This document shows positions 1 through 64,000 of a stretch of 64,000 nt of DNA, piece by piece; within the stretch, counting starts at the first letter, position 1; the number at the start of each line of letters is the position of its first letter. The DNA is from Gammaproteobacteria bacterium (GTDB taxonomy: Bacteria > Pseudomonadota > Gammaproteobacteria > JAUZRS01): NCBI GenBank assembly GCA_030949385.1, contig JAUZSP010000007.1, positions 67,210-131,209 of the forward strand. Reading direction: 5' to 3'. The notes below the pieces were generated by a model. It was given only the letters and a program-made list of their open reading frames with translations, was not told the DNA's origin and ran no database searches. A program made the translations under genes and the position numbers.

Positions 1-239
1 CTGTCTTCATGCTGCATCTGACCATCAATCATGTAAGTAAAGGTGACAAAACCTCGATGCGGATGAGAAGGGAAACCGGCCAGATATTCATCGGGTTTAT
101 CGCTGCTAAAATAGTCCAACATCATAAACGGGTCTCGGTTACGCAGTGCTGGAATACCGATGCTGCGATAGACCTTCACCCCTGAACCCTCCTGCACTTC
201 CATCGCGGGAAGCAAACGTATTCGATCCGCTGTTGCCAT
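1..239 (-). CDS. Pirin family (cupin) protein, N-terminal part; runs off the window start
   Basis: Manual translation from ATG at 239: MATADRIRLLPAMEVQEGSGVKVYRSIG...DPFMMLDYF...GFPSHPHRGFVTFTYMIDGQMQHED, containing the pirin DPF.LD and HPHRG motifs; divergent from a LysR gene. Confidence 0.9.
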   Translation of the reverse strand, partial: MATADRIRLLPAMEVQEGSGVKVYRSIGIPALRNRDPFMMLDYFSSDKPDEYLAGFPSHPHRGFVTFTYMIDGQMQHED

Positions 240-341
240 TGGCTTCGCTCCTCAATCTGTGAAACAGAATCAAACCGACTCTGGATAGGGAGCAGTATCA
301 CTGTTGCAAAAAAGAAGATAAACAGCGAATATAAAAACTGT

Positions 342-362
342 TTGTTCTCAAAATAGCAACAA
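342..362. promoter_or_regulatory. Putative LysR recognition box (T-N11-A dyad)
   Basis: TTGTT-ctcaaaatagc-AACAA, a perfect 5-bp dyad around 11 nt, just upstream of the LysR start in the pirin/LysR divergent spacer. Confidence 0.5.
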
Positions 363-373
363 TTGGTCAGATT

Positions 374-1279
374 ATGAACCGTTTCGAAAATATGGAACAC
401 TTCGTCAAAGTGGTGGAAACAGGCAGCATCACCGCCGCTGCCGAGCGACTGGAGGTAGCAAAATCAGCCGTCAGCCGTCGCCTAAAAGAGTTAGAAACCC
501 ATTTGGGCGCAGAGCTGTTTCATCGCACCACCCGCCGCATGACCCTCACCGACACAGGGCGTACCTTTTATCACCAATCGGTACACATTCTGGAACAACT
601 GCTGGAAGCAGAACAGAGCACCACCCAAGCCCACGGCATTTTAGAGGGTCGGCTAAAGATCGCCCTGCCCTCCAGTTTTGGCCTGCTGCACATGGGCACT
701 GCAATTGATGATTTTTTAAAGCTGCATCCGCAGATTACGTTTGAATTGGATTTTAACGACCGAGAAGTCAATCTGGTGCATGAAGGTTTTGATCTGGCGC
801 TGCGCATCGCCAACCTACCCGACTCCAGTTTGATCGCACGCCGCTTAGCCAACATCAAACTGCACATCTGTGCCACTCCGACCTACCTCAAAAAAAGAGG
901 CACACCCCATACCTTGGCGGATCTGGCACAGCATCAGTGCCTGCTCTACAGTTTGATGCGCGACGGCGATGTCTGGCAATTTGATGATCAAGAAGGCAAC
1001 ACCGAACGAGTCAAACTGAACGCGGCGATGCGCGCCAACAGCGGTGATTTTCTCAAAGAAGCGGCACTGGCAGACAGAGGCGTTGTTTTTCTGCCTACCT
1101 TTATGACCTATACAGAAATTCAAGCAGGCCGCTTAGTGCCTCTGCTAACCCACTACAAACCGTTTCGCTTATCCGCCTACGCCCTCTACCCACAAACCCA
1201 TCATCTCTCAAAACGGGTGCGTGCTTTTGTGGACTTTTTGGCCAAACGCTTTGCGGGGATCCCTTATTGGGATCAATAA
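374..1279 (+). CDS. LysR-family transcriptional regulator (DmlR/CrgA-like)
   Basis: N-terminal HTH (FVKVVETGSITAAAERL..AKSAVSRRLKELE), LysR substrate-binding domain, 301 aa. Confidence 0.95.
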   Translation: MNRFENMEHFVKVVETGSITAAAERLEVAKSAVSRRLKELETHLGAELFHRTTRRMTLTDTGRTFYHQSVHILEQLLEAEQSTTQAHGILEGRLKIALPSSFGLLHMGTAIDDFLKLHPQITFELDFNDREVNLVHEGFDLALRIANLPDSSLIARRLANIKLHICATPTYLKKRGTPHTLADLAQHQCLLYSLMRDGDVWQFDDQEGNTERVKLNAAMRANSGDFLKEAALADRGVVFLPTFMTYTEIQAGRLVPLLTHYKPFRLSAYALYPQTHHLSKRVRAFVDFLAKRFAGIPYWDQ

Positions 1280-1359
1280 ACACGTTACCCTAGACCTTCT
1301 CCAAAGATCGTCGTATCGTTCCCGCTTTCAATTTCCAGCTCATCAAGGCTCATTACATT

Positions 1360-2676
1360 ATGAAACAGGTGGATCAACTGCTGCACGCACGTTGGATTGT
1401 CACAGTCAATAAAAACAACGAGCTGTTGCAACAGCACACTCTGGTCGTTGATCAAGGCAAGATCATCGACATTCTGCCCACCGAGTTGGCCAAACAGAGC
1501 TACCACGCCACACAGGTTGACGATCTGGGCGAGCAACTGCTGATGCCCGGCTTGATCAACGCCCACACCCATCTGGCGATGAATCTGTTGCGCGGTTTTG
1601 CCGACGATCTGCCCTTGATGGAGTGGTTGGAACAACAGATCTGGCCTGCCGAAGGGCGCTGGGTCGATGAACAGTTTGTCGCCGACGGCAGCGAACTGGC
1701 GATGGCAGAGCTGATCCGCAGCGGCACCTCCTGTTTTAACGACATGTATTTTTTCCCCGAAATCACCGCTCAGGTCGCGCAGCAAGTCGGGCTGCGTGCC
1801 AGCATTGGCCTGATGATGATCGACTTCCCCACCGCGTGGGGCAGCGGCCCTGAGGAGTATCTGCAAAAAGGCCTCGCCCTCCAGCAGCAGTACCAAGATC
1901 ACCCGCTGATCCGCACCGCTTTTGCCCCTCATGCCACCTACACCGTCTCCGATGAACCTCTGTTGCAGCTCAAACAGGCGGCGCAACAACACAACAGCGC
2001 CATCCACATTCATCTGCACGAAACCGCCGCTGAAATCGCCCTACACCAAAAACAGCACGGCTGCCGTCCACTGGCACGGTTGGATAAGCTGGGGATGCTG
2101 AACGCCAACCTGCAAGCGGTTCACATGACCCAACTCAGCGACGAGGAGATTCAGCAACTGGCCGACAACGGGGTGCAGGTGATTCACTGCCCTGAATCCA
2201 ACCTCAAATTGGCCAGCGGTTTTGCCCCCATCGCCAAGCTGCTGGCAGCCGGAGTCAATGTGGCGCTGGGTACAGACGGAGCCGCATCCAATAACGATCT
2301 GGATCTGTTTGCTGAGATGCGCACCGCTGCGCTGTTGGCCAAAGGCGTGGCGGGCGATGCCAGCGTCGTGCCGACCACCACCGCTCTGCGCATGGCCACC
2401 ATCAACGGCGCTGAGGCTTTGGGTATTGCCGATCAGACCGGTTCACTGGAAGTTGGCAAAGCCGCCGATGTGATCGCCATTGACCTCAATACCATCGAGA
2501 CTCAACCGCTCTACGATCCTGTTTCACAGCTGGTTTATGCCAGCAGCAGAAATCAGATCACCCACCTCTGGGTAGCCGGTAAACAGCTGCTCAAAGAGCG
2601 TCAATTGACCACTCTGGATGAGACGGAGATCATCAGAAAAGCGCAACTTTGGCAGAAGAAAATTGGCGGTCAATGA
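1360..2676 (+). CDS. mtaD: TRZ/ATZ-family amidohydrolase, 5-methylthioadenosine/S-adenosylhomocysteine deaminase-like
   Basis: PGLINAHTH, HLHET, HCPESNLKLASG and LGTDGAASNNDLD motifs. Confidence 0.85.
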   Translation: MKQVDQLLHARWIVTVNKNNELLQQHTLVVDQGKIIDILPTELAKQSYHATQVDDLGEQLLMPGLINAHTHLAMNLLRGFADDLPLMEWLEQQIWPAEGRWVDEQFVADGSELAMAELIRSGTSCFNDMYFFPEITAQVAQQVGLRASIGLMMIDFPTAWGSGPEEYLQKGLALQQQYQDHPLIRTAFAPHATYTVSDEPLLQLKQAAQQHNSAIHIHLHETAAEIALHQKQHGCRPLARLDKLGMLNANLQAVHMTQLSDEEIQQLADNGVQVIHCPESNLKLASGFAPIAKLLAAGVNVALGTDGAASNNDLDLFAEMRTAALLAKGVAGDASVVPTTTALRMATINGAEALGIADQTGSLEVGKAADVIAIDLNTIETQPLYDPVSQLVYASSRNQITHLWVAGKQLLKERQLTTLDETEIIRKAQLWQKKIGGQ

Positions 2677-2767
2677 TTTAAAGGGGGTTTGTTGGGGTGG
2701 TTACTCCCTGAACAATGAGTTTACTGATTCAACTCACCTGACAACGACACAAACGGTGTTTAGATCG

Positions 2768-3028
2768 TTATGCCGCTATTTCATGATCAACATCCCAACC
2801 AGGAAAGACTAAAACTGCTGGGTGACATTTTAATGCTCTGGCCAATACTTTCGCTCTTTCCACGCCTAGTTTTATTTTATCGTGCTCGATGGCTGAAAGC
2901 GTTGATTGCGGTATGCCCGTTATTGAAGATAAATCGTTTTGACTTAACTCCTGTAGCTCACGGATAATTTTTACAGACTCGCCAATAGAAACATCTGTTC
3001 TTTTTTTTGCTTCTTTATAGTCTGTCAT
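2768..3028 (-). CDS. XRE/HigA-type HTH antitoxin
   Basis: 86 aa from ATG 3028; HTH LSQNDLSSITGIPQSTLSAIE; lies directly downstream of a RelE-like gene. Confidence 0.8.
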   Translation of the reverse strand: MTDYKEAKKRTDVSIGESVKIIRELQELSQNDLSSITGIPQSTLSAIEHDKIKLGVERAKVLARALKCHPAVLVFPGWDVDHEIAA

Positions 3029-3029
3029 G

Positions 3030-3311
3030 TTATTTCCTCTGGTAGTCATGTGCTGTGACCTTGATTACGTTTACAAACAGTTGATCATTTTCAATTTTGT
3101 AGATAATGCGATATTGAATATTCAGGCGTGAAGATCGATAGCCTTTCCATTCACCGCGCAATGCTTCATCTTTAAAACCCTTAATCTGTTTAAGACCTGA
3201 AGGGCCTGATATTATTACGATATCTTTCCATTTCTCATATCGTTTAAGGATGTCGATAGGTAACGATCTTAGTCCTTTCAATGCACTTTTGTGCTCATAT
3301 ATTTTCCACAT
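3030..3311 (-). CDS. RelE/YoeB/HigB-superfamily mRNA interferase toxin
   Basis: 93 aa from ATG 3311; DEALRGEWKGYRSSRLNIQYRIIY is typical of the RelE fold; toxin-before-antitoxin (higBA) order; AT-rich. Confidence 0.8.
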   Translation of the reverse strand: MWKIYEHKSALKGLRSLPIDILKRYEKWKDIVIISGPSGLKQIKGFKDEALRGEWKGYRSSRLNIQYRIIYKIENDQLFVNVIKVTAHDYQRK

Positions 3312-3321
3312 ACTAAATAGT

Positions 3322-3349
3322 AGCATATATACCATATATGGTATGTCAA
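3322..3349 (-). promoter_or_regulatory. Sigma70 promoter of the TA operon overlapped by a 16-bp palindromic operator
   Basis: Minus strand TTGACA (3349-3344)-N16-TATGCT (3327-3322); perfect palindrome ATACCATATATGGTAT at 3329-3344. Confidence 0.65.
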
Positions 3350-3464
3350 ATTTTATTACGTTAGTGTCGCCCTACGAAGTCCATTCCATTTTTTTAAGAA
3401 AAAGACAAGCGATTCGCGCTAGGATGGGAACCACATCACCTGTCCCACCTTCAAGGACGATTCC

Positions 3465-5087
3465 ATGCAACAGGCATCCGCAGACAACCACTACCGACAA
3501 CAACTCACCCTGTTACAGCAAAACTATCAAAAACAACTGCCCGAACAACTGACTCAACTGGAATCCGCTTGGCAAGCCTTTCGCCTGAATAACTTCGACC
3601 AACAAGCAAAACATCATTTAGAACAAACCCTTAGAAAACTCACCCCCTCCAATCTTGCTCACCTTTTGCCCGACATCAACCTCAGCATCAGCCAGCTACA
3701 AACGCTGTTTCACGACTTTCTACAAGGTAAAAAGAACGACAGCAACCAAAAAAAAATTCAACTGATTCTAAACACACTGCGACATCAGGTTGAACAGCAA
3801 CACCCACTGGAAAAAAGCCCTCCAGCCAAAACCCACATTCCCCACAACCCCACCACCCTGCTGCTGGCACTCGATCCCCTCAGCGAAGCGGCACTCTGGG
3901 AACCGCTGCAACAGCAGGGCTATCGACTCAAACGAATGCAGCACGACACCCCCTTATTGGAGCAGATCGAACAGCAGAACATCGACCTGCTGTTGCTCAA
4001 CGTTGACCTCCACCACGATCGCCTACCTGCACCGCATAATTTACAAAAACTCTTGCCCCAATTGCCGGTTAAAACCCTGCTGATCTCCGACGACGACAGC
4101 ATGAAAAACCGTTTGTCAGCGGTTAAAGCGGGCGGTTCGGCTTTTTTTGCCACCCCCATCGAAGTGCCCACGCTGCTGGATAAAATAGCCTCGCTCTGCG
4201 GCAGCAACAGCACCCACCCCTACCGTGTAATGATCATTGAGGATGCCATCGAACAAGTGCAGTTCTATACCAGCCTGTTAAAAGCCTACGATTTTGACGT
4301 GACCGTCTGCACAAAACCCTTGGAGATCAATCGCTATCTGGCCAAATACGACCCAGAGTTGATTCTAATGGACCTCTATATGCCCGACGTTAACGGCTAC
4401 GAATTGGCGCAGACCCTTCGACAACAAGACGCACTCTTCAGTCTGCCGATTGTATTCCTCTCCAGTGAACACGACCCACAATTACAGCTGCAAGCGTTGC
4501 AGTCCGGTGGCGATGATTTTCTCAGCAAGCCCGTTCACCCGCGCCAGCTCTGCCTCACGCTGGCAGGGCACATTGAACGCTACCGGAAAATGTGCCGTCA
4601 CAGCGAAATTGACTCCATGACAGGGCTATTAAAACGGGATAAATTTCAGCAACGTCTGGAAAGTGAACTGCTCAGAGCCTATCGCTACACACAGTCGGTT
4701 TCACTGCTGCTGATTGATACGGATCATTTTAGAGAGATTAATCGAATTTACGGCTTCAGCATCGGTGATCAGGTCATAAAAACCCTCGCCAATTTACTCC
4801 GACAACGGCTACGCTCCACAGACATCATCGCCCGCTACAGCGGCGAAAAATTTGCCGTTATTCTGCCCGAAACAGATAAGCAGAGCGCCGAACAGTTAAG
4901 CAACCACCTGCGCGACAGTTTTGCCACCACCCCTTTTCAAGGTCAGCAACAGAGCTTTTTCACCAGCTTCAGTGCAGGGGTCAGCGATAATCACGGCAAC
5001 CACTCTTACCAACAACTGCTGGAGAGCGCCGAAGAAGCGCTGAATAAAGCCAAGCAGAGTGGGCGAAATCGGGTTGCTATGCAGTAA
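3465..5087 (+). CDS. Hpt-like/REC/REC/GGDEF-domain protein with a degenerate GGDEF active site
   Basis: Second REC intact (MIIED...LILMDLYMP...FLSKP); GGDEF fold (DSMTGLLKR, LLLIDTDHF, GDQVIK) but the A-site reads RYSGEKF; RxxD (RSTD) present. Confidence 0.85.
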   Translation: MQQASADNHYRQQLTLLQQNYQKQLPEQLTQLESAWQAFRLNNFDQQAKHHLEQTLRKLTPSNLAHLLPDINLSISQLQTLFHDFLQGKKNDSNQKKIQLILNTLRHQVEQQHPLEKSPPAKTHIPHNPTTLLLALDPLSEAALWEPLQQQGYRLKRMQHDTPLLEQIEQQNIDLLLLNVDLHHDRLPAPHNLQKLLPQLPVKTLLISDDDSMKNRLSAVKAGGSAFFATPIEVPTLLDKIASLCGSNSTHPYRVMIIEDAIEQVQFYTSLLKAYDFDVTVCTKPLEINRYLAKYDPELILMDLYMPDVNGYELAQTLRQQDALFSLPIVFLSSEHDPQLQLQALQSGGDDFLSKPVHPRQLCLTLAGHIERYRKMCRHSEIDSMTGLLKRDKFQQRLESELLRAYRYTQSVSLLLIDTDHFREINRIYGFSIGDQVIKTLANLLRQRLRSTDIIARYSGEKFAVILPETDKQSAEQLSNHLRDSFATTPFQGQQQSFFTSFSAGVSDNHGNHSYQQLLESAEEALNKAKQSGRNRVAMQ

Positions 5088-5190
5088 AGGAGTTGCGGGT
5101 ACCACAAAAACAGCCTTAATCTGCACTGACGGATCAATCCAGTGGGCTTTATTGAGCGCTCAGCAACCCTGTATACTCCCCACTTTTTGA

Positions 5191-6594
<1,404 letters not shown>

Positions 6595-6617
6595 GCCCAA
6601 TATTTTCGCCAATTTTA

Positions 6618-6651
6618 TGTTGGGTTTCCGCTGCGCTGTAACCCAACCTAC
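6618..6651 (-). repeat. GTAG-type REP-like palindrome
   Basis: Minus strand GTAG-GTTGGGTT-acagcgcagcgg-AAACCCAAC-A, intergenic immediately after purB. Confidence 0.6.
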
Positions 6652-6672
6652 ACCTCACGGGTCCCCTCTCTC

Positions 6673-7821
6673 ATGCAGATCCAATTTCCGCCTCATCTGA
6701 ATATCGACCTCTTTCTGCGCGACTACTGGCAAAAAAAGCCGCTGCTGATTCGCAATGCCTTCCCCGACTTTATCAACCCCATCGAGGCCGATGAGCTGGC
6801 GGGTTTAGCCTGTGAAGAAGAGATCCCCTCACGGATTATTCAGCAACACAGCCCAACAGATTGGCGCTGCCGCATGGGGTCTTTTGAAGCATCGGATTTT
6901 GCTCAACTGCCCGAAAGCGATTGGTCGCTGCTGATCAGCGATGTGGAAACACATCTGCCAGAGTTTCAAGCCTACCTTGAACCGTTTCGGTTTATCCCCG
7001 ACTGGCGCATTGATGACTTGATGATCAGCTACGCGCCCGAAGGCGGTTCCGTCGGCCCCCACAGCGATCAGTACGATGTTTTTTTGCTGCAAACCTCTGG
7101 GCGAAGACGATGGTCGATTCACAGCCAACCTCTGAGCGAGGCCGATTTTCTGCCTGATCTGGAGTTGAAAATTCTGCGTGAATTTGAAACCGAGCAGAGT
7201 TGGATCACCGAGCCGGGCGATCTGCTCTATCTGCCTCCAGGAGTGGCACACTTTGGCGTGGCACTGGAACCCTGCATGACGTGGTCGGTGGGCTTTCGTG
7301 CCCCCAGCCAGCGCGATCTGGTCAGCGCCTATCTGGACGATTTAATCCCGAGCCTAAAAGAACAGCGCTACAGCGACCCAGAACTCAGCCAACAGCCCCA
7401 CCCCAGCGAAATCACCCCTCACGCACGGCAAAAACTGCGTGACACCCTGCGCCAACAATTGAGCCAAAATGACGATCAACTGGATCTTTTTTTAGGTCGC
7501 TACCTGAGCGAAGCTGGGCGTGAATATGCGCTTGAGGTATTCGACGAGCTGTCTCCTGAACAGATTAAAATCGAGTTGGAACAAGGCAATACACTGCAAA
7601 AAGTCGCCGGAATTCGCTGCTCTTATATGCAGTTTGAACAGGAAGCTCAGCTCTTTATCGGCGGTGAAAACATCCAAATATCCCTTGAATTGGCACAACT
7701 GATCGGAAAAGCAGCAAAAATAGACAAAAAAGCCCTGACAACGGGTCACACTCCCTCTACCCTTAGGCTTCTGAGCCAACTTTACAATTTTGGTTTTTTG
7801 GAGTTCTGCGATGACCTTTGA
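6673..7821 (+). CDS. roxA: JmjC/cupin 50S ribosomal protein uL16 arginine hydroxylase
   Basis: FLRDYWQKKPLLIR, PDWRIDDLMISYA..GGSVGPHSDQYDVFLLQ, EPGDLLYLPPGVAH; conserved position after purB. Confidence 0.9.
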   Translation: MQIQFPPHLNIDLFLRDYWQKKPLLIRNAFPDFINPIEADELAGLACEEEIPSRIIQQHSPTDWRCRMGSFEASDFAQLPESDWSLLISDVETHLPEFQAYLEPFRFIPDWRIDDLMISYAPEGGSVGPHSDQYDVFLLQTSGRRRWSIHSQPLSEADFLPDLELKILREFETEQSWITEPGDLLYLPPGVAHFGVALEPCMTWSVGFRAPSQRDLVSAYLDDLIPSLKEQRYSDPELSQQPHPSEITPHARQKLRDTLRQQLSQNDDQLDLFLGRYLSEAGREYALEVFDELSPEQIKIELEQGNTLQKVAGIRCSYMQFEQEAQLFIGGENIQISLELAQLIGKAAKIDKKALTTGHTPSTLRLLSQLYNFGFLEFCDDL

Positions 7822-8788
7822 TGTACAGATTCGCCACGCCGACTGGCACGATACCGACGATCACAAACAACTGAGTCACCTACGCCGCACCGTCTTTATC
7901 GACGAGCAGCAAGTACCGGAAAAACTGGAATGGGATGACGATGACGAAGAGGCACTGCATCTGATCGCCTTCCTCGACCAAGAGCCCGTCGCTTGCGCTC
8001 GGCTGCTGTCCACAGGACGGGTAGGACGCATGGCGGTGCTCAAACATCTGCGCGGCAACGGCATTGGCCACCAACTCATGAGCGAATTATTAAACCAAGC
8101 CGACCATCAAGGCCTATTAAGGCTGACGCTGCACGCCCAAACTCATGCCGCTGATTTTTATCTTAAACACGGTTTTATCAGTGAAGGCGAACCTTTTTCA
8201 GAGGCGGATATCCCGCATCAGAAAATGAGCTTAGAATTGCAAAATCGGCGCTCAAAAACGATCCTGCCTTTTGACCAGCTCAATCCCAAACAGCATCAAT
8301 TGGGTATCACCGGCCTCACCTTTCAAGTGGACTCGCTCAAGGATTCACAACAAGCCGCTCTCTTTCTCGCACAGCAGGCCAAACGCACGATACGCATTTT
8401 GACCCGCACCATGGATCCCATGCTGCTCAGCAACGAAGCCTTTGTGGATGCCCTCTCACAGATGATTCGCAGTGGCCAACGCGCCAATGTACAAATCTTG
8501 ATCAGCGACCCAAGTAACGCCATTAAAGCCGGTCATCGTCTGACCCAACTCTGCCAACGTCTCTCCAGCTTTATCCAAGTGCGACGGCTGCAAAAAGAGC
8601 ACAACGACCTGAACCGCGCCTTTATTATGGCCGATGACACCGGTTTACTGCTGCGCAATCAAGGAGAGCAACCACAGGGGTTACTCAAACTGCACGCCGG
8701 AGCCGAAGCCAAAGAGATGAACCACTTCTTTTTACAAGCGTGGGAGATGAGCAGCCCCGACCCCGAGTTTCGCCAGCTCTCTATCTGA
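7811..8788 (+). CDS. GNAT (ElaA/YjcF-like) acetyltransferase fused to a C-terminal domain of unknown function
   Basis: LRRTVFIDEQQVP, GRVGRMAV...RGNGIG, LHAQTHA..FY..GF, IPHQKM; additional ~170 aa C-terminal domain; ATG 7811 overlaps the roxA stop. Confidence 0.85.
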   Translation: MTFDVQIRHADWHDTDDHKQLSHLRRTVFIDEQQVPEKLEWDDDDEEALHLIAFLDQEPVACARLLSTGRVGRMAVLKHLRGNGIGHQLMSELLNQADHQGLLRLTLHAQTHAADFYLKHGFISEGEPFSEADIPHQKMSLELQNRRSKTILPFDQLNPKQHQLGITGLTFQVDSLKDSQQAALFLAQQAKRTIRILTRTMDPMLLSNEAFVDALSQMIRSGQRANVQILISDPSNAIKAGHRLTQLCQRLSSFIQVRRLQKEHNDLNRAFIMADDTGLLLRNQGEQPQGLLKLHAGAEAKEMNHFFLQAWEMSSPDPEFRQLSI

Positions 8789-8865
8789 AGCCAATTAAGA
8801 TAGGTAAATACCATTTTGTGAAGCAGTGAACATCCCAGAAACACCCTTTCCGTTAGGATTTTAGA

Positions 8866-11073
8866 ATGGAATGCATGGCAAGACTATCGAACAGTCTACT
8901 GCTGATCGCCCTGATCAGCCCCCTCGCTAGCGCCAAAAATCTCATTTCACAACCGCTTTACGAGGGTGTTTTAGTTCAATATAAAAACCAACCCAACGCA
9001 CGCCAACTGCAACAATCTCTACCGAAAAACGTCACCCACCAACCCCGTCGCCTCAGCGCTACAGGCAAGACCTTTCACATTGCCACCGAAACCACCAAAC
9101 AGGCGAGGCAACTGATCCAACAGCTGGCACAACAACACAATATCCGCTACGTCGAACCCAACTACCGCCGCTCTCTACGCCAACTGCCCAATGATCCACG
9201 ACTTGATCAACAATGGGCGCTGGAAAACAGCGGCCAATCGCTCTCAACCCAAATAAGCCAGAGCGCACTGGCCGGTGCCGATCTCAATCTGCGCGCCGCT
9301 TGGGATCTCACCACCGGCAGCTCAGAAGTGGTGGTGGCCATTATCGACGACGGCTTTTTTCTCGATCACCCCGACCTGCAAGAGAACATCTGGATCAACA
9401 CTGGTGAAATTGCCGACAACGGCATTGATGACGACGGCAACGGTTACATCGACGATCTTCACGGCTGGAATTTCAGCGCCAACACGCCCGACCCCAGCGC
9501 CAGCCCAAACACGTTTGAAGGCCACGGCAATCGTGTCGCAGGAGCCTTGGGCGCGGTGGGTAATAACGGCATCGGCATCAGCGGTGTCGCTTGGAAGGTA
9601 AAACTGATGCTGCTCAAATCATCACAGTTGAGCCTTGATGAACTGATTCCCGCTATGGAATACGCACGCAACAACGGTGCTCACATCATCAACGCCAGTT
9701 ACGGCGGACCTGGTTTCTCCAGAATCGAAGCGGACACCATTGAAGCGTTGCAAAAAGCAGGCATTTTACTGGTGGCCGCAGCGGGCAATAACGGCTACGA
9801 CAACGATCTATTGAAAGACTATCCTTCGGGCTACGCACACGACGCCATTCTGGCCGTAGCCGGTTCTGATAACCAAGACCGACTCAGCCGCTGGTCACAA
9901 TACGGGGCTTTGAGTGTCGATGTGGCCGCACCGGGGGACAACATTCTGAGCTTAGATGGCACACTCGATTACCGCTTTCAAACGGGCAGCTCCTTCTCTG
10001 CTCCTCTGGTCAGCGGCGTGGCCGCTCTGCTCAAAGCCTACGACCCCAGCCTTGATGCCCTGGCCATCAAAGCGCGCATTCTGAGCAGCAGTCAAACCCT
10101 GCAAACAGAACAGAATCTCATCGTTGCCGGTCGGGTCGATGCCCACAACGCCCTGATTGTAGCCGAACAACCGCTGCTGTTAATCGAATCAGTGCAGATC
10201 AACGATACCAGCAACGGCGACCGTTACAACGATCTGGATGCTGGCGAGCGGCTGACGTTGAACATCACCTTGAAAAACCTTTGGCAGTCGGTCACCTCGC
10301 TGCAAGCCACGCTCAGCAGCGATAGTTCATTTGTCACCGTCCTCAGCAACAATGACAATTTGGAACAGCTGACAGAACAAAACAGCAAGGTGGTGAGCTT
10401 TGAGATTCAGCTTGCAGAAACCATGCAAGAGCAGCAAACGCTGAAGTTTAGTCTGGACCTACGGGCAGGCAGTCATCAAGTCAGACGCAGTTTTTCACTG
10501 CACTTTGGCAGCCTTGAAAACAATCAAACCTACAGCGGTACTTTGCAACGCCACGACCGCGACCAATTTCAGCTCTTCTACATCAATGTACCTCCCAACA
10601 GCGGTACATTGACCTTCCGCAGCAACGCCGTAGAAGACATCGACCTCTACGCTACTTACGGCAAACCCGCCAGCCTCATCAGTGAATTTGCCAGCAATGC
10701 AGAAGGCGGCAACGAAGAGATATTTTTCCGTTTCACTCGTGCCGGTACTTATTACGTTACCGTACACAACTTCAACAATAAAAAACAGAACGTCGAGTTT
10801 AATCTCACCGCCAGCTACAGCGCCAAAGAAGTTATCAGTGGTGGTAGCCTCTCCTTTTTTACTCTGTTTCTGCTCGGCTGCGGCTATCTTTTACGGTGCA
10901 TCAACAGTCGTTCATCAATGGGCACAAAGCGTGTCGCTTCATTTATCAATGAGTTGGCGGTCAATTCTGCTACACCGTACACCTCTGCTTCAATGCCGTA
11001 TTTGGTACGAACTTTGTGCAGCAGAAGGTCAAAATCACCGTCCCCCGAAAGTAGAACCACGCGATCCACATAG
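8866..11073 (+). CDS. Secreted S8 subtilisin-like serine protease with PPC-like domain and GlyGly-CTERM-like anchor
   Basis: Signal peptide; IIDDG (Asp), GHGNRVAG (His), AAGN (oxyanion Asn), TGSSFSAPLVSG (Ser); EIDDNGIDDDGNGYIDD loop; PPC-like EDIDLY..G; SGGSL plus hydrophobic helix near the C-terminus. Confidence 0.9.
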   Translation: MECMARLSNSLLLIALISPLASAKNLISQPLYEGVLVQYKNQPNARQLQQSLPKNVTHQPRRLSATGKTFHIATETTKQARQLIQQLAQQHNIRYVEPNYRRSLRQLPNDPRLDQQWALENSGQSLSTQISQSALAGADLNLRAAWDLTTGSSEVVVAIIDDGFFLDHPDLQENIWINTGEIADNGIDDDGNGYIDDLHGWNFSANTPDPSASPNTFEGHGNRVAGALGAVGNNGIGISGVAWKVKLMLLKSSQLSLDELIPAMEYARNNGAHIINASYGGPGFSRIEADTIEALQKAGILLVAAAGNNGYDNDLLKDYPSGYAHDAILAVAGSDNQDRLSRWSQYGALSVDVAAPGDNILSLDGTLDYRFQTGSSFSAPLVSGVAALLKAYDPSLDALAIKARILSSSQTLQTEQNLIVAGRVDAHNALIVAEQPLLLIESVQINDTSNGDRYNDLDAGERLTLNITLKNLWQSVTSLQATLSSDSSFVTVLSNNDNLEQLTEQNSKVVSFEIQLAETMQEQQTLKFSLDLRAGSHQVRRSFSLHFGSLENNQTYSGTLQRHDRDQFQLFYINVPPNSGTLTFRSNAVEDIDLYATYGKPASLISEFASNAEGGNEEIFFRFTRAGTYYVTVHNFNNKKQNVEFNLTASYSAKEVISGGSLSFFTLFLLGCGYLLRCINSRSSMGTKRVASFINELAVNSATPYTSASMPYLVRTLCSRRSKSPSPESRTTRST

Positions 11074-11366
11074 GGCGCTTCTTCTAGCACATCAATGGTC
11101 AAACCCACGTCCCAATCGCCTTTGGCCGAGCCGTCACTGCGCTGGATATAGGGTTTGAGTTTGATCTCAAAGCCAATCTGCCTAAGGATATTTTGAAACT
11201 GCTGCTGTTTATTGTCACTGCGATGAATCGCATACGCAAAAGCGTTGACGATCTCACCTTGAGCGGCAATTTCAGCCCAAAAAGCGTTGTAGTTAAACTG
11301 GTTCTGATAGGCTTGACGGGTGGTGTAGTAGATGTTCTGCACATCAACAAAAATAGCGATCTTCAT
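10884..11366 (-). CDS. NYN domain (LabA/DUF88, PIN-like) protein
   Basis: FVDVQNIY, KGDWDVG and LSGDGDF acidic motifs. Confidence 0.9.
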   Translation of the reverse strand: MKIAIFVDVQNIYYTTRQAYQNQFNYNAFWAEIAAQGEIVNAFAYAIHRSDNKQQQFQNILRQIGFEIKLKPYIQRSDGSAKGDWDVGLTIDVLEEAPYVDRVVLLSGDGDFDLLLHKVRTKYGIEAEVYGVAELTANSLINEATRFVPIDERLLMHRKR

Positions 11367-12052
11367 GTTTTTGGCTTCGGTTTCTGAGCAACGTTATCGC
11401 GTAAATAAACGGGCAAGGCGTTCTCTGCACTAACCCCTTTACCCGCCCGTAGATCCACCACAGCCAACGCCGCCAGATCTTGCGCATGGGGCAATAACGC
11501 CCCTAAAACCCGATCCAAACAACCTTCCAGCGGAGCCGACAAAACAGCTTCATAAGTCCCCCAACCGGTACCGGCACCACACCAGAGACCCTCTTTGGGC
11601 ATCTGGAGAGCTTCCGGCTTCATTACCACCTCGGTAGCAACAGAACGCATCACCGCAAACTCATCCAGCACATAAGCGCCCCAATAGACCTCTTGCATCC
11701 GTGCATCAATGGCACTCAAGACCTGTTTTGCACCCGACTCACGATAAGCACGCTGCGCCAAGGTGGCCAGCGTGGAGACCGCCACCACCGGCAGATCCAC
11801 CCCATACGCGATGCCCTGCACCACACTCGTGGCAATACGCACCCCAGTAAACGCGCCCGGTCCACGAGCAAAGGCAAGCCCATCAAGCTGCTTTAGCGTC
11901 ACACCCGCTTCGGCCAACAGTTGATCTAACATGGCTAAAATCAAGTTGCCGTGCTCCCGTGGAGCCACTTGATAACGAAAAATAACCTCACCGTCCAGCC
12001 AGAGGGCGGCAGAACAGGCTTCGGTGGTGGTGTCGATGGCAAGCAGTTTCAT
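11363..12052 (-). CDS. tsaB: tRNA threonylcarbamoyladenosine biosynthesis protein TsaB
   Basis: LLAIDTTTEACSAAL, GPGAFTGVRI, IDARMQEVY, PVYLRD motifs. Confidence 0.95.
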   Translation of the reverse strand: MKLLAIDTTTEACSAALWLDGEVIFRYQVAPREHGNLILAMLDQLLAEAGVTLKQLDGLAFARGPGAFTGVRIATSVVQGIAYGVDLPVVAVSTLATLAQRAYRESGAKQVLSAIDARMQEVYWGAYVLDEFAVMRSVATEVVMKPEALQMPKEGLWCGAGTGWGTYEAVLSAPLEGCLDRVLGALLPHAQDLAALAVVDLRAGKGVSAENALPVYLRDNVAQKPKPKT

Positions 12053-12146
12053 TTAAACTCCAGACACAAAAAAGGCGCTGCTAAGAGCAATCTGGCATTG
12101 TAAATTTATTCGCTTTCCCTGTCATCACATCCTACAAAATCAAGCT

Positions 12147-13061
12147 CTAAAAGATCGAGGATTGCGTTTTTGTGGTCATTAACTCAAGTGCCTTAACACC
12201 TTTATAAGAGTTGCCTTTTTTATTTAATTTAGGGCTCCACACCGCAACACTGTATTCACCTGGATGAATCGCAATGATGCCACCTCCAACGCCGCTCTTC
12301 CCTGGCAGGCCTACTTTGAAAGAAAACTCCCCCGCTTCATCGTAAAAACCACACAACTGCATAATGGAATTTATCCGCTTGGTTTTACTTTTACTCAACA
12401 CCTCTTCTTTTGTGAAGGGGTTCACCCCATCAGAAGCCAAAAATAGGAAGGATTCCGCCAGCTCTTTACACGACATTTCAAGCGAGCACAAACAAAAATA
12501 GAGGTCTAAAACCGCATCAATGTCGTTATGTATATTGCCAAAATCCTTCATAAAATGAATCAGGGCGTGGTTTCTAAACCCCGTTCTTTGCTCTGATGCT
12601 GCCATTTTATCGTTATAGAGCAGGTGATGATTTCCAGAAACGGTTCTGGTGAACTCTAATATTTCGCGTTTAGGGTCTGAAAAACAGCTCAACAACACAT
12701 CGCACACCACAATGGCACCGGCATTAATGAAGGGGTTGCGTGGGATGCCTTTTTCGTACTCAAGCTGCACCAAAGAGTTAAACGCCGAGCCAGAGGGTTC
12801 AACCCCGACGCGCCGCCAGAGCTTATCTCCCTCGGCCTGAAACGCCAGCACCAAAGAGAGTACTTTTGCGATACTTTGAATGGAAAACGTGTCGCTGGCA
12901 TCACCGGCTGAATAATGGCTTCGATCAACGGTGATCAGATGAATCCCCAGTTTATTGGGGTCAATGCGCTTCAGCTCGGGAATATAATCAGCAACCTCAC
13001 CTTTGTCAGGTGTCTCTTTTTGCAGCCGTACGATCTCTTCAAGAAGCCGTTGATAATCCAT
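12147..13061 (-). CDS. glsA: Glutaminase
   Basis: VADYIPEL, FSIQSIAKV (catalytic SxxK), GVEPSG..FNS, PRNPFINAGA, PGKSGVGGG. Confidence 0.92.
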   Translation of the reverse strand: MDYQRLLEEIVRLQKETPDKGEVADYIPELKRIDPNKLGIHLITVDRSHYSAGDASDTFSIQSIAKVLSLVLAFQAEGDKLWRRVGVEPSGSAFNSLVQLEYEKGIPRNPFINAGAIVVCDVLLSCFSDPKREILEFTRTVSGNHHLLYNDKMAASEQRTGFRNHALIHFMKDFGNIHNDIDAVLDLYFCLCSLEMSCKELAESFLFLASDGVNPFTKEEVLSKSKTKRINSIMQLCGFYDEAGEFSFKVGLPGKSGVGGGIIAIHPGEYSVAVWSPKLNKKGNSYKGVKALELMTTKTQSSIF

Positions 13062-13217
13062 CTTGTTTGTCCGCTGTTTAGTTTACCTATCAATACAGTT
13101 GCTTTAATTCATCGGCGCGCCGAATGGTCTCCTCCAGCATACATTGCGGCTCATCTACTATTCCACTACAACCAAACCCACAGTGCTCATGGTAATAAAA
13201 AATACACTGCATCAAAC

Positions 13218-14264
13218 TCACAACGGCAACGTCCGAAAACGCCACTGCACACTCTCCTGCACACCCCGATCTTCAAACACCACCTCAGCCACATAATCCG
13301 CTCGCTCTTGCAGCAACGCCAAGGGAAACAGGGCGTACTCATAAACGCTGAATTTGCCGTTCACATCCGTGGCTTGCGAAATCAAGCGGGTGTTCGTCAC
13401 CTCGCCTTGATCATCAAAGAGGCGAAACGAGATCAGTTTCACCTGCTCGCTAACATAGTAGGGGTTAAATTGAATCGAAAGTGGGTTGCCCGCCTGTTGA
13501 TAATCGGGCAGCGGATTAGGCACTTCATTGCCCCAAAAGGCCGGATAAACATCGGTGGCTTGATCCATTGGCCAAAGCACGTAACGTGGGTTTTGGCTCG
13601 CTACGCCATCCAAGGCGGCTTGATAATCGGCGGTGGCTATTTTCAAATTTTCATCGGCACAAACAGCATAATAATAGCCGCCAGAAACAAACGTGCTGTT
13701 CAGACACACATTATTTAACCCACTGCTGCCGCCGTTATGCACAAAACTGTAGAGGCAATTATTCTCCTGTGCGGTAAAACCAATCCCCACCTCATCCCGA
13801 TAAAAATCCAAAATAGCAAAACGGTGATAAATGGCCGTCATCAAACCATCAATGGACGCCACCACCGTACTGCCCTGCCCCACCACCCCTTCGTTGACAT
13901 TGGTACTGCGATAACCAAACCGAAGCGCCCGCGCAGCGGCATCCACCCCACTAAAACCAACCCCAGTTTGCACCTCAGCATGACCGGCCTGCTGATTGAG
14001 TTTTAAATAACCCGCATGGCTGCCCGCCGCCCCTTGCAAGGCATCACTGACCGTCACCGCAATCAAACCCGTCTGTTGACGCACGTCATTAAAATACCGA
14101 TACGCCCGCGCTAAAGAGGGAGCCGTACAGCTGCGGCTGTCAATAACAGGGGGTTTTAAGACTAAATTTTCAGCAGAGGGCGACACATCCGTGCCGGAAT
14201 CGGAGGAACAGGCCACTAAAAAAGAGACCACGAATAAAATAAAAAACCTTCGGAACAGACCCAT
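13218..14264 (-). CDS. CAP/SCP-domain lipoprotein with a C-terminal extension
   Basis: Lipobox LVAC; AAGSHAGYL..H.E, LMTAIYHRFAIL, EVGIG CAP motifs. Confidence 0.75.
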   Translation of the reverse strand: MGLFRRFFILFVVSFLVACSSDSGTDVSPSAENLVLKPPVIDSRSCTAPSLARAYRYFNDVRQQTGLIAVTVSDALQGAAGSHAGYLKLNQQAGHAEVQTGVGFSGVDAAARALRFGYRSTNVNEGVVGQGSTVVASIDGLMTAIYHRFAILDFYRDEVGIGFTAQENNCLYSFVHNGGSSGLNNVCLNSTFVSGGYYYAVCADENLKIATADYQAALDGVASQNPRYVLWPMDQATDVYPAFWGNEVPNPLPDYQQAGNPLSIQFNPYYVSEQVKLISFRLFDDQGEVTNTRLISQATDVNGKFSVYEYALFPLALLQERADYVAEVVFEDRGVQESVQWRFRTLPL

Positions 14265-14425
14265 TTTAAGACTCCTTGTATCGCTGCATCCCTAGGCAAC
14301 AGACTAAACAAAAAGATTAAAAAGGCACAGCGACCGCTTCACACTCTTTTGGCCGATCCTGTGACCTCGATCTAAAAAAGCCAAAACAGTCGGGTTTTTA
14401 TCCGAAAAAACCGAGTTACGCCGCC

Positions 14426-17269
14426 TCAACGCCGCAACACAAACTCATCCATCACCTCGTGCAAATAGTTGTACGCCACCACCTTAAGCTCATCGCCCTG
14501 CACTTGAATGTGAGTGAATCCCCAACGTTTTTCAGGCGCTTTTGGCTCATCATCGCCTTTATTGGCGTTATCAAACAGCACCGGCTGGCCATCGGCACGA
14601 CGGGCAATAAAGTCATAACCAATGCCCCACTTGCGTTTCTGCTCAAGCCACAACTCGCTTTCATACTCGCTCGGTTGTGTGGAACGGTTGTGCAGATCCG
14701 CACCGCCGTTACCGATGCCAATGTAGGTGATGCCCTCTTGAGTATCAATTTTACCGCCCGAAATACGGATGATCTGACCATCAGCATCAAACTTCAGCGG
14801 CTGCGTACGCTGGTACATGTGATCGTGACCAAAAAGAACAAACTGCACCCCCAATTTTTGCAAACGGGGGAACAATTTCTGTCGCATACGTCGATTTTCG
14901 CTGCGATCCCCATAGGTGCCGTGGGGCTCGAACGAAAGCGGCGAATGGTGAAACAAAACCAATTTCCACGGCTGCTGGCTCGCTTTCAGATCCGCCTCCA
15001 TCCACGCCAACATCTGTGGCAGACGCGCCCGCTCACTGTTTTTGCTGGCAAACTTCATCGAATCCAACACCACAAAATGCACCGGCCCTGAATCAAAACT
15101 AAAGTAACGCTCCCGGTCCTCCTCTGGCATCCCAGTGGAGCTGGGATAGGCAAACGAGGCCAAATACCCCTTGGGCAGATTCTGCTCTTTATTGGCGTAT
15201 TCGTGATTGCCCAGAGAGCTGAAAAAAGGCCGGTGCATTAAAATACCGCGTTCCGGCTGCTTTTTACCCTTACCGCTGAGTTGATCAAAAAACTTCTGAT
15301 CAAACTGCTTGTAGCTGCCGCTGGAATAGGCAATGTCCCCCACCCCAATGCTAAAGTCATGCGGGTATTTCCAGATGCCGTTCTCGCGGCTGGAAATGGC
15401 ATCGCGCACCTTGCGCGGCTGACTGTATTTGGTACCCGAATCACCAAAGGCGATAAAATTAACTGCTTTACTGCTCGCATCGGGCAAGGTCTTAAAAGAG
15501 ACCGCACTGGCCAGCAGCAAGCCGTTGTGCAACAGATCAAAACGGTATTCCGTATCCGGCTCCAGATCAAACAGCTGCACCAAATGCTGCTCAAAATCCT
15601 GTTTTAGCCCCGTCTCCTGCTTGGCAAAATGCTGCTGACGGGAAGGGAAATCACGCCATGTGGTTTCGCCTTTTTTCCAAAGCCGCAACAGACCGTGACC
15701 GGCAGCGTAACTGCCCCAGAGAATCTTTACCTCCGTGGCCGACTGCGCTTGCAAGTAGGGGTAACGAAACAAAATGCCTTTGGCCTCTTTACGCGGCATC
15801 ACCTCTTTTTGTTGGCTGGGCTGCAACTCGCCAATTCGATGCTCTCGTTCATGCGCCCCCAGATCTGGGTGTTGGCGATCAAAGCGCGACACCCCCGAGA
15901 AATCGGTCAACAGACCGTCCATCCCCTCCGCCCTCTCCAGCGCGGGGCTGCCTTGCTTCAGTTTCAATACGTTCAAATCCGCAAACAACGGGTCTTTAAT
16001 CTCACTGTTTAAATCAAAGCCGGTTTTTTGCTGCCAACGTTTTAGGGAGACCTTCTCTAAACCGTGCTGCTCCCAATTGAAACGGAGTTTTGCACCTTTA
16101 TCCGTCCAATAAAGATTGTTATCCAACTCTAGGGTTTTGGGATCGACCAAAGCATTACTGGAGATTTTCACCGCTGGGCGGCCTTTTGCCGAGGAGACAT
16201 GCACAATGTTATTTTTGATTGTGATGTTCTCACCCGCCTGCCCCACTTCCGACTCATTGGAGAGAAAAATCGCCCCGTGCGCCCGCGTAGAAGCGTTGTA
16301 ACAACTGTTGTTGTAAATCAACACCCCAGAAGAGGAGGCGCTGGCCAAACAGGCCTCGCCTGTGTTGATAATGACGTTGTTGCGAATGATGCCATCGTAA
16401 CTCTCGAAATTGCCATCCCGCAGACGCTCTGCGTCTGTGGATTGACCCAACATAATGCCGCGTTCGTAAATGTTGCGCAGCAGATTGCCTTCAAACACCG
16501 TGTCACGGGCGTTACCCTTGGCGTACATACCGATGGAGGGGATGTCATGCACAACATTGCGTGCCACCCAAGTGCGCGCTGCACCCACGATGTCCACCCC
16601 TTGCGCGTTGGCACCGAGCTTGGCATCAGGGGAATAAATCTCATTTCCGTAGATCACCACATCGTCAGCGGTATGAACCAGCTTGACGATGTCGCGCTTG
16701 GAGCCGTGCAGTTTGTTGCGAATCAGATGCACAAACGGCGTGTCGATCTTCACCACATAATGCTTGCCGCCCACCACCTCCAGACCCTCCACACTCCAGT
16801 ACATCGGCTTGAAGTCGTCGTTGTAAAAATAGAGGGCTTGTGTGCGTCCCTGCGCTTCGATAACCACCGATTCATTGCCAAAAGCACGCAAATTGATCCA
16901 CGCATCAGCGCGACCTGGGCGTTTAATGCTCACCCCTTTGTAACGACCTTCGCGCAAAAAGATCGTCTCGCCTGGCAGCACTCGTGACACCGCTTCTTTG
17001 AGGCTGCGCAAGGGAGTTTGCAACGTGCGCCCCTCGTTGTCATCGTCACCCTTAGGTGAAACGTAATACCGACGAGGCTGCGGTATTTTGATCCTTCCCA
17101 ACGACGGCGAGACCTGCAAAGGAGACTGCTCTTTGGCAACCGCCACCTCGCTGAACGGCGCAAGCGGCGGCAACTCACCACACGCAACCAAAGACAGCAA
17201 CAGCGACATCCACATCAACCCCACCCATTGAAACGTGCTCCGACCTACTCTCAACCCGCCCATTCGCAT
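14426..17269 (-). CDS. Lipoprotein: right-handed beta-helix (DUF1565/PL9-like) fused to a purple acid phosphatase (FN3 + metallophosphoesterase)
   Basis: Lipobox LVAC; YYVSPKGDDDNEG..PLRSL..A...PGETIFLREGRY and repeated I.NN.I.N units; GDSG, GDIAY, GNHE, FHH and GHDH motifs. Confidence 0.8.
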   Translation of the reverse strand: MRMGGLRVGRSTFQWVGLMWMSLLLSLVACGELPPLAPFSEVAVAKEQSPLQVSPSLGRIKIPQPRRYYVSPKGDDDNEGRTLQTPLRSLKEAVSRVLPGETIFLREGRYKGVSIKRPGRADAWINLRAFGNESVVIEAQGRTQALYFYNDDFKPMYWSVEGLEVVGGKHYVVKIDTPFVHLIRNKLHGSKRDIVKLVHTADDVVIYGNEIYSPDAKLGANAQGVDIVGAARTWVARNVVHDIPSIGMYAKGNARDTVFEGNLLRNIYERGIMLGQSTDAERLRDGNFESYDGIIRNNVIINTGEACLASASSSGVLIYNNSCYNASTRAHGAIFLSNESEVGQAGENITIKNNIVHVSSAKGRPAVKISSNALVDPKTLELDNNLYWTDKGAKLRFNWEQHGLEKVSLKRWQQKTGFDLNSEIKDPLFADLNVLKLKQGSPALERAEGMDGLLTDFSGVSRFDRQHPDLGAHEREHRIGELQPSQQKEVMPRKEAKGILFRYPYLQAQSATEVKILWGSYAAGHGLLRLWKKGETTWRDFPSRQQHFAKQETGLKQDFEQHLVQLFDLEPDTEYRFDLLHNGLLLASAVSFKTLPDASSKAVNFIAFGDSGTKYSQPRKVRDAISSRENGIWKYPHDFSIGVGDIAYSSGSYKQFDQKFFDQLSGKGKKQPERGILMHRPFFSSLGNHEYANKEQNLPKGYLASFAYPSSTGMPEEDRERYFSFDSGPVHFVVLDSMKFASKNSERARLPQMLAWMEADLKASQQPWKLVLFHHSPLSFEPHGTYGDRSENRRMRQKLFPRLQKLGVQFVLFGHDHMYQRTQPLKFDADGQIIRISGGKIDTQEGITYIGIGNGGADLHNRSTQPSEYESELWLEQKRKWGIGYDFIARRADGQPVLFDNANKGDDEPKAPEKRWGFTHIQVQGDELKVVAYNYLHEVMDEFVLRR

Positions 17270-17622
17270 TCGTTCTGCCCCCTCAAGTGAAACCGCAGTG
17301 TATCAATTAAACACTTGTTTAGATGAAAACAGCCGTGCAAACAAAACACCAATCAACAATAAATCCAACAATTATCCGATATTCCCTTAAGCTTCTGCGC
17401 AAAGTAGACGAATCTAGACAAAAGCTCGCCTTTATCGGCTACCGCAACGGTTTGAAATCTTCTAGAATGCAGGGCACCAAGGAAGGGAAATTAATGGCTA
17501 TCACTGCCGATGAGTCTAAAATTCGCACTCATAAAAGCAACAATTTTATCTCTTAATTACACACAGCATGTCAGTAGACGTCCAACCTGTGACGCAGCTG
17601 ATAGACCACAGAGGGAAGAACG

Positions 17623-18780
17623 ATGCTCAAACTGTTACCTCGTAATGCCGGTATTTGGGTTGGCGACTATCTGCGCCAACGTCTTAGCTGTCCCACACCC
17701 AAACCGACCCCAGAGAACCCGACACACATTCTCTTCTGTTTGGTCGATCATTACGAACCGCGCTGGGGCACCCCCCCCCGCGAGCAAGAGTTCGCCCGAG
17801 TGGATTACTGGCTGGAACAGTACCCAAAAATGGCCGCTCAGTTCACCGACAGCGACGGTTTTAACCCGCGCCACAGCTACTTTTTCCCCTACGACGAATA
17901 CGAAGCGGAACACATCGAATCCCTCGCTCAGCTCTGCGAACAGGGCTACGGCGAGATCGAAGTACACCTGCACCATCGTCACGATACAGACGCCGGTTTT
18001 CGCCAGAAAATGAACGACTTCGTCGAAATTCTGCACCAGCAACACAACGCCTTGGGCATCAACAAAGAGGACGGCAAGCCCAAATACGCCTTTATTCACG
18101 GCAACTGGGCGCTGAACAACTCACGCCCCGATGGCGATTGGTGTGGGGTCGATAACGAGAGTCAAATTTTAGTCGAGACCGGCTGTTTTGTGGACATGAC
18201 CATGCCCTCCGCTCCCAGCGACACCCAGACCCAAAAGGTCAACAGCATCTATTACGGCAACGAATTTAATGGCAAAGCCAAATGCCACGACTTTGGCGAT
18301 GACATTCGAGTCGGCACCCCACAGCAAGAAAAACTCATGCTGATTCAAGGTCCCTTAATGCTGAACTGGAAAAACCGCAGCAAAGGCCTGATTCCCAAAA
18401 TCGAAAACGCCGAATTGGACGCCGACAACCCACCCACTCTGGATCGGGTCAAACTCTGGCCAAAAGCCAACGTGCATGTGATGGGGAGACTCGACTGGCA
18501 GTTCATCAAACTGCACACCCACGGAGCGGGTGAAGCCAACGCCACCACCCTACTGGAAAAAGAGGGCGTGGAGATGCACCAACATCTGGCCACACTCTAC
18601 AAAGACGACCCCTGTTATCGCCTCCACTACGTCACCGCTCGTGAAATGAGCAACATCGCGCTGGCGGCGCAAGACGGCAAAAGCGGCAACCCCAATCAAT
18701 ACCGTGACTACAAAATATTGCCTTCAAGCCGCTGGACGCAGCAGAGTGCCAAACCCACGAAAAAAGTCTCCGGCTTATGA
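17623..18780 (+). CDS. Conserved hypothetical protein, possible polysaccharide deacetylase-like metalloenzyme
   Basis: 385 aa with host-like codon usage; DHYEP, EVHLHH, FIHGNWAL and KLHTHG motifs; 4-nt overlap with the next GT4 gene. Confidence 0.55.
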   Translation: MLKLLPRNAGIWVGDYLRQRLSCPTPKPTPENPTHILFCLVDHYEPRWGTPPREQEFARVDYWLEQYPKMAAQFTDSDGFNPRHSYFFPYDEYEAEHIESLAQLCEQGYGEIEVHLHHRHDTDAGFRQKMNDFVEILHQQHNALGINKEDGKPKYAFIHGNWALNNSRPDGDWCGVDNESQILVETGCFVDMTMPSAPSDTQTQKVNSIYYGNEFNGKAKCHDFGDDIRVGTPQQEKLMLIQGPLMLNWKNRSKGLIPKIENAELDADNPPTLDRVKLWPKANVHVMGRLDWQFIKLHTHGAGEANATTLLEKEGVEMHQHLATLYKDDPCYRLHYVTAREMSNIALAAQDGKSGNPNQYRDYKILPSSRWTQQSAKPTKKVSGL

Positions 18781-19874
18781 GTGAACAGCCCAAAATACGG
18801 GTGATGCTGATGAACGATTCGCTCAATATGGGCGGCGCTGAAACCATGATTTTCAGCCTCATCTGTGATCTGGATGCCCAACGCATCACACCCTACGCCC
18901 TCTCCATGTCCGTTGATGATGCCCTCAAACAGACCTTTTTAGACACAGGCATCCCCGTCTATGAGTGCCCGAAAGGATCCGGCTTAGATTGGAAACTGCC
19001 GCTGCGCATCGCCAAAATTTTACGCCGCGAAAAAATCGAAATCCTACACACCCACAACTTTGCCTCATGGCTCTGGGGCGGGCTGGCCAGCCTCTTTGCC
19101 CCACGTTGTAAATTGGTACATACACAGCACTCCAACATCGTCCTCAACCGCCTACCACCCAAACCGCTGCGCGCCTTGCTGGCACGGATCAGCAAAAAAG
19201 TGGTGACGGTCAGCGACCCCGTGGCCGAGCATCTGCAACGGGACGGTTTTGCCCCCGCCAACAAACTGCAAGTGATCTACAACGGCATCCCTCTCAAACC
19301 CGAGCAGCACGCCAAAGACCCTGATTATCGTCATCTGGCCATAGTGGCGCGTTTGGTGCCAGTGAAAAACCACGAATTATTGATTCGCAGCTTTGCCCAA
19401 GCCTGCCAACTGCAAAACAACATCAAACTGGACATTCTTGGCGATGGCCCCTTGCGAGATGAACTACAGCACCTCAGCAACAGCCTCGGCATGGACAGCA
19501 AAATCAAGTTTTGGGGCGAAGTCCCCAACGCCCGCGCTCTGATGACCAGCTTTGATGCCTTTGTGCTTAGCTCCCTCAGCGAAGGGCTTTCCATCTCCAT
19601 TTTGGAAGCCCTCGCCGCCGGTCTGCCGGTAATCGCCACCGATGTGGGTGGCAATGGCACCTTGGTACAGCATCAAAAAAATGGCTTACTGGTGCCGTCA
19701 GAAGATCAAGATCAACTGGCGGCGGCCATCAATCGCCTCTTAGGTGATAAAAAATTGCGCGAACAGATGAGCAAAAAAAGTCTGCACATCGTCACCGAAG
19801 GCTTTTCCAATCAGACCATGGTTGATCATTACCAACAGATTTACGCCCACGCTTTGGGACGAACCACGTTGTAA
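18777..19874 (+). CDS. Glycosyltransferase family 4
   Basis: GGAE N-terminal loop, ARLVPVKNH, EGLSISILE (EX7E), ATDVGG. Confidence 0.9.
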   Translation: MSEQPKIRVMLMNDSLNMGGAETMIFSLICDLDAQRITPYALSMSVDDALKQTFLDTGIPVYECPKGSGLDWKLPLRIAKILRREKIEILHTHNFASWLWGGLASLFAPRCKLVHTQHSNIVLNRLPPKPLRALLARISKKVVTVSDPVAEHLQRDGFAPANKLQVIYNGIPLKPEQHAKDPDYRHLAIVARLVPVKNHELLIRSFAQACQLQNNIKLDILGDGPLRDELQHLSNSLGMDSKIKFWGEVPNARALMTSFDAFVLSSLSEGLSISILEALAAGLPVIATDVGGNGTLVQHQKNGLLVPSEDQDQLAAAINRLLGDKKLREQMSKKSLHIVTEGFSNQTMVDHYQQIYAHALGRTTL

Positions 19875-19916
19875 ACCCATGTTGATCTTCATTAAAATAA
19901 GAGGCTACCGCCAACC

Positions 19917-21047
19917 ATGCCAACCCCGCTAAAACTGATTCACGTCATCAGTGCCAACGATGTCTTTGGCCCTGAAAAAACCACCATCAACGAATGCCGC
20001 GCTCTGATCAAAGAAGGCTGGGATTGCCAGATCATCAACTTCTGGGACACCGACGACATTCCCATTCGCGCCAAAGCCGAGGCAGCCGGTGTCCCTTATC
20101 GCTGCATTATCAGCAAAAAACGCTTTGATAACGGCGTGGTCGCGAAGCTGAAAAAGACCTTTAAAGAGACCGGCTGCGATCTGGTTCACAGCCACGGTTA
20201 CAAATCCGACCTCTACTGCCATTTGGCGGCGCGCAAACTGCCCACCAAAACCGTCACCACCATTCACGGCTGGACCTCTGAAGATTTTAAAGTGCGCCTG
20301 TATGAAAAAATGCAGGCCTTTATTTGGCGTTTTTACGACCGTGTGTTTGCCGTCTCGCGTCAGTATCGAGACATTGCAATCAAAAAAGGCGTGCCGCACA
20401 ACAAATTGCACATTCTTTACAACGGCATCATCTACGACCCCAAAGCGCCCCGCTCCAGCGCAGAAGACAAACAGCACGCCCGCAAAAAATTTGGCCTTAA
20501 AGAAGGCGACATCAGCATCGGCATTGTGGGGCGACTCAGCATTGAAAAAGCCCACGATTTTTACCTAGAAGTCGCCGCTCTGGTGGTCAAAGAGCAGCCG
20601 CAAGCCAAATTTTTGATCATCGGTGATGGTTTGCAACGAGATGCCTTAGAGCGGCAGGTGCAGAAACTGGGCATCGCTGACAACGTGATTTTTGCCGGTC
20701 ATGTGGACGACATGCAAAGCGCCTACGACGCGATGGACATCGAGGCCATTTGCTCTCATCGTGAAGGGCTGCCCAACGCCCTACTGGAAGCGATGTTAAA
20801 CGAAATCCCCGTAGTCTCCGTCGCCGTGGGCGGTGTTCCCGATGTGGTGGAAGGTGAACAGGGCGGGATCATTATCAACACCCGTGATCAGAAAAAGTTT
20901 GCCCGCAAACTCAAAAAACTGATCGAAAGCAGCGAACTACGCCAACAACTGGGCAAAAAAGGCCGCCGCCAGATCAAACAGAACTTCACCTTCCAGCGCC
21001 GTTTGGAACTGGTAACCCAACACTACCGCGAACTGATTGGCGCTTAA
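19917..21047 (+). CDS. Glycosyltransferase family 4
   Basis: HSHGYK, GRLSIEKAH, EGLPNALLE (EX7E), VGGVPDVV. Confidence 0.9.
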   Translation: MPTPLKLIHVISANDVFGPEKTTINECRALIKEGWDCQIINFWDTDDIPIRAKAEAAGVPYRCIISKKRFDNGVVAKLKKTFKETGCDLVHSHGYKSDLYCHLAARKLPTKTVTTIHGWTSEDFKVRLYEKMQAFIWRFYDRVFAVSRQYRDIAIKKGVPHNKLHILYNGIIYDPKAPRSSAEDKQHARKKFGLKEGDISIGIVGRLSIEKAHDFYLEVAALVVKEQPQAKFLIIGDGLQRDALERQVQKLGIADNVIFAGHVDDMQSAYDAMDIEAICSHREGLPNALLEAMLNEIPVVSVAVGGVPDVVEGEQGGIIINTRDQKKFARKLKKLIESSELRQQLGKKGRRQIKQNFTFQRRLELVTQHYRELIGA

Positions 21048-21061
21048 TTAAAGGATCTCTT

Positions 21062-22219
21062 ATGCCCATTGCCGCTTACCCGCTGCTGCTGCTGTTTTTT
21101 CTGCTCGGCGGCTTTTTCCTCTATCTGCTGTTGCTCGCCTTTTGGGGGATCAAAGTTCGCCCCACAAGCAGTGAACCCCCCGCCTACCGTTTTAAACTGT
21201 TAATCGCCGCCCACAACGAAGAGCACAGCCTTGATGGCCTGATGCAGTCGATCAAAAACGCCAACTACCCCAAAGAATTAATCCAAACTCAATTTATTGC
21301 CGACCACTGCGACGACGCCACCGTCGAGGTCATTCGTGGGCAAGGCTTTGAGGTCATTGACCGTCAGCAAGGGGCGCGAGGCAAATCCGCCTCCATTGCT
21401 GAGGCGATGAATAAGCTGATCCCCGATCTGGATGAAGAGAAAGACGTGGTGCTGATTTTTGATGCAGACAACCTTATTGACCGCGAATTTTTTAATGAAA
21501 TGGCCAAAGCCTTAGCCAACGGTGCCGAGGTGGTACAAGGCAACACCGGCATTCACAATCGCTACGCCAGCCTCTTTACCAAACTCAATCACGTTAATTT
21601 TGCCGTCACCAATCGTTTTAAAGAGCTGGCGCGCAGCCAAGCCGGTCTCACCTGTCGTTTGCGTGGCCACGGCATGGCCTTTCGTCCCTCGTTGATCAAG
21701 CAGCTCAACTGGCAAGCGGGTACTTTGGTGGAAGATCAAGAGATGGTGTTGCAGTTGGTGCTCAAAGACCAGCGGGTTCGATGGGCGCATCGAGCTGAAG
21801 TCAACAGCGTCATTCCCGACTCACCCAAAGCCGCTGCGGCGCAGCGCAAACGCTGGGCAGGAGGCAAAAGCGAGCTGACCAAAAACGCCACCCGAGTGTT
21901 ATTCGACAAAGCCCGCACGGATAAAAGCCCGATTGCCTTTGATCTGATGATGGATTATATAATGCCCTCCTACGCCATTCAGCTCGGCCTGATTATGCTC
22001 TCGACGCTGGCCGCTTGGTTTTTCCTCGGCAACGAAAACTGCCTAACGCACGGCTTTATTCTGCTCACCGTGGCCTTTTTGAGTTATTACTTTATCGCCA
22101 GCCTATTGGAAAAAGTGCCGGTTTTGGTCTTTGCCACCTTTCTGCTCTCGCCCTTTTTCATCTTCTGGCGCGTCTGGATCTTTATCAGCAGCCTACGCGG
22201 AGCCAAAAGCTGGGATTGA
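21062..22219 (+). CDS. Membrane glycosyltransferase family 2 with processive-type motifs
   Basis: IAAHNEE, DAD (DxD), ED and QRKRW (QxxRW); N- and C-terminal TM helices. Confidence 0.88.
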   Translation: MPIAAYPLLLLFFLLGGFFLYLLLLAFWGIKVRPTSSEPPAYRFKLLIAAHNEEHSLDGLMQSIKNANYPKELIQTQFIADHCDDATVEVIRGQGFEVIDRQQGARGKSASIAEAMNKLIPDLDEEKDVVLIFDADNLIDREFFNEMAKALANGAEVVQGNTGIHNRYASLFTKLNHVNFAVTNRFKELARSQAGLTCRLRGHGMAFRPSLIKQLNWQAGTLVEDQEMVLQLVLKDQRVRWAHRAEVNSVIPDSPKAAAAQRKRWAGGKSELTKNATRVLFDKARTDKSPIAFDLMMDYIMPSYAIQLGLIMLSTLAAWFFLGNENCLTHGFILLTVAFLSYYFIASLLEKVPVLVFATFLLSPFFIFWRVWIFISSLRGAKSWD

Positions 22220-22231
22220 TGCCCTACACGC

Positions 22232-22663
22232 CTATTCCCGCCTACGCGGGAATTGACGACCGGCCAAATCATCCAACTCCTTCTGCTCTTTTTTATCCGC
22301 CTGTTGCCTCTCACCCGCCACTAAATTCTGTTGATAGGTGTCAATCACACTCTGTTTTTGATGAGCTGCTCGCCACAACAACAACTGCTGCTGATATTTT
22401 AATTCAAAATCAACAATCACCTGCTGTTGAATCTCAACGGTTTGGCTGATTTTAGCCACAAAACCTTGGTACGACTGAAACTGGTTTACCGAACAATCCG
22501 TAGGTCGTTGGGTGACGTATTCATCACGATAATCCAATAATTGTTGTAACTGGGTTTGTTGTTGAAACAGCGCGTTTTTGGCTTCTGCCAACGCACATTC
22601 GGCCTGCTTTTCTTTCTGTATATAAATCGACTGAATGCCCTGAATACGCTTTGATGCCTGCAC
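22232..22663 (-). CDS. fliJ: Flagellar export protein FliJ
   Basis: QLQQLLDYRDEY, FQSYQGFVAKI, EQKELDDLA; GTG start preceded by GGAG; follows fliI. Confidence 0.9.
   Translation of the reverse strand: MQASKRIQGIQSIYIQKEKQAECALAEAKNALFQQQTQLQQLLDYRDEYVTQRPTDCSVNQFQSYQGFVAKISQTVEIQQQVIVDFELKYQQQLLLWRAAHQKQSVIDTYQQNLVAGERQQADKKEQKELDDLAGRQFPRRRE
22234..22253. repeat. ATTCCC-N8-GGGAAT palindrome (dRS3/REP-like) inside the fliJ 3' end
   Basis: ATTCCCGC-CTAC-GCGGGAAT, 8-bp perfect stem; encodes the terminal FPRRRE of FliJ. Confidence 0.55.
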
Positions 22664-22673
22664 ACGTCACTCC
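22656..22673. repeat. 18-bp direct repeat, copy 1 (contains the fliJ RBS and GTG start)
   Basis: gcctgcacacgtcactcc, identical to 23610-23627; extends to 22 bp with one mismatch. Confidence 0.9.
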
Positions 22674-22712
22674 ATTAGCTTCATTTTGTCCGCGTGTAAC
22701 ACCTTGTTATGA
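22674..22712 (-). other. Putative truncated (left half) integron attC site
   Basis: Minus strand TCATAAC-AAGGT-GTTACACGCGGAC-AAAATGAAGCT; the TAA stop of the upstream gene lies in the RYYYAAC-like inverse core. Confidence 0.5.
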
Positions 22713-22955
22713 AATTTCTTGCCCATGACTCCATAGCTCATACTCACTAATATCAATACTGTTATTCCAAGCTACGGCATAACCACCCTGCTCTACTTGA
22801 ACCGCCTTGAATAAAGCTTGATTTTTTAATGGAGAAAACATCTCTTTAGCCAGCAATGGAGTTATATCATATTTTCTTTTATGATTATTATTAAACTCAA
22901 CGATCAAGGTATGATCATCAATAGCTTTTACCGATTTTATTTTTGGATATGTCAT
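22707..22955 (-). CDS. DUF2442-like protein (putative antitoxin)
   Basis: 82 aa; IKSVKAIDDHTLIVEFNN, F..V.V..GG..VAWNNSIDI..YELW pattern. Confidence 0.75.
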   Translation of the reverse strand: MTYPKIKSVKAIDDHTLIVEFNNNHKRKYDITPLLAKEMFSPLKNQALFKAVQVEQGGYAVAWNNSIDISEYELWSHGQEIS

Positions 22956-22957
22956 TT

Positions 22958-23206
22958 TTAATTCAATGGTTGTAGTTTGTGGAATTCCTGACTATCCCAC
23001 ATCTGTTTCAATTCATGCTTGTTAATGGTAGCCCACTCAACAACCAGTTTTTTGGCTCTTTTTGGTAAATCTCCTTCTATCATTTCAAGGGTGTTTATGC
23101 TGAACAAGCCAACATACTCACCATAAACCGCATGAAAATGTGGTGGCGGATGATCTCCAAAAAATAACTTTATGACTATTCCGTAAAATCTTGCTATTTC
23201 AGGCAT
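22958..23206 (-). CDS. DUF4160-like protein (putative toxin)
   Basis: 82 aa; MPEIARFYGIVI.LF..DHPPPHFHA.YG, G.LP.RA..LV.EWA pattern. Confidence 0.8.
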   Translation of the reverse strand: MPEIARFYGIVIKLFFGDHPPPHFHAVYGEYVGLFSINTLEMIEGDLPKRAKKLVVEWATINKHELKQMWDSQEFHKLQPLN

Positions 23207-23609
23207 GTTGCTTCCTCATATTTTTTTCTGTAACGACTGCAATAATTGGCGTTTTATAAAAATATTTCTGAATGGACGACCCACAGCACCCACTCCGCCT
23301 CTGTAATAAATAGCCAATTCTTAAAGGCCAACCACCTCTTCTGTAAGCAGAAACATATACATCAAATAGAACAATATTACCATAAAAAATACGGCCATTG
23401 GCCATTATCAGTAAAATCAAAATAATCTATTAAAACCTAATATTGCACCCTGAGTGAAAAAACATGCAAACAATTCCCCTCCCCTGGAGAGGTGACTCAA
23501 AAAAGTGGGGGCTAATTTCTGCAACCAAGGGAAATAATGAGGAACGTTCAGCTAAGCCTCACAATTAAGTAGCACGAAAGCCTTGTCAAGGCATAACATC
23601 CATTTAGGA

Positions 23610-23627
23610 GCCTGCACACGTCACTCC
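23610..23627. repeat. 18-bp direct repeat, copy 2 (immediately after the fliI stop)
   Basis: gcctgcacacgtcactcc, identical to 22656-22673. Confidence 0.9.
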
Positions 23628-23628
23628 G

Positions 23629-24987
23629 TTATTGTGCCTCCGGCAGGGCTTGTTTTAACTCCGCCAAAGACTCGACCAAGGTTACTTTTTCTGACATATT
23701 TTGCGCCAAAAAAGCCATCAACCTTGGATGCTGTTCAATCGCTTCATCAATGCTCGGATCGCTGCCTTTTTGATAAGCCCCCACATTGATTAAATCTTCA
23801 TTTTGCAGGTATTTTGAGTACATTTTCCGAAACCGCTGCGCGCTCTGCTGATGATCTTGATCGGTAATCGCTGTCATACAACGGCTAATAGAAGCCTCAA
23901 TGTCAATGGCAGGAAAATGCGCCTGCTCGGCCAGCCTCCTTGCCAACACAATGTGACCATCCAAAATGGCGCGCGCCGAATCGGCAATGGGGTCATTTTG
24001 ATCATCGCCCTCCACCAGCACGGTATAAAACGCGGTAATCGAACCGCCTTGATCACCGCCGTTACCGGCGCGCTCCACCAACTGCGGCAGTTTGGCAAAC
24101 ACCGACGGCGGATAACCTTTGGTGGCTGGAGGTTCACCAATGGAGAGGGCGATTTCACGCTGCGCTTGGGCAAAACGGGTCAACGAATCCATCAACAACA
24201 GCACGTTTTTGCCTTGATCACGAAAATATTCCGCAATGCTGTTGGCCAACAGCGAACCGTGAATGCGCATCAAAGGCGACGTGTCCGCTGGAGCCGCCAC
24301 CACCACGGCTTTTTTCATCCCTTCGTCGCCTAAAATCTCTTGGACAAACTCTTTTACCTCGCGCCCTCGTTCACCGATCAACCCCACCACCACCACATCG
24401 GCGCTGGTATGCCGAGTCATCATGCCAAGCAAAACACTTTTACCCACCCCGCTGCCTGCAAACAACCCCAAACGCTGACCTCTGCCAACGCTGATCAGGC
24501 TGTTGATCGCTCGCACGCCCACATCCAATACATCCCGAATCGGTTCACGACTTAAGGGGTTAATGGCCTTGGCATCCAGCGAAACAAACGCCTCTGCTTT
24601 GATGCTGCCTTTCAGATCCAGAGGCTGGCCGTGACCGTCCAACACCCGCCCTAAAAGCGATTCACCAACGGCAATTTTATACACCCCCTGATAGGGAATC
24701 ACGCGCGCATTGGGTACCAAACCTTGCAATGAGGTGGTGGGCATTAAAAACAGTTTGTCGCCACTAAAGCCCACCACCTCCGCTTCAATCGTCACGCCAC
24801 CAGGAGCCACAACCTGACACCGAGCACCGATGGGGGCATGACAGCCCACCGCCTCCAAGGTCAAACCCACCATGCGGGTTAATATCCCCTCCACTGGCAA
24901 GGTCGGCAGCGGCGCTAAATGAGTCCGAATGGCTTTTATCCGCAATGGCCAGCGATAACCATCGGCTAAAACCGATTCATCGACCAT
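23629..24987 (-). CDS. fliI: Flagellar export ATPase FliI
   Basis: GLFAGSGVGKS Walker A, LIGERGREV, MDSLTRFAQAQREI, GEPPATKGYPPS. Confidence 0.97.
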   Translation of the reverse strand: MVDESVLADGYRWPLRIKAIRTHLAPLPTLPVEGILTRMVGLTLEAVGCHAPIGARCQVVAPGGVTIEAEVVGFSGDKLFLMPTTSLQGLVPNARVIPYQGVYKIAVGESLLGRVLDGHGQPLDLKGSIKAEAFVSLDAKAINPLSREPIRDVLDVGVRAINSLISVGRGQRLGLFAGSGVGKSVLLGMMTRHTSADVVVVGLIGERGREVKEFVQEILGDEGMKKAVVVAAPADTSPLMRIHGSLLANSIAEYFRDQGKNVLLLMDSLTRFAQAQREIALSIGEPPATKGYPPSVFAKLPQLVERAGNGGDQGGSITAFYTVLVEGDDQNDPIADSARAILDGHIVLARRLAEQAHFPAIDIEASISRCMTAITDQDHQQSAQRFRKMYSKYLQNEDLINVGAYQKGSDPSIDEAIEQHPRLMAFLAQNMSEKVTLVESLAELKQALPEAQ

Positions 24988-25693
24988 CGGCTTCTCTCAC
25001 ACCGCCCAACAATGACGCTGAAAGCGCGGTCAGACGCGCCTCCAAGGTGGCATCAATTTTTGAGGTTTCAGTAAAAATCTTACAGCCACCCCGAGTCAGC
25101 ATAGGGTCTTCATAGAGATGCCAGTTTTGATTGCCGTCCTCGCTCACCGAGAGCAGTTCTCGCACCAAAAGAGCATCATCGGGGTGCAAATGGATGCGTA
25201 TTTCAGCGCTGGAAGAGGGCAGCAAAGCAATGGACTCCCGCAACACCGCAATCACCTCCCCTGGCGCTGTTTTAATCTCGCGGCGCACCAACTGTTTGGC
25301 CAAGGTCAGCACCAACAACAGCAGCTCTTCTTCCGCCTGCTCAGCCAGCTCATCAAACGGGGCGTTCATCTTATGCAGCAGGCGTTCAAAGGCGACTATT
25401 TTTTCCTGCGCGCTGGCTTTTGCCTGACTCAAACCCTCCGCATAACCTTTTTTATAACCCTCTTCGTGCGCTTGACGTTCGATGCTCGCAATCTGCTCCA
25501 CACTCGGCAAAACACGCCGATCATGGCACGGCTCCAGCGTGACCTCTTGCTCTTCTCCAATAGGCGTTTTTCTCGGCGCTGGTACTGCTGGCTCTCCTTG
25601 TTCAAAATCTTCAATCACCACCCCATTAACATTGGGCAGATTCCAAGCCTGAGGCGGCCGATTTTTTTTGGCATAACTTTGATTAAGCACCAC
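24977..25693 (-). CDS. fliH: Flagellar assembly protein FliH
   Basis: AHEEGYKKGYAEG GxxxG repeats, LHPDD, RGGCKI; position between fliG and fliI. Confidence 0.92.
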   Translation of the reverse strand: MVLNQSYAKKNRPPQAWNLPNVNGVVIEDFEQGEPAVPAPRKTPIGEEQEVTLEPCHDRRVLPSVEQIASIERQAHEEGYKKGYAEGLSQAKASAQEKIVAFERLLHKMNAPFDELAEQAEEELLLLVLTLAKQLVRREIKTAPGEVIAVLRESIALLPSSSAEIRIHLHPDDALLVRELLSVSEDGNQNWHLYEDPMLTRGGCKIFTETSKIDATLEARLTALSASLLGGVREADGR

Positions 25694-25710
25694 GTTAGAA
25701 CGCCCTCTCG

Positions 25711-26721
25711 CTAAACAAATTCATCTCCCGCACTCAAAACAATCTCACCGTTTTGCTCTTTTTGCCGCGCAATACCCAAAATTTCTTTTTGCGCCGCCTC
25801 CACATCACTCAATTTCATCGGCCCTTTGGCTTCCATGTCTTCCAACAGCAAGGTCGAGGCGCGTTTTGACATATTACTCAAGAATTTATCCCGTAAATTT
25901 TCATCCGCGCCCTTTAAAGCACTGACCAACACATCGGTACTGATGTCGCGCATCAAGGCTTGAATAGCGCTGCTGTCCACATCAATTAAATTTTCAAAGA
26001 CAAACATCAAATCTTCAATGTCATCGCCCAACTCTTGATCCAACTCTTTTACAGATTCAATGATCTCTGACTCCAATGAGGAATCAACCAAGTTTAATAT
26101 CTCAGCAGCGGATTTAATTCCACCCACATTGGCTGATTTCATCGTACCTTCGGTGGAGAGGTATTTTTCAAAAATAATATCCAGCTCTTTTAAAGCCGAA
26201 GGGGGAATGCCATCCAACGTGGCAATTCTCATCAACACATCCGGACGCGTTCTCTCCGGCAGCCACTTAAGCACCTGTGCCGATTGATCACTGTCAAGAT
26301 AAGAGAGCACGATAGCAATGATTTGCGGGTGCTCCAGACGAATCACTTCCGCCACTTCTCGCGGCTCCATCCATTTTAAGGCTTCCAAACCTTGGCTATT
26401 ACCACCCAACATAATGCGATCAATGACGTTACCGGCTTTATCCTCACCCAAAGCTTTGGTTAACACGTTTCTCACATAATCATTTGAACCGATGCCTAGA
26501 GCGGTCTGATTTTTCAAATCTGTTAAAAATTCATCTAAAACCTTCTCTACTTTATCGCGAGTAATGTTGCTCATTGCACTCATACACGAACCAATACTCT
26601 GCACCTCTTTTGGGTTCATGTGAGTTAATACCGCCGAGGCCTCACCCTCACCTAAAATCATCAGCAGAACCGCCGAACGTTCTGCACCGCTTAAGCCTTC
26701 ACCCTCTTCAGCTTTCATCAA
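25711..26721 (-). CDS. fliG: Flagellar motor switch protein FliG
   Basis: EHPQIIAIVLSYL, GGIKSAAEILN, MFVFENL, FLSNMSKRA, VEAAQKEIL. Confidence 0.96.
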   Translation of the reverse strand: MMKAEEGEGLSGAERSAVLLMILGEGEASAVLTHMNPKEVQSIGSCMSAMSNITRDKVEKVLDEFLTDLKNQTALGIGSNDYVRNVLTKALGEDKAGNVIDRIMLGGNSQGLEALKWMEPREVAEVIRLEHPQIIAIVLSYLDSDQSAQVLKWLPERTRPDVLMRIATLDGIPPSALKELDIIFEKYLSTEGTMKSANVGGIKSAAEILNLVDSSLESEIIESVKELDQELGDDIEDLMFVFENLIDVDSSAIQALMRDISTDVLVSALKGADENLRDKFLSNMSKRASTLLLEDMEAKGPMKLSDVEAAQKEILGIARQKEQNGEIVLSAGDEFV

Positions 26722-28441
26722 CCTCCAACCACCCTTTAACCATATTGGCTACTTTTTTAGGATCTTCTGCCACCAATTCCCGTGCATACTCTATTTTTTT
26801 CTCATACCCTTCTTGAGATTTATCCGTCAACAGAGCCGTCAATTTTTCATCGCCACTGAGTATCACCTCACCCTCGGTCAACTCTCCTTCAATGCCCTCA
26901 GATTTGGCTTGCTCTCGTGCCTCTACTTGATTTTTCTGCGCGGTGAGTTGCTGCTTCTGCTTTAACTCAGCTAACTTCTGACTGTGAGAAACCGCTTTAA
27001 TCAGTGGCCGCACGATTAACAACATCACGATTAACAGAAAGAGTCCAGATAAAACCTGTTTAATCAACTCTTGCAACCACACCTCTTGCCAAATAGGCAA
27101 TTCTGGAATGACTGCAATCTCCTCTTTATGGAAGGCAGAGCTCACCACCAAAACGCTGTCACCACGCTCTTTGCTAAAACCAATCGCCTCTTTAACCAGA
27201 GCGGTAAATTTATCCAACTGCGCCTGATCGTAGCTTGAAGGCTGACGATTGCCCTCTTTGTCCAGTAGAGTGGGCTCATCAATAATGACCGCAGCGGTTA
27301 AACGGGTCAATGTGCCAGAAGCGTGACGAGTACGACTGATCTGTTTATCCACTTCAAAATTACGCGTCGCACTGTGAGTCTGAGTACCCTCGCCTTGCAC
27401 TTCATCAAACGCCTTTTTATCAGTGCTTCCCTCTCCGGGGGGCTGATTACTCAACGCCCCAGGAATGCCCATTGGCTGGTTTGCCCCATTACGCTGATCA
27501 GACACCTGCTCACTGCGCAGCGCCCGCTGTTTCGGATCAAATTGCTCTTTACTGCTCTCACTGCTGGAAAAATCAACCGCCACGCTCACTTGAGCGCGTA
27601 CACGCCCCAAACCCACCATCGGTTCCAAAATACCCAGAATCCGTTGTGCAAAAGAGTCCTCGACTTTTTTGCTGTAATCAAACTGTTTGCCCGTTAAAGA
27701 GAGGTCGCTGTTGCCGCCGTTGTTGGTTAACAACGTGCCATATTGATCAATCACCGTAACCTGCGACGGTTCCAAATAAGCAATACTGGATGCCACCAGA
27801 TGCACAATGGCACTCACTTGTGAGGACTCCAGCGAACGCCCCTGATACAGCTTTACTAATACCGAAGCCGTTGGTTTAATTTTTTTTCTAACAAACACCG
27901 ATTGTTTGTTGATGGCCAAATGCACTCGCGCACTTTCCACCCCCAGCAAGGATGAAACAGAACGAGCCAACTCAATTTCCAAAGCGTGTTTGTAACGTGC
28001 TGATTCAATAAATTGACTGGTGCTCAAACTTTGGTCTTTTTGCAACATCTCCAGACCATTGGCTTTTCCTTGCGGTAAACCTTGAGTAGCTAAATTAAGT
28101 TTAATCTCTCTAATTTTAGCCGTTGGCACCAAAAGATTACCCGTTGCTGGATCAACCCGATACTCTATTTGGCTGCTTTGCAACGACTGCATAATGGCCG
28201 AGGTATCCGCATCGGCCAATTGGGTAAACAGCGCCTGATAACGCGGCTCAACAGTCCATAAAGCCACCACCACCCCGATGGCAATCGCCAGAGCAAGCGC
28301 GATCAATAAACCGACTTTTTTAATCGCCACCGATTCTGAAACACGCTCAACCGTCGCAACAAAACCTTTATCTGCTGAACCATGATTGCCAGCAAGAGCC
28401 GTCGCACCCTCAAGAACCACCGCTTGATCTAAGGCAGGCAT
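26708..28441 (-). CDS. fliF: Flagellar MS-ring protein FliF
   Basis: Two TM helices, ALEIELARS, ARVHLA, ASVLVKL, GIPGALSNQPP. Confidence 0.96.
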   Translation of the reverse strand: MPALDQAVVLEGATALAGNHGSADKGFVATVERVSESVAIKKVGLLIALALAIAIGVVVALWTVEPRYQALFTQLADADTSAIMQSLQSSQIEYRVDPATGNLLVPTAKIREIKLNLATQGLPQGKANGLEMLQKDQSLSTSQFIESARYKHALEIELARSVSSLLGVESARVHLAINKQSVFVRKKIKPTASVLVKLYQGRSLESSQVSAIVHLVASSIAYLEPSQVTVIDQYGTLLTNNGGNSDLSLTGKQFDYSKKVEDSFAQRILGILEPMVGLGRVRAQVSVAVDFSSSESSKEQFDPKQRALRSEQVSDQRNGANQPMGIPGALSNQPPGEGSTDKKAFDEVQGEGTQTHSATRNFEVDKQISRTRHASGTLTRLTAAVIIDEPTLLDKEGNRQPSSYDQAQLDKFTALVKEAIGFSKERGDSVLVVSSAFHKEEIAVIPELPIWQEVWLQELIKQVLSGLFLLIVMLLIVRPLIKAVSHSQKLAELKQKQQLTAQKNQVEAREQAKSEGIEGELTEGEVILSGDEKLTALLTDKSQEGYEKKIEYARELVAEDPKKVANMVKGWLEVDES

Positions 28442-28453
28442 CTATAACAACAC

Positions 28454-28756
28454 TCAGACCGGCATGTTCATAATGTCTTGATAAGCCGATAGGGCTTTAT
28501 TTCGGACTTGCAACAGTGCCTGAAACGCCACCGTCGATTTTTGTCCCGCCACCATCACTTCAGCCAATTCCACCCCCTCAATACCACGCTCAAATTTATC
28601 CGCTAACGAGCCAGACTCTTTCTGCAAATGGTTTACTTGGCCAATCTGCTCTTGCACCAGCTTATAAAAATCGATGCCAGTAGCTTGTTTTGCGGACAGC
28701 TCACTGTTGGAATTCAAATTCAGATTAATGCTCTGTATTGGATTAATTTCAGACAT
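28454..28756 (-). CDS. fliE: Flagellar hook-basal body protein FliE
   Basis: QVRNKALSAYQDIMNMPV C-terminus. Confidence 0.95.
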   Translation of the reverse strand: MSEINPIQSINLNLNSNSELSAKQATGIDFYKLVQEQIGQVNHLQKESGSLADKFERGIEGVELAEVMVAGQKSTVAFQALLQVRNKALSAYQDIMNMPV

Positions 28757-28883
28757 GAGTAACCTCGAAAAATATCAAATAACAGCGAAGAAAACCCTCT
28801 AGAAAAAAGTTAAAGGGTCGTTAAGGTGATAACAGGAGGAGAAGACAACAACGCTCATCGACCGTTAAACACAATCGATATAA

Positions 28884-28900
28884 AGCAGAATCAGTGCCAA
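28884..28900 (-). promoter_or_regulatory. Sigma54 (-24/-12) promoter of the fliE operon
   Basis: Minus strand TTGGCACTGATTCTGCT = GG-N10-GC. Confidence 0.8.
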
Positions 28901-28957
28901 TAAAAAATATACTTATGTAACAGTAGCTTACTTAGACTAGGTGAGCAAACAACCGCT

Positions 28958-30430
28958 TTATGACGCTTCCTCTCGACGGCTGATGCCGTATTTTCGCATC
29001 CGCTCGACCAGTGTGGTGCGCCGCACGGTTAGCAGCTTGGCGGCATGAGCAACCACACCCATTGAATCCTCCAAAGCTTGCTGAATCAGATCTACTTCAA
29101 TTTTCGCCATGTGCTTTTTCAGATCCATGCCACTGCTCGGCAAGCGCACCGCCTGACTCTCAACCATAACCTGAACCTGTTCTGCCATGTGTGAAGCAGG
29201 CTGAATGTCAGGCAACACTGGCAGGCTTTCTATATCCAAATCATCCGGTACGTATTTTTCGGGCAAATCACGCACATCCACCACACCGTAAGGGTGCAAA
29301 ATGGCCATACGCTCCATTAAATTGGCCAATTCACGCACATTACCAGGCCACGAGTAGTGACATAAGGCCGTCACTGCTGCCGGTGTCAAACGCACTGAGC
29401 TATGGAACTCATGCTCCATTCGCGCAATCAACTCCTGAATCAACAGCGGCAGATCATCAATGCGTTCGGCCAAACTGGGCATATCAATGGGGAAAACGTT
29501 CAAACGATAATAGAGGTCTTCCCGAAAATGACCCGCTGCAATCAGCTCACTTAAATTACGGTGAGTCGCAGTCACAATGCGCACATTGGTTTTGATGCTT
29601 TTATTGCTGCCCACCCGCTCAAAACAACGCTCTTGCAACACCCGTAACAGTTTTACCTGCATATTGAGCGGCATATCCCCAATCTCATCCAAAAACAGAG
29701 TGCCGCCTTCGGCCATTTCAAACCGCCCTTGACGAGTGCTGATGGCTCCCGTGAACGCGCCTTTTTCATGGCCAAACAGCTCGCTTTCCAGCAGCTCTGC
29801 GGGAATCGCGCCACAGTTGATCGGTACAAAAGGACCACTGCGCCGAGAAGACAGGTAATGGATGTTGCGCGCTGCCACCTCTTTACCGGTACCCGACGCG
29901 CCCAAAATCATCACCGTGGCTTCGGTGTCCGCCACCTGTTCGATCATTTTACGCACCGCAACAATGCCACGACTGTTGCCCACCATGCTGCGGAACAGCT
30001 CCAAAGAACGCTCTTTTGATCGCTTTTCATCGTCCAATGGCTGCTGCTCTTTGCGACAAAACAGTTCAGCTCGATGCAACAAGTCATTTAAGGCTTCGTA
30101 TTTCAAACCGTGTTTGGCCTGAGTTAAATAACGTTTCCCCAGTTTTTCTCGTCGCCGCTCCATCTCACCCTCTTCTGCTAACAGAATAAAGGGGGGGCAG
30201 CTTTTGTCAGCACTCACTGGTTCCAATTCCTGCAATGAGAATTCATCATAAGCAACAAACACCGCCAAATAATCCTCACCCAGCGCCATATCTTTGACTA
30301 ATGTGGCATCAGAAATCACTTTCGGCTCGTAGTCTAAAAAGGTTAACACCGTTGCTAACGCAGCAGATCGATCTAAATTTTCGTCTAAAATCAATATCTT
30401 GCTTGGGATTGACGCATTTTTTTCAGACAT
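28958..30430 (-). CDS. fleQ: Sigma54-dependent flagellar master regulator FleQ/FlrA
   Basis: FleQ N-terminal domain, [22 protein letters not shown]-terminal Fis-type HTH. Confidence 0.93.
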
Positions 30431-30643
30431 AAAGTACCCATTCCTTCGATAAATGAAGCTTGGTTCACATACGGGAGAGCCTTACAAAGGCTCGAATGAC
30501 AGACATTATTAACGAATCTCCTAAGAAACACAAATCCTAGGAAATACAACATAGATATTTAAACTCAATCAATTTTCAGGCCAAACGCGCCATCTTAATA
30601 AGAAAAGATGATTGAATTCTTAAGAGAAGGGATGGGATAGAAA

Positions 30644-30979
30644 TTATTTTTTACACCTGTCGTACGCCGCTGCTGCGGAACGCGCTTGTTTTGATTTTGA
30701 AAATTGCTTCGTCACATGACTTCGTTCTGCCTTAGCTCTTTCGATACCAGACAGCAACACGCCTAAACACGCTTGCAAAGACTCTATCTGCTCTGTTTGC
30801 AAGTCCTGATGTAAAGAGCCATCAAAGACTCGCTGGATTAGGCGCAACAACTCTTCATCTCGCACGATAAGCTCTTGCCATGACTGTTTTTCAATCAGGT
30901 CACTGACCTCTTGGCTCAAAGAGGCAATGTGCTGCACAAGATCACTGTCAGCCTGACCCTCTACATTACACTCAAGCAA
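30644..30979 (-). CDS. fliT: FliT-like flagellar chaperone (start uncertain)
   Basis: Helical ~110 aa ORF after fliS; W.EL...DEE...LI and AAAAY patterns; TTG 30979 chosen as start. Confidence 0.6.
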   Translation of the reverse strand: MLECNVEGQADSDLVQHIASLSQEVSDLIEKQSWQELIVRDEELLRLIQRVFDGSLHQDLQTEQIESLQACLGVLLSGIERAKAERSHVTKQFSKSKQARSAAAAYDRCKK

Positions 30980-31346
30980 TTTGATCCCAAGCCCCCTTGA
31001 TCTCCAGTAGCAACCCCGTGACCTCATCCAAAATAGCCACATCGTTGGCCAAACTTGCGCTCAACAATCGTCTTTCAATGTAGTCGTACAACGCCTCAAG
31101 ATGCTGAGAAAGTTCTCCGCCTTTATCCATATCCAAATACGACTTCAAGCTGGCCACAATGGTAATGGCTTGACCTAAAAGCAGCCCCTTTTCCGCAAAG
31201 TGCTTTACTTCTAACTCTTTCTTAGCCGTTGCAATCCGCTGCAACACCCCGTCAAACAGCATCGAAATCAACTTATGTGGGCTAGCTTCCTCAATTTCAC
31301 CGTACAAACCGACCGACTTATACATTTGTGCCGCTGATCCAAGCAT
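30972..31346 (-). CDS. fliS: Flagellin export chaperone FliS
   Basis: ASPHKLISMLFDG, LDMDKGGELSQHLEALYDY, EIKGAW; GGAGG RBS before ATG 31346. Confidence 0.95.
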   Translation of the reverse strand: MLGSAAQMYKSVGLYGEIEEASPHKLISMLFDGVLQRIATAKKELEVKHFAEKGLLLGQAITIVASLKSYLDMDKGGELSQHLEALYDYIERRLLSASLANDVAILDEVTGLLLEIKGAWDQIA

Positions 31347-31371
31347 CACACCTCCTTTAAGGCATTCATCA

Positions 31372-32727
31372 TCATGCATTATCACTGGCTTGCAAACTTT
31401 CTAACTGCTGAGTCAGGAACCCACTTGTGGCTTCCATACCCGCAATCAGCGTATCCAAAGCAGTAAACTGTTTACTCAAGGTGATTTCACGATTCACCAA
31501 ACGACGTTGCATACTTTCAATGCTGGTATCCATATATTTAATTTGATTACCCAGCCCCGTCGTCACCGAATCAATAAACCCTTCTGAGCGGACATAGAGA
31601 TCCATCGCGTCTGTTATCTTGGTTGCCAAGCCTTCACGGGGATCGGAAAAAAAATCCAATGCGTTCTTTTTATCCACCACAGAAAGGTCATTAAATTTTG
31701 AACCATCGAATGACATCTTGCCATAACGATCAAATTCAATGCCCAGCTTATATGCGTTCATACCATTGGCTGACGAACCCAAAGATGAAAATGAATTTCT
31801 TAATTTTTGCTCAATAGAAGAAAGCATGCCTTCCCCCTTCAAACCGTCTGATTTCAAACCCACCATGACATTTTGTAAATTATTATAAGAAGAAACCACA
31901 TCAGCAATGGAGTTTTTAAAAGCAGAATCATCTGAATTCACCGTTAATACCGACGTACCAATGCTTTTTAAATCAAAGCTGACATCCGGAATGGTATCTG
32001 TCAGTGTATTGGAACCTGACGTAACTAAAAAACCATCCACTTTTACTTCGGCATCCAGTGCTGCTGAAATCTCCGTCATATTTTGAGCCCCTAATGGATC
32101 AAACACCAATTGTGACAGTCCATTGGTGTCCGTATCATTGCCATCAGCATCACCACTCACCGTTATTTTTATCGCATTATCCACCCCTGTGTTTTGGGTA
32201 GAGATCATCAAACGACTGCCACCATCCACATTAACAATGTTAGCGCGCACTCCCTCAGCCAACAACGTATCGTTCAAACGGTCACGCAGGTCTTCTAGTG
32301 AGTTAGAACCGGCAACCAAATCAAAATCAAAGGTACTGGTTCCAATGCTGACAGAAAGCCGCCCTTCACCCACAGGATCAGTCGCACTGGCATAAAGTGG
32401 CGATGCAATTTTATGGGATTGAGCAAGGGATAACACATCAATACTGTATTTTGAAACCGAAGGAGTGCCGCTAATCGAAGCCGTAAGCACTGTTTTATCT
32501 GAACTGTTTACCGAGTGAGATTTAATCTTACTGACATCAGAAAATTTTTCTAAAGTAGAATTAAAATTTGACATCATACTTTTTAACATGCCAAACGAAC
32601 TTATTTTAGATTGAATATTACCTTGACGATTTTGCAACTTTACCAGTGGTTGCCGCTCCACATTCATCAACTGACCAATAATGGTTGGCACATCCAAGCC
32701 TGAACCCACACCTGCCGAACTTAACAT
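31372..32727 (-). CDS. fliD: Flagellar filament cap FliD
   Basis: SAGVGSGLD, QLMNVERQP, LAQSHK, KQFTALD motifs. Confidence 0.93.
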   Translation of the reverse strand: MLSSAGVGSGLDVPTIIGQLMNVERQPLVKLQNRQGNIQSKISSFGMLKSMMSNFNSTLEKFSDVSKIKSHSVNSSDKTVLTASISGTPSVSKYSIDVLSLAQSHKIASPLYASATDPVGEGRLSVSIGTSTFDFDLVAGSNSLEDLRDRLNDTLLAEGVRANIVNVDGGSRLMISTQNTGVDNAIKITVSGDADGNDTDTNGLSQLVFDPLGAQNMTEISAALDAEVKVDGFLVTSGSNTLTDTIPDVSFDLKSIGTSVLTVNSDDSAFKNSIADVVSSYNNLQNVMVGLKSDGLKGEGMLSSIEQKLRNSFSSLGSSANGMNAYKLGIEFDRYGKMSFDGSKFNDLSVVDKKNALDFFSDPREGLATKITDAMDLYVRSEGFIDSVTTGLGNQIKYMDTSIESMQRRLVNREITLSKQFTALDTLIAGMEATSGFLTQQLESLQASDNA

Positions 32728-32779
32728 AACGAATACCTATTCATAAAATGACCAAGTTACCCCGTAAATAACCATCATC

Positions 32780-32813
32780 AAAAAAACCAGGCCTAGAAAA
32801 CGAATTCTAGGCC
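32780..32813 (-). terminator. Intrinsic terminator after fliC
   Basis: Minus strand GGCCTAGAA-ttcgtt-TTCTAGGCC-tgg-T7. Confidence 0.75.
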
Positions 32814-32829
32814 AATGTTTATCCTGCGC

Positions 32830-34311
32830 TTAACGCAACAACGCCATCACAGACTGCGGGGCTGAATTCGCCTGTGACACCATCGCCATACCCGCTTGTT
32901 GCAAGATCTTTGCCTTACTCATATTGGCGGTCTCCATCGCAAAATCCGTATCCTGAATACGAGAGCGAGCAGAAGAGATGTTCTCTTTGACGTTATCCAA
33001 ATTACGAATCAGTGATTCAAAGCGGTTCATTTTTGCACCCAACACAGAACGGTCTGTATTCACACTGTCAATCGCTTTTTCGTAAGCCAACATCGCCAGA
33101 CTGGATTCAGCCGCACTGTTAACGGTCATACCACTGACCGAAGCGTTGGTTAAATTATAAGTAACCGGAGTCGCCAAAACATTCGCCACCCCAGTCATCG
33201 CCTCTGAAGCAACACCGGTACTGAAATTAACCGCCGTTGCGTTAAGGTCTTGATTAAGCACCATTAAACCATTAGCACCGGCATCCACCGAAGTCGTACC
33301 GGCTGCAAACCCCGTCACCGCTGCCGCATTGACACCGTTGACGTTCATCTCTACCGCTGATCCAGAGGTGTTGTACAACACCAAACGACTTTGATCTGCC
33401 GCCAAACCCGTATCAATCATGGCTGTAACGCCATGCTGACCTGATTTTGCATTAATATTAGCAACTAAATCCGTCAACCCTGTAGCACCGTCAATGCTGA
33501 TACCGTTAACACTCACTTCCCCCGTGGCCACCACCGCACCGGTAGCAGCGACCAAATTGGCATCGGTTACATCCAAACTGCTGATGGCTGCATTACCATA
33601 ACCGAACGCATCCACACCGTGCGCCGAAGATTGACTGTTAATGGCATTAATTTTAGCAATGGAGTTGGTATTGGTCGCAATGGTTGAGCCTACCGCCACA
33701 CCGTTAATGGTATCGGTGGACGCTACTGCACCTTGAAACTGATTGCGCATTCGATCAGCCAGTGCCATTGAACTCAAGGAAGAGACATCGGCGTAATTAG
33801 ACGCCACACCCATCCCAGTAGGAGAGAGATTGGAGACATCCACACTGATGGTTTCACCGGTTTTTGCGCCCACTTGAATATTGGCGCTAAAACCACCGGT
33901 CAAAAGCTGCTGACCGTTATAACGTGTTTGACTCGTAATACGACTCAACTCATCTTTCAGCTGCGTCACTTCATGGTTCATTGAATCACGATCATTGCTG
34001 TTATTATAACTCGCGCCCTGAACTGAAAGGTCGTGCATTCGATTTAAAATATTACTCATTTCATCCATTGCACCCTCAGCGGTTTGCGCAATGGATATTC
34101 CGTCATTGGCATTTCTCATCGCAACAGTCAAACCACCAATTTGGGTGGTCATCCGAGTACTGATTGCCATCCCTGCCGCATCATCTTTTGCACTGTTAAT
34201 GCGCAGACCCGATGACAAACGCTGAATTGCGGTTGTCATCATGGACTGTGATTTATTCAAATTACGCTGTGCATTCAATGATGCAACATTGGTATTAATT
34301 GTTTGAGCCAT
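32830..34311 (-). CDS. fliC: Flagellin
   Basis: INTNVASLNAQRNL, RLSSGLRINSAKDDAAG, SRIQDTDFA.E, ILQQAG. Confidence 0.98.
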   Translation of the reverse strand: MAQTINTNVASLNAQRNLNKSQSMMTTAIQRLSSGLRINSAKDDAAGMAISTRMTTQIGGLTVAMRNANDGISIAQTAEGAMDEMSNILNRMHDLSVQGASYNNSNDRDSMNHEVTQLKDELSRITSQTRYNGQQLLTGGFSANIQVGAKTGETISVDVSNLSPTGMGVASNYADVSSLSSMALADRMRNQFQGAVASTDTINGVAVGSTIATNTNSIAKINAINSQSSAHGVDAFGYGNAAISSLDVTDANLVAATGAVVATGEVSVNGISIDGATGLTDLVANINAKSGQHGVTAMIDTGLAADQSRLVLYNTSGSAVEMNVNGVNAAAVTGFAAGTTSVDAGANGLMVLNQDLNATAVNFSTGVASEAMTGVANVLATPVTYNLTNASVSGMTVNSAAESSLAMLAYEKAIDSVNTDRSVLGAKMNRFESLIRNLDNVKENISSARSRIQDTDFAMETANMSKAKILQQAGMAMVSQANSAPQSVMALLR

Positions 34312-34353
34312 CTCTACTTCTCCTAAAAAAGAATCACACTACATTCTTTTATG

Positions 34354-34380
34354 CTATCGGTTTATATCTAAGAATCTTTA
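34354..34380 (-). promoter_or_regulatory. Sigma28 (FliA) promoter of fliC
   Basis: Minus strand TAAA-N15-ACCGATAG versus consensus TAAA-N15-GCCGATAA. Confidence 0.8.
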
Positions 34381-34418
34381 TAAAAAAGAAGAGAGGTCAT
34401 GAAGATTGTTGAAAGTTT

Positions 34419-35630
34419 TTATCTTAGAAAATCAAACAGAGATATTTTCTCTACTTTCATAAAAGCCGCTTGCGATGCTTGCAACACCATGCTCTCTTGA
34501 GTTAGCTGAGAAATAGCAGCGGTATAATCAAGATCATGAATTTTTGACAGCGATGTTTTAAGTTGAATCAAGTAAGCATCGTTCTCAATGCTTTGTGAAT
34601 CCAATGAGCTTAAACGCCCCCCCACTTGGGTCTGAAACTCAATGCTTTTTGAGATTGTCGCATCAAATTCAGCGATGCTCTCTGCCAACACCCCAGACAA
34701 ACGTGTATTGCTGTTAGAGACCGACGAACTGGCCGCCAACGCATCAATAAACTTATTCATGCTGGTAAACACATCCTGCTTAACAGACGGCTCCAAAATC
34801 AATTGATCACCTACTTGAGCCGCACCGTGCAACACCACTTTCAAACCATCAAATTCAATCGCCTGCCCAGCAACATAGGTGCTGTTTACCAATACCGTGG
34901 TTGCCGTGGTTGTATCCACAAGATCAAATTGAGTGGGCGTATTGAACGTAATCTGATAGCGATTTTGAGTTTGCAAACTCACATCCGTAACAAAAGCCGT
35001 ACTGGCTGCCAGCGTACCGCCATTATTCAGACCCGCCGTTACCGCCACTCCAGCGGGAGAGTCCACATTCAAAAACAGATCACTGCCCGAATCCGCATCT
35101 TTTACTCGCCGAGAGGGGCTGACCTGAATCTCTCTGATGCCTTGATCGCCTTGAAAAGAGACCCCAGCAAGATCACCACTGCCGCTTTTCGCAAACGCCT
35201 GTGTCCGGCCTTTAAAACCAGAAAAAAGAAAATCGCCGTTAGCATCTCGCGTATTCACCAGCGACAACAGCTCCTCTTTACGCTCCACCACCTCCTGAGA
35301 AACAGCGCTCATCTCCGCCGATGACAGTGAGCCATTATTCGCTTGCAACGCCAAATCTTTCACCCGTTGCAGCAACGAGGTAACATCTGTTAACACCGTA
35401 TCTTCCAGCTCCAAACGCCCTTGTGCCTGATTAATGTTGCTCTGATATTGCTGAGTCTGATCCACAACCTGCTGCAAATTCAAACTTCGAGCCGCATCAG
35501 CTGGATTATCAGACGGACGTAAATTTTTCTGTCCACTGGCTATTTGATGTTGAATATCCGCCAATTTGGTCTGTTGTGCTTGCATTGAACGTAAACTGTG
35601 CTGAAACAACTGCGAGGTAGAGACGCGCAT
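34419..35630 (-). CDS. flgL: Hook-associated protein 3 FlgL
   Basis: MRVST, IASGQK..RPSDNP, DLDYTAAIS, ISLFDFLR. Confidence 0.95.
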   Translation of the reverse strand: MRVSTSQLFQHSLRSMQAQQTKLADIQHQIASGQKNLRPSDNPADAARSLNLQQVVDQTQQYQSNINQAQGRLELEDTVLTDVTSLLQRVKDLALQANNGSLSSAEMSAVSQEVVERKEELLSLVNTRDANGDFLFSGFKGRTQAFAKSGSGDLAGVSFQGDQGIREIQVSPSRRVKDADSGSDLFLNVDSPAGVAVTAGLNNGGTLAASTAFVTDVSLQTQNRYQITFNTPTQFDLVDTTTATTVLVNSTYVAGQAIEFDGLKVVLHGAAQVGDQLILEPSVKQDVFTSMNKFIDALAASSSVSNSNTRLSGVLAESIAEFDATISKSIEFQTQVGGRLSSLDSQSIENDAYLIQLKTSLSKIHDLDYTAAISQLTQESMVLQASQAAFMKVEKISLFDFLR

Positions 35631-35639
35631 TTTTTTCTC

Positions 35640-37517
35640 CTATCGAACCGCATTTAACAGAGTTTGAAACAGACTTTGTGATGTCGAAATCACTTGTGCT
35701 GCCGCTTGATAGGCTTTTTGATAACGCACCAAATTAGCCGCCTCTTCATCCAAATTAACCCCCGCCACCGATTCTCTACGAGCCGTCACTTGATCAAACA
35801 ACGCTTGTTGAGCATCACGATTCATCGCCGACTTACGAGTAACCGACCCCACATTAACCACCAATTCGCTGTACGCTTCTTGAAAACTGCTTGCCCCTTG
35901 ATTTAAAACACCTTGAGACTGCAAGGCCGAAATGGACAACATGGCGCGATTGTCTGCCGTACCCCCAACATTGCTGCCAATATTAAAACGATCTCCAGCG
36001 TTGGCTTGCCCCTGTAGATTAACCTGCCAGCCGTTTAAATTAACATTATCATTACCACTGTACGCCTGCGCTGCGACCAACACCGCTCCCGTAGTGCCAT
36101 CCAACAGAGAATAACGGGTCGGAGGAGCATCAAAAACCAAAGTCACCGGAGCCAAAAGAGCCGCATTACCCACATCATTAATGCTCAAACCCGACAGACG
36201 TGCAGTGCCGCCATTATTAATCTCTGCTGAGGTTTTTAGCGGTGAAGCCGCCGCAATCTCATTGCCGTTTTTTAGCACCGTTGTCAGTGAGGAGGCGGCC
36301 TGTTCCAATGGGTTAATTTGAAAACGATCACCGGCCACTGCGGCGTTATTCACAATCGAAACTGTCACGCCATTCAAAACCAGATCAGGCCCAACACCAC
36401 TCACTTGCGATGCGCCATTGTCACTTGCCAGTGACCAGGCTGCCCCATCGTAAGAGAGCTGATAATTTTGCGTCGTAAGCTGACTCACATCACTGATTTG
36501 CACCGCAACGTTGGCGTTGCCCTGATTGTTTCTATTCGCAAGGGCGCTTGGTTGTGCTGTGCTAAAAAAATCACCGCCCAAATTGCCTTGCAGATCCATA
36601 CCTTGACGGTGCAGTTGATTTACACTCTGCTCGATACCAACGGCAACACGGCCTAAATGGTTTTTCGCCACCGACAACACTTCATTGCGAAAATCCATCA
36701 AACCACCCATCTCCCCGCCCCGAATTTGACTGCTGATGTCACTGCTGCCACCAACGCCCTCATAAACCACCACCAGCTCTCTGGCATCCTCTGCCGACGG
36801 TTTCGTGGTTAATTTAAAACTTTCCACACCACTGACCAAAGTCTGACCATTACCAATAAACACGTTCACTGTGCCATCGCCGTTATTTGAGGTTTTTACC
36901 GCCACTTTATCGGCCAACAGGGTCAGGAGGTGATCCCGTTGATCCAACAAATCTGGTGAAGCACCCTCTGCGCTGCCCATTAATTTTCCATTCAAACCCT
37001 GAATGCCTTCTGCCAAACCGTTAATTTCATTTACCAATTCAGACACACGACCATTAAGGTATTGGCCTTGGTCGTTAAACTGACGATCCAAACTTTGAAA
37101 ACGGCTGCTCAACGCCTCAGATTCACTCAATAAAGCAATACGTGTCGAACTGGCACCAGGGTCACTGGCCACATCTTGCAACGCCGAAAAAAAGTTTTGC
37201 AACGCGGGCGTCATACCCCCTTGAGGATCAGCCAAAATGTCATCAATCGTACGCGCCATATCGTTAAAGGTCTGCAAACGGCTGCTCTCAGAACCGGACT
37301 GCTGTAATTGACTGCTCCAAAACCCTTCATACACTCTCTGTGCATCACCTCCAAAAACCCCTGAGCCGGTATTTTTGCCACTCACAGCGGCCTGTAATTC
37401 AACACTCTGACGGCTGTAACCGGCCGTACTCACATTGGCAATGTTATGTCCCGCCGTTGCCAATGCGCTTTGGTTGGCCAGCACACCCGACAAGCCTATT
37501 GATAATAAATCACTCAT
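35640..37517 (-). CDS. flgK: Hook-associated protein 1 FlgK
   Basis: GHNIANVSTAGYSRQ, DLLDQRD, GVNLDEEAANL..YQ.AYQAAAQVI. Confidence 0.96.
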   Translation of the reverse strand: MSDLLSIGLSGVLANQSALATAGHNIANVSTAGYSRQSVELQAAVSGKNTGSGVFGGDAQRVYEGFWSSQLQQSGSESSRLQTFNDMARTIDDILADPQGGMTPALQNFFSALQDVASDPGASSTRIALLSESEALSSRFQSLDRQFNDQGQYLNGRVSELVNEINGLAEGIQGLNGKLMGSAEGASPDLLDQRDHLLTLLADKVAVKTSNNGDGTVNVFIGNGQTLVSGVESFKLTTKPSAEDARELVVVYEGVGGSSDISSQIRGGEMGGLMDFRNEVLSVAKNHLGRVAVGIEQSVNQLHRQGMDLQGNLGGDFFSTAQPSALANRNNQGNANVAVQISDVSQLTTQNYQLSYDGAAWSLASDNGASQVSGVGPDLVLNGVTVSIVNNAAVAGDRFQINPLEQAASSLTTVLKNGNEIAAASPLKTSAEINNGGTARLSGLSINDVGNAALLAPVTLVFDAPPTRYSLLDGTTGAVLVAAQAYSGNDNVNLNGWQVNLQGQANAGDRFNIGSNVGGTADNRAMLSISALQSQGVLNQGASSFQEAYSELVVNVGSVTRKSAMNRDAQQALFDQVTARRESVAGVNLDEEAANLVRYQKAYQAAAQVISTSQSLFQTLLNAVR

Positions 37518-37547
37518 TACAGTCCCACCTTTTTCATTTTATAGGTA

Positions 37548-38480
37548 TTAACTTTTCGTCTGCATCGAATCTGCTGCAATAAAACGTCCGCGCATAATAC
37601 GAATTATTTTATGATCGTATTCAGGGTCAGTGGCATATCCAGCTTTTTTTAGCTCATGCAAGTAACGTTCTGCATCGTTGCTGTTAGCCAACGCCATTTT
37701 GTAACGCGGCTGTCTTTTGACGAACTGAATGTAATCATCAATGGACTCTTTCACCGAGCCATACGCACGAAACGCAGCCTTTTCAGTGACAAAACGATCC
37801 CGTTTAAACTCAACGGTGTTTATCACCACCCGTTCACCCTGCCAACGCTGATCGGCTTTGATACCAAACAGATTAAAGCTGCTCTGACCTGAGGCCTTTT
37901 TTGGAATCTTCTGCCCCCAACCGGTTTCCAAAGCCGCTTGGGCAATCAAAACATTGGCATCAATGCCTATTTTTTTCGCAGCGGCAACGGCGTAAGGTCG
38001 AAGAGAAGCGACAAATTCCGCCGGTGACTCTGCGGAAAAAGGCCGCTTCAACTCAGCCATTTCAGCCATTGGCCGTGTTGTTATGGGCTGTGCCTGAGGC
38101 GCTGTTTTTTCAGCTTGGAAATGACCTCTTTCAGGCACAGAAAAAAGCCTTTTAGACTCTTTAGCCTCTGTTTCGGGAGTGGTAGAGAGCTGCTGTTGCA
38201 GCAAATTTGAGATACCAAAACTGCCCCGCGAGGCCATTGTTACCGACAATTGATCATCGAACATCTGTTGGTAAAACTGAGTCGCTTGACTGTCAAAAAG
38301 ACCTTCGCCACTGCTAACACTGGCATCGCGCATACTTTTTAACATGATCTTGATAAAAAAAGCTTCAAACTGCTGTGAGACTTTTTTTAAGGTTTCCTGT
38401 TGACCGCCTGCCGCTCTCGCTTGGTATTTCAAACTGCTCAAAGAACGGTTATCAAAATAAAAGTCACCATTCAGACTCAC
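37548..38480 (-). CDS. flgJ: Flagellar rod assembly protein/muramidase FlgJ
   Basis: QQFEAFF...MLKSMR rod-binding domain; AQAALETGWG, NLFGIKA, GYATDP glucosaminidase domain. Confidence 0.95.
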   Translation of the reverse strand: MSLNGDFYFDNRSLSSLKYQARAAGGQQETLKKVSQQFEAFFIKIMLKSMRDASVSSGEGLFDSQATQFYQQMFDDQLSVTMASRGSFGISNLLQQQLSTTPETEAKESKRLFSVPERGHFQAEKTAPQAQPITTRPMAEMAELKRPFSAESPAEFVASLRPYAVAAAKKIGIDANVLIAQAALETGWGQKIPKKASGQSSFNLFGIKADQRWQGERVVINTVEFKRDRFVTEKAAFRAYGSVKESIDDYIQFVKRQPRYKMALANSNDAERYLHELKKAGYATDPEYDHKIIRIMRGRFIAADSMQTKS

Positions 38481-38490
38481 AATACACTCC

Positions 38491-39610
38491 TTAAATCACA
38501 ATCAATTGCGCCTTCAACGCACCCACCTGTTTTAAGGCTTCTAAAATCGCCACCAAATCACCTGGAGCCGCCCCGACCTGATTAACCGCTTTCACAATTT
38601 CACTCAAGGTCACCCCAGAATCAAACAAAAACATGCGATTGTTCTCTTGAGTCACTTCAATATCCTCTTTAGGCACCACCACCGTTTCACCTTGAGACAA
38701 CGCACCAGGCTGGCTGACAATGGGGTTGGAAGTAATGCTGACCGTCATGCCGCCGTGGGTCACCGCTGCCGGAGAAACGGTGACGTGGCTGCCAATCACA
38801 ATGGTTCCGGTGCGGGAATTAATAATGACTTTTGCCGCAGCTTCCCCAGGCACCACCTCTAAATTTTCTAAAAAAAGAGATAAAACCCACCCGCTGACCG
38901 CTCTCTTTTGGCGCTGAAACCCGAATGCTGGCCGCATCCAACGCCACGGCGGTCTTGGCTCCCAAGGTACTGTTTAAGGTATCGGTCAAATGTTTGGCGG
39001 TGGTAAAATCAGGTGAGTGCAGCAGCAGTTGAATGTAATCAGTTTGATTTAAAGCGGTTAACACCTCGCGTTCCACCATCGCCCCATTAGGAATACGGCC
39101 TACACTGGGAATGTTCAACGTCACACTGGAGCCGTCTTTGCCCTCGACACCAAAGCCCCCCACCACCAAACTGCCTTGAGCAATGGCGTAAATATTACCG
39201 TCAACGCCTTTTAAAGCGGTCATTAATAAACTGCCGCCACGCAAACTTTTCGCGTTACCCAAAGATGAGACGGTAATATCAATGCTTTGCCCCACCTTAG
39301 AAAACGCGGGCAACTCCGCATGCACAATCACCGCCGCAATGTTTTTCACCTGCGCTTTAACATTCGAGGGTAAGGTGACACCGTACTGACTTAACATCGA
39401 CTTTAAACTTTGCAGCGCAAAAGGCGCTTGGCTGCTTTGATCTCCCGAGCCATCCAAACCCACCACAATGCCATAACCAATCAATGGATTACTGCGCACG
39501 CCCGCAATGGAAGCCAGATCTTTAATCCGTTCTGCTGAGCCGATCGAAGGCAGCAGCGCTACACACATAAAACCGAACAAACCCACTCGCTTCAATACAC
39601 GCATAATCAT
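38491..39610 (-). pseudogene. flgI: Flagellar P-ring protein FlgI, split by a frameshift in an A7 run at 38870-38876 (real or sequencing artefact)
   Basis: N-terminal ORF 38819-39610 ([24 protein letters not shown]-like [11 protein letters not shown]) and C-terminal ORF 38491-38937 ([20 protein letters not shown]); removing one T restores ...GFISFLENLEV... Confidence 0.88.
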
Positions 39611-39613
39611 TCT

Positions 39614-40303
39614 CTAAAAAAACCAATATTCACTGGATATGAGACGCGATAACCAGCCTTGACTGTTAGCATCGCCAATGGTGCCGTCGCTGCCGTAATA
39701 AATTTTGGCATTGGCCACTTTTATCGAAGCGATGGTGTTGTCAGCACTGACGTCTTGCGGACGCAGCACTCCAGAAAAGCGCACCGATTCAGAACCTTGA
39801 TTAATACGTATCAACTTTTCCCCTCTCACCCTCAAATTGCCATTGTTTAAAATCTGTACTACCGAAACGGTAATATCACCTTTGAGGCTGTTGCTCTGAC
39901 TGCTGTCGCCGTTGCCTGAAAAACCTCTCTTGGCCTTCACCCCCGCATCCAATACCGGCAGACCACGATAGTTACCGGCACCGCCAAACAGAGTAGCAAC
40001 GCCAATGTCAATTTGATCGTTCTTCGAGGTGCTGGTGGAAGCCAAAGTTGAAGCGTTGGTTCTTTCACTCAATAAAATGGTTAAAATATCGCCCACCTGA
40101 TAGGCTTTATTATCTTTAAAGAGCGAAATCGAACTGTTTTGTCGATAAATAGCACCGTTCAGCAGTGTATTTTTTTTACTCTCTGGCGTGCGATCAATGG
40201 TTTCAAATTCAGTAGCCGCAAAGCGTTTTTTTTCATGGCTGGCACACGCACCAATGGACAAGATCAAGACGCTAATAAAAGCGCTTCGAATTAAAAACCA
40301 CAT
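39614..40303 (-). CDS. flgH: Flagellar L-ring lipoprotein FlgH
   Basis: Lipobox IGAC; LFKDNKAYQVGDILTI, NGNLRVRGEK, GVLRPQD. Confidence 0.96.
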   Translation of the reverse strand: MWFLIRSAFISVLILSIGACASHEKKRFAATEFETIDRTPESKKNTLLNGAIYRQNSSISLFKDNKAYQVGDILTILLSERTNASTLASTSTSKNDQIDIGVATLFGGAGNYRGLPVLDAGVKAKRGFSGNGDSSQSNSLKGDITVSVVQILNNGNLRVRGEKLIRINQGSESVRFSGVLRPQDVSADNTIASIKVANAKIYYGSDGTIGDANSQGWLSRLISSEYWFF

Positions 40304-40335
40304 AATCGACTCACTCCATAAGGGTAATGTAAAAT

Positions 40336-41121
40336 TTATACATTATTATTCAAAAACTTCAACATGCCATCTGCTGCCGAAATGGCTTTTGAATTCATCT
40401 CATAAGCACGCTGAGTCTCAATCAAATTCACCATCTCTTCCACCACATTCACATTGGACGTTTCGAGTGAGCCTTGGTTTAAACGACCTATGCCATTAAA
40501 ACCCGGTGTGCCGGTCTGTGCTCCACCACTGGCTGCGGTTTCCAAATAGAGATTTTCACCAATGGATTGCAAACCAACGGGATTAACAAAATCCGCCAAC
40601 TGAATGTTACCCACTTGAATCGGATCACTGTTACCTGGCAACATCACCGACACCGTACCGTCGTCACCGATGGTGATGCTCTGCGCCCCAGATGGAATGG
40701 TTATATTGGGTTGCAAAGCGTAACCGCTGGAGGTCACCATCTGACCTTGGTTGTCCAAATTAAAACTGCCATCACGGGAGTAAGCTAAATTGCCATCGGG
40801 CATCGCAATCTGAAAAAACCCCCGACCGTTAATCGCCATATCAAAAGAATTATTGGTCTGAACAATATTACCTTGAGTATGCAGCTTTTCCGTCGCTACC
40901 AGACGTACACCGGTGCCAATAGACAACCCTGAAGGCAGTTGCGTATCTTGCGAGCTCTGCCCCCCTGCTTGACGTACATTTTGATACAGCAGGTCTTCAA
41001 ATACCGCTCGGCTGCGTTTAAAGCCGGTGGTGTTCACATTAGCTAAGTTATTCGACACCACCGACATTTTTGCCTGCTGTGCATCCAAACCTGTTTTTGC
41101 CACCCAAAGTGCAGGGTTCAT
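40336..41121 (-). CDS. flgG: Flagellar basal-body rod protein FlgG
   Basis: [51 protein letters not shown]. Confidence 0.97.
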
Positions 41122-41144
41122 AGGTGCTCCTTTTTTAGTCTCTT

Positions 41145-41885
41145 TTAGCCCATACGCAACAAGCGAGCCGAAGCAGCGTCGTTATCTTGAGCGGCTTTCA
41201 TTAATTTAATCTGCGCCTCAAATGCACGAGAATATTCGATTAAATTAACCATCGCTTCAATGGCGTTGACATTACTCGATTCCAACGTGCCACTGCTCAA
41301 CCGCACGCGGGCATCGGCCTCCAACAACTCCCCTGATCTTGGGTGAAACAGCGCATCATTGCCCTTATACAGCTCACCCTCATTGGGCTGCACCAATTTA
41401 ATCCGATCAATTAACACCATTGAGGTTGCCGGTTGCCCCAAAGGTTGAATGCTGATACTGCCATCCGCCGCAATCAGCACATTGTCGTGGGGCGGTAAAC
41501 TGATCGGCCCACCCTCTCCCAATATCAATTCACCAGAACCGTTACGCAACAAGCCATTGCTGTCCAAACGCAGATCACCACGGCGACTGTAGGCCTCTTC
41601 ACCTTGGTCTGATTCCACTGCCATCCAACCTTTACCCGTAATGGCCACATCCAAAGCCCGCCCTGTGGACTGAAGATCCCCAGCTTGAAAATCAGCACCG
41701 GCTCGCTCCGTTTCCGCATAAACACGGCTGGGCTGACCTGGGCCGTAAACGGGCAGCTGTTTAAAATAATCAATATCAGACTTAAAACCGGTGGTATTTA
41801 GATTGGCCAAATTATTACTGTTACTGGTCTGCGCTAACATAATATTTTTAGCGCCGCTCATCGCCACATAAAGCACACGATCCAT
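41145..41885 (-). CDS. flgF: Flagellar basal-body rod protein FlgF
   Basis: [37 protein letters not shown]. Confidence 0.96.
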
Positions 41886-41898
41886 AAATCACTCCAGC

Positions 41899-43128
41899 CT
41901 AAATGTTCATAATCGTTTGCGTCAGCGAACTGGAGGTCTCAATCGCCTTAGCATTGGCCTGAAAATTACGTTGCGCGGTAATCAATTTAACCAATTGCTG
42001 GGTTAAATCCACATTGGAAGCCTCCACCGCGCCACCTTTGACCGCACCGAGACGACCGTTATTGGCCTCACCCGCCATCACCGCACCAGAATCAATCGTT
42101 TCCACCCAAGCACTGTTACCCACAGACTGCAATCCCTGAGGATTACGAAAATCAGCCAAGGCTACTTTCCCCAAGGGACGACTTTCTCCGTTACTAAAAT
42201 TGGCCTGCACTAAACCATCCTCAGAAATACTCATACCACTCAATGAACCAGTGGTATTGCCATCTTGCGCCAAACTCAGAACCGCAAATGCAGAAGAAAA
42301 TTGGGTGCTGCCACTGTAATTGCTGCTCAAAGTCAAAGGGTCGGCACCGTTGGACAAAGGAAAACCGGCAAACGAAACAGCACCGCCTACAGGCGCAGTT
42401 AAAGCCCCTGTAGGGTCAAACTGCAAGGTCTCACTGCCATTTGCGGTTAAAGCAGCACCATCCAAAAAACTGCGACTCTCCCAGCTGTTATTTACCGCAC
42501 TGGTTTTAAAAAAATAATTGGTCATTACATGGGTATTACCCAAAGAGTCATACACCGTCGCCGAAGTTGAGTGGTTATAGGTGGTGGCATTCAATGGATC
42601 AAATCCCGCCACAGGCAATACCGGAGCAGTCGCCGGAAAATTAGCCGACAATGAGATAGAAGTCGTCGCCGTTGGCGCACCGAACTCTTCTGGGATCAAC
42701 AGCGGCCCTGCTGAGGAAAGATTAGAAGAAGAGACCGTGCCATCGGGGTTAACCGGAAAAGCCTGCATAAATTGGCCGGAGCTATTAACCACATAACCGT
42801 CCTGATTGACATGAAACCCTCCGGCGCGGGTATACACTCGATCAGCACCATCGGGCGTATTTGATGCCACAAAAAAGCCGCGTCCACTGATGGCCAAGTC
42901 CAAACTGTTGTTGGTGAATTCCAAATTACCCTGACTGAAATTTTGATTCACCGCAGCCAGCTGAGCACCGGAGCCAATGTTGCTGGCACCGGTTGCGCTG
43001 AACACATCGGAAAATTCCGTACGCGAGCCTTTAAAACCAATCGAACCCACATTGGCAATGTTATTACTGGTTACACTCAGATCTGAGGCAGCAGCATTTA
43101 AACCACTCAACGATGTATTAAATGACAT
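41899..43128 (-). CDS. flgE: Flagellar hook protein FlgE
   Basis: MSFNTSLSGLNAA, NNIAN, YTRAGGF, EASNVDLTQQLV.LI.AQRNFQANAK. Confidence 0.97.
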   Translation of the reverse strand: MSFNTSLSGLNAAASDLSVTSNNIANVGSIGFKGSRTEFSDVFSATGASNIGSGAQLAAVNQNFSQGNLEFTNNSLDLAISGRGFFVASNTPDGADRVYTRAGGFHVNQDGYVVNSSGQFMQAFPVNPDGTVSSSNLSSAGPLLIPEEFGAPTATTSISLSANFPATAPVLPVAGFDPLNATTYNHSTSATVYDSLGNTHVMTNYFFKTSAVNNSWESRSFLDGAALTANGSETLQFDPTGALTAPVGGAVSFAGFPLSNGADPLTLSSNYSGSTQFSSAFAVLSLAQDGNTTGSLSGMSISEDGLVQANFSNGESRPLGKVALADFRNPQGLQSVGNSAWVETIDSGAVMAGEANNGRLGAVKGGAVEASNVDLTQQLVKLITAQRNFQANAKAIETSSSLTQTIMNI

Positions 43129-43146
43129 TTTTCACGCTCCAAAAAA

Positions 43147-43830
43147 TTACTGAATTCGTTTGGCTTGGCTCAAGGGCAACAGACCCATGCCTTCCAAATC
43201 CAACATAACCTCACCACCACCGTTGGCCATCGTCACACTGTTTACCCGTGCGGTGGCAAAGGTTGGGTAACTCTGTGTCAGCCCATTTTGCTGGCCTTCT
43301 GCCACCACGCTGTATTCACCCAATGGCGCCGTGGATCCATTTGCGGTGAAACCATCCCAGTGGTATTTCAATAGGCCGCCACCGTCATTAACCACCGATA
43401 CGCTCTGCACCAACTGACCCGCTGCATCGTAAATATTTACCTTTATGTTCTGCGCTGCACTGCCAGCCCCAATCTCACCGCGCATTCCAACGTCCACTTG
43501 CAGACTGTTTCGATCACTGCTGACCAATACATCTCGACCGATCAGGCTGGCCGCTTGCAAGGTCTGATTGGACTGCAAAACCGAACTCACCTCAGAAAAA
43601 GAGTCTTGCAAACCTTGAATGCCATTAACCGTACCAAACTGAGCCATCTGCCCCAAAAATGCGCTGTTATCCATCGGTGAAAACGGATCTTGATTTTTCA
43701 TCTGGGTGGTCATTAACTCTAAAAAAGCATCCTGACCCAGCTCTTTTGCACTGCCATTGTCTGTTTGGGCTGCGCTGCTCAAACCGGCCTGCTCATAAAT
43801 CGTTGTTGCATTACTTATTGCCACCATCAC
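43147..43830 (-). CDS. flgD: Hook-capping protein FlgD
   Basis: LGQDAFLELMTTQMKNQDPFSPMDN. Confidence 0.95.
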   Translation of the reverse strand: MMVAISNATTIYEQAGLSSAAQTDNGSAKELGQDAFLELMTTQMKNQDPFSPMDNSAFLGQMAQFGTVNGIQGLQDSFSEVSSVLQSNQTLQAASLIGRDVLVSSDRNSLQVDVGMRGEIGAGSAAQNIKVNIYDAAGQLVQSVSVVNDGGGLLKYHWDGFTANGSTAPLGEYSVVAEGQQNGLTQSYPTFATARVNSVTMANGGGEVMLDLEGMGLLPLSQAKRIQ

Positions 43831-43845
43831 TCATCTCCTAAACGT

Positions 43846-44256
43846 TTATTCACCTAACATCAACGTGCGTAACAGCAATTTTTTGGAGGTATCCAAAACA
43901 TCAATGTTATTTTGATACGAGCGTGAGCTGGAAATCATATTGGCCATCTCCTCCACTCGATTCACATTGCTCGCATAGACATTTCCCTCGCCATCGGCCA
44001 AGGGGTGATCCGGAGCGTAACGCACATCAACAGGCGCATGGCTCTCCACCACCCCACGCACCTGTACGGCAACCGAAGGATTATTTTTCACCCCATTTAA
44101 AACCGCCTGAAAAATAGGTGCGCGAGCATGATATGCCTCCTTTGCAGAGCCACTGACCGTATCGGCATTGGCCAAATTACTGGCGGTGATGTTCAAGCGC
44201 AGAGATTGCGCACTCATGGCGGAACCCGCCACATCAAAAACAGAAAATAGAGACAT
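43846..44256 (-). CDS. flgC: Basal-body rod protein FlgC
   Basis: RLNITASNLANADT, YAPDHPLAD, SNVNRVEEMANMI. Confidence 0.96.
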   Translation of the reverse strand: MSLFSVFDVAGSAMSAQSLRLNITASNLANADTVSGSAKEAYHARAPIFQAVLNGVKNNPSVAVQVRGVVESHAPVDVRYAPDHPLADGEGNVYASNVNRVEEMANMISSSRSYQNNIDVLDTSKKLLLRTLMLGE

Positions 44257-44258
44257 AA

Positions 44259-44654
44259 TCAATTGCCCTTAATGGCCGTTAACAGGCCTTTGAATTTACC
44301 GCCAAGCAATTGCAGAGTGGCTTGATAACGAACCGAATTTTCCGAAAAGGCCGCTTTTTCCAATTGAGGATCCACCGTATTGCCATCCAAAGAGGCCTGA
44401 TTCGGATTACGATATTGCAACACCGTAGAAAACGAACGGTTGGAAGCAGTGATATGCCGTGGATTGTTGTGCGACAGTGGCAATGGAGACGCCTGCTGTG
44501 ATTGTGATAATATTGATCTGAAATCAATATCTTTGGCTTTGTAATTCGGTGTGTCCGCATTGGCGATATTAGAAGCTAAGATCACCGTACGCTGCGAACG
44601 CAAATAGAGCGCTTTCTCATGCACTCCTAATACTTTATCAAAGTTGAACCCCAT
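44259..44654 (-). CDS. flgB: Basal-body rod protein FlgB
   Basis: LASNIANADTPNYKAKDIDF, DGNTVD. Confidence 0.96.
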   Translation of the reverse strand: MGFNFDKVLGVHEKALYLRSQRTVILASNIANADTPNYKAKDIDFRSILSQSQQASPLPLSHNNPRHITASNRSFSTVLQYRNPNQASLDGNTVDPQLEKAAFSENSVRYQATLQLLGGKFKGLLTAIKGN

Positions 44655-44688
44655 TTCAGCTCCTTGTCACTGTAATAACAATGCAGGG

Positions 44689-44704
44689 GCAGTATGTATG
44701 CCAA
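44689..44704 (-). promoter_or_regulatory. Sigma54 promoter of the flgB operon
   Basis: Minus strand TTGGCATACATACTGC = GG-N10-GC, in the 58-bp cheV-flgB gap. Confidence 0.75.
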
Positions 44705-44712
44705 CAAGGAAT

Positions 44713-45654
44713 TCAACTCATCTCTTGCAACGCTTTCATATTTTTAATAATCGATTTAGCCAAGGCATCGGAACTGAATTTAGAGATAAATTCATCAGCG
44801 CCCACTTTACTCACCATCGACTGGTTAAATCCGCCACTTAATGAGGTGTGCAAAATGACTTTTAGATGCTTTAGATCGTCGTTTTTACGGATGTTTCGAG
44901 TTAAAGTATAACCGTCCATTTTTGGCATTTCGATATCTGAAATAATCATTGCCAAACGTTCAAACTCAGGATCAGCGTTGCTCGCCCAGCCACTCAACAA
45001 CGTCAGTGCTTCTTCACCGTCCAATGCCAACACCGTTTCACAACCAATTTGCTCTACGGTGCGTTTGATCTGGTTGCGTGCCACCACCGAGTCATCAACG
45101 ATCAAGATCAGCTTTTTCTCACAGTGATCCAAACAATCCGATTGAATGTACTTATCGGAGAGAGACTCATCTGTACCGATCACCTCGGATAAAACCCGCT
45201 CCACATCAATGATCTCAATCATCTCACCGTCAATTTTAGTCACCGCCGTTAAATAACTGGAGTTGATTCCTCCCTTAGGCAAGGGCAAGATATCCTTCCA
45301 ACTCTGGTTGACAATACGATCCACCGCAGAAACCAAAAAACCCTGCATATTATTATTATATTCAGTAATAATTAGGAAGGATGACTTCTGCTCATCCATA
45401 TTCATCGCACGTAAACCGATAGAGAAACTCAAATCCATCACTGACATGGTGGTGCCTCGAATGTGCGCCATGCCTCGAATCACTGGATGAGCTTTGGGGA
45501 TCACAGTCAAAGGTGGGCATTGAATCACCTCCCGCACTTTGAACACGTTGATACCAAAACATTGCTTACCAGAGAGACGAAACAACAGCAGCTCCATTCT
45601 GTTTTGCCCTGCCAGCTGCGTACGGGTATCTACAGAAGCGATAAATCCAGCCAT
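44713..45654 (-). CDS. cheV: Chemotaxis protein CheV (CheW-REC)
   Basis: RTQLAGQNRMELLLF, FGINVFKVREV, ISDIEMPKMDG; ATG 45654 preferred as start. Confidence 0.95.
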   Translation of the reverse strand: MAGFIASVDTRTQLAGQNRMELLLFRLSGKQCFGINVFKVREVIQCPPLTVIPKAHPVIRGMAHIRGTTMSVMDLSFSIGLRAMNMDEQKSSFLIITEYNNNMQGFLVSAVDRIVNQSWKDILPLPKGGINSSYLTAVTKIDGEMIEIIDVERVLSEVIGTDESLSDKYIQSDCLDHCEKKLILIVDDSVVARNQIKRTVEQIGCETVLALDGEEALTLLSGWASNADPEFERLAMIISDIEMPKMDGYTLTRNIRKNDDLKHLKVILHTSLSGGFNQSMVSKVGADEFISKFSSDALAKSIIKNMKALQEMS

Positions 45655-45846
45655 ATAAAAAATTTCCGTTAATGTCTTGACACCAAAATGATCCTGAGAC
45701 CTTGAACCTATTATTATTTGAGCAATAAACAATCCAGCTCAAACACAACAACTTGATCTGGAACAGCTATTGCTTGGTAACAATACAAGGCTATTTTAAA
45801 CAGCCAACCAAAACAAATAAGACATTATTTATCAAGTAGTTAGAAA

Positions 45847-46593
45847 ATGAATTCAATAACCGTCAAATTTTCACCACTCAATATCAAGTCTTTCATAGGC
45901 TGGTTAAGGGTCACTCTATTCGCCTCTGTGCTGTTTCACAGTCCCAATATATTTGCGGTTAATCAAACACTATCTTTAGAGATAGAGCACGAAATCATAA
46001 AATTTATTCAAAAAAACAGCAGGCTATCTGCAACCAACCTTGAAATCGAAGTCAATACATTAGATCAAAACCTGAAACTAAAACCCTGCGATAAAAAAAT
46101 AGAAGTTGCCTATGCAGGTAAACAGAACAATACCGGCAGAGTGCTGCTTAAAGTACATTGCTCTGCTCCACATCGCTGGAAAATTTATTTAAGCGCCAAA
46201 ATAGACTACAAAGTCACAGTCCTCATGACTCGTCGCTCTTTACCTAAAAACAGTATTTTGACTTCAAAAGACATCAACATAACCGAGCAAAAATTATCAA
46301 ACCTACCTCGCGGTTATTATTCAAGTCTAAGTGAATTGAACGGATTACAAACCAAACGAATCTTACGAAAAAATCAAATCATCTCACCGTATCAACTGAC
46401 AAAACAGGATCTGATTAAATCAGGAGATACAATTTTACTGATTGCTCAACGGGCGGGAATTAGGGTTAGCATGCAAGGACGTGCGCTAAACAAAGGTGCA
46501 AATGGTGATAAAATTCGAGTTAAAAACAGCAGTTCTGGACGTATTATAGAAGCCACGGTGATTCGAAATGGTGTTGCATCGGTTGTTTATTAA
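45847..46593 (+). CDS. flgA: P-ring assembly chaperone FlgA
   Basis: SAF-like domain; GRAL..G..GD.IRVKN.SSGRII motif; divergent from cheV. Confidence 0.9.
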   Translation: MNSITVKFSPLNIKSFIGWLRVTLFASVLFHSPNIFAVNQTLSLEIEHEIIKFIQKNSRLSATNLEIEVNTLDQNLKLKPCDKKIEVAYAGKQNNTGRVLLKVHCSAPHRWKIYLSAKIDYKVTVLMTRRSLPKNSILTSKDINITEQKLSNLPRGYYSSLSELNGLQTKRILRKNQIISPYQLTKQDLIKSGDTILLIAQRAGIRVSMQGRALNKGANGDKIRVKNSSSGRIIEATVIRNGVASVVY

Positions 46594-46615
46594 TATGAAC
46601 ACGATGACTGTTTGC

Positions 46616-46642
46616 TCAATATGAGCAAATTTCAGCCGTTAC
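46616..46642 (+). promoter_or_regulatory. Sigma28 promoter of flgMN
   Basis: TCAA-N15-GCCGTTAC. Confidence 0.7.
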
Positions 46643-46687
46643 AAGACCGTGATTCTTAATTACCCCACTCTATTGGAGCAACCTAAC

Positions 46688-47005
46688 ATGTCTTACACAG
46701 TCCCCAGCCTTACAAACAACCGTACTGCTACTCTACCCAGCAATTCACAGACCAATAACGAATCCAGCAGTGGCAACAGCAAAATAACCGCCATCCAACC
46801 TACCACCAAAACCGATGTGCTTACTCTCAGCCAAACCGCCAAAAGCCTCAACAGCAACGAGCAACTTCTCTCTGCCAAACCAGAAATAGATCTAGAAAAA
46901 GTCGCCAGTATCAAACACGCATTGGCCAATGGAACCTACCCCTTGGATGCCGAAAAAGTGGCTGCCAAGTTCATAGAAATAGAAGGTCTTTTAGGAAAAC
47001 TGTAA
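46688..47005 (+). CDS. flgM: Anti-sigma28 factor FlgM
   Basis: D.LTLS, IDLEKVASIKHALANGTY..DAEKVA; GGAG RBS before ATG 46688. Confidence 0.92.
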   Translation: MSYTVPSLTNNRTATLPSNSQTNNESSSGNSKITAIQPTTKTDVLTLSQTAKSLNSNEQLLSAKPEIDLEKVASIKHALANGTYPLDAEKVAAKFIEIEGLLGKL

Positions 47006-47502
47006 TGCACAACCACGCAGCCCAAATTCAAGATGAAAACCTATACCGCATTCTTGGCAAAGAGTACGATACCAGTCGGCAATTGCTGAGTTGCCTAGAA
47101 AAAGTCTCTGTGGCGCTGAAAAGCGGCGATATGGAGCCGCTTTCCGACCTGATTCAGGCTGAAAATCGCCTCAGCCAACAACTGGAACATCTCTCCGATA
47201 AACATCGACGTCTCATCAGCAAAGAAGGTTACGCTTTTAGTAATAAAGGCATGAACGATTATCTGCGTGACAAACAAGCCCCCACAGCAGTCAAAGAGGA
47301 GTGGCGCACAACCGTAGAGCTACTGGCAAAATGTGAGCATGAGAACCAACAAAATGCACTCCATACCCATCAACAGAAAAATTTAATCGAAGACGCACTA
47401 CGCGTGCTGCAAGACAATTCTGATGCACCACACATCATCTACAACGCTCAGGGCAAGTCACAACTGAATGAGTGGAGAAAAAGAACCTTAGGCAATGCCT
47501 AA
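47005..47502 (+). CDS. flgN: Flagellar chaperone FlgN
   Basis: Helical protein after flgM; C...NQ.N and Y...G patterns. Confidence 0.8.
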   Translation: MHNHAAQIQDENLYRILGKEYDTSRQLLSCLEKVSVALKSGDMEPLSDLIQAENRLSQQLEHLSDKHRRLISKEGYAFSNKGMNDYLRDKQAPTAVKEEWRTTVELLAKCEHENQQNALHTHQQKNLIEDALRVLQDNSDAPHIIYNAQGKSQLNEWRKRTLGNA

Positions 47503-47718
47503 TTATTTAGAAGAGGAGTTATTATCGTCATCGGATTTACCGAACAAAAACGAGGTCATGCTGCCCATAAACAACAGCAACATGCCGTACGGAGTTAGAG
47601 CAAGGATATTAACACCCCAGCTGTCTGGATAAAGAAACAGAACGCTAAAACCGACAACAAAACCAAAAACCGTCACAAACAAACCGATATAGGTCATTAA
47701 ACGCCCTATCAGATCCAT
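47503..47718 (-). CDS. Small two-TM hypothetical membrane protein
   Basis: 71 aa from ATG 47718 with two hydrophobic helices; stop abuts the flgN stop. Confidence 0.6.
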   Translation of the reverse strand: MDLIGRLMTYIGLFVTVFGFVVGFSVLFLYPDSWGVNILALTPYGMLLLFMGSMTSFLFGKSDDDNNSSSK

Positions 47719-47739
47719 AACGACGATCTCAAAATGAAG

Positions 47740-47815
47740 TGGTGGAGCTAGGCGGGATCGAACCGCCGACCTCTTGCGTGCCACGCAAGCGCTCTCCCAG
47801 CTGAGCTATAGCCCC
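47740..47815 (-). tRNA. tRNA-Ala(GGC)
   Basis: GGGGCTATAGCTCAGCTGGGAGAGCGCTTGCGTGGCACGCAAGAGGTCGGCGGTTCGATCCCGCCTAGCTCCACCA; G3-U70 alanine determinant; encoded CCA. Confidence 0.97.
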
Positions 47816-47838
47816 ACAAATGTGGAAGAGCGCGCAGT

Positions 47839-48630
47839 CTAAGTGGAGGAGACTTCGCTGTCAATAGGATTTTTCCCCACTGCCAACAGCGCCTCCACTT
47901 GACGTAGATCCGCCTCTGTATCAATGCCATGTCCTGGCACCAACAAAGACTCACCGCAATGGATTTTCACCCCATTCCAGAGCGCACGAAGCTGCTCCAA
48001 AGACTCCAACTGCTCCAACTCACACAATTCCATATCACGATAGGCATGTAGAAAACCAACCCGATACGCATAGAGACCAATGTGGCGAAAGGCCGTATTC
48101 ACCGAAGTGCTCTCTAACTCCAGAGCATCCCGCTCCCACGGAATCGGCGCACGACTGAAATAAAGCGCGTAATCCTGACGATCTCGCACCACCTTCACTA
48201 CATGAGGGTCGTGCAGCTCACTGGCACTGTGAATCGGCCAACAGAGCGTAGCGATGCCTGCTTGCGGATGTTGATGCAGATTAAGCGCCACCTGATTGAG
48301 AATCTCCGGCGGAGTCAGAGGTTCATCGCCTTGCAAATTGACCACCAGCGTCTCATCAGGCCAAGCGAGTTGTTGTGCCACCTCCGCAATGCGGTCGGTG
48401 CCCGAACGGTGCAGATTCGAAGTCATGCAGACCTTCGCGCCCAATTCCTCGGCCAGCCGATAAATACGCTCATCGTCCGTGGCAATCACCACCTCACTGG
48501 CCTCGCTTTTTAGCGCCTGTTCGTAAACGTAGGTCAACATCGGTTTGCCTGCCAACAGCGCCAACGGTTTACCCGGCAGACGGCTAGAAGCGTAACGGGC
48601 TGGAATCACAATACGAAAATCACAACTCAT
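47839..48630 (-). CDS. kdsB: 3-deoxy-manno-octulosonate cytidylyltransferase
   Basis: IPARYASSRLPGKPL, SGTDR, VNLQGDEP, HIGLYAY, LEQLRAL. Confidence 0.97.
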   Translation of the reverse strand: MSCDFRIVIPARYASSRLPGKPLALLAGKPMLTYVYEQALKSEASEVVIATDDERIYRLAEELGAKVCMTSNLHRSGTDRIAEVAQQLAWPDETLVVNLQGDEPLTPPEILNQVALNLHQHPQAGIATLCWPIHSASELHDPHVVKVVRDRQDYALYFSRAPIPWERDALELESTSVNTAFRHIGLYAYRVGFLHAYRDMELCELEQLESLEQLRALWNGVKIHCGESLLVPGHGIDTEADLRQVEALLAVGKNPIDSEVSST

Positions 48631-48634
48631 GATT

Positions 48635-48826
48635 CTAACTCCGCAAGCCCTCAACCTCCTCCAGCGTCAATTTGCGCGCCTCCTCTTCCAACATCACCGG
48701 CACATCGTCGCGCACCGGATACGCCAACGCATCGGCTTTGCAAATCAACTCCGCCGCTTTTTTATCGTACATCAGCGGGCTTTTGCACAACGGGCAAACC
48801 AAAATATCAAGCAGACGTTTATCCAT
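48635..48826 (-). CDS. ycaR: Trm112-family protein (YcaR)
   Basis: [27 protein letters not shown]. Confidence 0.92.
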
Positions 48827-49799
48827 CACATTTCCTTTTCACTGCCGCCAAAAACGACGTTATAAACGGTTGATCCAACTCTGCCGTAACCGGCAGATAA
48901 TACATGTTCTGTGGTGTTTGCAAAGCCTGACACTTCACCGCGTCTTTTTCCGTCATGATCACCGCGAAATCGTCTTCAAAGTACAGATCCTCCGCTTGCA
49001 AAGCGTAATGATCCGGCAGAGGGTGTTCTATCACCTGCAGCCCTACGGCACGCAACTGGGCAAAAAAACGTGCGGGATTACCAATGGCCGCCACCCCATG
49101 CACCTGCTGACCGATAAAATCAGCCAACGGGCGAGAAGCCGCATCAGAGAGGCAAACCAATCGCTCACCGCGCAGATCAAAGCCCAGCTCATCACGGTCA
49201 CGAGCGCCGTTAATCAAAACCCAATCCACCGAATTTAAACGCGCGGGCGACTCTCGCAACGGACCTGATGGCAAGCGCCAACCGTTACCCAAGCGCCGCT
49301 CACCGTCCAGCACCGCAATCTCAAAATCTCGCTGCAAAGCGTAATGCTGTAAACCGTCATCGCACAAAATCAGATCACATTCCGCTTGCGCCAACAGATG
49401 CAGCCCCACCTCGTAACGCTGCGGCCCCACCGACATCGGGCAACCGCTGCGACGCACAATCAACAGCGGTTCATCCCCCACCCAGCTTGCCTCACTGCCA
49501 GCCGAAACGCTCTGTGGCCAACAATCGGCATCACCGCCATAACCACGGCTGATGATCCCCACCCGATAACCGGCTTGTGTAAGCTCTTTAGCCAAAGCCA
49601 CCACCAGCGGTGTTTTACCCGTGCCACCCACCGAAATATTACCCACCACCACCAGCGGTACCGGCAATCTGTTTGATTTCAACCACCCCCAGCAGAAAAA
49701 CACTCTGCGCAGCCAAGCCAATAGGGCAAACAACTGCGACAATGGCCACAAAAGAACAGAGAGCCAACTGCGGCGATACCAGTGCGACTCGATAACCAA
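48819..49799 (-). CDS. lpxK: Tetraacyldisaccharide 4'-kinase
   Basis: [45 protein letters not shown]. Confidence 0.96.
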
Positions 49800-49801
49800 A
49801 A

Positions 49802-51568
49802 CTACAGAGTCTTTTCAGTAGCGAATTGCAATTGGTGCAGCGCCGCGTACGCGCCCTGTTTCGCCAACAGATCGTGATGACTGCCGCGCTCAACGATCTC
49901 ACCCGCCTCCATCACCATGATCTGATCGGCGTGTTCAATAGTAGAGAGTCGATGAGCGATCACCAAGGTGGTGCGGTTGTGCAACAACGCCTCTAAACCC
50001 GCTTGAACATGGCGTTCAGAATGAGTATCCAGTGCTGAGGTGGCCTCATCCAGAATCAAAATCGGCGCGTTTTTCAAAAAGGCACGAGCAATAGCCAAAC
50101 GTTGCCGCTGCCCACCGGAAAGCAACACACCGTTCTCGCCCACCTGAGTTTGATAACCATCAGGCAACGCTTCGATAAACTCATCGGCGTGTGCCGCCTT
50201 GGCCGCCTGCTGAATCGCCTCCAGACTTGATTCCGCCAGTTTTCCATAGGCGATGTTATTGGCAATGCTGTCATTAAACAGGGTCACATCTTGACCCACA
50301 TAGGCCAACTGATCCCGCAAGCTGGCCAAACTGACCTCGGTAATGGGCTGATCATCGAGTAAAATATCACCCGCTTGCGGTTCATATAAACGGGTCAGCA
50401 AATTGGCCAAAGTAGATTTGCCGCTGCCCGAACGCCCCACAAAGGCCACCGTCTGCCCTGCTTGCATCTCAAAACTGATGCCTTTTAGCACCTCGCCTTT
50501 GTCCGCTTGGTAGGCAAAACGCACCTCACGAAAAGCCACCTTGCCGGTGACCTTCTGCAACGCCATCTGGCCTTGATCCGGCTCCGACTCTTGATCCAGC
50601 AGCTCAAAAATACTCTGCCCCGCTGCGATGCCTTTTTGCAGCTCTTCATTGACCATCGTCAGCCGTTTCAAGGGCGCAAACAGCATCATCATAGCGATCA
50701 TAAAGGACATAAAAGTGCCAACAGTAACCTCATCAATCATTCTCTCACGGGTAGCTGCAAAAATAATCGACGCCAACGCCAACGCCGCCAAAGACTGCAC
50801 CAAAGGCACACTGATGGCGCGGGTTTTAATCATCTTCATCTGTTGCGCGCGATTCTCTTCATTGAGTTTTTCAAAGCGCTCATTCTCGTACTCAGTGCCA
50901 CCGAAGATCTTCACCACCCGATGGCCCTCAATCGCCTCTTCCACCACATGGGTCACCTGCCCCATAGAGCCTTGAATGCGGTGGCTGATGCGGCGAAAAC
51001 GGCGCGTAATGGTGCCAAAAATCCAGGCCATAAACGGCCCCACCAGCAAAAAGCCGAGGGTCATATAGGCATTGAGGTAAAACATCCAAGCCAGCAGCCC
51101 AAAAATGGTCAAGCTGTCACGAATCAAAACCGTCAAAGAGTTGGTGGCCGCCGAAGAGACGCGCTCCACATTGAAGGTCAGTTTGGAGATCATCTCCCCC
51201 GCCGAACTGCGGTCGTAGATCGCCGTCGGCAAGGTGATGAGTTTATGAAACATCTGCTGGCGCAACTGCTTAATGATATGCCAACCCACGTAGGCCATAA
51301 AATAGGTGGCAAAAAACCCCGCCACACCACGGGCGACAAAGATCCCCATCAGCACCAGTGGCAACCAAAAAATGACCTCGGGATCCCGCTCAACAAAACT
51401 GCCATCCAACAGCGGCTTCATCAAGGCTGCAAAAGCCGTATCCGTAGCGGCATAAACCGCCAGACCCAAAACAGAAACGCCAAAATAACGCCAGCGTCCG
51501 GCAACATAAGAGAGCAGACGACGATAGGTATTCAGCCCCTGAGAAGAGGCTGTTTCAGAAGAAGCCAC
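49802..51568 (-). CDS. msbA: Lipid A flippase MsbA
   Basis: Six-TM domain plus ABC domain (GRSGSGKST, LSGGQRQR, ILDEATSALD). Confidence 0.95.
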   Translation of the reverse strand: MASSETASSQGLNTYRRLLSYVAGRWRYFGVSVLGLAVYAATDTAFAALMKPLLDGSFVERDPEVIFWLPLVLMGIFVARGVAGFFATYFMAYVGWHIIKQLRQQMFHKLITLPTAIYDRSSAGEMISKLTFNVERVSSAATNSLTVLIRDSLTIFGLLAWMFYLNAYMTLGFLLVGPFMAWIFGTITRRFRRISHRIQGSMGQVTHVVEEAIEGHRVVKIFGGTEYENERFEKLNEENRAQQMKMIKTRAISVPLVQSLAALALASIIFAATRERMIDEVTVGTFMSFMIAMMMLFAPLKRLTMVNEELQKGIAAGQSIFELLDQESEPDQGQMALQKVTGKVAFREVRFAYQADKGEVLKGISFEMQAGQTVAFVGRSGSGKSTLANLLTRLYEPQAGDILLDDQPITEVSLASLRDQLAYVGQDVTLFNDSIANNIAYGKLAESSLEAIQQAAKAAHADEFIEALPDGYQTQVGENGVLLSGGQRQRLAIARAFLKNAPILILDEATSALDTHSERHVQAGLEALLHNRTTLVIAHRLSTIEHADQIMVMEAGEIVERGSHHDLLAKQGAYAALHQLQFATEKTL

Positions 51569-51573
51569 CCACC

Positions 51574-51987
51574 TTACTCCGAGCTGCGGGTCGTGGCGAT
51601 GGAGAGACGCACCAAACCGAGCTGCGCCGCCGCATCCATCGCCGTGATCACCGCTTGATGCGGTGTCTGCGCATCAGCACGAATCACCAAAGGTAGGTCT
51701 TTATTAGCCGAGGAGAGTTTAGCCAACGCCGAAACCAAAGTACTCAGCTGATTGTTCACCAATTCCTGACCGCCAATAAAGTAGTCTCCAGTGGCATTGA
51801 TGACGATCTGCAACGGCTGCACTTCAACGAGTGTATTGGCTGTGGCTTCGGGTAATGACACCTTCAACTCCGACTCACGCTGAAAAGTAGTGGATACCAT
51901 AAAGAAGATCAGCAATAGAAACACCACATCAATCAATGGCGCAATATTGACATCCAGTTCCTCTCGTGGCCGAGACTGGAACTTCAT
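51574..51987 (-). CDS. exbD: Biopolymer transport protein ExbD/TolR
   Basis: NIAPLIDVVFLLLIFFMV, IRAD. Confidence 0.92.
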   Translation of the reverse strand: MKFQSRPREELDVNIAPLIDVVFLLLIFFMVSTTFQRESELKVSLPEATANTLVEVQPLQIVINATGDYFIGGQELVNNQLSTLVSALAKLSSANKDLPLVIRADAQTPHQAVITAMDAAAQLGLVRLSIATTRSSE

Positions 51988-52619
51988 CCCGCATCCCCCG
52001 CATCACGGCTACGCTCGCCGTGCATCACCTCCACCAGCTTGATCGCCTCTTGCTCCATCTCAATCACCAACTCATCCACTTTGCCACGGAACAAGCGATA
52101 GAACATCAAGCTCGGGATGGCCACAGACAGACCTGCAGCAGTAGTAATCAAAGCTTGAGAAATCCCTCCCGCCAATTCACTTGGATTGCCCACACCGGCA
52201 CTGGTGATGGTGGTAAAAACGCTGATCATGCCCACCACCGTACCGAGCAAACCCAGTAGCGGCGTAATAGCGGCAATGGTGCCGAGCGCATTGAGAAAGC
52301 GTTCCAGCTCGTGCGCCACATGCCGCCCCGCTTCTTCAATACTCTCTTTCATTACCTCACGGCTGTGGTGACGGTTTTGCAGCCCAACAGCCATAATACG
52401 CCCCAACAAAGAACCTTGTTGTAACTGGCGAGTAGCCGCACCATCCAGGCTGGTGGTACCATTCCAGAGCTTCCAAATCTGTGCTGCACGGTGCTGCGTT
52501 GGCAAGACATTACCAAAGCGCAACGCCCAAAAACGCTCCACCACAATCGCCAAAGCGACCACGGAACAGAGCAGTATTGGCAACATCAACCAACCGCCTG
52601 CTTTTACCAATTCAAACAC
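51984..52619 (-). CDS. exbB: MotA/TolQ/ExbB proton channel protein
   Basis: GTIAAITPLLGLLGTVVGMI, GISQALITTAAGL. Confidence 0.92.
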   Translation of the reverse strand: MFELVKAGGWLMLPILLCSVVALAIVVERFWALRFGNVLPTQHRAAQIWKLWNGTTSLDGAATRQLQQGSLLGRIMAVGLQNRHHSREVMKESIEEAGRHVAHELERFLNALGTIAAITPLLGLLGTVVGMISVFTTITSAGVGNPSELAGGISQALITTAAGLSVAIPSLMFYRLFRGKVDELVIEMEQEAIKLVEVMHGERSRDAGDAG

Positions 52620-52684
52620 AGCTGCACACCCTCGTTGTGATTCTTAAAATAAGGTCAGCAATGATACTCTGTTTCGCTGCCTTT

Positions 52685-55249
52685 TTAACACACTTCCAAA
52701 GAATCTCGGCGCTCTAACTCCGATTGATCAAGCGACCCCTCACCGCTGCGCAGCTGGAAAAAGCCAATCAACTGTTGCAATTGCACCGACTGACCGCGCA
52801 TCTCTTCCGCCGTTGCCGCCAACTCTTCCGAGGCCGAGGCGTTCTGCTGAGTCACCTGATCCAACTGCCCCATCGTATTGGCAATCTGCCCTACCCCAAC
52901 AGACTGAGACTGAGACGAGAGGCTGATCTCCTCCACCAACGTGGCGGTTTTATTGATGCTCGGCACCATCTCTTCCAGCACCGCCCCCGCTTGACGGGCA
53001 ATATCAACGCTCGAACTGGCCAACGCACCGATTTCCGATGCGGCGGTTTGGCTGCGTTCCGCCAGTTGACGCACTTCGGAAGCCACCACCGCAAACCCTT
53101 TGCCGTGTTCACCGGCACGTGCCGCTTCAATGGCCGCATTGAGCGCCAAAATATTAGTCTGAAAAGCGATCTCCGCAATCACCGAGATTTTCTCCTCAAT
53201 CTGACTCATTGCAGTCACGGTCTCTTTGACCGCCTTACCGCCTTTTTTAGCCGATTCAACCGCCAAAGTAGCAATGCCTCCCGTGGTTTTAGCGTTGTCG
53301 GCATTCTGTCTAATCGAGTCGTTCATTCGTTCAACACTGGCCGAGGTCTGCTCCATACTGGCCGCCTGCTCACTTGCACCGTGGCTCAAACTCTGTGCCG
53401 TGCTGCTGACCTGTTTCGAGGCATTGGAAATCGCATCGGCATTTTCACGCACATTACCGATCACCTGTGAAAGCCGGTCAATGGTGGTATTGGCGTCTTG
53501 TTTTAGCTGTGCAAACACGCCTTGATAATCGGCCTCAATGCGCTGGGTCAAATCCCCTTCCGACAACGCTCGCAACACCCGCATCACATCGCCAATGCCG
53601 GTTTCGCTGGTCTGTAAAACGTCGTTAATACCCGTTGCCAAACGCTGATAAAAACCCGACTTATCTTGCACATCAATGCGACGGCTGAAATCACCGGCCA
53701 CTGCGGCATCCACAATCGCGCTGACCTCTTTTTCCACTTCCGCTTCAGCGGTACGATTGTTCCATTCCGCCACAATCCCCACGCGCTGACCGTCATCATC
53801 CAACACGGGGCTTACAATCAAATCCAAATCCAACCCCGCCACCTTAATATTCGACTCAGTGCTGCTGTTCAGGCTCGCCAACAGGGAACGCTGATGGCTT
53901 GGGTTACGGTGAAACAAGTCGATGTTTTGCCCCAATAAAAAATCGGGGTTAAAGTTTTTAATCACGGTTTTCAGTTGCGGGGCAATCTCTCTCATCAAGG
54001 TACTGGCGGCGTCGTTCATATAGATAATATTCAGATCCGCATTGGTTAACATCACATTGGCAGAGGTGCTGTCCAGCGCTGATTTAATCCGCGCATTGGC
54101 CGCCGATATTTCGCGTTCCGATTCAATGCGCTGTTTCAAATTATTCTGCATAATTTGAAACGCCTTCAATAATTGACCGGTTTCATCTTTGGATGACACA
54201 TTAATCGTAGAACTAAAATCATCATTGGCAATACGGTTGGCCACCGAGACGGCGGCTTTAATCGCTTTGGTAATGCCCGAGGTAACAAAGAAGGCCAGTG
54301 ATAAACCCACCAACAACGAAACAACAATAACAGCCAACAATAACAAATGGGTACTGCTCACCACCGATTCTACCGTTACACCCACATCATCTAATTCATT
54401 CCAAGCGATGGCCTGAATGCGCAATGCAGCATCAGCAATCCTCTCACGCAGGGGGTCTAACACAGCAGAAATCAGTCGATCACGCTCTTTAATCGCAATC
54501 ACCAAATCTTCAAAATCTGTTCCATAATGATGCAGTTCTTTCTCAATCTGCTCTAACCACTCTCGTCGACGCGGATCGGTAATGGCATCGTCCATCTCAT
54601 AAAAACCGCTTTCTGTGGCCAGCATTTCCATCCGAAATCGCTCTGCATCTTGCCCAAGATGACTCACCACATAATGCTCTAGAAAAACACTGGCGTTCAT
54701 AAAAGACTTTAGGGACACCAAAGCCGCCTCAGCCACCACCATTTTTTTATCGACAAAGGCCATCTCAGCAATATCAATTAATAATTTTTCCGTTTCAGGG
54801 CCGTGTTGCTGCAACAGTTGTTGCAACAGATCACGCTGCTGATTCATCTGTGGCACCACCTGTTGTAAAAAAATACGATTGTATTGCTGATCTTGAGACA
54901 ACAATAAAGCAACCACTTTTTTCTCTTCGTCACTCTCCACCAACGCGGTTAAACGCTCGCCAATCTCCTCGCTACTCATCTGTAAAACCTCGAAACGCCC
55001 CGCATCAAACGGATCACCGGTGCGCAAATACGTCTCTACCACGGTCTCTTTTTTCAATAAATTATGCAACAGCGCCGTGGCCTCATTCGCCTCGGGCACC
55101 AACACCGTGGTCAACAGGGATACATCCTCACCTATCGTATTGAGCTTCCACCACGTCACCCCACCCGAGAGCAGCAGAAACAGCGCCACCACAGCAGGCA
55201 ACGCCATAATTTTGCTGGCCAATTTCATATCCATCATTTTTAACAACAT
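52685..55249 (-). CDS. Methyl-accepting chemotaxis protein: TM-periplasmic sensor-TM-HAMP-PAS-HAMP-signalling domain
   Basis: Two TM helices flanking a ~280 aa helical domain; DETGQL HAMP; [15 protein letters not shown]...[16 protein letters not shown]; [30 protein letters not shown]. Confidence 0.93.
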
Positions 55250-55301
55250 GGTTCAACTCCAAAACCAACATGAATCATCTCATTCACTCGAAAAACCAAC
55301 C

Positions 55302-56210
55302 TTAACTTTTCGTCAAAGCCCTGATGTTTTCTGCAATCAACTGCATCTGAGACAACACATCAGCAGGGTGTTTTCCTTCCAACAGTTCAACCTCAGGACG
55401 AGGCGTATTGATTTCCAGTGCCACTTTAATGCGCACCAGTTCCGCCAATAAAATATGGGTGGTGTCGTACACATCAGAAGGGGTGATTTTGCCATTGGGG
55501 AAGCTCGGTGCGCGCAGTGGCTCGATGTTTAATTTACGCTGCAAACGAGCCAGCAGGTGCATGTTTTTAAAACTCTGTAAATTGACATCTTTGGGCTGCT
55601 TATTCGCAACGGATTCAGGTGCTTTTGTTAATACAGAAAACCCCAACTTAGTTGAAATTTGCCCCAGCTCCGCCAAAATCAAGCGACTGTTGCGAAACAC
55701 AAATGAAGGCTTAATCTCACCGGCTACAGCATCCAAAAGATAAGAGACATTCCACATATTTTCATACGCATCGGAGGGACGTTTACCCGCCACAAATTGC
55801 GGCTCTTGAATCTCTTCAGCGATCTCTAGTTTTTTCTTCAAACGACGCAACTCAAGCAAAATACGCTCACTGACGGCAAACACCTCCGTTGGCGATATGT
55901 TTCGAATCGGAATACTGCCAACCTCTGTCGGAGTCAGTCCCTGCCGCGTTTGCGCGCGCGCCACTTTCTCCATCACCTCTAAGGCTTTGGCATAGACATG
56001 GATCGGTTTTTTCTTTACCTGTACCCCAGAATGACGAGGCGTGTCCTGCGCGCCCAATTTCTGCCGAATTAGGCTGATTTCAGCCATCATACGTTGTGTA
56101 TTTTGATAGACATGGCTGGGAGAGATCCCCTCCGCAAGCGCCAAATGGGGAAAAAACAGGGAAAAACAAGACAAAAAGAGAGCAACAGCAAGACGTTGTA
56201 CAGATTTCAT
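55302..56210 (-). CDS. Secreted hypothetical protein with four internal ~60-75 aa repeats
   Basis: Signal peptide ending in ALA; I(S/K/T)P.V(Y/F)...I..EL..I...L...K.P.DV repeated four times. Confidence 0.7.
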   Translation of the reverse strand: MKSVQRLAVALFLSCFSLFFPHLALAEGISPSHVYQNTQRMMAEISLIRQKLGAQDTPRHSGVQVKKKPIHVYAKALEVMEKVARAQTRQGLTPTEVGSIPIRNISPTEVFAVSERILLELRRLKKKLEIAEEIQEPQFVAGKRPSDAYENMWNVSYLLDAVAGEIKPSFVFRNSRLILAELGQISTKLGFSVLTKAPESVANKQPKDVNLQSFKNMHLLARLQRKLNIEPLRAPSFPNGKITPSDVYDTTHILLAELVRIKVALEINTPRPEVELLEGKHPADVLSQMQLIAENIRALTKS

Positions 56211-56297
56211 AATACACCTCAAAGACAGCACAAATAAAAGACCAGAAAGCCTTATTTGTAGCAATGAGGCAAAACGCTTGCCATAAAGTAAACGTGT

Positions 56298-56867
56298 TTA
56301 TTCAGATCTGAGCCGTTGAGCCACCGGACGAAAGCTGCGTCGATGTTCATCAATCACACCAAATTCCAGCAGCGCCTGACGATGGGCTTTGGTGGGGTAG
56401 CCTTTGTGCTGGGCAAAACCGTACTGCGGGTATTTTTGATCCAAAACCCGCATCTGACGATCTCGATACACCTTGGCCAAAATCGACGCTGCACTGATCT
56501 GTGCCACCAACGCATCGCCTTTCACAATCGCTTCACAAGGCAAATCAATATCAGGACAGCGATTGCCGTCCACTTGCACCAAGTGCGGAATAATCGTCAA
56601 ACCTTCAACGGCACGCTTCATCGCCAACATCGTCGCCTGCAAAATATTGATTTTATCAATTTCCGCTGCCGTTGCCTCCGCAATGCAAAAGGCCAGCGCC
56701 TTGTCCTGAATCTCGGCAAACAGTGCTTCACGTTTTTTTTCACTGAGTTTTTTTGAGTCCATCAAACCCACAATCGGACGATCTGGGTTTAAAATCACCG
56801 CCGCTGTCACCACCGAACCCACTAATGGCCCTCTGCCTACTTCATCCACACCGGCCAAATATGTCAC
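56298..56867 (-). CDS. rnhB: Ribonuclease HII
   Basis: [23 protein letters not shown]...[18 protein letters not shown]. Confidence 0.97.
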
Positions 56868-58141
56868 GAGGCCAATACCACTCGATTTCGCCCCTCAGAC
56901 TTGGCCGCATAAAGCGCCTGATCGGCGCGTTTTATCAATTCCGTTGCCGGTATATCAAGACGAGGCACCATTGAAGCCACCCCAATACTGACCGTCACCA
57001 CCTTGCCCTTAACGTGTGGAATCGCCAACGCTTCGATCAACTCATTGCAACGCATGGCGTCGTTATAAGACTCCACGCTGTTGGGCAAAATAACGGAAAA
57101 CTCCTCACCGCCAAAACGCGCCACCAAATCTGCCGGTCGTCTAAAGGCACTCGCCAAAGTAGTCGCAATCTTGATCAGGCATTCATCACCGGCCAAATGA
57201 CCGTAGTGATCATTAAAAGCTTTGAAATAGTCCACATCAATCATCAACACCGAAAGCGGCGACTTTTCCCGAATCGCTCGCTGCCACTCATTTTCAAAAC
57301 AGTCGTCAAAATGACGACGGTTGGCAATGGCGGTTAAGGCATCCATCATCGACAAGCGTTTTAGAGCATCATTGCTCGCATGAATTTGCGCTAAATTTTT
57401 TGCTCGCTCCCGTTCATAACGAAAAAAGAAGCCAAAAACAATCGTCGCCAGCAACAGCAAAAACAAGATCAATAGAATATGCACCAGCTCAAATTGCCTG
57501 AGCTTCACATCAACATTGTGTTGTAAACCCGCCTCTAACTGGTCTGCGCTAACCAGCAACCTTTTAAAGAGAGCGTCATAACGTTGATCAATGTCACTGC
57601 CAATACCTGAGCTTTTGACGTTTTGAAAACGCTGTAGAGTCATGCTTCTAAACCGTTGCAACTGCACCACAATCTTCTCAGCGTCGTCGATCAACAGAGG
57701 ATCTTGCAGTGCTAGAAAACGCCCCTCATGATTTTCTCCACCGTGCAACATCGCGTTCGCATACCAAACCGCACGATCAAGGTGAGACAAAACCGTATCA
57801 ATACTTTCTGCTTCATCGTTGCTGATCAACTCTTCAAACCACAAATGAGCGGAAGCCGCCTCCAATTTGATCACCATCGAAGCGTCCAGCAGCGGCACGT
57901 AACGCTCCATGATTCGATAACTAAACGTAAAGCTGATGTTGAGCATTGAGATGATTAACACCGTCGCCAAGGAGATAAGCAACAACAATTTTGACGGCAC
58001 ACGATTACGCCAACCGCCCGTCAATGCTCTTTTTATTCCTAAAAATATTGTAAAACACCCACCAATACAACATAAAATTAATAATAACAGCAACAACGGC
58101 CAATATCTGCGCTTTGTAATATCGGGTACAATTGCTCTCAT
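56864..58141 (-). CDS. Membrane-anchored diguanylate cyclase (start uncertain; could be near GTG 58000)
   Basis: Periplasmic helical sensor (HLWFEE); [29 protein letters not shown]-site, RFGGEEF. Confidence 0.9.
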
Positions 58142-58167
58142 CTTTAAACATCAGATGACCTACAAAC

Positions 58168-59637
58168 ATGAATTTTATCGAAACGCGCGGCAACGACGGC
58201 CAACAGGCTTCAGAAGTCAGTTTTTCTTCCGCCATTCTCAGCCCCATGTCCTCTTTTGGAGGGATTTACGTCCCCGATAGCCTACCCGATCTAGGCACAA
58301 CCTTTTTGCAAACCCACCTCAACAGCAGCTACAAAACCTTAGCCAAAGCACTGCTAAATGCCTTTGAGATCGACATCGACCCAGCGGTGATCGATGAAGC
58401 CCTCAACACCTACGACGCTTTTGACGATGCCAACAACCCTGTGCCGGTGGTCAAAGTGGACGATGACACGTTTGTCAGCGAGCTCTATCACGGCCCCACT
58501 CGCGCCTTTAAAGACATGGCACTGCAACCCTTTGGCGTGGTGCTCTCCCGACTGGCACAACAACGGGGTGAACACTATTTAATTATGGCTGCCACCTCCG
58601 GTGACACCGGTCCTGCTGCACTGGAAACCTTTAAAAATCGTGCTAACGTGAAAGTGGCTTGCCTCTATCCCGACGGCGGCACCTCCGATGTGCAGCGTTT
58701 GCAAATGGTCACCGAAGACGCAGCCAACCTCAAAGTCATCGGCATTCACGGCGATTTTGATGACGCACAATCGGCACTGAAACAGTTGCTCAATTCAGAA
58801 AAATTCGCCGCCAAACTGAAACAGAAAAACACCCGGCTTTCAGCGGCCAATTCGGTCAATTTTGGCCGCATTATTTTCCAGATCATCTACCACATTCACA
58901 GCTACTTAGAATTGGTGCGCCAACACGCAATCAAGCTCGGTGATAAGGTTTATCTGGATGTACCCAGCGGCAACTTTGGCAACGCACTCGGCGGTTATTA
59001 CGCCATGAAAATGGGCTTGCCAGTAGAAAAAATCCTCATCGCCTCCAACAGCAACAACGTACTCACCGAACTGATTCAAGAGGGGCGTTACGACCTGCGT
59101 GAACGGGAGGTCATCGGCACCACTTCACCAGCGATGGACATTCTCAAATCTTCCAATGTGGAACGCATTTTATTTGATCTGTTTGGCGCAGAACGCACCA
59201 AAAAGTTAATGTTGCAACTGGACAGCGACAACCATTACCAATTAAATCCCGCTGAGCTGGCAAAGCTACAAGCCATTTTCAATGCCGATTTTTGCAGTGA
59301 TAACGAAGGCAAAGAGGTAATTCAGAACCGTTTTAAACGTGGCTATTTAATGGATCCGCACACCGCCACCTGCTTTAAAACCCAGCAGTCCTACGCCAAA
59401 AAGGGCATTAAAACCATCATCTACTCCACTGCTGAGTGGACCAAATTTTCACCCACCATTGCCAACGCCCTCACCGGTGAAGAAGATGCTCACGATCTGG
59501 ATGCGCTGAAAAGCATCTCCCATGAAGCCAACACGCCAATTCCAGCCACGATCAGCGAACTGTTTAATAAAAACATCGCGCAAAAGAGTGTGATTGATAA
59601 AAACAACATCGAAACCGAGGTGCTGGCCTTTTTATAA
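58168..59637 (+). CDS. thrC: Threonine synthase
   Basis: ELYHGPTRAFKDMAL (PLP lysine), ATSGDTG, SAANSVNFGR, VPSGNFGN, PAMDIL..SNVER, DPHTA. Confidence 0.95.
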   Translation: MNFIETRGNDGQQASEVSFSSAILSPMSSFGGIYVPDSLPDLGTTFLQTHLNSSYKTLAKALLNAFEIDIDPAVIDEALNTYDAFDDANNPVPVVKVDDDTFVSELYHGPTRAFKDMALQPFGVVLSRLAQQRGEHYLIMAATSGDTGPAALETFKNRANVKVACLYPDGGTSDVQRLQMVTEDAANLKVIGIHGDFDDAQSALKQLLNSEKFAAKLKQKNTRLSAANSVNFGRIIFQIIYHIHSYLELVRQHAIKLGDKVYLDVPSGNFGNALGGYYAMKMGLPVEKILIASNSNNVLTELIQEGRYDLREREVIGTTSPAMDILKSSNVERILFDLFGAERTKKLMLQLDSDNHYQLNPAELAKLQAIFNADFCSDNEGKEVIQNRFKRGYLMDPHTATCFKTQQSYAKKGIKTIIYSTAEWTKFSPTIANALTGEEDAHDLDALKSISHEANTPIPATISELFNKNIAQKSVIDKNNIETEVLAFL

Positions 59638-59644
59638 CCGATTT

Positions 59645-59670
59645 GTAGCGGCTGACCCATGTGTCAGCCC
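59645..59670 (+). repeat. GTAG-type REP-like palindrome between convergent genes
   Basis: GTAGC-GGCTGAC-ccatgt-GTCAGCC-C. Confidence 0.55.
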
Positions 59671-59675
59671 TCGCT

Positions 59676-60566
59676 TTACCCCCCCACCTTTCTGTGACAC
59701 GCCACCACAGTGTGCTCGCTGTCCAGCTCAAAACACCAATCCGCTCGCTGCGGCAAGGTCTTTAAACAGTGTTGTGTTAAACGTTCAAAATGTTGTATAA
59801 AACGCCGCAGTTCTGTTTCATTCATCAAGCGATTTTTTTTATCAGACTGTTCTGATAGCTTCTGCTCCTGTAATAAACGCCACTGATAAACCCTCTCAAA
59901 GGTGGGTGGGTTCAGCAGTGCCAGATAATCTATTTTTTTAAACAACTTCTGATACTCATCCGCCAAACAGTCGTTCACATACGTGCGCCAAACGCTGCTT
60001 GAATCCTCATTTTTTTCCAAATCATTTATAGGCAAAGCCACCTCAGCTGCTGTTTGCGCTTCAGCGCCCAAACACCACCCTTCTAAAATAATTAGATCCA
60101 CTTTTCCCCGCACAAGCGACCATTCAGATTCGGGTAAACGGTCATCAATGCTTTTATCAAAACGGGGAATTAAACAGTCGTCGGTAGGCGCTGTCTGCTG
60201 CAATTGTGCCAGCGTCCGCAAGGCCAGTACCACATCGTGGGTTCCCGGCACCCCACGAGTGGCCAACAAAGGATGAACGTGCTGGGCAAGCTCTTGGCGC
60301 TGTTGATGGGTTAAATAAAAATCATCAAGCGAAAGCGACACCACCGAGAGTGGTTTTAATAACAGAGCAAGCAACTTTGCTAAAGTGGATTTTCCCGAAC
60401 CCTGTGAACCTTGCAGACCAATCACAAGAGGTTTATCCGCCTTTTTATACAACAAAAAAACATCGTCAGCCAAGTCCTTAAACCAAGGGAAAACAGTATG
60501 GCGATACTGTTCAGGCAGTCGTTCTTGTTTTAAAAAATCATCAATTTTTTTATTATTCACATCCAT
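59676..60566 (-). CDS. P-loop kinase of the PRK/uridine kinase family, plant-type D-glycerate 3-kinase-like
   Basis: GLQGSQGSGKST, SLDDFYL, LLATRGVPGTHD, PRFDKS.DDR, LEGWC, WRLLQE, FIQHFERL. Confidence 0.8.
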   Translation of the reverse strand: MDVNNKKIDDFLKQERLPEQYRHTVFPWFKDLADDVFLLYKKADKPLVIGLQGSQGSGKSTLAKLLALLLKPLSVVSLSLDDFYLTHQQRQELAQHVHPLLATRGVPGTHDVVLALRTLAQLQQTAPTDDCLIPRFDKSIDDRLPESEWSLVRGKVDLIILEGWCLGAEAQTAAEVALPINDLEKNEDSSSVWRTYVNDCLADEYQKLFKKIDYLALLNPPTFERVYQWRLLQEQKLSEQSDKKNRLMNETELRRFIQHFERLTQHCLKTLPQRADWCFELDSEHTVVACHRKVGG

Positions 60567-60585
60567 AGCACCAAATTTTAAGCAC

Positions 60586-60617
60586 AAAAAAAGCGGAGCA
60601 CAAAGGCTCCGCTTTTT
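60586..60617. terminator. Intrinsic terminator after fccB (potentially bidirectional)
   Basis: AAAAAAAGCGGAGC-acaaag-GCTCCGCTTTTT. Confidence 0.8.
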
Positions 60618-60643
60618 AAGTCAATAAATTGACTTAACTGGCT

Positions 60644-61936
60644 TTAGCCAAACGTATCAGAGGTGATATTTTTGAACCAGCTGTGTGCATAACCCACTTC
60701 ACGCTTGCGGAAAGCAGGAGTTGCATCCATAGGTGTCAGGCCACCAGAGCCCTTAACCTTAATGATTTTACCTTCTGCACCGAGACGGTAAACCATTGCA
60801 ACAGAAATACCCCAATCTTCGCCAGGCACACTGTAACAGGTGTTAACGTAAGAAGGCGTAGGCGCATCATTGCCATTCAACATAGCAACGATGGCTGCTG
60901 CACAGACTTTGGCTTCAGAACTGGCCGCATAACCGGATTTCGGCAGAGGGCTAGCAACTGAGGAGTCACCAATGACGTGGACATTTTTGTGAATGGTAGA
61001 CTCGAACGTCTTCTGATTCACAGGACACCAACCTTTATCGTTGGTCAAGCCCGCAGCAAAGGCGATTTTACCGGCTTTCTGAGCAGGGATAACGTTTAAT
61101 ACGTCAGCCTTATGATCAGTAAACTCAGTAAAGGCCATGCGCTTGTCGGCATCAACACGATTAACCAGACCGTCGTTGGCTTTAGAAACCCACTCGATCA
61201 TGCTGTTGTCGGTACCGTAACCGTACATTGCTTTCCAAGACTGAACAAACAGGCCTTTCTTGGAGAACTTATCTTTAGAATCCAAAATCAAGATTTTTGA
61301 TTTTGGTTTGTGTTTCTTCAGATAATGTGCGATTTGACCGGCACGCTCGTATGGCCCAGGAGGACAACGGAAAGGGTTAGGAGGAGGTGCAATAATCACC
61401 GTACCGCCGTCTTTCATTGCTTCCAGCTGTTTGCGCAGAATGATGGTTTGTGAACCGGCTTTCCAAGCATGTGGCACTTTTTCAGCAGCAGCCTCATCGT
61501 AGCCTTCAATGGTATCCCATTTGAAGTCCACACCAGGAGAAACGATGCAATGATCGTAAGCGAAAGATTTTCCGCTTTTGGTGTTCACTTTTTGTGCTTT
61601 AGCATCAATACCGGTTACCCAGTCATTGACCACTTTAACACCGTGAGCTGCTAAACCACTGTAACCGAACTTGATTGAATCCATGCTACGGCCACCGCCC
61701 AGCACTTCATTACTCATGAAACAGGTGTAGTAATGTTTGTTGGCTTCGATCAGGGTCACTTCGATTGAAGAATCACCCATGCGAATGTATTTAGCAGCTG
61801 TTGCGCCACCCATACCACCACCAATTATCACAACCCGCTTGGTTGCACCCAAACTCAAGCCAGGAGCACCCAGCGCGCCAACGGCGGCGGCAGCACCTGT
61901 AACCTTGAGGAAATTACGACGTGTAAATTGACTCAT
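60644..61936 (-). CDS. fccB: Flavocytochrome c sulfide dehydrogenase, flavoprotein subunit
   Basis: Tat signal TRRNFLK; [14 protein letters not shown]; CFMSN; [10 protein letters not shown]; PKSG; NTCYS. Confidence 0.93.
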
Positions 61937-61950
61937 ATTAGTCCTCTCCC

Positions 61951-62541
61951 CTACTTCTCGCTGGCATAAAAGTTCATGAGTTGATCCATACCAGCATCAC
62001 CCGCTTTTTTATGCATTTTTTCCAGTTTTTTCTTCATTTTTTTCGGCATTTCACGACTGCCGTCCATGAAGTCCTGCATCGTGTAATGCAAGTAAGGTCC
62101 CCACTGACCAGCTAGGATACCTGCATCGTCTTCACTGGAAGTACCGCCATCTTCGTGGCATTTTTCACAGTATTTATCGTGCAGTTTTGCACCTTTTTTG
62201 GCTTTGCCTTTATCAGACACCTGCATACCGGCTTTGAATTTTTGCTCGGCAAAAAATTTCGCCATCGCTTCAAATTCTTCTTCAGTGTAGCCTTTTGCGA
62301 TACGACCCATAATGGTTGAGGGGCGTTCGCCACTCTTATAGGCTTTCATTGCATCGACAAAGTAGTCTTTGGAAATACCCGCAATGGTCGGTGTCGCAGG
62401 CCCTTGGCTATTGCCATTGGTACCATGACAACCGGCACAGGTGTTGCCCAACATTTCACCACTGGGTGTCGCGGCCCAAGCCGTTGCACTCAATACCAAA
62501 CCACCAATCAACAAGGCAAGTTGTCTCTTTTTTTGCCTCAT
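61951..62541 (-). CDS. fccA: Flavocytochrome c sulfide dehydrogenase, dihaem cytochrome c subunit
   Basis: Sec signal; CAGCH and CEKCH; [11 protein letters not shown]. Confidence 0.92.
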
Positions 62542-62612
62542 AGTCTCCCTCCTCTCGCATTACAGCGTGGGTTAATAAAAACAGCGTTTATCTTACTCTT
62601 TGACCTGCAGAC

Positions 62613-63155
62613 CTACTCTGAATCTTCCGGCTCATCCGGCTCTTCATGAGCAATGCCTTTATGACAATCGATACACGTTTTTCCCTTTTCAGTCGCACGA
62701 CGATGCTTTTTAGCAGCCATCTTATCCTGCTCGTCAAAATCCATATGTTCAACATTATGGCAACTGCGACACTCGCGAGAATCGCTGGCTTCCATTTTTG
62801 CCCAAACCCGAGAGGCCATATCCCAACGATGCGCTTCGTATTTTTCCGGCGTATCAATGGTGCCTAAAATTTCATGGTAAACGTCTTTGGCCGCCATGAT
62901 TTTGGCGTAAAGTTTAGGTCCAAATTCCTTAGGAACGTGGCAATCGGCACAGGTGGCTTGCACACCGGAACGATTTTTAAAATGGGAGGTTTCTTTATAC
63001 TCGTTGTAATTGGTCTGCATCGTATGACACGAAATACAAAACTCCATACGGTTGGTATAACTGAAAAAAGCATTAACACTGGCCAGTGCTGCTGCACCCG
63101 CCAAAAAAATTAAGACACCAATCCAGAGGCCTTTTTTAGCCGCACGATCTACCAT
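62613..63155 (-). CDS. NapC/NirT-family membrane tetrahaem cytochrome c
   Basis: N-terminal TM helix; CISCH, CADCH, CRSCH and CIDCH; GIAH terminus. Confidence 0.93.
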   Translation of the reverse strand: MVDRAAKKGLWIGVLIFLAGAAALASVNAFFSYTNRMEFCISCHTMQTNYNEYKETSHFKNRSGVQATCADCHVPKEFGPKLYAKIMAAKDVYHEILGTIDTPEKYEAHRWDMASRVWAKMEASDSRECRSCHNVEHMDFDEQDKMAAKKHRRATEKGKTCIDCHKGIAHEEPDEPEDSE

Positions 63156-63336
63156 AGAACTTCATCCATAGAACAAAAATTATTTATCTAGAAAAATGTT
63201 TTCAATAGTCTCCGCTCTGTCTGAAAACCATTTAGCTCGTAATTGCATTTAAACAACGAATTAACCTCTGGGAATTATTTATACCACGGCTTATTCATAG
63301 AAACCACAACTTTCAGCTTTTTTTAAGTTACAAGCA

Positions 63337-63364
63337 CCGTTGAGTAAAGGTCTCTACTCAACGG
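63337..63364. terminator. 10-bp stem hairpin downstream of the RND gene (terminator or RNA stability element)
   Basis: CCGTTGAGTA-aaggtctc-TACTCAACGG; no adjacent U-tract. Confidence 0.4.
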
Positions 63365-63379
63365 CCTATAAAACCACGT

Positions 63380-64000
63380 TTAAACGTGGCTCTGCTTCTC
63401 AGTGCTGTCATCAGACATGCTTGAACCCACACTGATGCACCCCAGTGGTATCACGATCAAAGTCAAAATCGTCGAGATCATCACCCCAAACAGCAGTGAA
63501 ACCGCCATACCTTGGAAAATCGGATCACTGAGGATCACACTGGCACCGCCCATCAAAGCCAATGCCGTGATCACAATCGGACGGGTACGGGCTTTACACG
63601 CACGCAACACCGCCTCTTCCACGGGAGTACCCATTTTCACTTCGGCAATAGAAAAATCCACCAGCAAAATAGAATTACGCACAATAATGCCCGCCAAAGC
63701 AATAAAACCGATCATCGAGGTGGCAGTAAATTCAGCCCCCATAATCCAGTGACCCGGCACAATGCCCAACAGAGTTAAGGGGATCGGAGCCATGATCACC
63801 GCTGGCAAGACAAAGTTACCGATCATGCCCACCACCAACATGTAAATAAGGATCAGAGCCACACCAAAAGCAATGCCCATATCACGGAAGGTGACGTAGG
63901 TAATCGTCCACTCACCGCCCCACTCAAACGCAGATTCACCGTTATCCTCAGGCGCGCCGGTCATAAAACCGGACATCGTTACCCCATCGGGGGTAGTGTA
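63380..64000 (-). CDS. AcrB/CusA-type RND permease, C-terminal part; runs off the window end
   Basis: WGGEWTITYVTFRD, GFIALAGIIVRNSILLVDF, RTRPIVITA, GMAVSLLFG. Confidence 0.9.
   Translation of the reverse strand, partial: YTTPDGVTMSGFMTGAPEDNGESAFEWGGEWTITYVTFRDMGIAFGVALILIYMLVVGMIGNFVLPAVIMAPIPLTLLGIVPGHWIMGAEFTATSMIGFIALAGIIVRNSILLVDFSIAEVKMGTPVEEAVLRACKARTRPIVITALALMGGASVILSDPIFQGMAVSLLFGVMISTILTLIVIPLGCISVGSSMSDDSTEKQSHV

Follow-up and report, generated by a model that had tools for sequence, protein, structure and literature searches.

Purple acid phosphatases (PAPs) are familiar as plant, animal and fungal enzymes that serve phosphate nutrition and bone turnover. Such enzymes combine acid phosphatase activity with an Fe(III)-M(II) centre, coloured by charge transfer from Tyr to Fe. 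A PAP-like fold working outside the cytoplasm is found in PhoD of Bacillus subtilis (2yeq), which attacks a phosphodiester-linked cell-wall glycopolymer; in Bacillus, PhoD and GlpQ act on wall teichoic acid. Right-handed beta-helices are found in carbohydrate-active enzymes (CAZymes) such as Pel9A (PL9, 1ru4), the GH136 lacto-N-biosidase LnbX (5gqc), XylC (GH120, 3vst) and a PL9 rhamnogalacturonan lyase (5olr). WceF of Pantoea stewartii is a beta-helical, tailspike-like glycan-modifying enzyme encoded together with the exopolysaccharide genes whose product is its substrate (PMC7949094). The first-pass annotation knew of no characterised enzyme combining a beta-helix with a PAP, and our searches of the PDB, the family databases and the available literature likewise turned up neither a structure nor a curated family nor a publication with this combination.

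The gene described here (P0001) encodes a lipoprotein of an uncultured marine gammaproteobacterium that carries a beta-helix and a complete PAP in one chain. Its features and those of the neighbouring genes are listed in Table 1; the window refers to the whole 64-kb stretch of DNA analysed. A ribosome-binding site (GAGGGGG) is located 8 nt upstream of the ATG. The leader (MRMGGLRVGRS...LLLSLVAC) has the basic n-region and hydrophobic h-region of bacterial lipoproteins, with a hydrophobic segment at aa 13-34, and fits the lipobox pattern [LVI][ASTVI][GAS]C, so that the lipobox noticed on first inspection was confirmed as LVAC with Cys30. Most fused homologues of P0001 carry a lipobox-like Cys. 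At the position of the tether, homologues have Gly/Ser/Pro linkers or Ig-like Big_5 stalk domains, the latter being added in many of them. The AlphaFold2 (AF2) model of the whole protein reached a pLDDT of 90 and a pTM of 0.87, and this pTM suggests that the beta-helix and PAP halves are held in a fixed mutual orientation.

Table 1. Coordinates of the beta-helix/PAP gene, its parts and the neighbouring genes in the window.
Feature	Position	Strand	Basis
Beta-helix/PAP lipoprotein gene (P0001)	14426..17269	-	Single ORF, 947 aa + stop
P0001 signal peptide with lipobox LVAC, aa 1-30, Cys30	17180..17269	-	Basic then hydrophobic leader, RBS upstream
P0001 disordered Pro/Ser-rich tether, aa 31-61	17087..17179	-	AF2 pLDDT <50 over aa 1-61
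P0001 right-handed beta-helix, aa 62-478	15836..17086	-	Pfam Beta_helix (41 bits, cut-off 25.9), AF2, Foldseek 1ru4/5gqc/3vst/6f7k, conservation
P0001 helix C-terminal cap, choice-of-anchor-Q, aa 435-475	15845..15967	-	NCBIfam NF041518 choice_anch_Q, 25.7 bits (cut-off 25)
P0001 inter-domain linker, aa 479-499	15773..15835	-	pLDDT dip, <50 at aa 479-482
P0001 FN3-like beta-sandwich (PAP N-terminal domain), aa 500-594	15488..15772	-	Strands aa 500-593 in AF2 model, weak Pfam match, Foldseek
P0001 binuclear metallophosphoesterase domain, aa 595-947	14429..15487	-	Pfam Metallophos (44.6 bits, gathering score 21.5), invariant columns, kidney-bean PAP alignment
CAP/SCP-domain lipoprotein, lipobox LVAC, downstream of P0001 gene	13218..14264	-	Next to the fusion only in closest relatives
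Operon gene 1, P0116, 385-aa cytoplasmic protein, CE4-like deacetylase fold	17623..18780	+	Fold search; no Pfam/NCBIfam family
Operon genes 2-3, two GT4 glycosyltransferases	18777..21047	+	Best NCBIfam match (sub-threshold) PEP-CTERM/XrtA-system GT stp2
Operon gene 4, membrane GT2, synthase type	21062..22219	+	DAD 134-136, ED 224, QRKRW 261-265

The C-terminal half bears the PAP motif set (GDxG, GDxxY, GNH(D/E), VxxH and GHxH) together with the Metallophos domain and an FN3-like N-terminal domain. All five metal motifs, which had been read as intact, could be located (GDSG at aa 609-612, GDIAY at 644-648, GNHE at 687-690, FHH at 773-775 and GHDH at 814-817); they are invariant across 13 fused homologues, and a profile alignment places them on those of kidney-bean PAP. 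The seven expected metal-ligand residues are all present (D610, D645, Y648, N688, H774, H815 and H817), along with H689 and H783. An FN3-like domain had also been proposed in front of the PAP, and the model indeed contains the beta-sandwich; the Pfam family Pur_ac_phosph_N scores 22 bits in P0001, below the cut-off of 30, and passes in homologues with 39-43 bits. Foldseek aligns about 480 columns of P0001 to 424-aa plant PAPs, with a TMt of 0.70-0.74 over both domains. These motifs and alignments identify the C-terminal half as a complete PAP of the plant type, with a Tyr ligand.

Comparison with plant-type PAPs from kidney bean (4dhl/2qfp/1kbp), sweet potato (1xzw), wheat (the PAP phytase 6git) and lupin (PPD1, 3zk4) showed the same FN3-like plus metallophosphoesterase build, the five motifs and the seven ligands, including the chromophoric Tyr. 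Profile E-values range from 1e-13 to 1e-16, yet identity is only 14-19%. Unlike these enzymes, P0001 is bacterial, predicted to be lipid-anchored, and has a 420-residue beta-helix in front. Foldseek also relates the PAP half to PhoD (E 3e-13), from which it differs in its PAP-type ligand set with Tyr in GDxxY; no Pfam PhoD match was found in the protein and no RR (twin-arginine) motif in its leader.

The N-terminal half is built in the AF2 model from regular three-strand coils (aa 67-431), with a pLDDT above 90 over the helix. Foldseek matched it to Pel9A (E 2e-11, TMt 0.65), to GH136 and GH120 enzymes, to tailspikes and to PL9 and PL6 lyases, while the viral library returned generic tailspike and PhoD-like matches. 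P0001 has the right-handed beta-helix of Pel9A, LnbX, XylC and the PL9 rhamnogalacturonan lyase, and shares the N-terminal cap motif with the Pel9A-type CAZymes (Foldseek E 2e-11 to 7e-10), but its sequence similarity to them stops after the cap. The profile match to Pel9A is limited to Pel9A residues 8-128, and the PelX and PelN models, with 20 of 1490 and 18 of 740 bits, stay far under their cut-offs and cover the N-terminal cap only. DUF1565 is below threshold (E 0.065, aa 73-111, 13 bits for a cut-off of 20.3) and PF22842 was not detected at E <= 0.1. An assignment of the helix to PL9 or DUF1565 was rejected, since the similarity does not go beyond the N-terminal cap. The earlier description of a DUF1565/PL9-like right-handed beta-helix holds for the fold, as seen with Beta_helix, AF2 and Foldseek, and fails for sequence membership in either family; the helix cap that it recognised by the motif ...PDLGAHE (aa 468-474) does lie inside the choice_anch_Q match.

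Across 83 homologues (27-100% identity, helix-only proteins included), nine polar residues of the helix (D193, K196, N221, D226, K251, E260, N262, E289 and R296) show at least 93% conservation. PL9 enzymes have a Ca-binding Asp cluster and a Lys base in their active site. The charged residues among the nine in P0001 are D193, D226, E260, E289, K196, K251 and R296. The nine form a stripe of acidic and basic side chains, which may be a putative glycan-binding groove, possibly with a catalytic role. A Chromatiales homologue has lost five of the nine (K196, N221, D226, K251 and E289) and kept every PAP ligand; the helix therefore need not be catalytic.

To place the fusion among sequenced genomes, we searched 1.84 billion representative sequences, in which it forms 7 clusters, and 185,579 species genomes, about five of which carry it; in a sixth genome the halves are separate genes. 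All these genomes belong to uncultured Gammaproteobacteria, and the fusion carriers are all uncultured metagenome-assembled genomes (MAGs). No sequencing runs matched in a run search with the fusion gene. In three loci (L001, L015 and L098) the helix and the PAP are encoded by two neighbouring genes, both with a lipobox, and the break falls at the inter-domain linker of P0001. Beta-helices of the P0001 family are also joined to another type of phosphatase (Metallophos+Metallophos_C) in P0058, P0062, P0134, P0142 and P0148, as well as in P0137, where the domain order is reversed. The family has been fused independently, both ways round, to this second phosphatase subfamily. In 74 loci of more remote PAP homologues (25-34% identity; Bacteroidota and other phyla), no beta-helix of the P0001 family was found nearby, so the coupling of helix and PAP is confined to the close clade.

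The P0001 gene is divergent from a plus-strand operon (17623-22219) encoding the 385-aa protein P0116, two GT4 glycosyltransferases and a GT2 enzyme with one N-terminal and several C-terminal transmembrane helices, which bears out the divergent glycosyltransferase operon reported initially. A PDB sequence search with P0116 returned nothing, its CE4-like assignment coming from the fold search only; the protein has more than 5,900 homologues, which make up a widespread family without annotation, and some of these adjoin beta-helix/PAP genes in L006, L015, L090 and L098. The locus contains no kinase or phospho-transferase gene, and no Wza, Wzx or Wzy gene occurs within the 64 kb. Seven of 10 distinct beta-helix/PAP loci lie in or beside exopolysaccharide clusters that contain Wza, Wzc/GNVR, Wzx, Wzy, Bac_transf, CE4 or UDP-GlcNAc 2-epimerase genes. 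Homologues of the 385-aa/GT4/GT2 genes of the window adjoin five of the 10, in divergent or convergent arrangement, so that the co-occurrence sought with the glycosyltransferase operon was found beside fused or split genes in at least five separate lineages and in differing orientations. The DNA examined around three fused loci (L005, L007 and L008) has no polysaccharide genes; the association is therefore frequent, not obligatory. Phosphate-related genes are present in sister clusters, namely APH-like kinases in L006, L013 and L098, and LtaS/EptA-like membrane transferases of the 'Sulfatase' family in L102 and L013, in the latter immediately downstream of the fusion gene.

From the observed architecture, intact metal site, export signal and recurrent fusion or adjacency, we infer the substrate, the type of bond and a possible catalytic role of the helix. 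On balance, we lean towards P0001 being an enzyme of the cell envelope that binds or cleaves a polysaccharide of the cell's own making and strips a phosphate ester from it. Because the two halves recur, fused or neighbouring, beside exopolysaccharide genes, the enzyme probably edits a slime sugar that bears phosphate. The protein would be exported to the cell envelope, either to the inner leaflet of the outer membrane or to the surface, and anchored by Cys30 on a tether of about 30 residues. Both halves would share a single substrate, the polysaccharide that the cell secretes as the product of the adjacent deacetylase-like/GT4/GT4/GT2 genes. The helix half would hold the polysaccharide chain and might also cut it; the phosphate ester hydrolysed by the PAP half would be a phospho-substituent of that chain or a sugar-phosphate linkage. 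The logic proposed for the N-terminal half is that of WceF, whose activity was shown by experiment (PMC7949094), that of P0001 being putative. Unlike P0001, WceF has no phosphatase domain, and the two are likened by role, not by sequence.

The initial interpretation had left two possibilities, remodelling of the operon's product and scavenging of phosphorus. Under scavenging, a surface enzyme would degrade foreign phosphorylated polymers (teichoic-acid-like phosphoglycans, phosphomannans or capsule debris), with the helix as depolymerase or binder and the PAP freeing orthophosphate for uptake. Such an enzyme would fit with the Foldseek matches of the C-terminal half, which include PhoD and plant PAP phytases, and with the three fused loci lacking polysaccharide synthesis genes nearby, one of which is followed by a Phosphonate-bd protein. 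However, the loci within or beside clusters (seven of 10) are associated with biosynthetic, not catabolic, genes, and no phosphate transporter or TonB receptor adjoins the P0001 gene in the window. Nor is there a Pho-box-like site upstream of it: the pattern CTGTCAT-N4-CTGTCAY, with up to 3 mismatches, matched 3 times in the 64 kb, fewer than the 8 expected by chance from shuffled sequence, and never near the gene. We consider scavenging unlikely and favour remodelling of the operon's product, because homologues of the operon co-occur with beta-helix/PAP genes and no Pho box was found.

It is quite unlikely, in our estimation, that P0001 is a generic envelope phosphatase whose helix is a rigid spacer or adhesin while the PAP cleaves small soluble organophosphates unrelated to any glycan. 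The Chromatiales homologue and the many homologues with added Big_5 stalks are what such a passive stalk would lead one to expect; against it speak the strong conservation of the nine polar residues, helix-only proteins included, the persistence of split helix-only and PAP-only genes as neighbours, and the gathering of extra beta-helix genes in L001, L015 and L090. There is virtually no probability left that the ORF is an artefact of sequencing or assembly that merged two genes; nothing was found in favour of this, though split versions exist in other organisms. The halves of P0001 share one frame without a stop, the linker between them is modelled, and homologues align over the full length at 40-96% identity. 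This explanation is refuted because independent assemblies carry the same uninterrupted ORF, at 96% identity in an independent MAG (L010) from Arctic Mid-Ocean Ridge sites, at 84% in three further assemblies (L002-L004) and at 40-50% in about 10 more lineages, and the protein is, as first annotated, the product of a single gene.

Within the preferred reading, editing of the cell's own polysaccharide, a more specific role is a long shot. The beta-helix/PAP module could be the 'eraser' of a phosphate mark set by the APH-like kinases or LtaS/EptA-like transferases of sister clusters, either on the exopolysaccharide or on an undecaprenyl-pyrophosphate-linked or end-capped intermediate, and removal or cleavage would then release, terminate or mature the chain. 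If this is true, polysaccharide export would include a phosphorylation/dephosphorylation step, and the module would contain the first PAP directed at a glycan.

Exopolysaccharides of the sea and of sediments often carry a charge, which governs metal binding, aggregation and carbon export. By its union with a polysaccharide-enzyme fold and its place in exopolysaccharide loci, this bacterial PAP points to an as yet unstudied step, in which phosphate esters are added to secreted bacterial glycans and removed again. The repeated fusion and adjacency of the two halves make this a clear, testable hypothesis, and the 385-aa P0116 family is flagged as a core component of polysaccharide clusters. An enzyme that edits the charge of exopolysaccharide would bear on biofilm biology and on glycan biotechnology.

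The 947-aa lipoprotein P0001, which fuses a beta-helix to a purple acid phosphatase (PAP), is encoded by a single ORF preceded by a Shine-Dalgarno sequence (GAGGGGG) 8 nt upstream of the ATG. Its N-terminus (MRMGGLRVGRS...LLLSLVAC) is basic and then hydrophobic, with a lipobox at the end of the leader (Cys30). Every feature named in the first-pass annotation (lipobox, beta-helix, cap, FN3-like region and PAP motifs) was recovered in place, the cap being a choice-of-anchor-Q domain. Nearly all members of the fusion family retain a lipobox-like Cys, with a low-complexity tether or Ig-like Big_5 domains behind it. An uninterrupted ORF of this type was found at 96% identity in an Arctic Mid-Ocean Ridge MAG (L010), at 84% in three other assemblies (L002-L004) and at 40-50% in about ten additional lineages. 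Since the intact ORF recurs in independent assemblies, it cannot be the product of misassembly or a frameshift, nor of the erroneous joining of two genes that the first-pass annotation had considered.

To assess rarity, 1.84 billion representative proteins were searched, and both halves were covered by one alignment in only 7 clusters. Taken singly, each half has relatives in the hundreds to thousands (262 matches at E <= 1e-30 and 4,321 at E <= 1e-10). Among 185,579 species genomes, about five carry the fused gene, and a sixth (L015) has the halves as separate genes. Every carrier is an uncultured gammaproteobacterium; among them are Chromatiales, Acidiferrobacterales and "Enterobacterales" MAGs recovered from vents and sediments. 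Each domain falls within a known superfamily. For their combination, our searches turned up no solved structure, no curated family and no paper.

Coordinates of P0001, its domains and associated features (locus coordinates refer to the homologous loci)
Feature	Location	Position	Strand	Remark
P0001 ORF	window	14426-17269	minus	single, 947 codons
Beta_helix	P0001	aa 181-354		Pfam, 41 bits
Choice-of-anchor-Q domain	P0001	aa 435-475		NCBIfam
Pur_ac_phosph_N	P0001	aa 507-594		Pfam, sub-threshold
Metallophos	P0001	aa 605-819		Pfam, 44.6 bits
Five PAP motifs	P0001	aa 609-612, 644-648, 687-690, 773-775, 814-817
P0119	window	13218-14264	minus	CAP/SCP-domain lipoprotein
P0116	window	17623-18780	plus	385 aa
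fliJ-fliI insert	window	22664-23628		~0.96 kb, low GC (~38-43%), two 82-aa ORFs
P0058	L090	1487-4273		fusion with Metallophos + Metallophos_C
LtaS/EptA-like membrane protein	L013	12890-14578		multi-TM N-terminus + Sulfatase-family domain
LtaS/EptA-like membrane protein	L102	~15526		multi-TM N-terminus + Sulfatase-family domain
Pectate-lyase-like helix protein	L015	5858-7837
Pectate-lyase-like helix protein	L017	6046-7377
Pectate-lyase-like helix protein	L098	132-
Pectate-lyase-like helix protein	L090	1679-

An AlphaFold2 model of P0001 built from 102 homologues (mean pLDDT 90.2, pTM 0.87) confined disorder to the leader and tether (aa 1-61) and the linker (aa 479-482). The C-terminal half has both the sequence hallmarks and the fold of plant-type PAPs. 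A Foldseek search of the PDB matched it to the kidney bean and sweet potato enzymes (TMt 0.70-0.74); the alignment spans about 480 columns and hence both the FN3-like and catalytic domains. Wheat PAP phytase and lupin PPD1 were also matched, and PhoD more weakly. In a profile of 13 fused homologues, GDSG, GDIAY, GNHE, FHH and GHDH align with the motifs that supply the ligands in kidney bean PAP. All seven ligands (D610, D645, Y648, N688, H774, H815 and H817), as well as H689 and H783, are invariant across the fused family.

The N-terminal half matched GH136 lacto-N-biosidases, Pel9A (TMt 0.65), GH120 XylC, a phage tailspike, PL9 and PL6 lyases and AlgE4 in the PDB. Because only its N-terminal cap (~aa 64-140) resembles PL9/DUF1565 in sequence, we call the fold PL9-like and keep the protein out of PL9; of the hallmarks of that family the helix has the fold alone. 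Across 83 homologues of 27-100% identity, conservation reaches at least 93% at nine polar residues (D193, K196, N221, D226, K251, E260, N262, E289 and R296). This conservation, seen beside the structural Asn ladder, fits a putative binding groove or active site.

Analysis of gene organization suggests that the two halves work together. Helix and PAP genes, each with its own lipobox, are adjacent in L001, L015 and L098, and extra copies occur there (helix-PAP-helix in L001, PAP-helix-PAP in L015 and L098), while L090 carries a fusion, a helix and a PAP gene. In P0058, P0062, P0134, P0142 and P0148, the same beta-helix family is joined to another phosphatase subfamily (Metallophos + Metallophos_C), and P0137 has this combination in reversed order. 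Two phosphatase subfamilies and both domain orders imply that fusion arose more than once. We count split-gene adjacency, repeated fusion and extra copies as evidence for the coupling. P0137 and the five others are metagenome proteins with a divergent phosphatase, and in L090 the P0058 gene sits beside a stand-alone helix gene and a stand-alone PAP gene of the window type. A second, pectate-lyase-like helix gene adjoins PAP in L015, L017, L090 and L098; its product has a weak PF00544 match and a Glucodextran_B-like Ig domain, and it lies directly upstream of PAP genes of this clade in several loci. For more distant PAP homologues (25-34% identity, mostly from Bacteroidota), no beta-helix gene of the fusion's family lies nearby.

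In the window, four genes transcribed divergently from the fusion form an operon that encodes P0116, two GT4s and a membrane GT2 (motifs DAD, ED and QRKRW, with TM helices on both flanks). P0116 is cytoplasmic and matches nothing by sequence in Pfam, NCBIfam or the PDB. Across Proteobacteria, more than 5,900 homologues occur at identities of about 50%, and its AlphaFold2 model (pLDDT 92) shows a CE4-like polysaccharide-deacetylase fold. In cultured Thalassotalea ponticola and Leptothrix, the family lies within large Wza/Wzc/Wzx/Wzy exopolysaccharide clusters; it looks like an unannotated core family. Its invariant His/Asp motifs are DHxEP, HxHH and HGNW.

The block GT2-GT4-GT4-P0116/fusion/CAP-lipoprotein is kept in the 96% and 84% relatives, with differing genes past the CAP gene. 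P0119, the CAP/SCP lipoprotein, is encoded 161 nt downstream of the fusion, no terminator-like site was found between them, and it is kept beside the fusion only in these relatives. The fliJ-fliI insert is present in L010 and absent in L002 (84%), where fliJ directly follows fliI. P0116 and GT homologues flank beta-helix/PAP genes, divergently or convergently, in four more loci: L006 (Chromatiales; P0116 homologue 62%, GT4a 49%), L015 (Acidiferrobacterales), L098 and L090/L102, interleaved with genes for CE4 deacetylases, UDP-GlcNAc 2-epimerase and Wzy. The co-occurrence check proposed earlier placed the P0116/GT set beside these genes in five of ten distinct loci. Polysaccharide clusters hold or adjoin seven of the ten; none were seen in the available flanking DNA of L005, L007 and L008. 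Wza, GNVR and Bac_transf are present at L001, and in L013 the fusion is on the same strand within an operon (Wzc, APH-like kinase, Wzx, epimerase, GT4, fusion, LtaS/EptA-like "Sulfatase" membrane protein, Wzy, acyltransferases). APH-like kinases recur (L006, L013, L098), as do LtaS-like transferases (L013, L102), a hint, not proof, that the polymers of these clusters carry phosphate. The two LtaS/EptA-like proteins are 39% identical and their clusters otherwise different.

Three things weaken the main rival explanation, phosphorus scavenging by P0001: the loci have biosynthetic contexts, no Pho box was detected, and no transport genes are close by. The recurrence of the P0116/GT set beside these genes favours remodelling of the neighbouring operon's product, one of the two earlier proposals, over scavenging. 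The best-supported reading, from sequence and gene context, is that P0001 would be anchored in the envelope and act at two sites on the polysaccharide of its own cell: the helix would hold and possibly cut the chain, and the PAP would take a phosphate ester off it. In P0014, the homologue from Chromatiales (L006/L014), identity is 32% over the helix half and 50% over the PAP half. Of the nine conserved residues of the helix it has lost five (K196, N221, D226, K251 and E289), yet it keeps every PAP ligand, as if the helix had degenerated and the phosphatase stayed intact. For at least one lineage, then, the phosphatase would be the indispensable activity, and the helix may do no more than bind.

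Follow-up and report, generated by a model that had tools for sequence, protein, structure and literature searches.

How did a toxin-antitoxin gene pair come to lie between two genes of a flagellar operon, and where did it come from? The window (the whole 64-kb stretch of DNA analysed here) contains, on its minus strand, a fliI gene for the flagellar export ATPase (23629..24987; Pfam ATP-synt_ab 292 bits and T3SS_ATPase_C 98 bits) and an intact fliJ gene of 143 codons (22232..22663, minus strand; Pfam FliJ 68 bits; TIGR02473 52.2 bits, above cut-off), which is the last gene of the operon and is followed by a convergent glycosyltransferase gene. The DNA between them has a GC content of 30-40%, against 45-58% in the flanks, and is bordered by two copies of a direct repeat, GCCTGCACACGTCACTCC[A/G]TTA, at 22656-22677 and 23610-23631. 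As the sequence-only reading had described, the copies are 22 nt long with one mismatch (21/22 identical); they are spaced 954 nt start to start, and a search of all 64 kb for the exact 18-mer of the repeat gives these two sites only, also when 2 mismatches are tolerated (chance expectation 0.01 matches; two copies in 0 of 100 shuffles). On the coding (minus) strand the repeat reads TAA-(C/T)-GGAG-TGACGT-GTG-CAG-GC, that is, the fliI stop codon, the fliJ Shine-Dalgarno sequence and the first codons of fliJ, in agreement with the same reading.

The upstream copy, TAACGGAGTGACGTGTGCAGGC (23610..23631, minus strand), consists of the fliI stop, the Shine-Dalgarno GGAG and GTG CAG GC. Its first three bases are the fliI TAA (23629-23631), and its GTG (23617) opens the 21-codon open reading frame MQAPKWMLCLDKAFVLLNCEA (23552..23617, minus strand) that had been noticed from the sequence alone; this frame ends with TAG and has no family match, and the duplicated Shine-Dalgarno sequence and GTG may launch its translation. 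The downstream copy, TAATGGAGTGACGTGTGCAGGC (22656..22677, minus strand), supplies the working Shine-Dalgarno sequence and the GTG at which fliJ starts. The single mismatch is a C in the upstream copy and a T in the downstream copy. Both neighbouring genes are intact because the duplicated segment is exactly stop, Shine-Dalgarno sequence and start.

Relatives without the insert have one copy of the repeat, which makes this a genuine insertion with target duplication: about 0.95 kb of foreign DNA has entered the fliI-fliJ junction, doubling 22 bases of the host. The single-copy empty junction is CACAATAAGGGGTGAGTGGTGCAGGCATCAAAACGG in L002 and L015-L017 and CACAATAAGGAGTGAGCGGTGCGGGCATC in L014; these relatives are more distant, and the region is otherwise collinear over ~11 kb. 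The proposal that an insertion had duplicated the ribosome-binding site and start codon of fliJ is thereby supported, and relatives with a single-copy site, whose absence would have spoken against it, do exist. The protein collection holds only three FliJ relatives, with no closer empty site among them, and the collection searched has no record of a protein identical to the window FliJ.

By homology, the cargo is a DUF4160/DUF2442 pair of the DhiTA type II toxin-antitoxin family, a more definite assignment than the "TA-like" label that it had been given together with the two domain names. The putative dhiT-like toxin gene (DUF4160; 22958..23206, minus strand) encodes 82 amino acids that match Pfam PF13711 at 70.7 bits (cut-off 23); its product reaches 90.8 bits against NCBIfam toxin_DhiT, below the equivalog cut-off of 100, and so is a homologue and not a certified equivalog. 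The putative dhiA-like antitoxin gene (DUF2442; 22707..22955, minus strand), also of 82 codons, matches Pfam PF10387 at 47.4 bits; the toxin gene comes first and the antitoxin gene lies 2 nt downstream of it. The DhiTA pair of Dickeya dadantii 3937 (DUF4160 toxin, DUF2442 antitoxin) has experimentally shown toxicity, neutralisation and autoregulation; within the family, growth inhibition, neutralisation and self-repression of the promoter by the complex have been shown for this Dickeya pair only (PMC8198452), and a Thermus pair has been found to raise plasmid persistence (PMC12724237). The window pair is like the Dickeya pair in its two Pfam domains, toxin-first order, tiny intergenic gap and similar protein sizes (here 82 + 82 amino acids). 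It differs in that its toxin lies below the toxin_DhiT equivalog cut-off, its function being predicted from sequence, and in belonging to a subfamily that is present in many phyla and is often integron-borne; the best of the 2557 toxin homologues are 80-95% identical, across phyla. The exact DUF4160 protein is recorded only in the contig of L001 (see below). Neither protein has relatives of solved structure that are recognisable by sequence, and PADLOC has no model that covers them.

This cargo appears clearly to descend from integron cassettes. The heptamer GTTACAG (23228..23234, minus strand), a putative relic integron core site (R' box, GTTRRRY), precedes the toxin ATG by 28 nt (21 nt edge to edge) and aligns with R' boxes 25-40 nt before the ATG in L013, L018-L021, L024, L026, L030, L033, L048, L005 and L064. 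It is probably where the ancestral gene cassette had its 5' boundary, and beyond it 375 nt more of inserted DNA lie upstream of this GTTRRRY-type boundary. At the other end the sequence CATAACAAGGTGTTACACGCGGAC (22688..22711, minus strand), which overlaps the antitoxin stop, matches the 5' half (R'' and L'' boxes) of the attC alignment A2; the 3' half is absent. The BLAST alignments with L030 and L024 extend through this tail, and the R'' box over the antitoxin stop is also present in integron-borne relatives. The attC covariance model R1 comprises 17 pairs, and 8 of the 13 stem pairs in the predicted alignment fold covary; searched against 85 DhiT loci, it found 23 sites, spread over 12 of the loci and always in the orientation of the gene. 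Over the 64-kb window the same model gave nothing significant, its best match being the remnant itself (E 6.9). The tail does not fold as an attC hairpin (z +0.68), there is no complete attC at the 3' end of the cassette, and neither an intact attC nor an attI/intI array is present in the 64-kb window (for the integrase, among the 30 other ORFs tested), where the neighbours are fliI and fliJ. Two further readings were rejected: TAACAAGGTGTTAC as a "collapsed" attC, for which the alignment gave an intact 5' half instead, and an attC rebuilt across a hypothetical circle junction, which does not fold as attC (z -0.3).

Like the toxin-antitoxin cassettes of chromosomal integrons, the window pair has a putative R' core site ahead of the toxin ATG (by 25-40 nt in those cassettes) and an R'' box that overlaps the antitoxin stop. 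Those relatives sit in arrays of attC sites, whereas here the attC is cut after its 5' half, and it is duplicated host sequence, not attC, that borders the unit within a flagellar operon. The insert has apparently broken out of an integron cassette array, a reading as a fragment of an array that depends on short remnants (the 7-nt and 24-nt motifs), no donor array or second copy of the leader having been found.

The leader, ~375 nt of AT-rich non-coding DNA (23235..23609, minus strand), has two terminator-like hairpins on the coding strand, at 23476-23492 and 23391-23405. In BLAST comparisons with ~95 DhiT loci, homology is confined to insert positions 394-944, which comprise both genes, ~30 nt upstream and 20 nt downstream; the leader has no homologue in these loci or in plasmids, phages, viral or metagenome contigs. 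A leader 24-mer had no match in metagenome contigs and a left-junction 28-mer none in viral contigs, and the whole insert by blastn matched only part of one DUF4160 gene (on a Sarcina plasmid) among plasmids and nothing among phages. Rfam gave chance-level matches to the leader and no family, and the leader fold is no more stable than that of shuffled sequence (z +0.58). The palindrome GCCTTGACAAGGC (23580..23592), with the TTGACA that the sequence-only reading had picked out, is present, but the hexamer does not hold up as a promoter: the scan found no matching -10, and no promoter was reported there.

The heptamer GTTATGC (23591..23597, minus strand), 13 nt inside the left end of the insert, could speculatively be an attC R' core site; TGTTATG at the left end is the exact reverse complement of the right-end CATAACA box, the sole end-to-end complementarity (chance ~0.005). 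A 10-nt stretch, AAAATGAAGC (22678..22687, minus strand), separates the attC remnant from the downstream repeat. There are no terminal inverted repeats at the insert ends (best local score 7, equalled or beaten by 39% of shuffles). A transposon, insertion sequence or MITE was rejected, given the lack of such repeats and a duplication of 22 bp against their 2-14 bp.

Searching other genomes for the cassette, as had been suggested, revealed the same insert at the same site in a second lineage, L001 (GCA_030950195.1; the clade is one of sulfur-oxidising Gammaproteobacteria of the Arctic Mid-Ocean Ridge), in which the 21-codon frame is identical and the repeat is perfect (22/22); its presence in this independent assembly argues against the repeat being an assembly artefact, a concern raised with the first reading. 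The window and L001, both metagenome-derived contigs, are the only two insert-bearing sequences. Flank divergence between them amounts to 7.1% (488 of 6895 positions), and to 18.7% at four-fold sites (108 of 579); the nearest flank differences, at 23647 and 22649, are 16 nt and 7 nt outside the repeats, which leaves identical junction stretches of 37 nt and 24 nt. From repeat to repeat there are only 5 differences in 976 positions, four in the leader (about 1%) and one in a repeat; the toxin-antitoxin genes have none (four-fold sites 0/50). The binomial P for insert versus flank divergence is 1.5e-24 for all positions and 3e-5 for four-fold sites. Because the insert is far less diverged than its flanks, this argues strongly that it spread horizontally between the lineages after their split, and by the same comparison it should be far younger than that split. 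Recent spread and integron ancestry are both new results beyond the first reading.

The best explanation of these features, and one that we hold with somewhat better than even confidence, is the insertion of an array fragment with a 22-bp target duplication, by recombinase-independent capture, and its later spread. A ~930-bp fragment of an integron-type gene-cassette array, made up of the ~375 nt leader, a complete DhiT/DhiA cassette and the first 24 nt of its attC, would have entered the 11 nt that separate the fliI stop from the fliJ start. Duplication of 22 bp of target (TAA-N-GGAG-N6-GTG-CAG-GC) would have let fliI keep its stop and given fliJ back its Shine-Dalgarno sequence and GTG as an exact copy, with the upstream copy now starting the 21-codon frame. 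The broken cassette fragment would have been captured without a recombinase at a staggered chromosomal break that was then filled in; this is favoured because the insert ends in a truncated attC and not in defined transposon or att ends. The insert would then have passed between related lineages, and post-segregational killing by the toxin-antitoxin pair most likely shields it from replacement by empty-site alleles. Stabilisation by addiction had been proposed from the sequence alone and is plausible.

Insertion with long target duplication was reportedly described for restriction-modification gene complexes by Nobusato et al. in 2000. Such insertions are defined by a duplication of >30 bp, and 46 to about 420 bp have been observed (Furuta, Abe and Kobayashi 2010, PMC2853133). 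The window insertion is like them in combining an addiction module, the lack of a mobility gene, direct repeats that are single-copy in an empty-site genome and a GC content unlike that of the host. It is unlike them in its duplication of 22 bp, which falls short of the >30 bp threshold and within the range of att identity blocks and so counts against the favoured mechanism (PMC2853133). Its cargo is a toxin-antitoxin pair, not a restriction-modification system, so that self-inflicted DNA breakage cannot be assumed, and its duplicated segment is exactly a translation-initiation region. A one-off illegitimate event alone, moreover, does not explain why the block of low divergence ends sharply at the repeats in two lineages; for that, recombination must later have eroded the flanks, or the repeats must have set the limits of the transfer.

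We consider possible but rather unlikely a different origin, in which a non-autonomous integrative element is moved by a site-specific recombinase encoded elsewhere and the 22 bp are the identity block between attP and attB. Such an element would carry its own fliJ initiation region, so that integration regenerates it, and would have entered both lineages independently. This would account for the fact that two lineages ~7% apart carry the same insert at precisely one site, bordered by the same 22-bp repeat, and for the fall in identity right outside the repeats; the window mismatch (C upstream, T downstream) could reflect element and host alleles. The repeat length is typical of att identity blocks, and the >30 bp limit was set precisely to exclude such blocks (PMC2853133). 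Repeats at both ends that match a single attB, as here, are the anatomy of site-specific integrative elements, an anatomy common to other mechanisms, and direct repeats of ~20 bp, no integrase in cis and a host function restored by the duplicated segment are shared with att-flanked cis-mobilisable elements and tRNA islands. However, the insert contains no open reading frame resembling a recombinase, as had been noticed before, there is no integrase or recombinase among the 30 other window ORFs tested, and no inverted core-type binding sites occur in the repeat or the adjoining insert ends. In contrast to cis-mobilisable elements and tRNA islands, no cognate integrase or parent element was found in the insert or the window ORFs tested, and no further copy turned up in any collection searched. 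tRNA-targeting islands restore the 3' end of a tRNA, whereas the target here is an intergenic Shine-Dalgarno sequence and start; the right end, with a truncated attC 10 nt away, resembles a broken fragment and not an evolved att arm.

Repeat-delimited transfer could also have followed a single insertion by another route, which we judge improbable: recombination across the 22 bp would free a one-copy circle, and host homologous recombination would re-integrate it Campbell-style elsewhere. Excision through the repeats had been suggested at the outset and is plausible in itself. This route accounts for a transferred unit bounded by the repeats and demands no dedicated enzyme, and the conserved target that it needs is supplied by the conserved Shine-Dalgarno and start region. 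Against it, 22 bp of homology is at best the minimum for efficient RecA-dependent recombination, and a non-replicating 0.95-kb circle has no obvious route between cells.

An artefact of assembly or binning, in which only one lineage truly carries the insert and the contig of the other was joined to it through the 24-37 identical junction bases, seems highly improbable. L001 is a metagenome-assembled contig, the collection queried has no record of the window contig, and small k-mers could be confused by identical stretches as short as these (37 nt and 24 nt). But the insert copies are not identical (four leader differences and one in a repeat), differences between the two contigs run all along their flanks, and large-k assembly would require real reads that cross flank SNPs and insert; in at least one lineage the insertion and its target duplication are real regardless. 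Placement of the cassette by an integron integrase at a secondary (non-attI) chromosomal site has a very slender chance of being correct. Integron integrases are known to insert cassettes at secondary sites, and the cargo is clearly of cassette descent, but such an insertion is joined at G|TT, leaves the attC complete and duplicates no target. The anatomy seen here, with an attC lacking its 3' half, junctions that are not at GTT, 22 bp duplicated, a hypothetical circle junction that fails to fold as attC, no attC in the window and no intI among its ORFs tested, largely refutes it. Vertical inheritance of an old insertion by both lineages, which would give the same site and structure in each, is refuted by the contrast between 5/976 and 7.1% (0/50 and 18.7% at four-fold sites, with only the 4 leader differences, about 1%), unless some process homogenises the insert segment only, and we give it practically no credence.

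The array-fragment insertion, if correct, is a clean and datable case of a selfish addiction module that settled inside an essential operon without breaking it. It joins three usually separate areas: integron cassettes, as the reservoir from which toxin-antitoxin pairs come; insertion with target duplication, hitherto reported for restriction-modification systems; and the horizontal spread of modules, here a 1-kb module that appears to have passed between lineages ~7% apart. Transcriptional uncoupling of fliJ from fliI, proposed in the first reading, is plausible, and the two leader hairpins plausibly fit it; if the insert terminates fliI transcripts and puts fliJ under an autoregulated toxin-antitoxin promoter, flagellar export would be tied to toxin-antitoxin regulation. 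We can also imagine, as a doubtful extension, a recombinase-free micro-element: a toxin-antitoxin cassette that escaped its array by breakage in the attC hairpin and travels bounded by repeats together with a copy of the host's fliJ initiation region. Every integration would then target a specific site, leave the operon unharmed and be enforced by addiction. In more general terms, cassettes of the DhiTA type might settle at operon junctions by copying the Shine-Dalgarno sequence and start of the gene downstream.

We note that the window contains a second AT-rich toxin-antitoxin pair (2768-3335), which has no flanking repeats, so target duplication is not general for toxin-antitoxin insertions in this genome. 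Exact flanking repeats of 15-73 nt are present at 14 of 74 DhiT loci, and some, though not all, of these are attC sites.

The genes fliI (23629-24987) and fliJ (22232-22663) lie in that order on the minus strand and are separated by an AT-rich stretch (30-40% GC, against 45-58% in the flanks) that is bracketed by a 22-nt direct repeat. The two copies (23610-23631 and 22656-22677) are 954 nt apart and 21/22 identical, which bears out the sequence-only reading that a repeat carrying the fliJ ribosome-binding site and start lies between the two genes. On the coding strand it reads TAA-(C/T)-GGAG-TGACGT-GTG-CAG-GC; the TAA of the upstream copy is the fliI stop and the GTG of the downstream copy is the fliJ start. 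The exact 18-nt repeat core has no further site in the 64 kb with two mismatches allowed (0.01 expected by chance). Between the copies are two 82-codon minus-strand genes, a DUF4160 gene (22958-23206) and a DUF2442 gene (22707-22955), as that reading had proposed.

The insert is a true insertion with target duplication. Relatives were obtained from a genome scan (two) and through a protein collection (one more). The fliI-fliJ gap is 10 nt in the insert-free L002 (~80% nucleotide identity to the window), in its near-identical population copies L015-L017 and in L014 (FliJ 75% identical), and the repeat sequence is single-copy in each (CACAATAAGGGGTGAGTGGTGCAGGCATC in L002, CACAATAAGGAGTGAGCGGTGCGGGCATC in L014); L002 is collinear with the window over ~11 kb, the insert excepted. 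Because insert-free relatives carry one repeat copy, the earlier concern that they might show no single-copy empty site does not apply; the observation of the sequence-only reading is confirmed and its core interpretation supported.

A search of other genomes for the cassette and its flanks, which that reading had suggested, found the same insert at the same site in L001, where the repeat is perfect (22/22); L001 is a MAG contig sampled at the Arctic Mid-Ocean Ridge. The window and L001 have 493 differences over the whole 7871 nt alignment (6.3%), 488/6895 in the flanks alone (7.1%) and 108/579 at four-fold sites of fliI, fliJ and two glycosyltransferase genes (18.7%), whereas the repeat-to-repeat block has 5/976 (binomial P = 1.5e-24). 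The non-coding leader has 4 differences and the two toxin-antitoxin genes none, in 498 nt and at 50 four-fold sites (P = 3e-5 for the latter). Since insert divergence is far below that of the flanks, an old, vertically inherited insertion is excluded; the insert is far more recent than the split of the hosts and entered one or both lineages once these had separated, which is direct evidence for its recent horizontal spread. The closest flank differences, at 23647 and 22649, are 16 nt and 7 nt beyond the repeats, spacings not above the flank-rate expectation, and no co-transferred flank is visible in this comparison. In the cluster convergent with fliJ, where two glycosyltransferase genes meet (19600-19800), the comparison of the window with L001 shows a divergence spike of 48 differences in 200 nt, with one indel; this stretch may be hypervariable, or a site of recombination, within a flagellin-glycosylation-like island.

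The DUF4160/DUF2442 pair, toxin first, is a DhiTA system; its toxin scores 90.8 bits against NCBIfam toxin_DhiT, below the equivalog cut-off of 100. Experiments on Dickeya dadantii showed toxicity of DhiTA, neutralisation by the partner, co-transcription and autoregulation (PMC8198452; PMC12065111 cites it to that effect), and in Thermus a plasmid-borne pair makes plasmids persist better (PMC12724237). The family is highly mobile: the window toxin has 2557 homologues, and the best of them, in MAGs labelled Aminicenantes, Desulfobacterales, Thiomargarita, Marithrix and Chromatiales, share 80-95% identity with it. The vehicles of the family may include phages, since 19 IMG/VR viral or proviral contigs (L100-L118) encode DhiT relatives up to 76% identical. 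In loci L005-L012 (JGI samples 33000240xx-33000241xx) one identical DhiT protein occurs on at least 24 contigs, always followed by a HEPN/nucleotidyltransferase pair; its upstream neighbours vary, with integrase fragments among them, and carry 12-nt tandem repeats (CGTCCCGCAAGC). Another instance of such pairs inside an operon-like cluster is L004 (2247-6535), where two tandem DUF4160/DUF2442 pairs, a HicB-like gene and a PIN-domain gene sit in a type VI secretion cluster between vgrG, DUF2169 and a PAAR-toxin gene.

Homology of the insert to ~95 other DhiT loci is confined to the genes, ~30 nt upstream and ~20 nt downstream. The sequence GTCGTTACAG, located 28 nt 5' of the toxin ATG, lines up with a GTTRRRY box found in the same place in a dozen relatives, and CATAACAAGGTGTTACACGCGGAC (22711-22688), which overlaps the antitoxin stop, aligns with the first half of structured repeats 3' of the antitoxin gene in L018, L019, L020, L026, L030, L033 and L048. 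Such repeats in DhiT loci are attC sites: they are spaced 0.5-1.3 kb apart, fold as imperfect hairpins (z ~ -4.4), and 8/13 stem pairs of their consensus structure covary. R1, a covariance model built from 12 of them, finds 23 sites in 12/85 DhiT loci, all in gene orientation, a lower bound as R1 covers one attC subfamily. The DhiT/DhiA pairs of those seven loci and of L064, L065, L085, L093 and L094 stand in attC-like hairpin arrays and are thus integron gene cassettes, with the R'' box overlapping the antitoxin stop and the R' box 25-40 nt before the toxin ATG. In the 64-kb window the only R1 match is the insert tail itself (E 6.9, non-significant). From the alignments and the R1 result, the window copy retains an apparent 5' core site and the attC 5' half and lacks the 3' half; the insert is probably an integron cassette that escaped from its array. 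Beyond the relic core site, the 375-nt upstream leader had no match in any of the collections searched. One further detail is that TGTTATG, 13 nt inside the left end, has the R'' box CATAACA of the right end as its exact reverse complement; the match is significant in itself (chance ~0.005) but of speculative meaning, and a hypothetical circle junction joining both ends has no attC fold.

The 22-bp duplication and the absence of terminal inverted repeats rule out a transposon or MITE. Among described architectures, the one most like this is the "insertion with long target duplication" of restriction-modification addiction modules, which has no mobility gene and whose repeat is single-copy in the empty site; that class is, however, defined by repeats >30 bp (PMC2853133), and the 22 bp here fall between it and att-type identity blocks. 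Because the insert ends on its right in a broken attC, we somewhat favor a capture route, in which a fragment of a broken cassette would have been taken up at a staggered break that was then filled in. Under such capture the sharp low-divergence block calls for a second step, which could be introgression by homologous recombination and then replacement of linked flanks (exchange tracts would stop at heterology, and post-segregational killing would protect the insert) or a repeat-delimited transfer. The 22 bp would be attB/attP if a site-specific recombinase had acted in trans, a rather improbable course; the insert has no recombinase, as the first reading had stated, and none was found among the 30 other window ORFs tested. 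Repeat-mediated circle formation with Campbell re-integration is more doubtful still. Chimeric assembly in one of the two insert-bearing contigs is very unlikely. Least probable is IntI insertion of a cassette at a secondary site, the canonical IntI reaction being ruled out by the lack of a complete attC and of a G|TT junction, and because it does not make a target duplication. The toxin-antitoxin family, the integron cassette pool and the (poorly understood) insertion mode are known; the distinctive feature is that the 22-bp duplication exactly preserves the translation-initiation region. More interest would attach to the unit if it moved actively and site-specifically without a recombinase.

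Exact flanking repeats of at least 15 nt occur in 14/74 DhiT loci (shuffle maximum 14 nt). Near-perfect repeats of 22-134 nt tightly bracket the pairs of L082 (1493-1557/2246-2310), L039 (172-216/898-942), L077 (361-386/933-958), L031 (338-371/946-979), L050 (2197-2218/3538-3559) and L051 (84-217/1477-1610). R1 does not recognise these six as attC; candidate explanations are target duplications, other structured repeats or tandem-copy remnants. The window contains another AT-rich pair of small genes (35-39% GC; 2768-3335, minus strand), around which no direct repeats were found. It lies between the genes for an amidohydrolase and a GGDEF response regulator, and in its HigBA-like order a weak YoeB/RelE-like toxin (101 aa, 21.3 bits, below cut-off) is followed by an HTH_3 protein (93 aa).

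Both fliI and fliJ are intact, and fliJ retains its GGAG, 6-nt spacer and GTG; its start, formerly 11 nt past the fliI stop, is now 44 nt past the antitoxin stop. Given two terminator-like hairpins on the coding strand of the leader (23476-23492 and 23391-23405) and the autorepression of DhiTA promoters (PMC8198452), fliJ may have lost its coupling to fliI and may be transcribed in part from the toxin-antitoxin promoter. The TTGACA-containing palindrome GCCTTGACAAGGC is present as reported (23580-23592), but the promoter scan that gave the hairpins found no -10 partner for it. The upstream GTG does open the 21-codon ORF described earlier (23552-23617, minus strand), and the duplicated SD and GTG probably drive this predicted 21-residue peptide, which has no family match. 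The window also encodes a flavocytochrome c sulfide dehydrogenase flavoprotein (60644-61936), along with a large flagellar cluster, an MCP and several GGDEF proteins. Closest to it is a gammaproteobacterial MAG from the Arctic Mid-Ocean Ridge, and the host itself is probably a motile gammaproteobacterium that oxidises sulfur.

Follow-up and report, generated by a model that had tools for sequence, protein, structure and literature searches.

A probable cassette-array insert with a DhiTA-type toxin-antitoxin pair and half an attC site between fliI and fliJ of a gammaproteobacterium

How a toxin-antitoxin gene pair came to lie between two consecutive genes of a flagellar operon, and whether it did so as an integron cassette, are the questions raised by this locus, which we analysed within the whole 64-kb stretch of DNA hereafter called the window. 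The initial annotation had read positions 22674-23222 as a gene cassette that escaped from an integron. The cassette part of that reading holds, but the extent does not: the inserted segment is 932 bp long and includes 375 nt of extra AT-rich DNA upstream.

The gene pair and its insertion site

The first gene of the pair encodes a DUF4160 protein of 82 aa resembling the toxin DhiT (22958..23206, minus strand; Pfam PF13711, E 1.2e-19), and the second a DUF2442 protein, also of 82 aa, resembling the antitoxin DhiA (22707..22955, minus strand; Pfam PF10387, E 2.2e-12). Both gene identities had been recognized correctly at the outset. The antitoxin gene begins 2 nt past the toxin stop codon, and the locus therefore presents the toxin-first DUF4160/DUF2442 bicistron that makes up the gene content of DhiTA. 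In Dickeya dadantii 3937, DhiTA is a type II toxin-antitoxin system of these two domain families, in which the toxin blocks growth, co-expression of the antitoxin averts the block and the complex represses the promoter (PMC8198452). By analogy with the Dickeya system, the pair in the window would encode a growth-inhibiting toxin and its neutralizer. The DUF4160 protein scores 90.8 bits against the NCBIfam toxin_DhiT model, under its equivalog cut-off of 100, while NCBIfam models gave no match to the DUF2442 antitoxin.

Association between the two families is nearly constant, with DUF2442 adjoining DUF4160 in 91 of 93 loci. Searches with the toxin yielded 2,557 DUF4160 homologues, of which the best 120 share 79-95% amino-acid identity across many phyla. 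The conservation of this toxin is unusual in that these best 120 span Gammaproteobacteria, Desulfobacterales, Aminicenantes and other groups; relatives also occur in 19 viral contigs. The AlphaFold2 model of the toxin, a confident one (pLDDT 94.6), has no fold match in the PDB (best E 0.4, TM 0.35), in agreement with PMC12065111, and sequence searches of the PDB returned nothing significant (best E 0.2 and 0.38). A reading of DUF4160 as an HUH-type single-strand nuclease, for which an HFH motif is present, was dropped, there being no PDB fold match, no significant PDB sequence match and no PADLOC hit. In a different genomic setting, a type VI secretion locus with VgrG, DUF2169 and a PAAR-like toxin (L003:7140-8503) harbors two tandem DUF4160/DUF2442 pairs, which adjoin HicB-like and PIN genes.

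The segment carrying the pair in the window (23609-22678, minus strand) lies between two copies of a 22-nt direct repeat. Upstream of it is fliI, encoding the flagellar ATPase (23629..24987, minus strand; Pfam ATP-synt_ab, E 2.5e-87, and T3SS_ATPase_C, E 3.1e-28), and downstream is fliJ (22232..22663, minus strand; Pfam FliJ, E 1.2e-18). The left copy of the repeat, TAACGGAGTGACGTGTGCAGGC (23610..23631, minus strand), comprises the fliI stop codon together with a duplicate of the fliJ ribosome-binding site (RBS) and GTG start, and the right copy, TAATGGAGTGACGTGTGCAGGC (22656..22677, minus strand), supplies fliJ with its working RBS and GTG. With the consensus TAA[C/T]GGAGTGACGTGTGCAGGC, the two copies in the window are identical at 21 of 22 positions and spaced 954 nt apart; in a second genome bearing the same insert (L001), they are identical at all 22. 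The DNA enclosed by the repeats has a GC content of 30-40% (35-40% in the leader at 23235..23609), compared with ~52% in the flanks.

The ancestral arrangement is preserved in loci L094-L097, where the genes follow the same order as in the window, fliI and fliJ are separated by 10 nt and the junction is present in a single copy. The protein collection contained only three FliJ homologues, one at 94% identity from the insert-bearing L001 and two at 73-75% that led to L094-L097. Because the repeat flanks the insert and L094-L097 carry a single junction copy, the low-GC segment bearing the toxin-antitoxin pair is a derived insertion in a 10-nt fliI-fliJ spacer, and 22 bp of its target have been duplicated. 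At the left repeat, the duplicated fliJ RBS and GTG open an ORF of 21 codons (MQAPKWMLCLDKAFVLLNCEA; 23617-23552, minus strand) that extends into the insert and, lying downstream of fliI, may serve as a decoy for translation initiation.

Insertion sequences, transposons and MITEs are recognized by a transposase and/or inverted repeats and by a short duplication of fixed length, and the insert does not conform to this description. No terminal inverted repeats join its ends, the window contains no transposase gene, the only genes in the insert are those of the toxin-antitoxin pair, and no second copy of it occurs within the 64 kb.

The two ends of the insert and cassette-borne relatives

A cassette origin is indicated by the 3' end of the insert. 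As initially annotated, the TAA stop codon of the DUF2442 gene (22709-22707) lies within TCATAAC (22712-22706, minus strand), and the exact fliI/fliJ junction repeat follows at a distance of 39 nt from the T of this heptamer. The interval 22678..22712 (minus strand) has the organization of an attC left arm, with TCATAAC as R'', AAGGT as spacer (22705-22701) and GTTACACGCGGACAAAATGAAGC as L'' and stem (22700-22678); the sequence directly after TCATAAC, AAGGTGTTACACGCGGACAAAATGAAGCT, occupies 22705-22677. At 22712-22687 the layout is TCATAAC / AAGGT / GTT-A-CAC-G-CGG-A-C, which places an R'' ending in AAC at the stop codon, followed by a 5-nt spacer and an L'' with extrahelical bases, as is typical of cassettes.

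The similarity of this stretch to an attC left arm, which the initial annotation had anticipated, was assessed in several ways. The window sequence CATAACAAGGTGTTACACGCGGACAAAATGAAGCT is identical at 32 of 35 nt to a complete 87-nt attC from a metagenome (L165), including 12 of the 13 positions left free by the search pattern, and two of the three differences fall at bulged positions, where the same variants occur within the attC family. In loci with DUF4160 homologues, attC hairpins had been found by structure alone. An independent HMM of the left arm, for which 13 attC sites from unrelated cassettes were used, placed its top match of the whole window at 22711-22689 (minus strand), with an E-value of 1.5 over ~128,000 positions that corresponds to ~1e-5 for a pre-specified site. 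The covariance model R1 (alignment A1), comprising 30 sites of the metagenome attC family whose collection relied on a search pattern taken in part from the window, likewise located its best match in the window at a start of 22712 (E 0.1), aligning only the left arm (model positions 1-37). The whole-window E-values of both models are weak, and they are convincing only for a site named in advance.

Consistent with the suggested loss of the right half of attC, the right arm proposed by R1 lies 73 nt away, inside fliJ, and involves non-standard pairs. No R' or L' partner of the half-site was found: neither the loop nor any of the right arm is present, so that the window lacks the R''-L''...L'-R' palindrome of a complete attC and the arm is cut at the stem-loop junction.

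The family to which this arm maps is abundant. A degenerate motif covering the window and L014 sequences, TAACAAGGYGYTRCACKCGGRC, is matched exactly at least 120 times in contigs from metagenomes, for an estimated chance expectation of a few. Single attC hairpins of 70-100 nt ending in GTTAKRY were obtained on folding 48 of 81 occurrences, in which the R boxes pair, the central spacer stays unpaired and three bases bulge from the left arm. Full-length IntI is encoded near attC sites with this motif in L119 and L164 (TIGR02249, 450 and 488 bits; cut-off 265). Judged by its sequence, the stretch 22712-22678 represents the left arm in an attC family that is abundant and occurs beside genuine integron integrases.

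Rfam scans of 21500-24500 and of the whole window returned nothing relevant and no attC family. Among viral contigs, an exact 20-mer of the half-attC had one match (L219), where the context looks coding and neither R'' nor the spacer is present, and this match is probably due to chance. A Methylococcales MAG carries the closest genome homologue, at 93% amino-acid identity, and in this locus (L014:10495-11260) a group II intron lies on the opposite strand in the attC loop that follows DUF2442 (Rfam Intron_gpII, 49.3 bits; group-II-D1D4-3, 76.5 bits). The motif CCCACA..ACC..GCRTRCGGGTCCGYAC recurs in L009, L014 and L017, and in L014 it corresponds to the Rfam intron match on the reverse strand. 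A group II intron was also considered as the cause of the attC break in the window and rejected: the L014 intron occupies a different position in the hairpin, and the window contains no intron remnant.

If the pair did travel as a cassette, related pairs might be expected in cassette arrays. On scanning 80 genome loci with DUF4160 homologues, R1 identified attC sites with an R'' overlapping the stop codon of DUF2442 in L016 (E 1e-7), L021 (E 3e-6) and L026 (E 1e-9), bearing out the claim that homologous pairs reside in arrays. The L021 contig, of 3.2 kb, contains four near-identical attC sites, with the pair between the third and the fourth, and in L026, L004-L013, L060 and L017 the pair is preceded by divergently oriented IntI fragments. 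Homologues are thus found inside attC arrays or beside intI, as integron cassettes are. Most pairs among the 80 loci have no attC nearby, and neither do the distant pairs, mostly cyanobacterial and at 70-73% identity. Because three loci carry attC and the distant pairs do not, the DUF4160/DUF2442 family comprises both cassettes and ordinary chromosomal modules and is not exclusively cassette-borne. These cassette calls were made with the covariance model in place of a hairpin scanner applied at fixed positions, which detected 5 of the 79 genome loci examined and, among 395 controls, 3 and 11, and was too insensitive to estimate cassette frequency. In a Thiotrichaceae MAG (L020:9654-12492), 63-nt repeats (CCCAAACTCTGTTTGGGAACGC...GAGTTTAGA) flank the pair and neighboring small genes, and may represent another attC type with AAAC/GTTT cores.

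The scarcity of attC beside most homologous pairs, above all the cyanobacterial ones, and the weak whole-window E-values of the half-site are what would be expected if the pair were an ordinary chromosomal module with no cassette past and its resemblance to attC a coincidence. We consider this extremely improbable, since the attC-like string shares 32 of 35 nt with a real attC arm, has its R'' on the stop codon as in the cassette homologues and ranks first in the window under two independent models, and since its variable positions are bulged bases that vary within the family too.

The 5' boundary of the putative cassette is less sharply marked. TATGA is indeed present nine nt before the ATG (23220-23216, with the ATG at 23206), but its designation as the 5' core did not hold up: it is a chance 5-mer overlapping the Shine-Dalgarno region, and the homologous position is occupied by GTTACAG (23228..23234, minus strand), with 28 nt separating it from the ATG. 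Other DUF4160 loci cease to align with the window at the nucleotide level at 23223-23235. At the corresponding place, 16-45 nt ahead of the ATG, seven cassette or candidate loci (L009, L014, L016, L021, L024, L026 and L043) have GTTAGGG, GTTATGG or GTTATGA, and in L021 this core is the end (R') of a model-verified attC. The GTTACAG at 23234-23228 is therefore likely to be the cassette 5' core, a remnant of R' cut at G|TT, as judged from positional homology only; it was not singled out by the right-arm HMM, by R1 or by a weight matrix of independent right arms (rank 1761 of 127,974). An attC just upstream of GTTACAG was also sought. A stem (AATTGGC.../...GCCAATT) exists there, but it folds no better than shuffled sequences (z ~0), and the right-arm HMM, R1 and the weight matrix gave such a site no support.

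Between this core and the left repeat lies an AT-rich leader of 375 nt (23235..23609, minus strand), foreign DNA that is possibly the remnant of a gene-less cassette. Its ORFs have no Pfam match, R1 detects no attC in it, it folds no better than shuffled sequences, and nothing similar to it was found in plasmids, in viral contigs, elsewhere in the window or in the 1.9 Mb of loci collected for comparison. On the operon strand (minus), the leader presents two terminator-like hairpins with T-rich tails (23492-23476 and 23405-23391) and a promoter-like site (23433-23404); the terminators, if functional, would be polar on fliJ. Near the left end of the insert, TGGATGTTATGC (23602-23591, minus strand) resembles the end of an attC right arm. 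It is the only match in the window to the pattern TGGNNGTTAKRY, which was designed after viewing the sequence, and an independent matrix ranks the site 485 of 127,974. The resemblance is a hint that the insert derives from an array fragment with more than one cassette. The idea that the two insert ends are halves of one circularly permuted attC was dropped, given that the arms are not complementary and that TGGATGTTATGC ranks low.

Origin and spread of the insert

Taken together, these features make it quite likely that a fragment of a cassette array, consisting of the leader, a complete DhiTA-type cassette body and an attC left arm, entered the fliI-fliJ spacer of an uncultured gammaproteobacterium without the involvement of IntI. 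The truncation of attC, the duplication of 22 bp and the absence from the 64-kb window of intI (tblastn with IntI1) and of a second attC argue against an insertion made by IntI, in line with the route proposed initially; the locus does not have the intI, attI and array of an integron platform. IntI cuts R' at G|TT, leaves attC whole and creates no duplication, and does so alike at attI, attC and attG sites (bioRxiv 10.1101/2022.09.11.507474).

IntI insertion outside integrons is nonetheless documented and yields isolated cassettes, or SALINs (bioRxiv 10.1101/2022.09.11.507474), and the target contains AAC/GTT at the fliI stop codon, TAAC. IntI might thus have placed a complete cassette at a secondary attG site (GWT), with a later deletion removing the right half of attC. 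Such a sequence of events is very unlikely: IntI recombination does not generate the 22-bp duplication seen here, the cassette should start with the TT of R' at the junction, where instead 375 nt precede the core, and the deletion would need an endpoint exactly at the duplicated junction.

Under the preferred reading of an array fragment inserted without IntI, a linear piece of the array would have been captured by illegitimate end-joining or template switching. Its attC would have been broken where the hairpin loop begins, and the fragment may have snapped at the attC hairpin itself; that the break coincides with the stem-loop junction hints at cleavage of the hairpin or template switching there. 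Capture would have duplicated 22 bp of target comprising the fliI stop codon and the fliJ RBS and GTG start. By virtue of this duplication fliI still terminates and fliJ keeps its own start signals, which may be why the event survived. With half of the recombination site gone, the cassette is not excisable by IntI, and the pair is a toxin-antitoxin module fixed in the chromosome and oriented like the flagellar operon. We know of no documented bacterial mechanism for a 22-bp duplication around a non-transposon insert.

Comparison with the second insert-bearing genome (L001, 'Gammaproteobacteria bacterium', GCA_030950195.1) adds a temporal dimension. Between window positions 22656-23631 and L001:1446-2465, the insert is identical at 928 of 932 positions (99.57%), with 500 of 500 in the toxin-antitoxin pair, whereas identity in the flanks is 94.8% for fliI and 93.3% for fliJ. 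The insert junctions are identical in the two lineages, and beyond the repeats the first mismatches appear at a distance of 16 nt towards fliI and of 0-7 nt towards fliJ. At 5-6% divergence, the binomial probability of four or fewer differences in 932 nt is ~1e-16 to 1e-20. The near-identity of the insert between diverged flanks indicates that it is much younger than the lineage split, and a single old illegitimate event does not account for it. Exact look-ups of the DUF4160 and DUF2442 proteins returned the L001 contig only, and those of the window FliI and FliJ returned no contig. Outside the insert, window positions 19600-19799, in a glycosyltransferase cluster, are 76% identical to L001, against 87-97% elsewhere, and constitute a local divergence hot spot.

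To explain the shared young insert, we favor transfer between lineages through homologous recombination in which mismatch repair restored the markers on either side, because this requires nothing new. The contrast between the near-identical insert (928/932) and its flanks (94.8% and 93.3%), the return of divergence at or near the repeats and the use of the same junctions in both lineages would also fit a small non-autonomous site-specific element, in which the 932-bp unit circularizes via its 22-bp repeats and enters empty fliI-fliJ junctions. The 22-mer would then serve as an att core, and the agent would be a host or trans-acting recombinase or short-homology recombination. We regard such an element as unlikely. 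Transformation followed by homologous recombination and mismatch repair would give the same pattern, the unit has no recombinase gene, and its carriers are two genomes at one locus, with no other copy found. In addition, RecA recombination usually needs more than 22 bp, and the repeats fall below that length.

A small chance, no greater, is likewise given to the unit being, rather than a dead fossil, a recently mobile module that entered, or was exchanged between, lineages ~6% apart, always at fliI-fliJ and with the 22-bp repeat. This could reflect an as yet undescribed manner in which array fragments move, either by circularization via the 22-bp repeats or as a copied fragment inserted at a staggered break; insertion at a staggered break would explain the unusual length of the duplication. 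If true, this would amount to an integrase-free route by which integron cassettes reach core operons. Homologous recombination between lineages nevertheless remains the mode of transfer that we favor. The locus presents two modest puzzles, the 22-bp duplication and the youth of the insert relative to its flanks.

Comparison with known systems

The half-attC is probably missed by attC covariance searches of the kind used to detect SALINs, because R1 finds its left arm only. Remnants of this type probably escape covariance-model searches such as IntegronFinder, and the flow of cassettes into chromosomal loci may consequently be underestimated. On the preferred reading, the locus would provide a clear and datable case of integrase-free cassette escape, fixed inside a conserved operon, if otherwise a fairly ordinary fossil, and DhiTA-type pairs would join the toxin-antitoxin systems carried as cassettes. 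A toxin-antitoxin module and possible terminators between fliI and fliJ could also affect flagellar gene expression.

Overall, the feature is a fresh example of known things, namely integron cassettes, isolated cassettes and DhiTA modules. It shares with DhiTA the order of a DUF4160 toxin followed by a DUF2442 antitoxin, with few nucleotides between the genes, and differs from it in that the Dickeya locus has not been reported as a cassette and in that the window toxin scores below the DhiT cut-off. As in CALINs, cassette material is present without an adjacent integrase, but a CALIN requires at least two intact attC sites (PMC4889954), and the window has none. With SALINs it has in common a single cassette located away from an integron platform (Loot et al., bioRxiv 10.1101/2022.09.11.507474); theirs, however, possess a complete attC at a GWT site without duplication, whereas the insert described here has half an attC and 22 duplicated bp.

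The closest parallel is found in the cassettes of sedentary chromosomal integrons with the 73/87/93-nt attC family (L021, L026, L119, L164 and L165). Unlike these, the pair in the window has only the left arm of attC, belongs to no array, has no intI within 64 kb, lies inside a flagellar operon between copies of a 22-bp duplication and is not a substrate for IntI. The same gene pair occurs among them as a cassette, and like them the window pair has R'' on the stop codon, a matching spacer and three-bulge L'' arm, and a likely GTT-type core ~25-30 nt before the ATG.

Follow-up and report, generated by a model that had tools for sequence, protein, structure and literature searches.

The physiological role of flavocytochrome c sulfide dehydrogenase (FCSD) and its electron acceptor in vivo have been a question for decades. 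Mutants of A. vinosum in fccAB show no phenotype, oxidizing sulfide like the wild type, and the role of FCSD in this organism has been called unresolved (PMC3368242). The window analysed here, a gammaproteobacterial stretch of 64 kb, carries a gene for a tetrahaem membrane cytochrome beside fccA and fccB, which raises the question of whether the three proteins work together and in which direction electrons would then move. A sequence-only reading of this DNA had proposed a three-component module that either feeds sulfide electrons into quinone or runs FccAB in reverse as a sulfur/polysulfide reductase.

Layout of the cytochrome-fccAB cluster

On the minus strand, the tetrahaem cytochrome gene is followed by fccA, fccB and a strong terminator, and all coordinates are exact (Table 1), including the position of the cytochrome gene 71 bp upstream of fccA on the same strand that the sequence-only reading had given. 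The gap between fccA and fccB is 14 bp. The claim that no terminator divides the cytochrome gene from fccA also held: a scan found no terminator-like site in the 71-bp gap, and the gap RNA has no stable fold, its folding being no better than that of shuffles (z +1.41). No sigma-70-like promoter site reached the scan threshold in this gap or in the 224-bp gap upstream of the cytochrome gene. An inverted repeat, CCGTTGAGTA/TACTCAACGG, was found at 63364-63336, directly past the stop codon of the RND pump gene.

Table 1 Features of the cytochrome-fccAB cluster in the window
Feature	Coordinates	Strand	Characteristics
AT-rich upstream gap, 224 bp, presumed promoter region	63156..63379	-	GC 0.41; borders the end of the RND pump gene
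NapC/NirT-family tetrahaem membrane cytochrome, 180 aa	62613..63155	-	N-terminal TM helix, four CXXCH
Cytochrome-fccA gap, 71 bp	62542..62612	-	GAGGAGGGAG ribosome-binding site, no terminator
fccA, dihaem cytochrome c subunit of flavocytochrome c sulfide dehydrogenase, 196 aa	61951..62541	-	Sec signal ending AWA
fccB, Tat-exported flavoprotein	60644..61936	-	FCSD domains, twin-arginine signal
Intrinsic terminator closing the unit	60588..60617	-	12-bp stem with 6 G-C pairs, then T run

Two neighbouring genes were considered as members of the unit and rejected. The RND pump gene upstream is separated from the cytochrome gene by the AT-rich gap with its hairpin; it is also unlinked at other loci, and the nearest relative (L064) has an unrelated flank there, synteny beginning about 35 nt 5' of the cytochrome ATG while the 71-bp gap is about 90% identical. 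The P-loop kinase gene downstream (59676-60587) was excluded because it lies behind the terminator that follows fccB. With E. coli queries, tblastn gave no match for NapA/B/D/G/H, TorA or NrfA/B in the 64-kb window, and NapC and TorC matched it only at the tetrahaem cytochrome itself, which bears out the statement that nap and tor genes are not nearby.

The cytochrome has an NrfH-like predicted fold and quinone-site residues

The tetrahaem cytochrome matches Pfam PF03264 (NapC/NirT) with an E value of 2.5e-69 and 232.9 bits (cut-off 24.1), over profile positions 8-173 of 174, so that its assignment as a tetrahaem membrane cytochrome of this family stands. Its haem motifs are CISCH, CADCH, CRSCH and CIDCH, and a hydrophobic stretch at residues 10-31 provides a single N-terminal anchor. 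Its identity is 51% with E. coli NapC and 44% with the N-terminal domain of TorC, and it stays under every NCBIfam cut-off for NapC/NirT/TorC/NrfH, with 213.6 vs 349 bits for NF007906, 221.8 vs 310.6 for TIGR02161 and 226.6 vs 478.2 for TIGR02162. The Fcc-associated subfamily to which it belongs is marked by H94, which is Gly in NapC and Gln in TorC, and by K76, which is His in both NapC and NrfH.

NrfH is the sole PDB relative of the cytochrome, with weak similarity (E 5e-8). An AF2 single-chain model of moderate pLDDT (73.5, block means up to 96) has a helix at residues 2-34, and Foldseek matched this model to NrfH only (TM 0.48-0.57). The predicted fold is NrfH-like, as the AF2 model confirms. 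Residues M46 (of the CXXCHXM motif), K85 and D91 align with Met49, Lys82 and Asp89 of NrfH and are invariant in 26 relatives of the cytochrome; the Lys82 equivalent of CymA, Lys91, is essential to the interaction with quinol (PMC2762525). Judged by these residues, a quinone pocket of the NrfH/CymA type is predicted to be intact.

FccAB is a predicted dihaem sulfide dehydrogenase

The fccA product has two CXXCH motifs and a signal peptide, and it scores 201 bits with 1FCD_C over residues 26-195 and 193 bits with 3VRD_A over the whole mature protein. FccB contains FCSD_central (PF21706, 4.7e-48), FCSD-flav_bind (PF09242, 8.2e-27) and TAT_signal (PF10518) domains and matches 1FCD_A with 548 bits. 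Its C72, C191 and C367, invariant in 17 relatives, align with Cys42, Cys161 and Cys337 of 1FCD, which we take to be the FAD-linking cysteine and the active-site cysteine pair (cf. Chen et al. 1994). By profile FccB is not an SQR (NF049943, 105 bits vs a cut-off of 525); it is a distant SQR homologue that PDB SQRs, including human SQR, match at E about 1e-13. On the strength of these alignments, the window FccAB is assigned as a dihaem flavocytochrome c sulfide dehydrogenase of the A. vinosum type, with sulfide oxidation as its predicted activity.

Conserved linkage across sulfur bacteria

A neighbourhood survey, which the sequence-only reading had suggested, was carried out with the arrangement scored when the tetrahaem gene lay on the same strand and within about 1.6 kb of fccA-fccB. 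When loci were chosen by the cytochrome, fccA-fccB was found downstream on the same strand in 49 of the 59 assessable loci, that is, those with at least 3.6 kb downstream of the cytochrome, and an ankyrin gene usually lay in between. Two loci beyond these 49 (L020 and L078) have fccA-fccB just upstream of the cytochrome. When loci were chosen by FccB, the cytochrome was present in 8/11 with a dihaem FccA and in 0/22 with a monohaem FccA (Fisher p = 1.2e-5); its absence from three of the 11 dihaem-type loci counts against a wire between sulfide and quinone. The linkage is far beyond chance. It extends over several gammaproteobacterial families and to two loci with an Alphaproteobacteria label, occurring in Chromatiaceae, Sedimenticolaceae and symbionts, and it persists through rearrangements that place the cytochrome up- or downstream of fccAB with the ankyrin gene present or absent. 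Dozens of sulfur bacteria have the pairing, the classic model organism A. vinosum among them.

Pairwise distances of the cytochrome and FccB are correlated (r = 0.69, Mantel 0/2000), and those of the proven partners FccA and FccB are slightly tighter (r = 0.75). At two loci (L029 and L073) a natural fusion unites the cytochrome and an FccA-like domain in a single protein with six CXXCH motifs; the fused domain of L029 is not adjacent to fccB.

The periplasmic ankyrin-repeat gene occurs in about 70 of 80 loci. The tree implies at least five losses of it, through which the adjacency of cytochrome and fccAB was kept. The ankyrin protein is probably a docking or assembly scaffold. No ankyrin homologue was found anywhere in the 64-kb window; the gene has been lost in the window lineage, and the cytochrome gene therefore lies just 71 bp from fccA. 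The window is an ankyrin-free three-gene variant of an uncharacterised arrangement already present in sequenced genomes. In about 8 of the 59 loci the cytochrome-ankyrin pair is without adjacent fccAB and is neighboured by a c4-like dihaem cytochrome instead, so the partner of the cytochrome may be dihaem cytochromes in general.

Given the 51% identity to E. coli NapC and the NapC label that relatives carry in databases, the cytochrome could be a NapC/NirT protein for a nitrate or nitrite reductase encoded elsewhere, its adjacency to fccAB being incidental; nap genes do abut the cluster in 2/91 loci (L035 and L048). Against this stand the score below all curated NapC/NirT/TorC cut-offs, the conserved linkage to fccAB and the failure of tblastn to find nap, tor or nrf within 64 kb. 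Moreover, the family is present in A. vinosum, from which nitrate reduction genes are absent (PMC3368242), and the Riftia symbiont has a true NapC besides its Fcc-linked protein (PMC7787665). We consider this explanation extremely unlikely. Service to a distant Nap or Nir system with no conserved linkage, which the sequence-only reading had set against its own proposal, is not what the loci present: the linkage is conserved and A. vinosum lacks nitrate reduction genes.

Expression of the cluster and its homologues

One metatranscriptome contig of a close relative (X10 record 16) covers 62156-62868 and bridges fccA and the cytochrome gene. In runs X11 and X18, RNA contigs break off at 62562 and 62571, which is 21-30 nt before the ATG of fccA, and RNA depth is lower over the cytochrome gene. 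Since the contigs stop there and the depth is unequal, fccAB transcription may partly start inside the gap, and the RNA hints at a further 5' end immediately before fccA. Close to these contig ends, at 62577-62572, lies a weak TATTAA that is at most suggestive.

In A. vinosum, Alvin_1092-1095 encode FccB, FccA, an uncharacterised/ankyrin protein and a four-haem cytochrome, and FccB and FccA of the window are orthologous to the first two. All four genes were among the top ten induced on pyrite (log2FC 6.2, 7.5, 4.8 and 5.4), the cluster thus being induced under scarce sulfide with pyrite as electron donor, and the function of Alvin_1095 was called unresolved (PMC11267869). The sister species A. 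humboldtianum (L080) has the same order, cytochrome-ankyrin-fccA-fccB. Compared with A. vinosum, the window cluster is without the ankyrin gene while its FccB has the same catalytic cysteines; A. vinosum is a phototroph, whereas the window host is an uncultured marine gammaproteobacterium from vent and microbial-mat samples and no phototroph. In the Riftia symbiont, the tetrahaem cytochrome (EGV51004), the ankyrin protein (EGV51005), FccA (EGV51006) and FccB (EGV51007) were all detected, as was a separate NapC, EGV52153 (PMC7787665 supplement). In that proteome the cytochrome is counted among the nitrate reduction proteins as a NapC, and the ankyrin protein is taken for a host-interaction factor (PMC7787665). 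In the literature, the NapC-like/fccAB module was found in just two sources, the transcriptome of A. vinosum on pyrite and the proteome tables of the Riftia symbiont, and neither interprets the linkage. The ankyrin gene in most relatives, the same cluster at the archetypal fccAB of A. vinosum and the possible extra 5' end are all additions to the sequence-only reading.

These data allow a further explanation, in which the cytochrome, joined by the ankyrin protein where that occurs, forms an independent module that merely shares its location and regulation with fccAB, for instance when the electron donor is limiting, and exchanges no electrons with it directly. The possible own 5' end and unequal depths of the fccAB RNA would fit this, as would the loci at which either partner is found alone. 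In addition, FCSD from A. vinosum is obtained on purification as a soluble heterodimer that contains no tetrahaem subunit, and in vitro its electron acceptors are soluble cytochromes (PMC3368242). Such an arrangement is hard to reconcile with linkage kept across families and repeated rearrangements, with the natural fusion to an FccA-like domain and with a distance correlation near that of FccA and FccB, and we regard it as unlikely. The idea of a three-component module is, on the other side, well supported by the linkage, the clade specificity, the fusion, the quinone-site residues, the bridging RNA contig and the published co-induction and co-detection. We lean modestly towards the cytochrome, fccA and fccB being one conserved functional unit, a judgement that applies to the sulfide-to-quinone reading as a whole.

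Proposed route and direction of electron flow

We propose a haem-wired sulfide-to-quinone route through the cytochrome and FccAB, to which we give slightly better than an even chance. Periplasmic FccB, with its FAD-cysteine link and active-site disulfide, would oxidize sulfide and reduce the two FccA haems, from which the tetrahaem cytochrome, held in the membrane by one helix, would take the electrons to reduce (ubi)quinone. FccAB would then be the peripheral arm of a haem-wired sulfide:quinone oxidoreductase, parallel to SQR. With quinone rather than cytochrome c as their point of entry, the electrons would be able to drive bc1 and reverse electron flow. Within this proposal, we infer the physical contact, the reduction of quinone and the direction of electron flow. 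The soluble purification of FCSD and the silent fccAB mutants count against it.

The S0/HS- couple lies at about -270 mV, the flavin and haems of FCSD near 0 mV (FccA haems about 0 to +30 mV) and ubiquinone at about +100 mV, so that transfer from sulfide to quinone is downhill. Typical NapC/CymA haem potentials are low, which would make intermediate steps uphill and speaks against the route. Of the two directions that the sequence-only reading had offered, sulfide to quinone is the one that fits the thermodynamics, and we favour it by a small measure, as we do the whole reading.

In the opposite direction, electrons would pass from quinol through the cytochrome and FccA to FccB, which would convert stored sulfur or polysulfide back to sulfide for maintenance metabolism in the dark without oxygen. 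In favour of this, reduction of their sulfur stores under anoxic conditions is an established trait of purple sulfur bacteria and of large sulfur bacteria. The NapC family, too, normally oxidizes quinol (PMC2762525). From ubiquinol (about +100 mV) or menaquinol (-74 mV, PMC2762525) to S0/HS-, though, the reaction would be uphill by roughly 0.2-0.35 V, and the proposed operation of FccAB as a reductase is for this reason unlikely. The induction of the A. vinosum cluster with pyrite as electron donor (PMC11267869) and the retention in FccB of the architecture of the sulfide-oxidizing 1FCD enzyme also argue against it. We hold reverse flow to be very unlikely.

The cytochrome might also work in the usual NapC/CymA direction without sulfur reduction, passing electrons from quinol to a dihaem c4-type protein (FccA or the 250-aa c4-like protein) and on to soluble carriers, oxidases or a reaction centre. 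The module would then buffer redox state or provide a quinol:cytochrome c route that bypasses bc1, with FccA as a hub shared by sulfide and quinol electrons. The FccA haems (0 to +30 mV) lie below ubiquinol, however, and such transfer would be uphill unless the acceptor pulls. The cytochrome-ankyrin pair without fccAB is nearly always found beside a c4-like dihaem cytochrome, and the fused FccA-like domain of L029 lies away from fccB, both of which suit this explanation. It leaves the specificity for dihaem FccB loci (8/11 vs 0/22) and the induction of the cluster under scarce sulfide unexplained. All characterised family members, and ImoA in vivo, oxidize quinol (PMC9600427, PMC2762525). Weighing both sides, we find this explanation improbable.

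In the strongest form of the sulfide-to-quinone route, the dihaem flavocytochrome c would in vivo be no freely soluble enzyme supplying cytochrome c but the catalytic part of a sulfide:quinone oxidoreductase that has six haems and docks to the membrane, with the dedicated cytochrome as its long-sought physiological acceptor and the ankyrin protein as an optional scaffold. We advance this tentatively, at somewhat less than an even chance. It would constitute a second route from sulfide to quinone beside SQR, tuned to very low sulfide, and because the window has the three-gene form, the minimal working unit would be without ankyrin.

Comparison with known systems

Like the window cytochrome, NrfH of Desulfovibrio vulgaris (2J7A, 2VR0) and Shewanella CymA have one TM helix, four haems, the CXXCHXM motif and the Lys and Asp of the quinol site. 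They differ in oxidizing menaquinol and feeding reductases, whereas the partner in the window is a dehydrogenase, and the opposite electron flow is proposed here for that reason. Cytochrome cM552 of ammonia oxidisers, also of the NapC/NirT family, is a proposed electron carrier into quinone whose donor is hydroxylamine via c554; we know of no linkage of cM552 to fccAB. ImoA of the Mto pathway in Sideroxydans lithotrophicus is likewise a NapC/NirT protein of a lithotroph for which transfer from a periplasmic oxidation to the quinone pool was proposed, and it is the nearest precedent for the route favoured here, but its donor is Fe(II) via MtoD, it is not linked to fccAB, and in experiments only quinol oxidation was shown (PMC9600427). 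This demonstrated direction counts against quinone reduction by the window cytochrome.

In E. coli TorC, a NapC-like domain is joined in one chain with a further haem domain onto which the reductase docks, and the fusions in L029 and L073 follow the same logic; TorC serves a molybdoenzyme reductase, however, of which there is no gene near the window cytochrome, and the window protein is unfused. SQR would share its net reaction, sulfide to quinone, with the window module. It is one flavoprotein attached to the membrane and passes electrons straight to quinone, whereas the scheme proposed here adds six haems in two proteins.

Implications for sulfide oxidation

If the proposed route is true, reports of membrane-bound flavocytochrome c would be explained, and two routine misannotations would be corrected, namely the cytochrome as a NapC of nitrate reduction and the ankyrin protein as a host-interaction factor. 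In the strongest form of the route, the cytochrome would be the first member of the NapC/NirT family demonstrated as a physiological quinone reductase for a sulfur enzyme. With a dedicated partner coupled to quinone, the energy yield of sulfide oxidation would have to be revised for purple sulfur bacteria, for chemolithotrophs of vents and mats and for animal symbionts.

Organization of the cytochrome-fccAB unit

Three tightly packed ORFs were found on the minus strand within 60588-63379, encoding a tetrahaem membrane cytochrome, FccA and FccB. The sequence-only reading had seen no obvious terminator between the cytochrome gene and fccA, and this was confirmed: the terminator scan found no terminator-like site in the 71-bp gap, and the RNA of this gap folded no better than shuffled sequence.

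Coordinates of the unit and of related features in other genome or metagenome loci (L numbers)
Feature	Position	Strand	Description
Tetrahaem cytochrome gene	63155-62613	-	180 aa; NapC/NirT Pfam match
Gap, cytochrome gene/fccA	62542-62612	-	71 bp; strong GAGGAGGGAG ribosome-binding site
fccA	62541-61951	-	196 aa; Sec signal, two CXXCH motifs
Gap, fccA/fccB	between 61951 and 61936	-	14 bp
fccB	61936-60644	-	430 aa; RRNFLK Tat signal, FCSD central and flavin-binding domains
Terminator after fccB	60617-60588	-	12-bp stem
Tetrahaem-FccA-like fusion	L029:1773-2969; L073 ~5775-6985		
c4/TsdB-like dihaem cytochrome	L018:9386-10141	-	example
c4/TsdB-like dihaem cytochrome	L028:8560-9342	-	example
c4/TsdB-like dihaem cytochrome	L020:6149-6892		example; 25 further loci

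Upstream, 224 bp of AT-rich DNA lie between the unit and the 3' end of an RND pump gene. The proteins of the nearest relative, locus L064, are 95-97% identical to those of the window, and the 71-bp gap is ~90% identical to L064:7511-7613. Since this similarity begins ~35 nt before the cytochrome ATG and the flank beyond is unrelated, the unit boundary was placed at the cytochrome gene, and the RND pump gene was excluded as a member. Around the end of the pump gene are two inverted repeats (63336-63391): CCACGTTTAAACGTGG overlaps its stop codon, while CCGTTGAGTA/TACTCAACGG (63364-63336), not flagged by the scan, is probably its terminator.

Identity of FccAB and the tetrahaem cytochrome

When compared with 1FCD, the flavocytochrome c sulfide dehydrogenase (FCSD) of A. 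vinosum, FccB and FccA scored 548 and 201 bits with their respective chains; scores with the Thermochromatium enzyme 3VRD were nearly as high. C72, C191 and C367 of FccB, invariant in 17 relatives, align exactly with Cys42, Cys161 and Cys337 of 1FCD, which we take to be the FAD-linking cysteine and the active-site pair. The window FccAB is thus orthologous to the archetypal dihaem FCSD. Sulfide:quinone oxidoreductase (SQR) was ruled out as an identity for FccB, which did not reach the SQR model cut-off.

The N terminus of the cytochrome is basic and leads into a ~22-residue hydrophobic helix, after which come four CXXCH motifs; the protein matches Pfam NapC/NirT across the full profile (E 2.5e-69). 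It fell below every NCBIfam cut-off for NapC, the NapC/NirT subfamily, TorC and NrfH; identity is 51% to E. coli NapC and 44% to the TorC N-terminal domain. NrfH is its sole solved relative by sequence and the sole fold match (TM 0.48-0.57) in a Foldseek search with a moderate AF2 model (pLDDT 73.5). In the alignment, M46 (in CXXCHXM), K85 and D91, all invariant across 26 relatives, fall on the quinol-site residues Met49, Lys82 and Asp89 of NrfH. The CymA residue equivalent to NrfH Lys82, Lys91, forms a hydrogen bond with a quinol analogue, and CymA cannot interact with quinol without it (PMC2762525). Given this residue pattern, the cytochrome is predicted to retain the quinone pocket of the NapC/NirT family. 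The subfamily signature comprises 11 positions, the most notable being the invariant H94, at which E. coli NapC carries Gly and TorC Gln, and K76, in place of the His found after the second haem motif of both NapC and NrfH. This K76/H94 signature may reflect a different haem ligation with a shifted distal haem ligand.

Linkage with fccAB across genomes

An alignment of the cytochrome, scanned against one genome per species, yielded 80 loci (57-95% identity) from sulfur-oxidising Gammaproteobacteria (Chromatiaceae, Sedimenticola, Thiodiazotropha, tubeworm symbionts, Thiomicrorhabdus and Thiotrichaceae), along with two loci labelled Alphaproteobacteria. Downstream sequence of at least 3.6 kb was available for 59 loci, and in 49 of these both fccA and fccB follow on the same strand; in two more loci, L020 and L078, they lie just upstream of the cytochrome gene. 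When 80 metagenome loci were chosen by FccB (45-71% identity), the cytochrome was present in 8/11 loci with dihaem FccA versus 0/22 with monohaem FccA (at least 2.3 kb upstream; Fisher p = 1.2e-5); the short dihaem loci L095 and L099 carried it as well, and its gene follows fccB in L098 and L099. The cytochrome is thus associated specifically with A. vinosum-type FCSD, and this persists through rearrangement; the conserved linkage sought by the sequence-only reading was found in both samples.

Pairwise distances of the cytochrome and FccB were correlated (r = 0.69, Mantel 0/2000), and those of the proven partners FccA and FccB only slightly more tightly (r = 0.75). In two Thiotrichaceae MAGs (L029, L073) a single 398-aa protein with six CXXCH motifs combines the tetrahaem domain with a dihaem domain resembling FccA, connected by a Pro/Ala-rich linker, repeating the logic of TorC.

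Other multihaem genes were observed near these loci. In L029 an 812-aa protein carrying seven CXXCH motifs comes after the fusion, with fccB 5 kb off on the opposite strand. After fccB, L092 (dihaem-type fccAB, no tetrahaem cytochrome) encodes a 475-aa protein with eight CXXCH motifs (6501-7928), and L098 carries the cytochrome gene plus two ~470-aa proteins with four CXXCH each (7067-9967). The multihaem proteins in L092 and L098 are possible alternative partners.

In most loci the cytochrome gene and fccA are separated by a gene for an ankyrin-repeat protein of ~315 aa with a signal peptide; this gene is present in ~70/80 loci. Ankyrin-free loci are scattered over the cytochrome tree, on which well-supported branches require at least five losses and the window pairs with L064. 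The cytochrome-ankyrin pair has another frequent neighbour, in 28/80 loci: a ~250-aa c4/TsdB-like dihaem cytochrome. Neither gene was found in the window, which is therefore a minimal three-gene variant of the cluster. Since the cytochrome-ankyrin pair usually adjoins the c4/TsdB-like protein where fccAB is absent, the direct partner may be dihaem cytochromes in general, with electrons flowing in either direction; that the cytochrome passes quinol electrons to them fits this arrangement, and we regard it as rather unlikely.

Transcription of the unit

RNA contigs came from microbial-mat metatranscriptomes containing a relative ~90% identical to the window, not the exact strain. In run X10, a 715-nt contig covers 62156-62868 and so bridges the gap, with one end in fccA and the other in the cytochrome gene, and an 814-nt contig crosses the fccB-fccA junction. 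In runs X11 and X18, fccAB contigs stop at 62562 and 62571, 21-30 nt upstream of the fccA ATG, and RNA depth was lower over the cytochrome gene, contig ends and depths being weak evidence. A TATTAA at 62577-62572 adjoins these ends, which may mark a promoter for fccAB within the gap or a site of RNA processing. Together the contigs are most simply explained by read-through transcription with an additional 5' end inside the gap. The X11 and X18 ends would fit a partly separate start of fccAB in this relative. Co-regulation of the cytochrome and fccAB without contact is an explanation to which we assign a low probability.

Relation to A. vinosum, the Riftia symbiont and Nap systems

Among A. vinosum genes induced on pyrite versus sulfide, Alvin_1093, 1092, 1095 and 1094 ranked 1st, 3rd, 6th and 9th, and the function of Alvin_1095, a four-haem cytochrome, was called unresolved by the authors (PMC11267869). 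The A. vinosum genome paper reports no obvious dissimilatory or assimilatory nitrate reduction genes and is silent on the cytochrome (PMC3368242). The proteome of the Riftia symbiont contains, under consecutive numbers, EGV51004 (a "putative tetraheme cytochrome" listed as NapC), EGV51005 (ankyrin-like and listed with host-interaction proteins), EGV51006 (FccA) and EGV51007 (FccB); all four were detected, as was a separate "cytochrome c-type protein NapC", EGV52153, beside NapH (PMC7787665 supplement). The same four-gene order occurs in tubeworm-symbiont loci L022, L030 and L041. Given this match and the consecutive accessions, the host-interaction annotation of EGV51005 and the NapC/nitrate-reduction annotation of EGV51004 are probably misleading.

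The alternative that the cytochrome serves a distant Nap or Nir system is very unlikely for the family because of these A. vinosum, Riftia and tubeworm-locus facts; nap genes abut the cluster in only 2/91 loci, and we give such a role almost no credence. Counting fcc clusters of either type, adjacent nap genes were seen in three loci, L035 (1-4760, napDAGH divergent from the cytochrome gene), L048 (6682-7526, napDA downstream of fccB) and L127 (7239-11241, napAGH downstream of a monohaem-type fccAB), which could be chance or could hint at sulfide-linked periplasmic nitrate reduction.

Proposed role of the module

The arrangement is already present in sequenced genomes, including that of the model organism A. 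vinosum, and our literature search found no paper describing or testing a tetrahaem cytochrome-fccAB module. As a precedent for a sulfide-to-quinone route, NapC/NirT proteins such as ImoA have been proposed to reduce quinone in lithotrophs, ImoA having been shown only to oxidise quinol (PMC9600427). New here are the restriction of the linkage to one FCSD type, the naturally fused proteins, the bridging RNA contig and the proteome/accession evidence, to which the window adds the ankyrin-free variant.

The sequence-only reading had offered two directions of electron flow. Reverse operation of FccAB, with quinol as donor and sulfur as acceptor, would run 0.2-0.35 V uphill on textbook potentials, and we consider it improbable. 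The forward route is downhill overall on such potentials, and a sulfide-to-quinone wire is the function that we cautiously favour: the flavin of FccB would take electrons from sulfide and hand them through the FccA haems and then the tetrahaem cytochrome to ubiquinone, so that sulfide electrons would enter at the quinone level, as they do through SQR.
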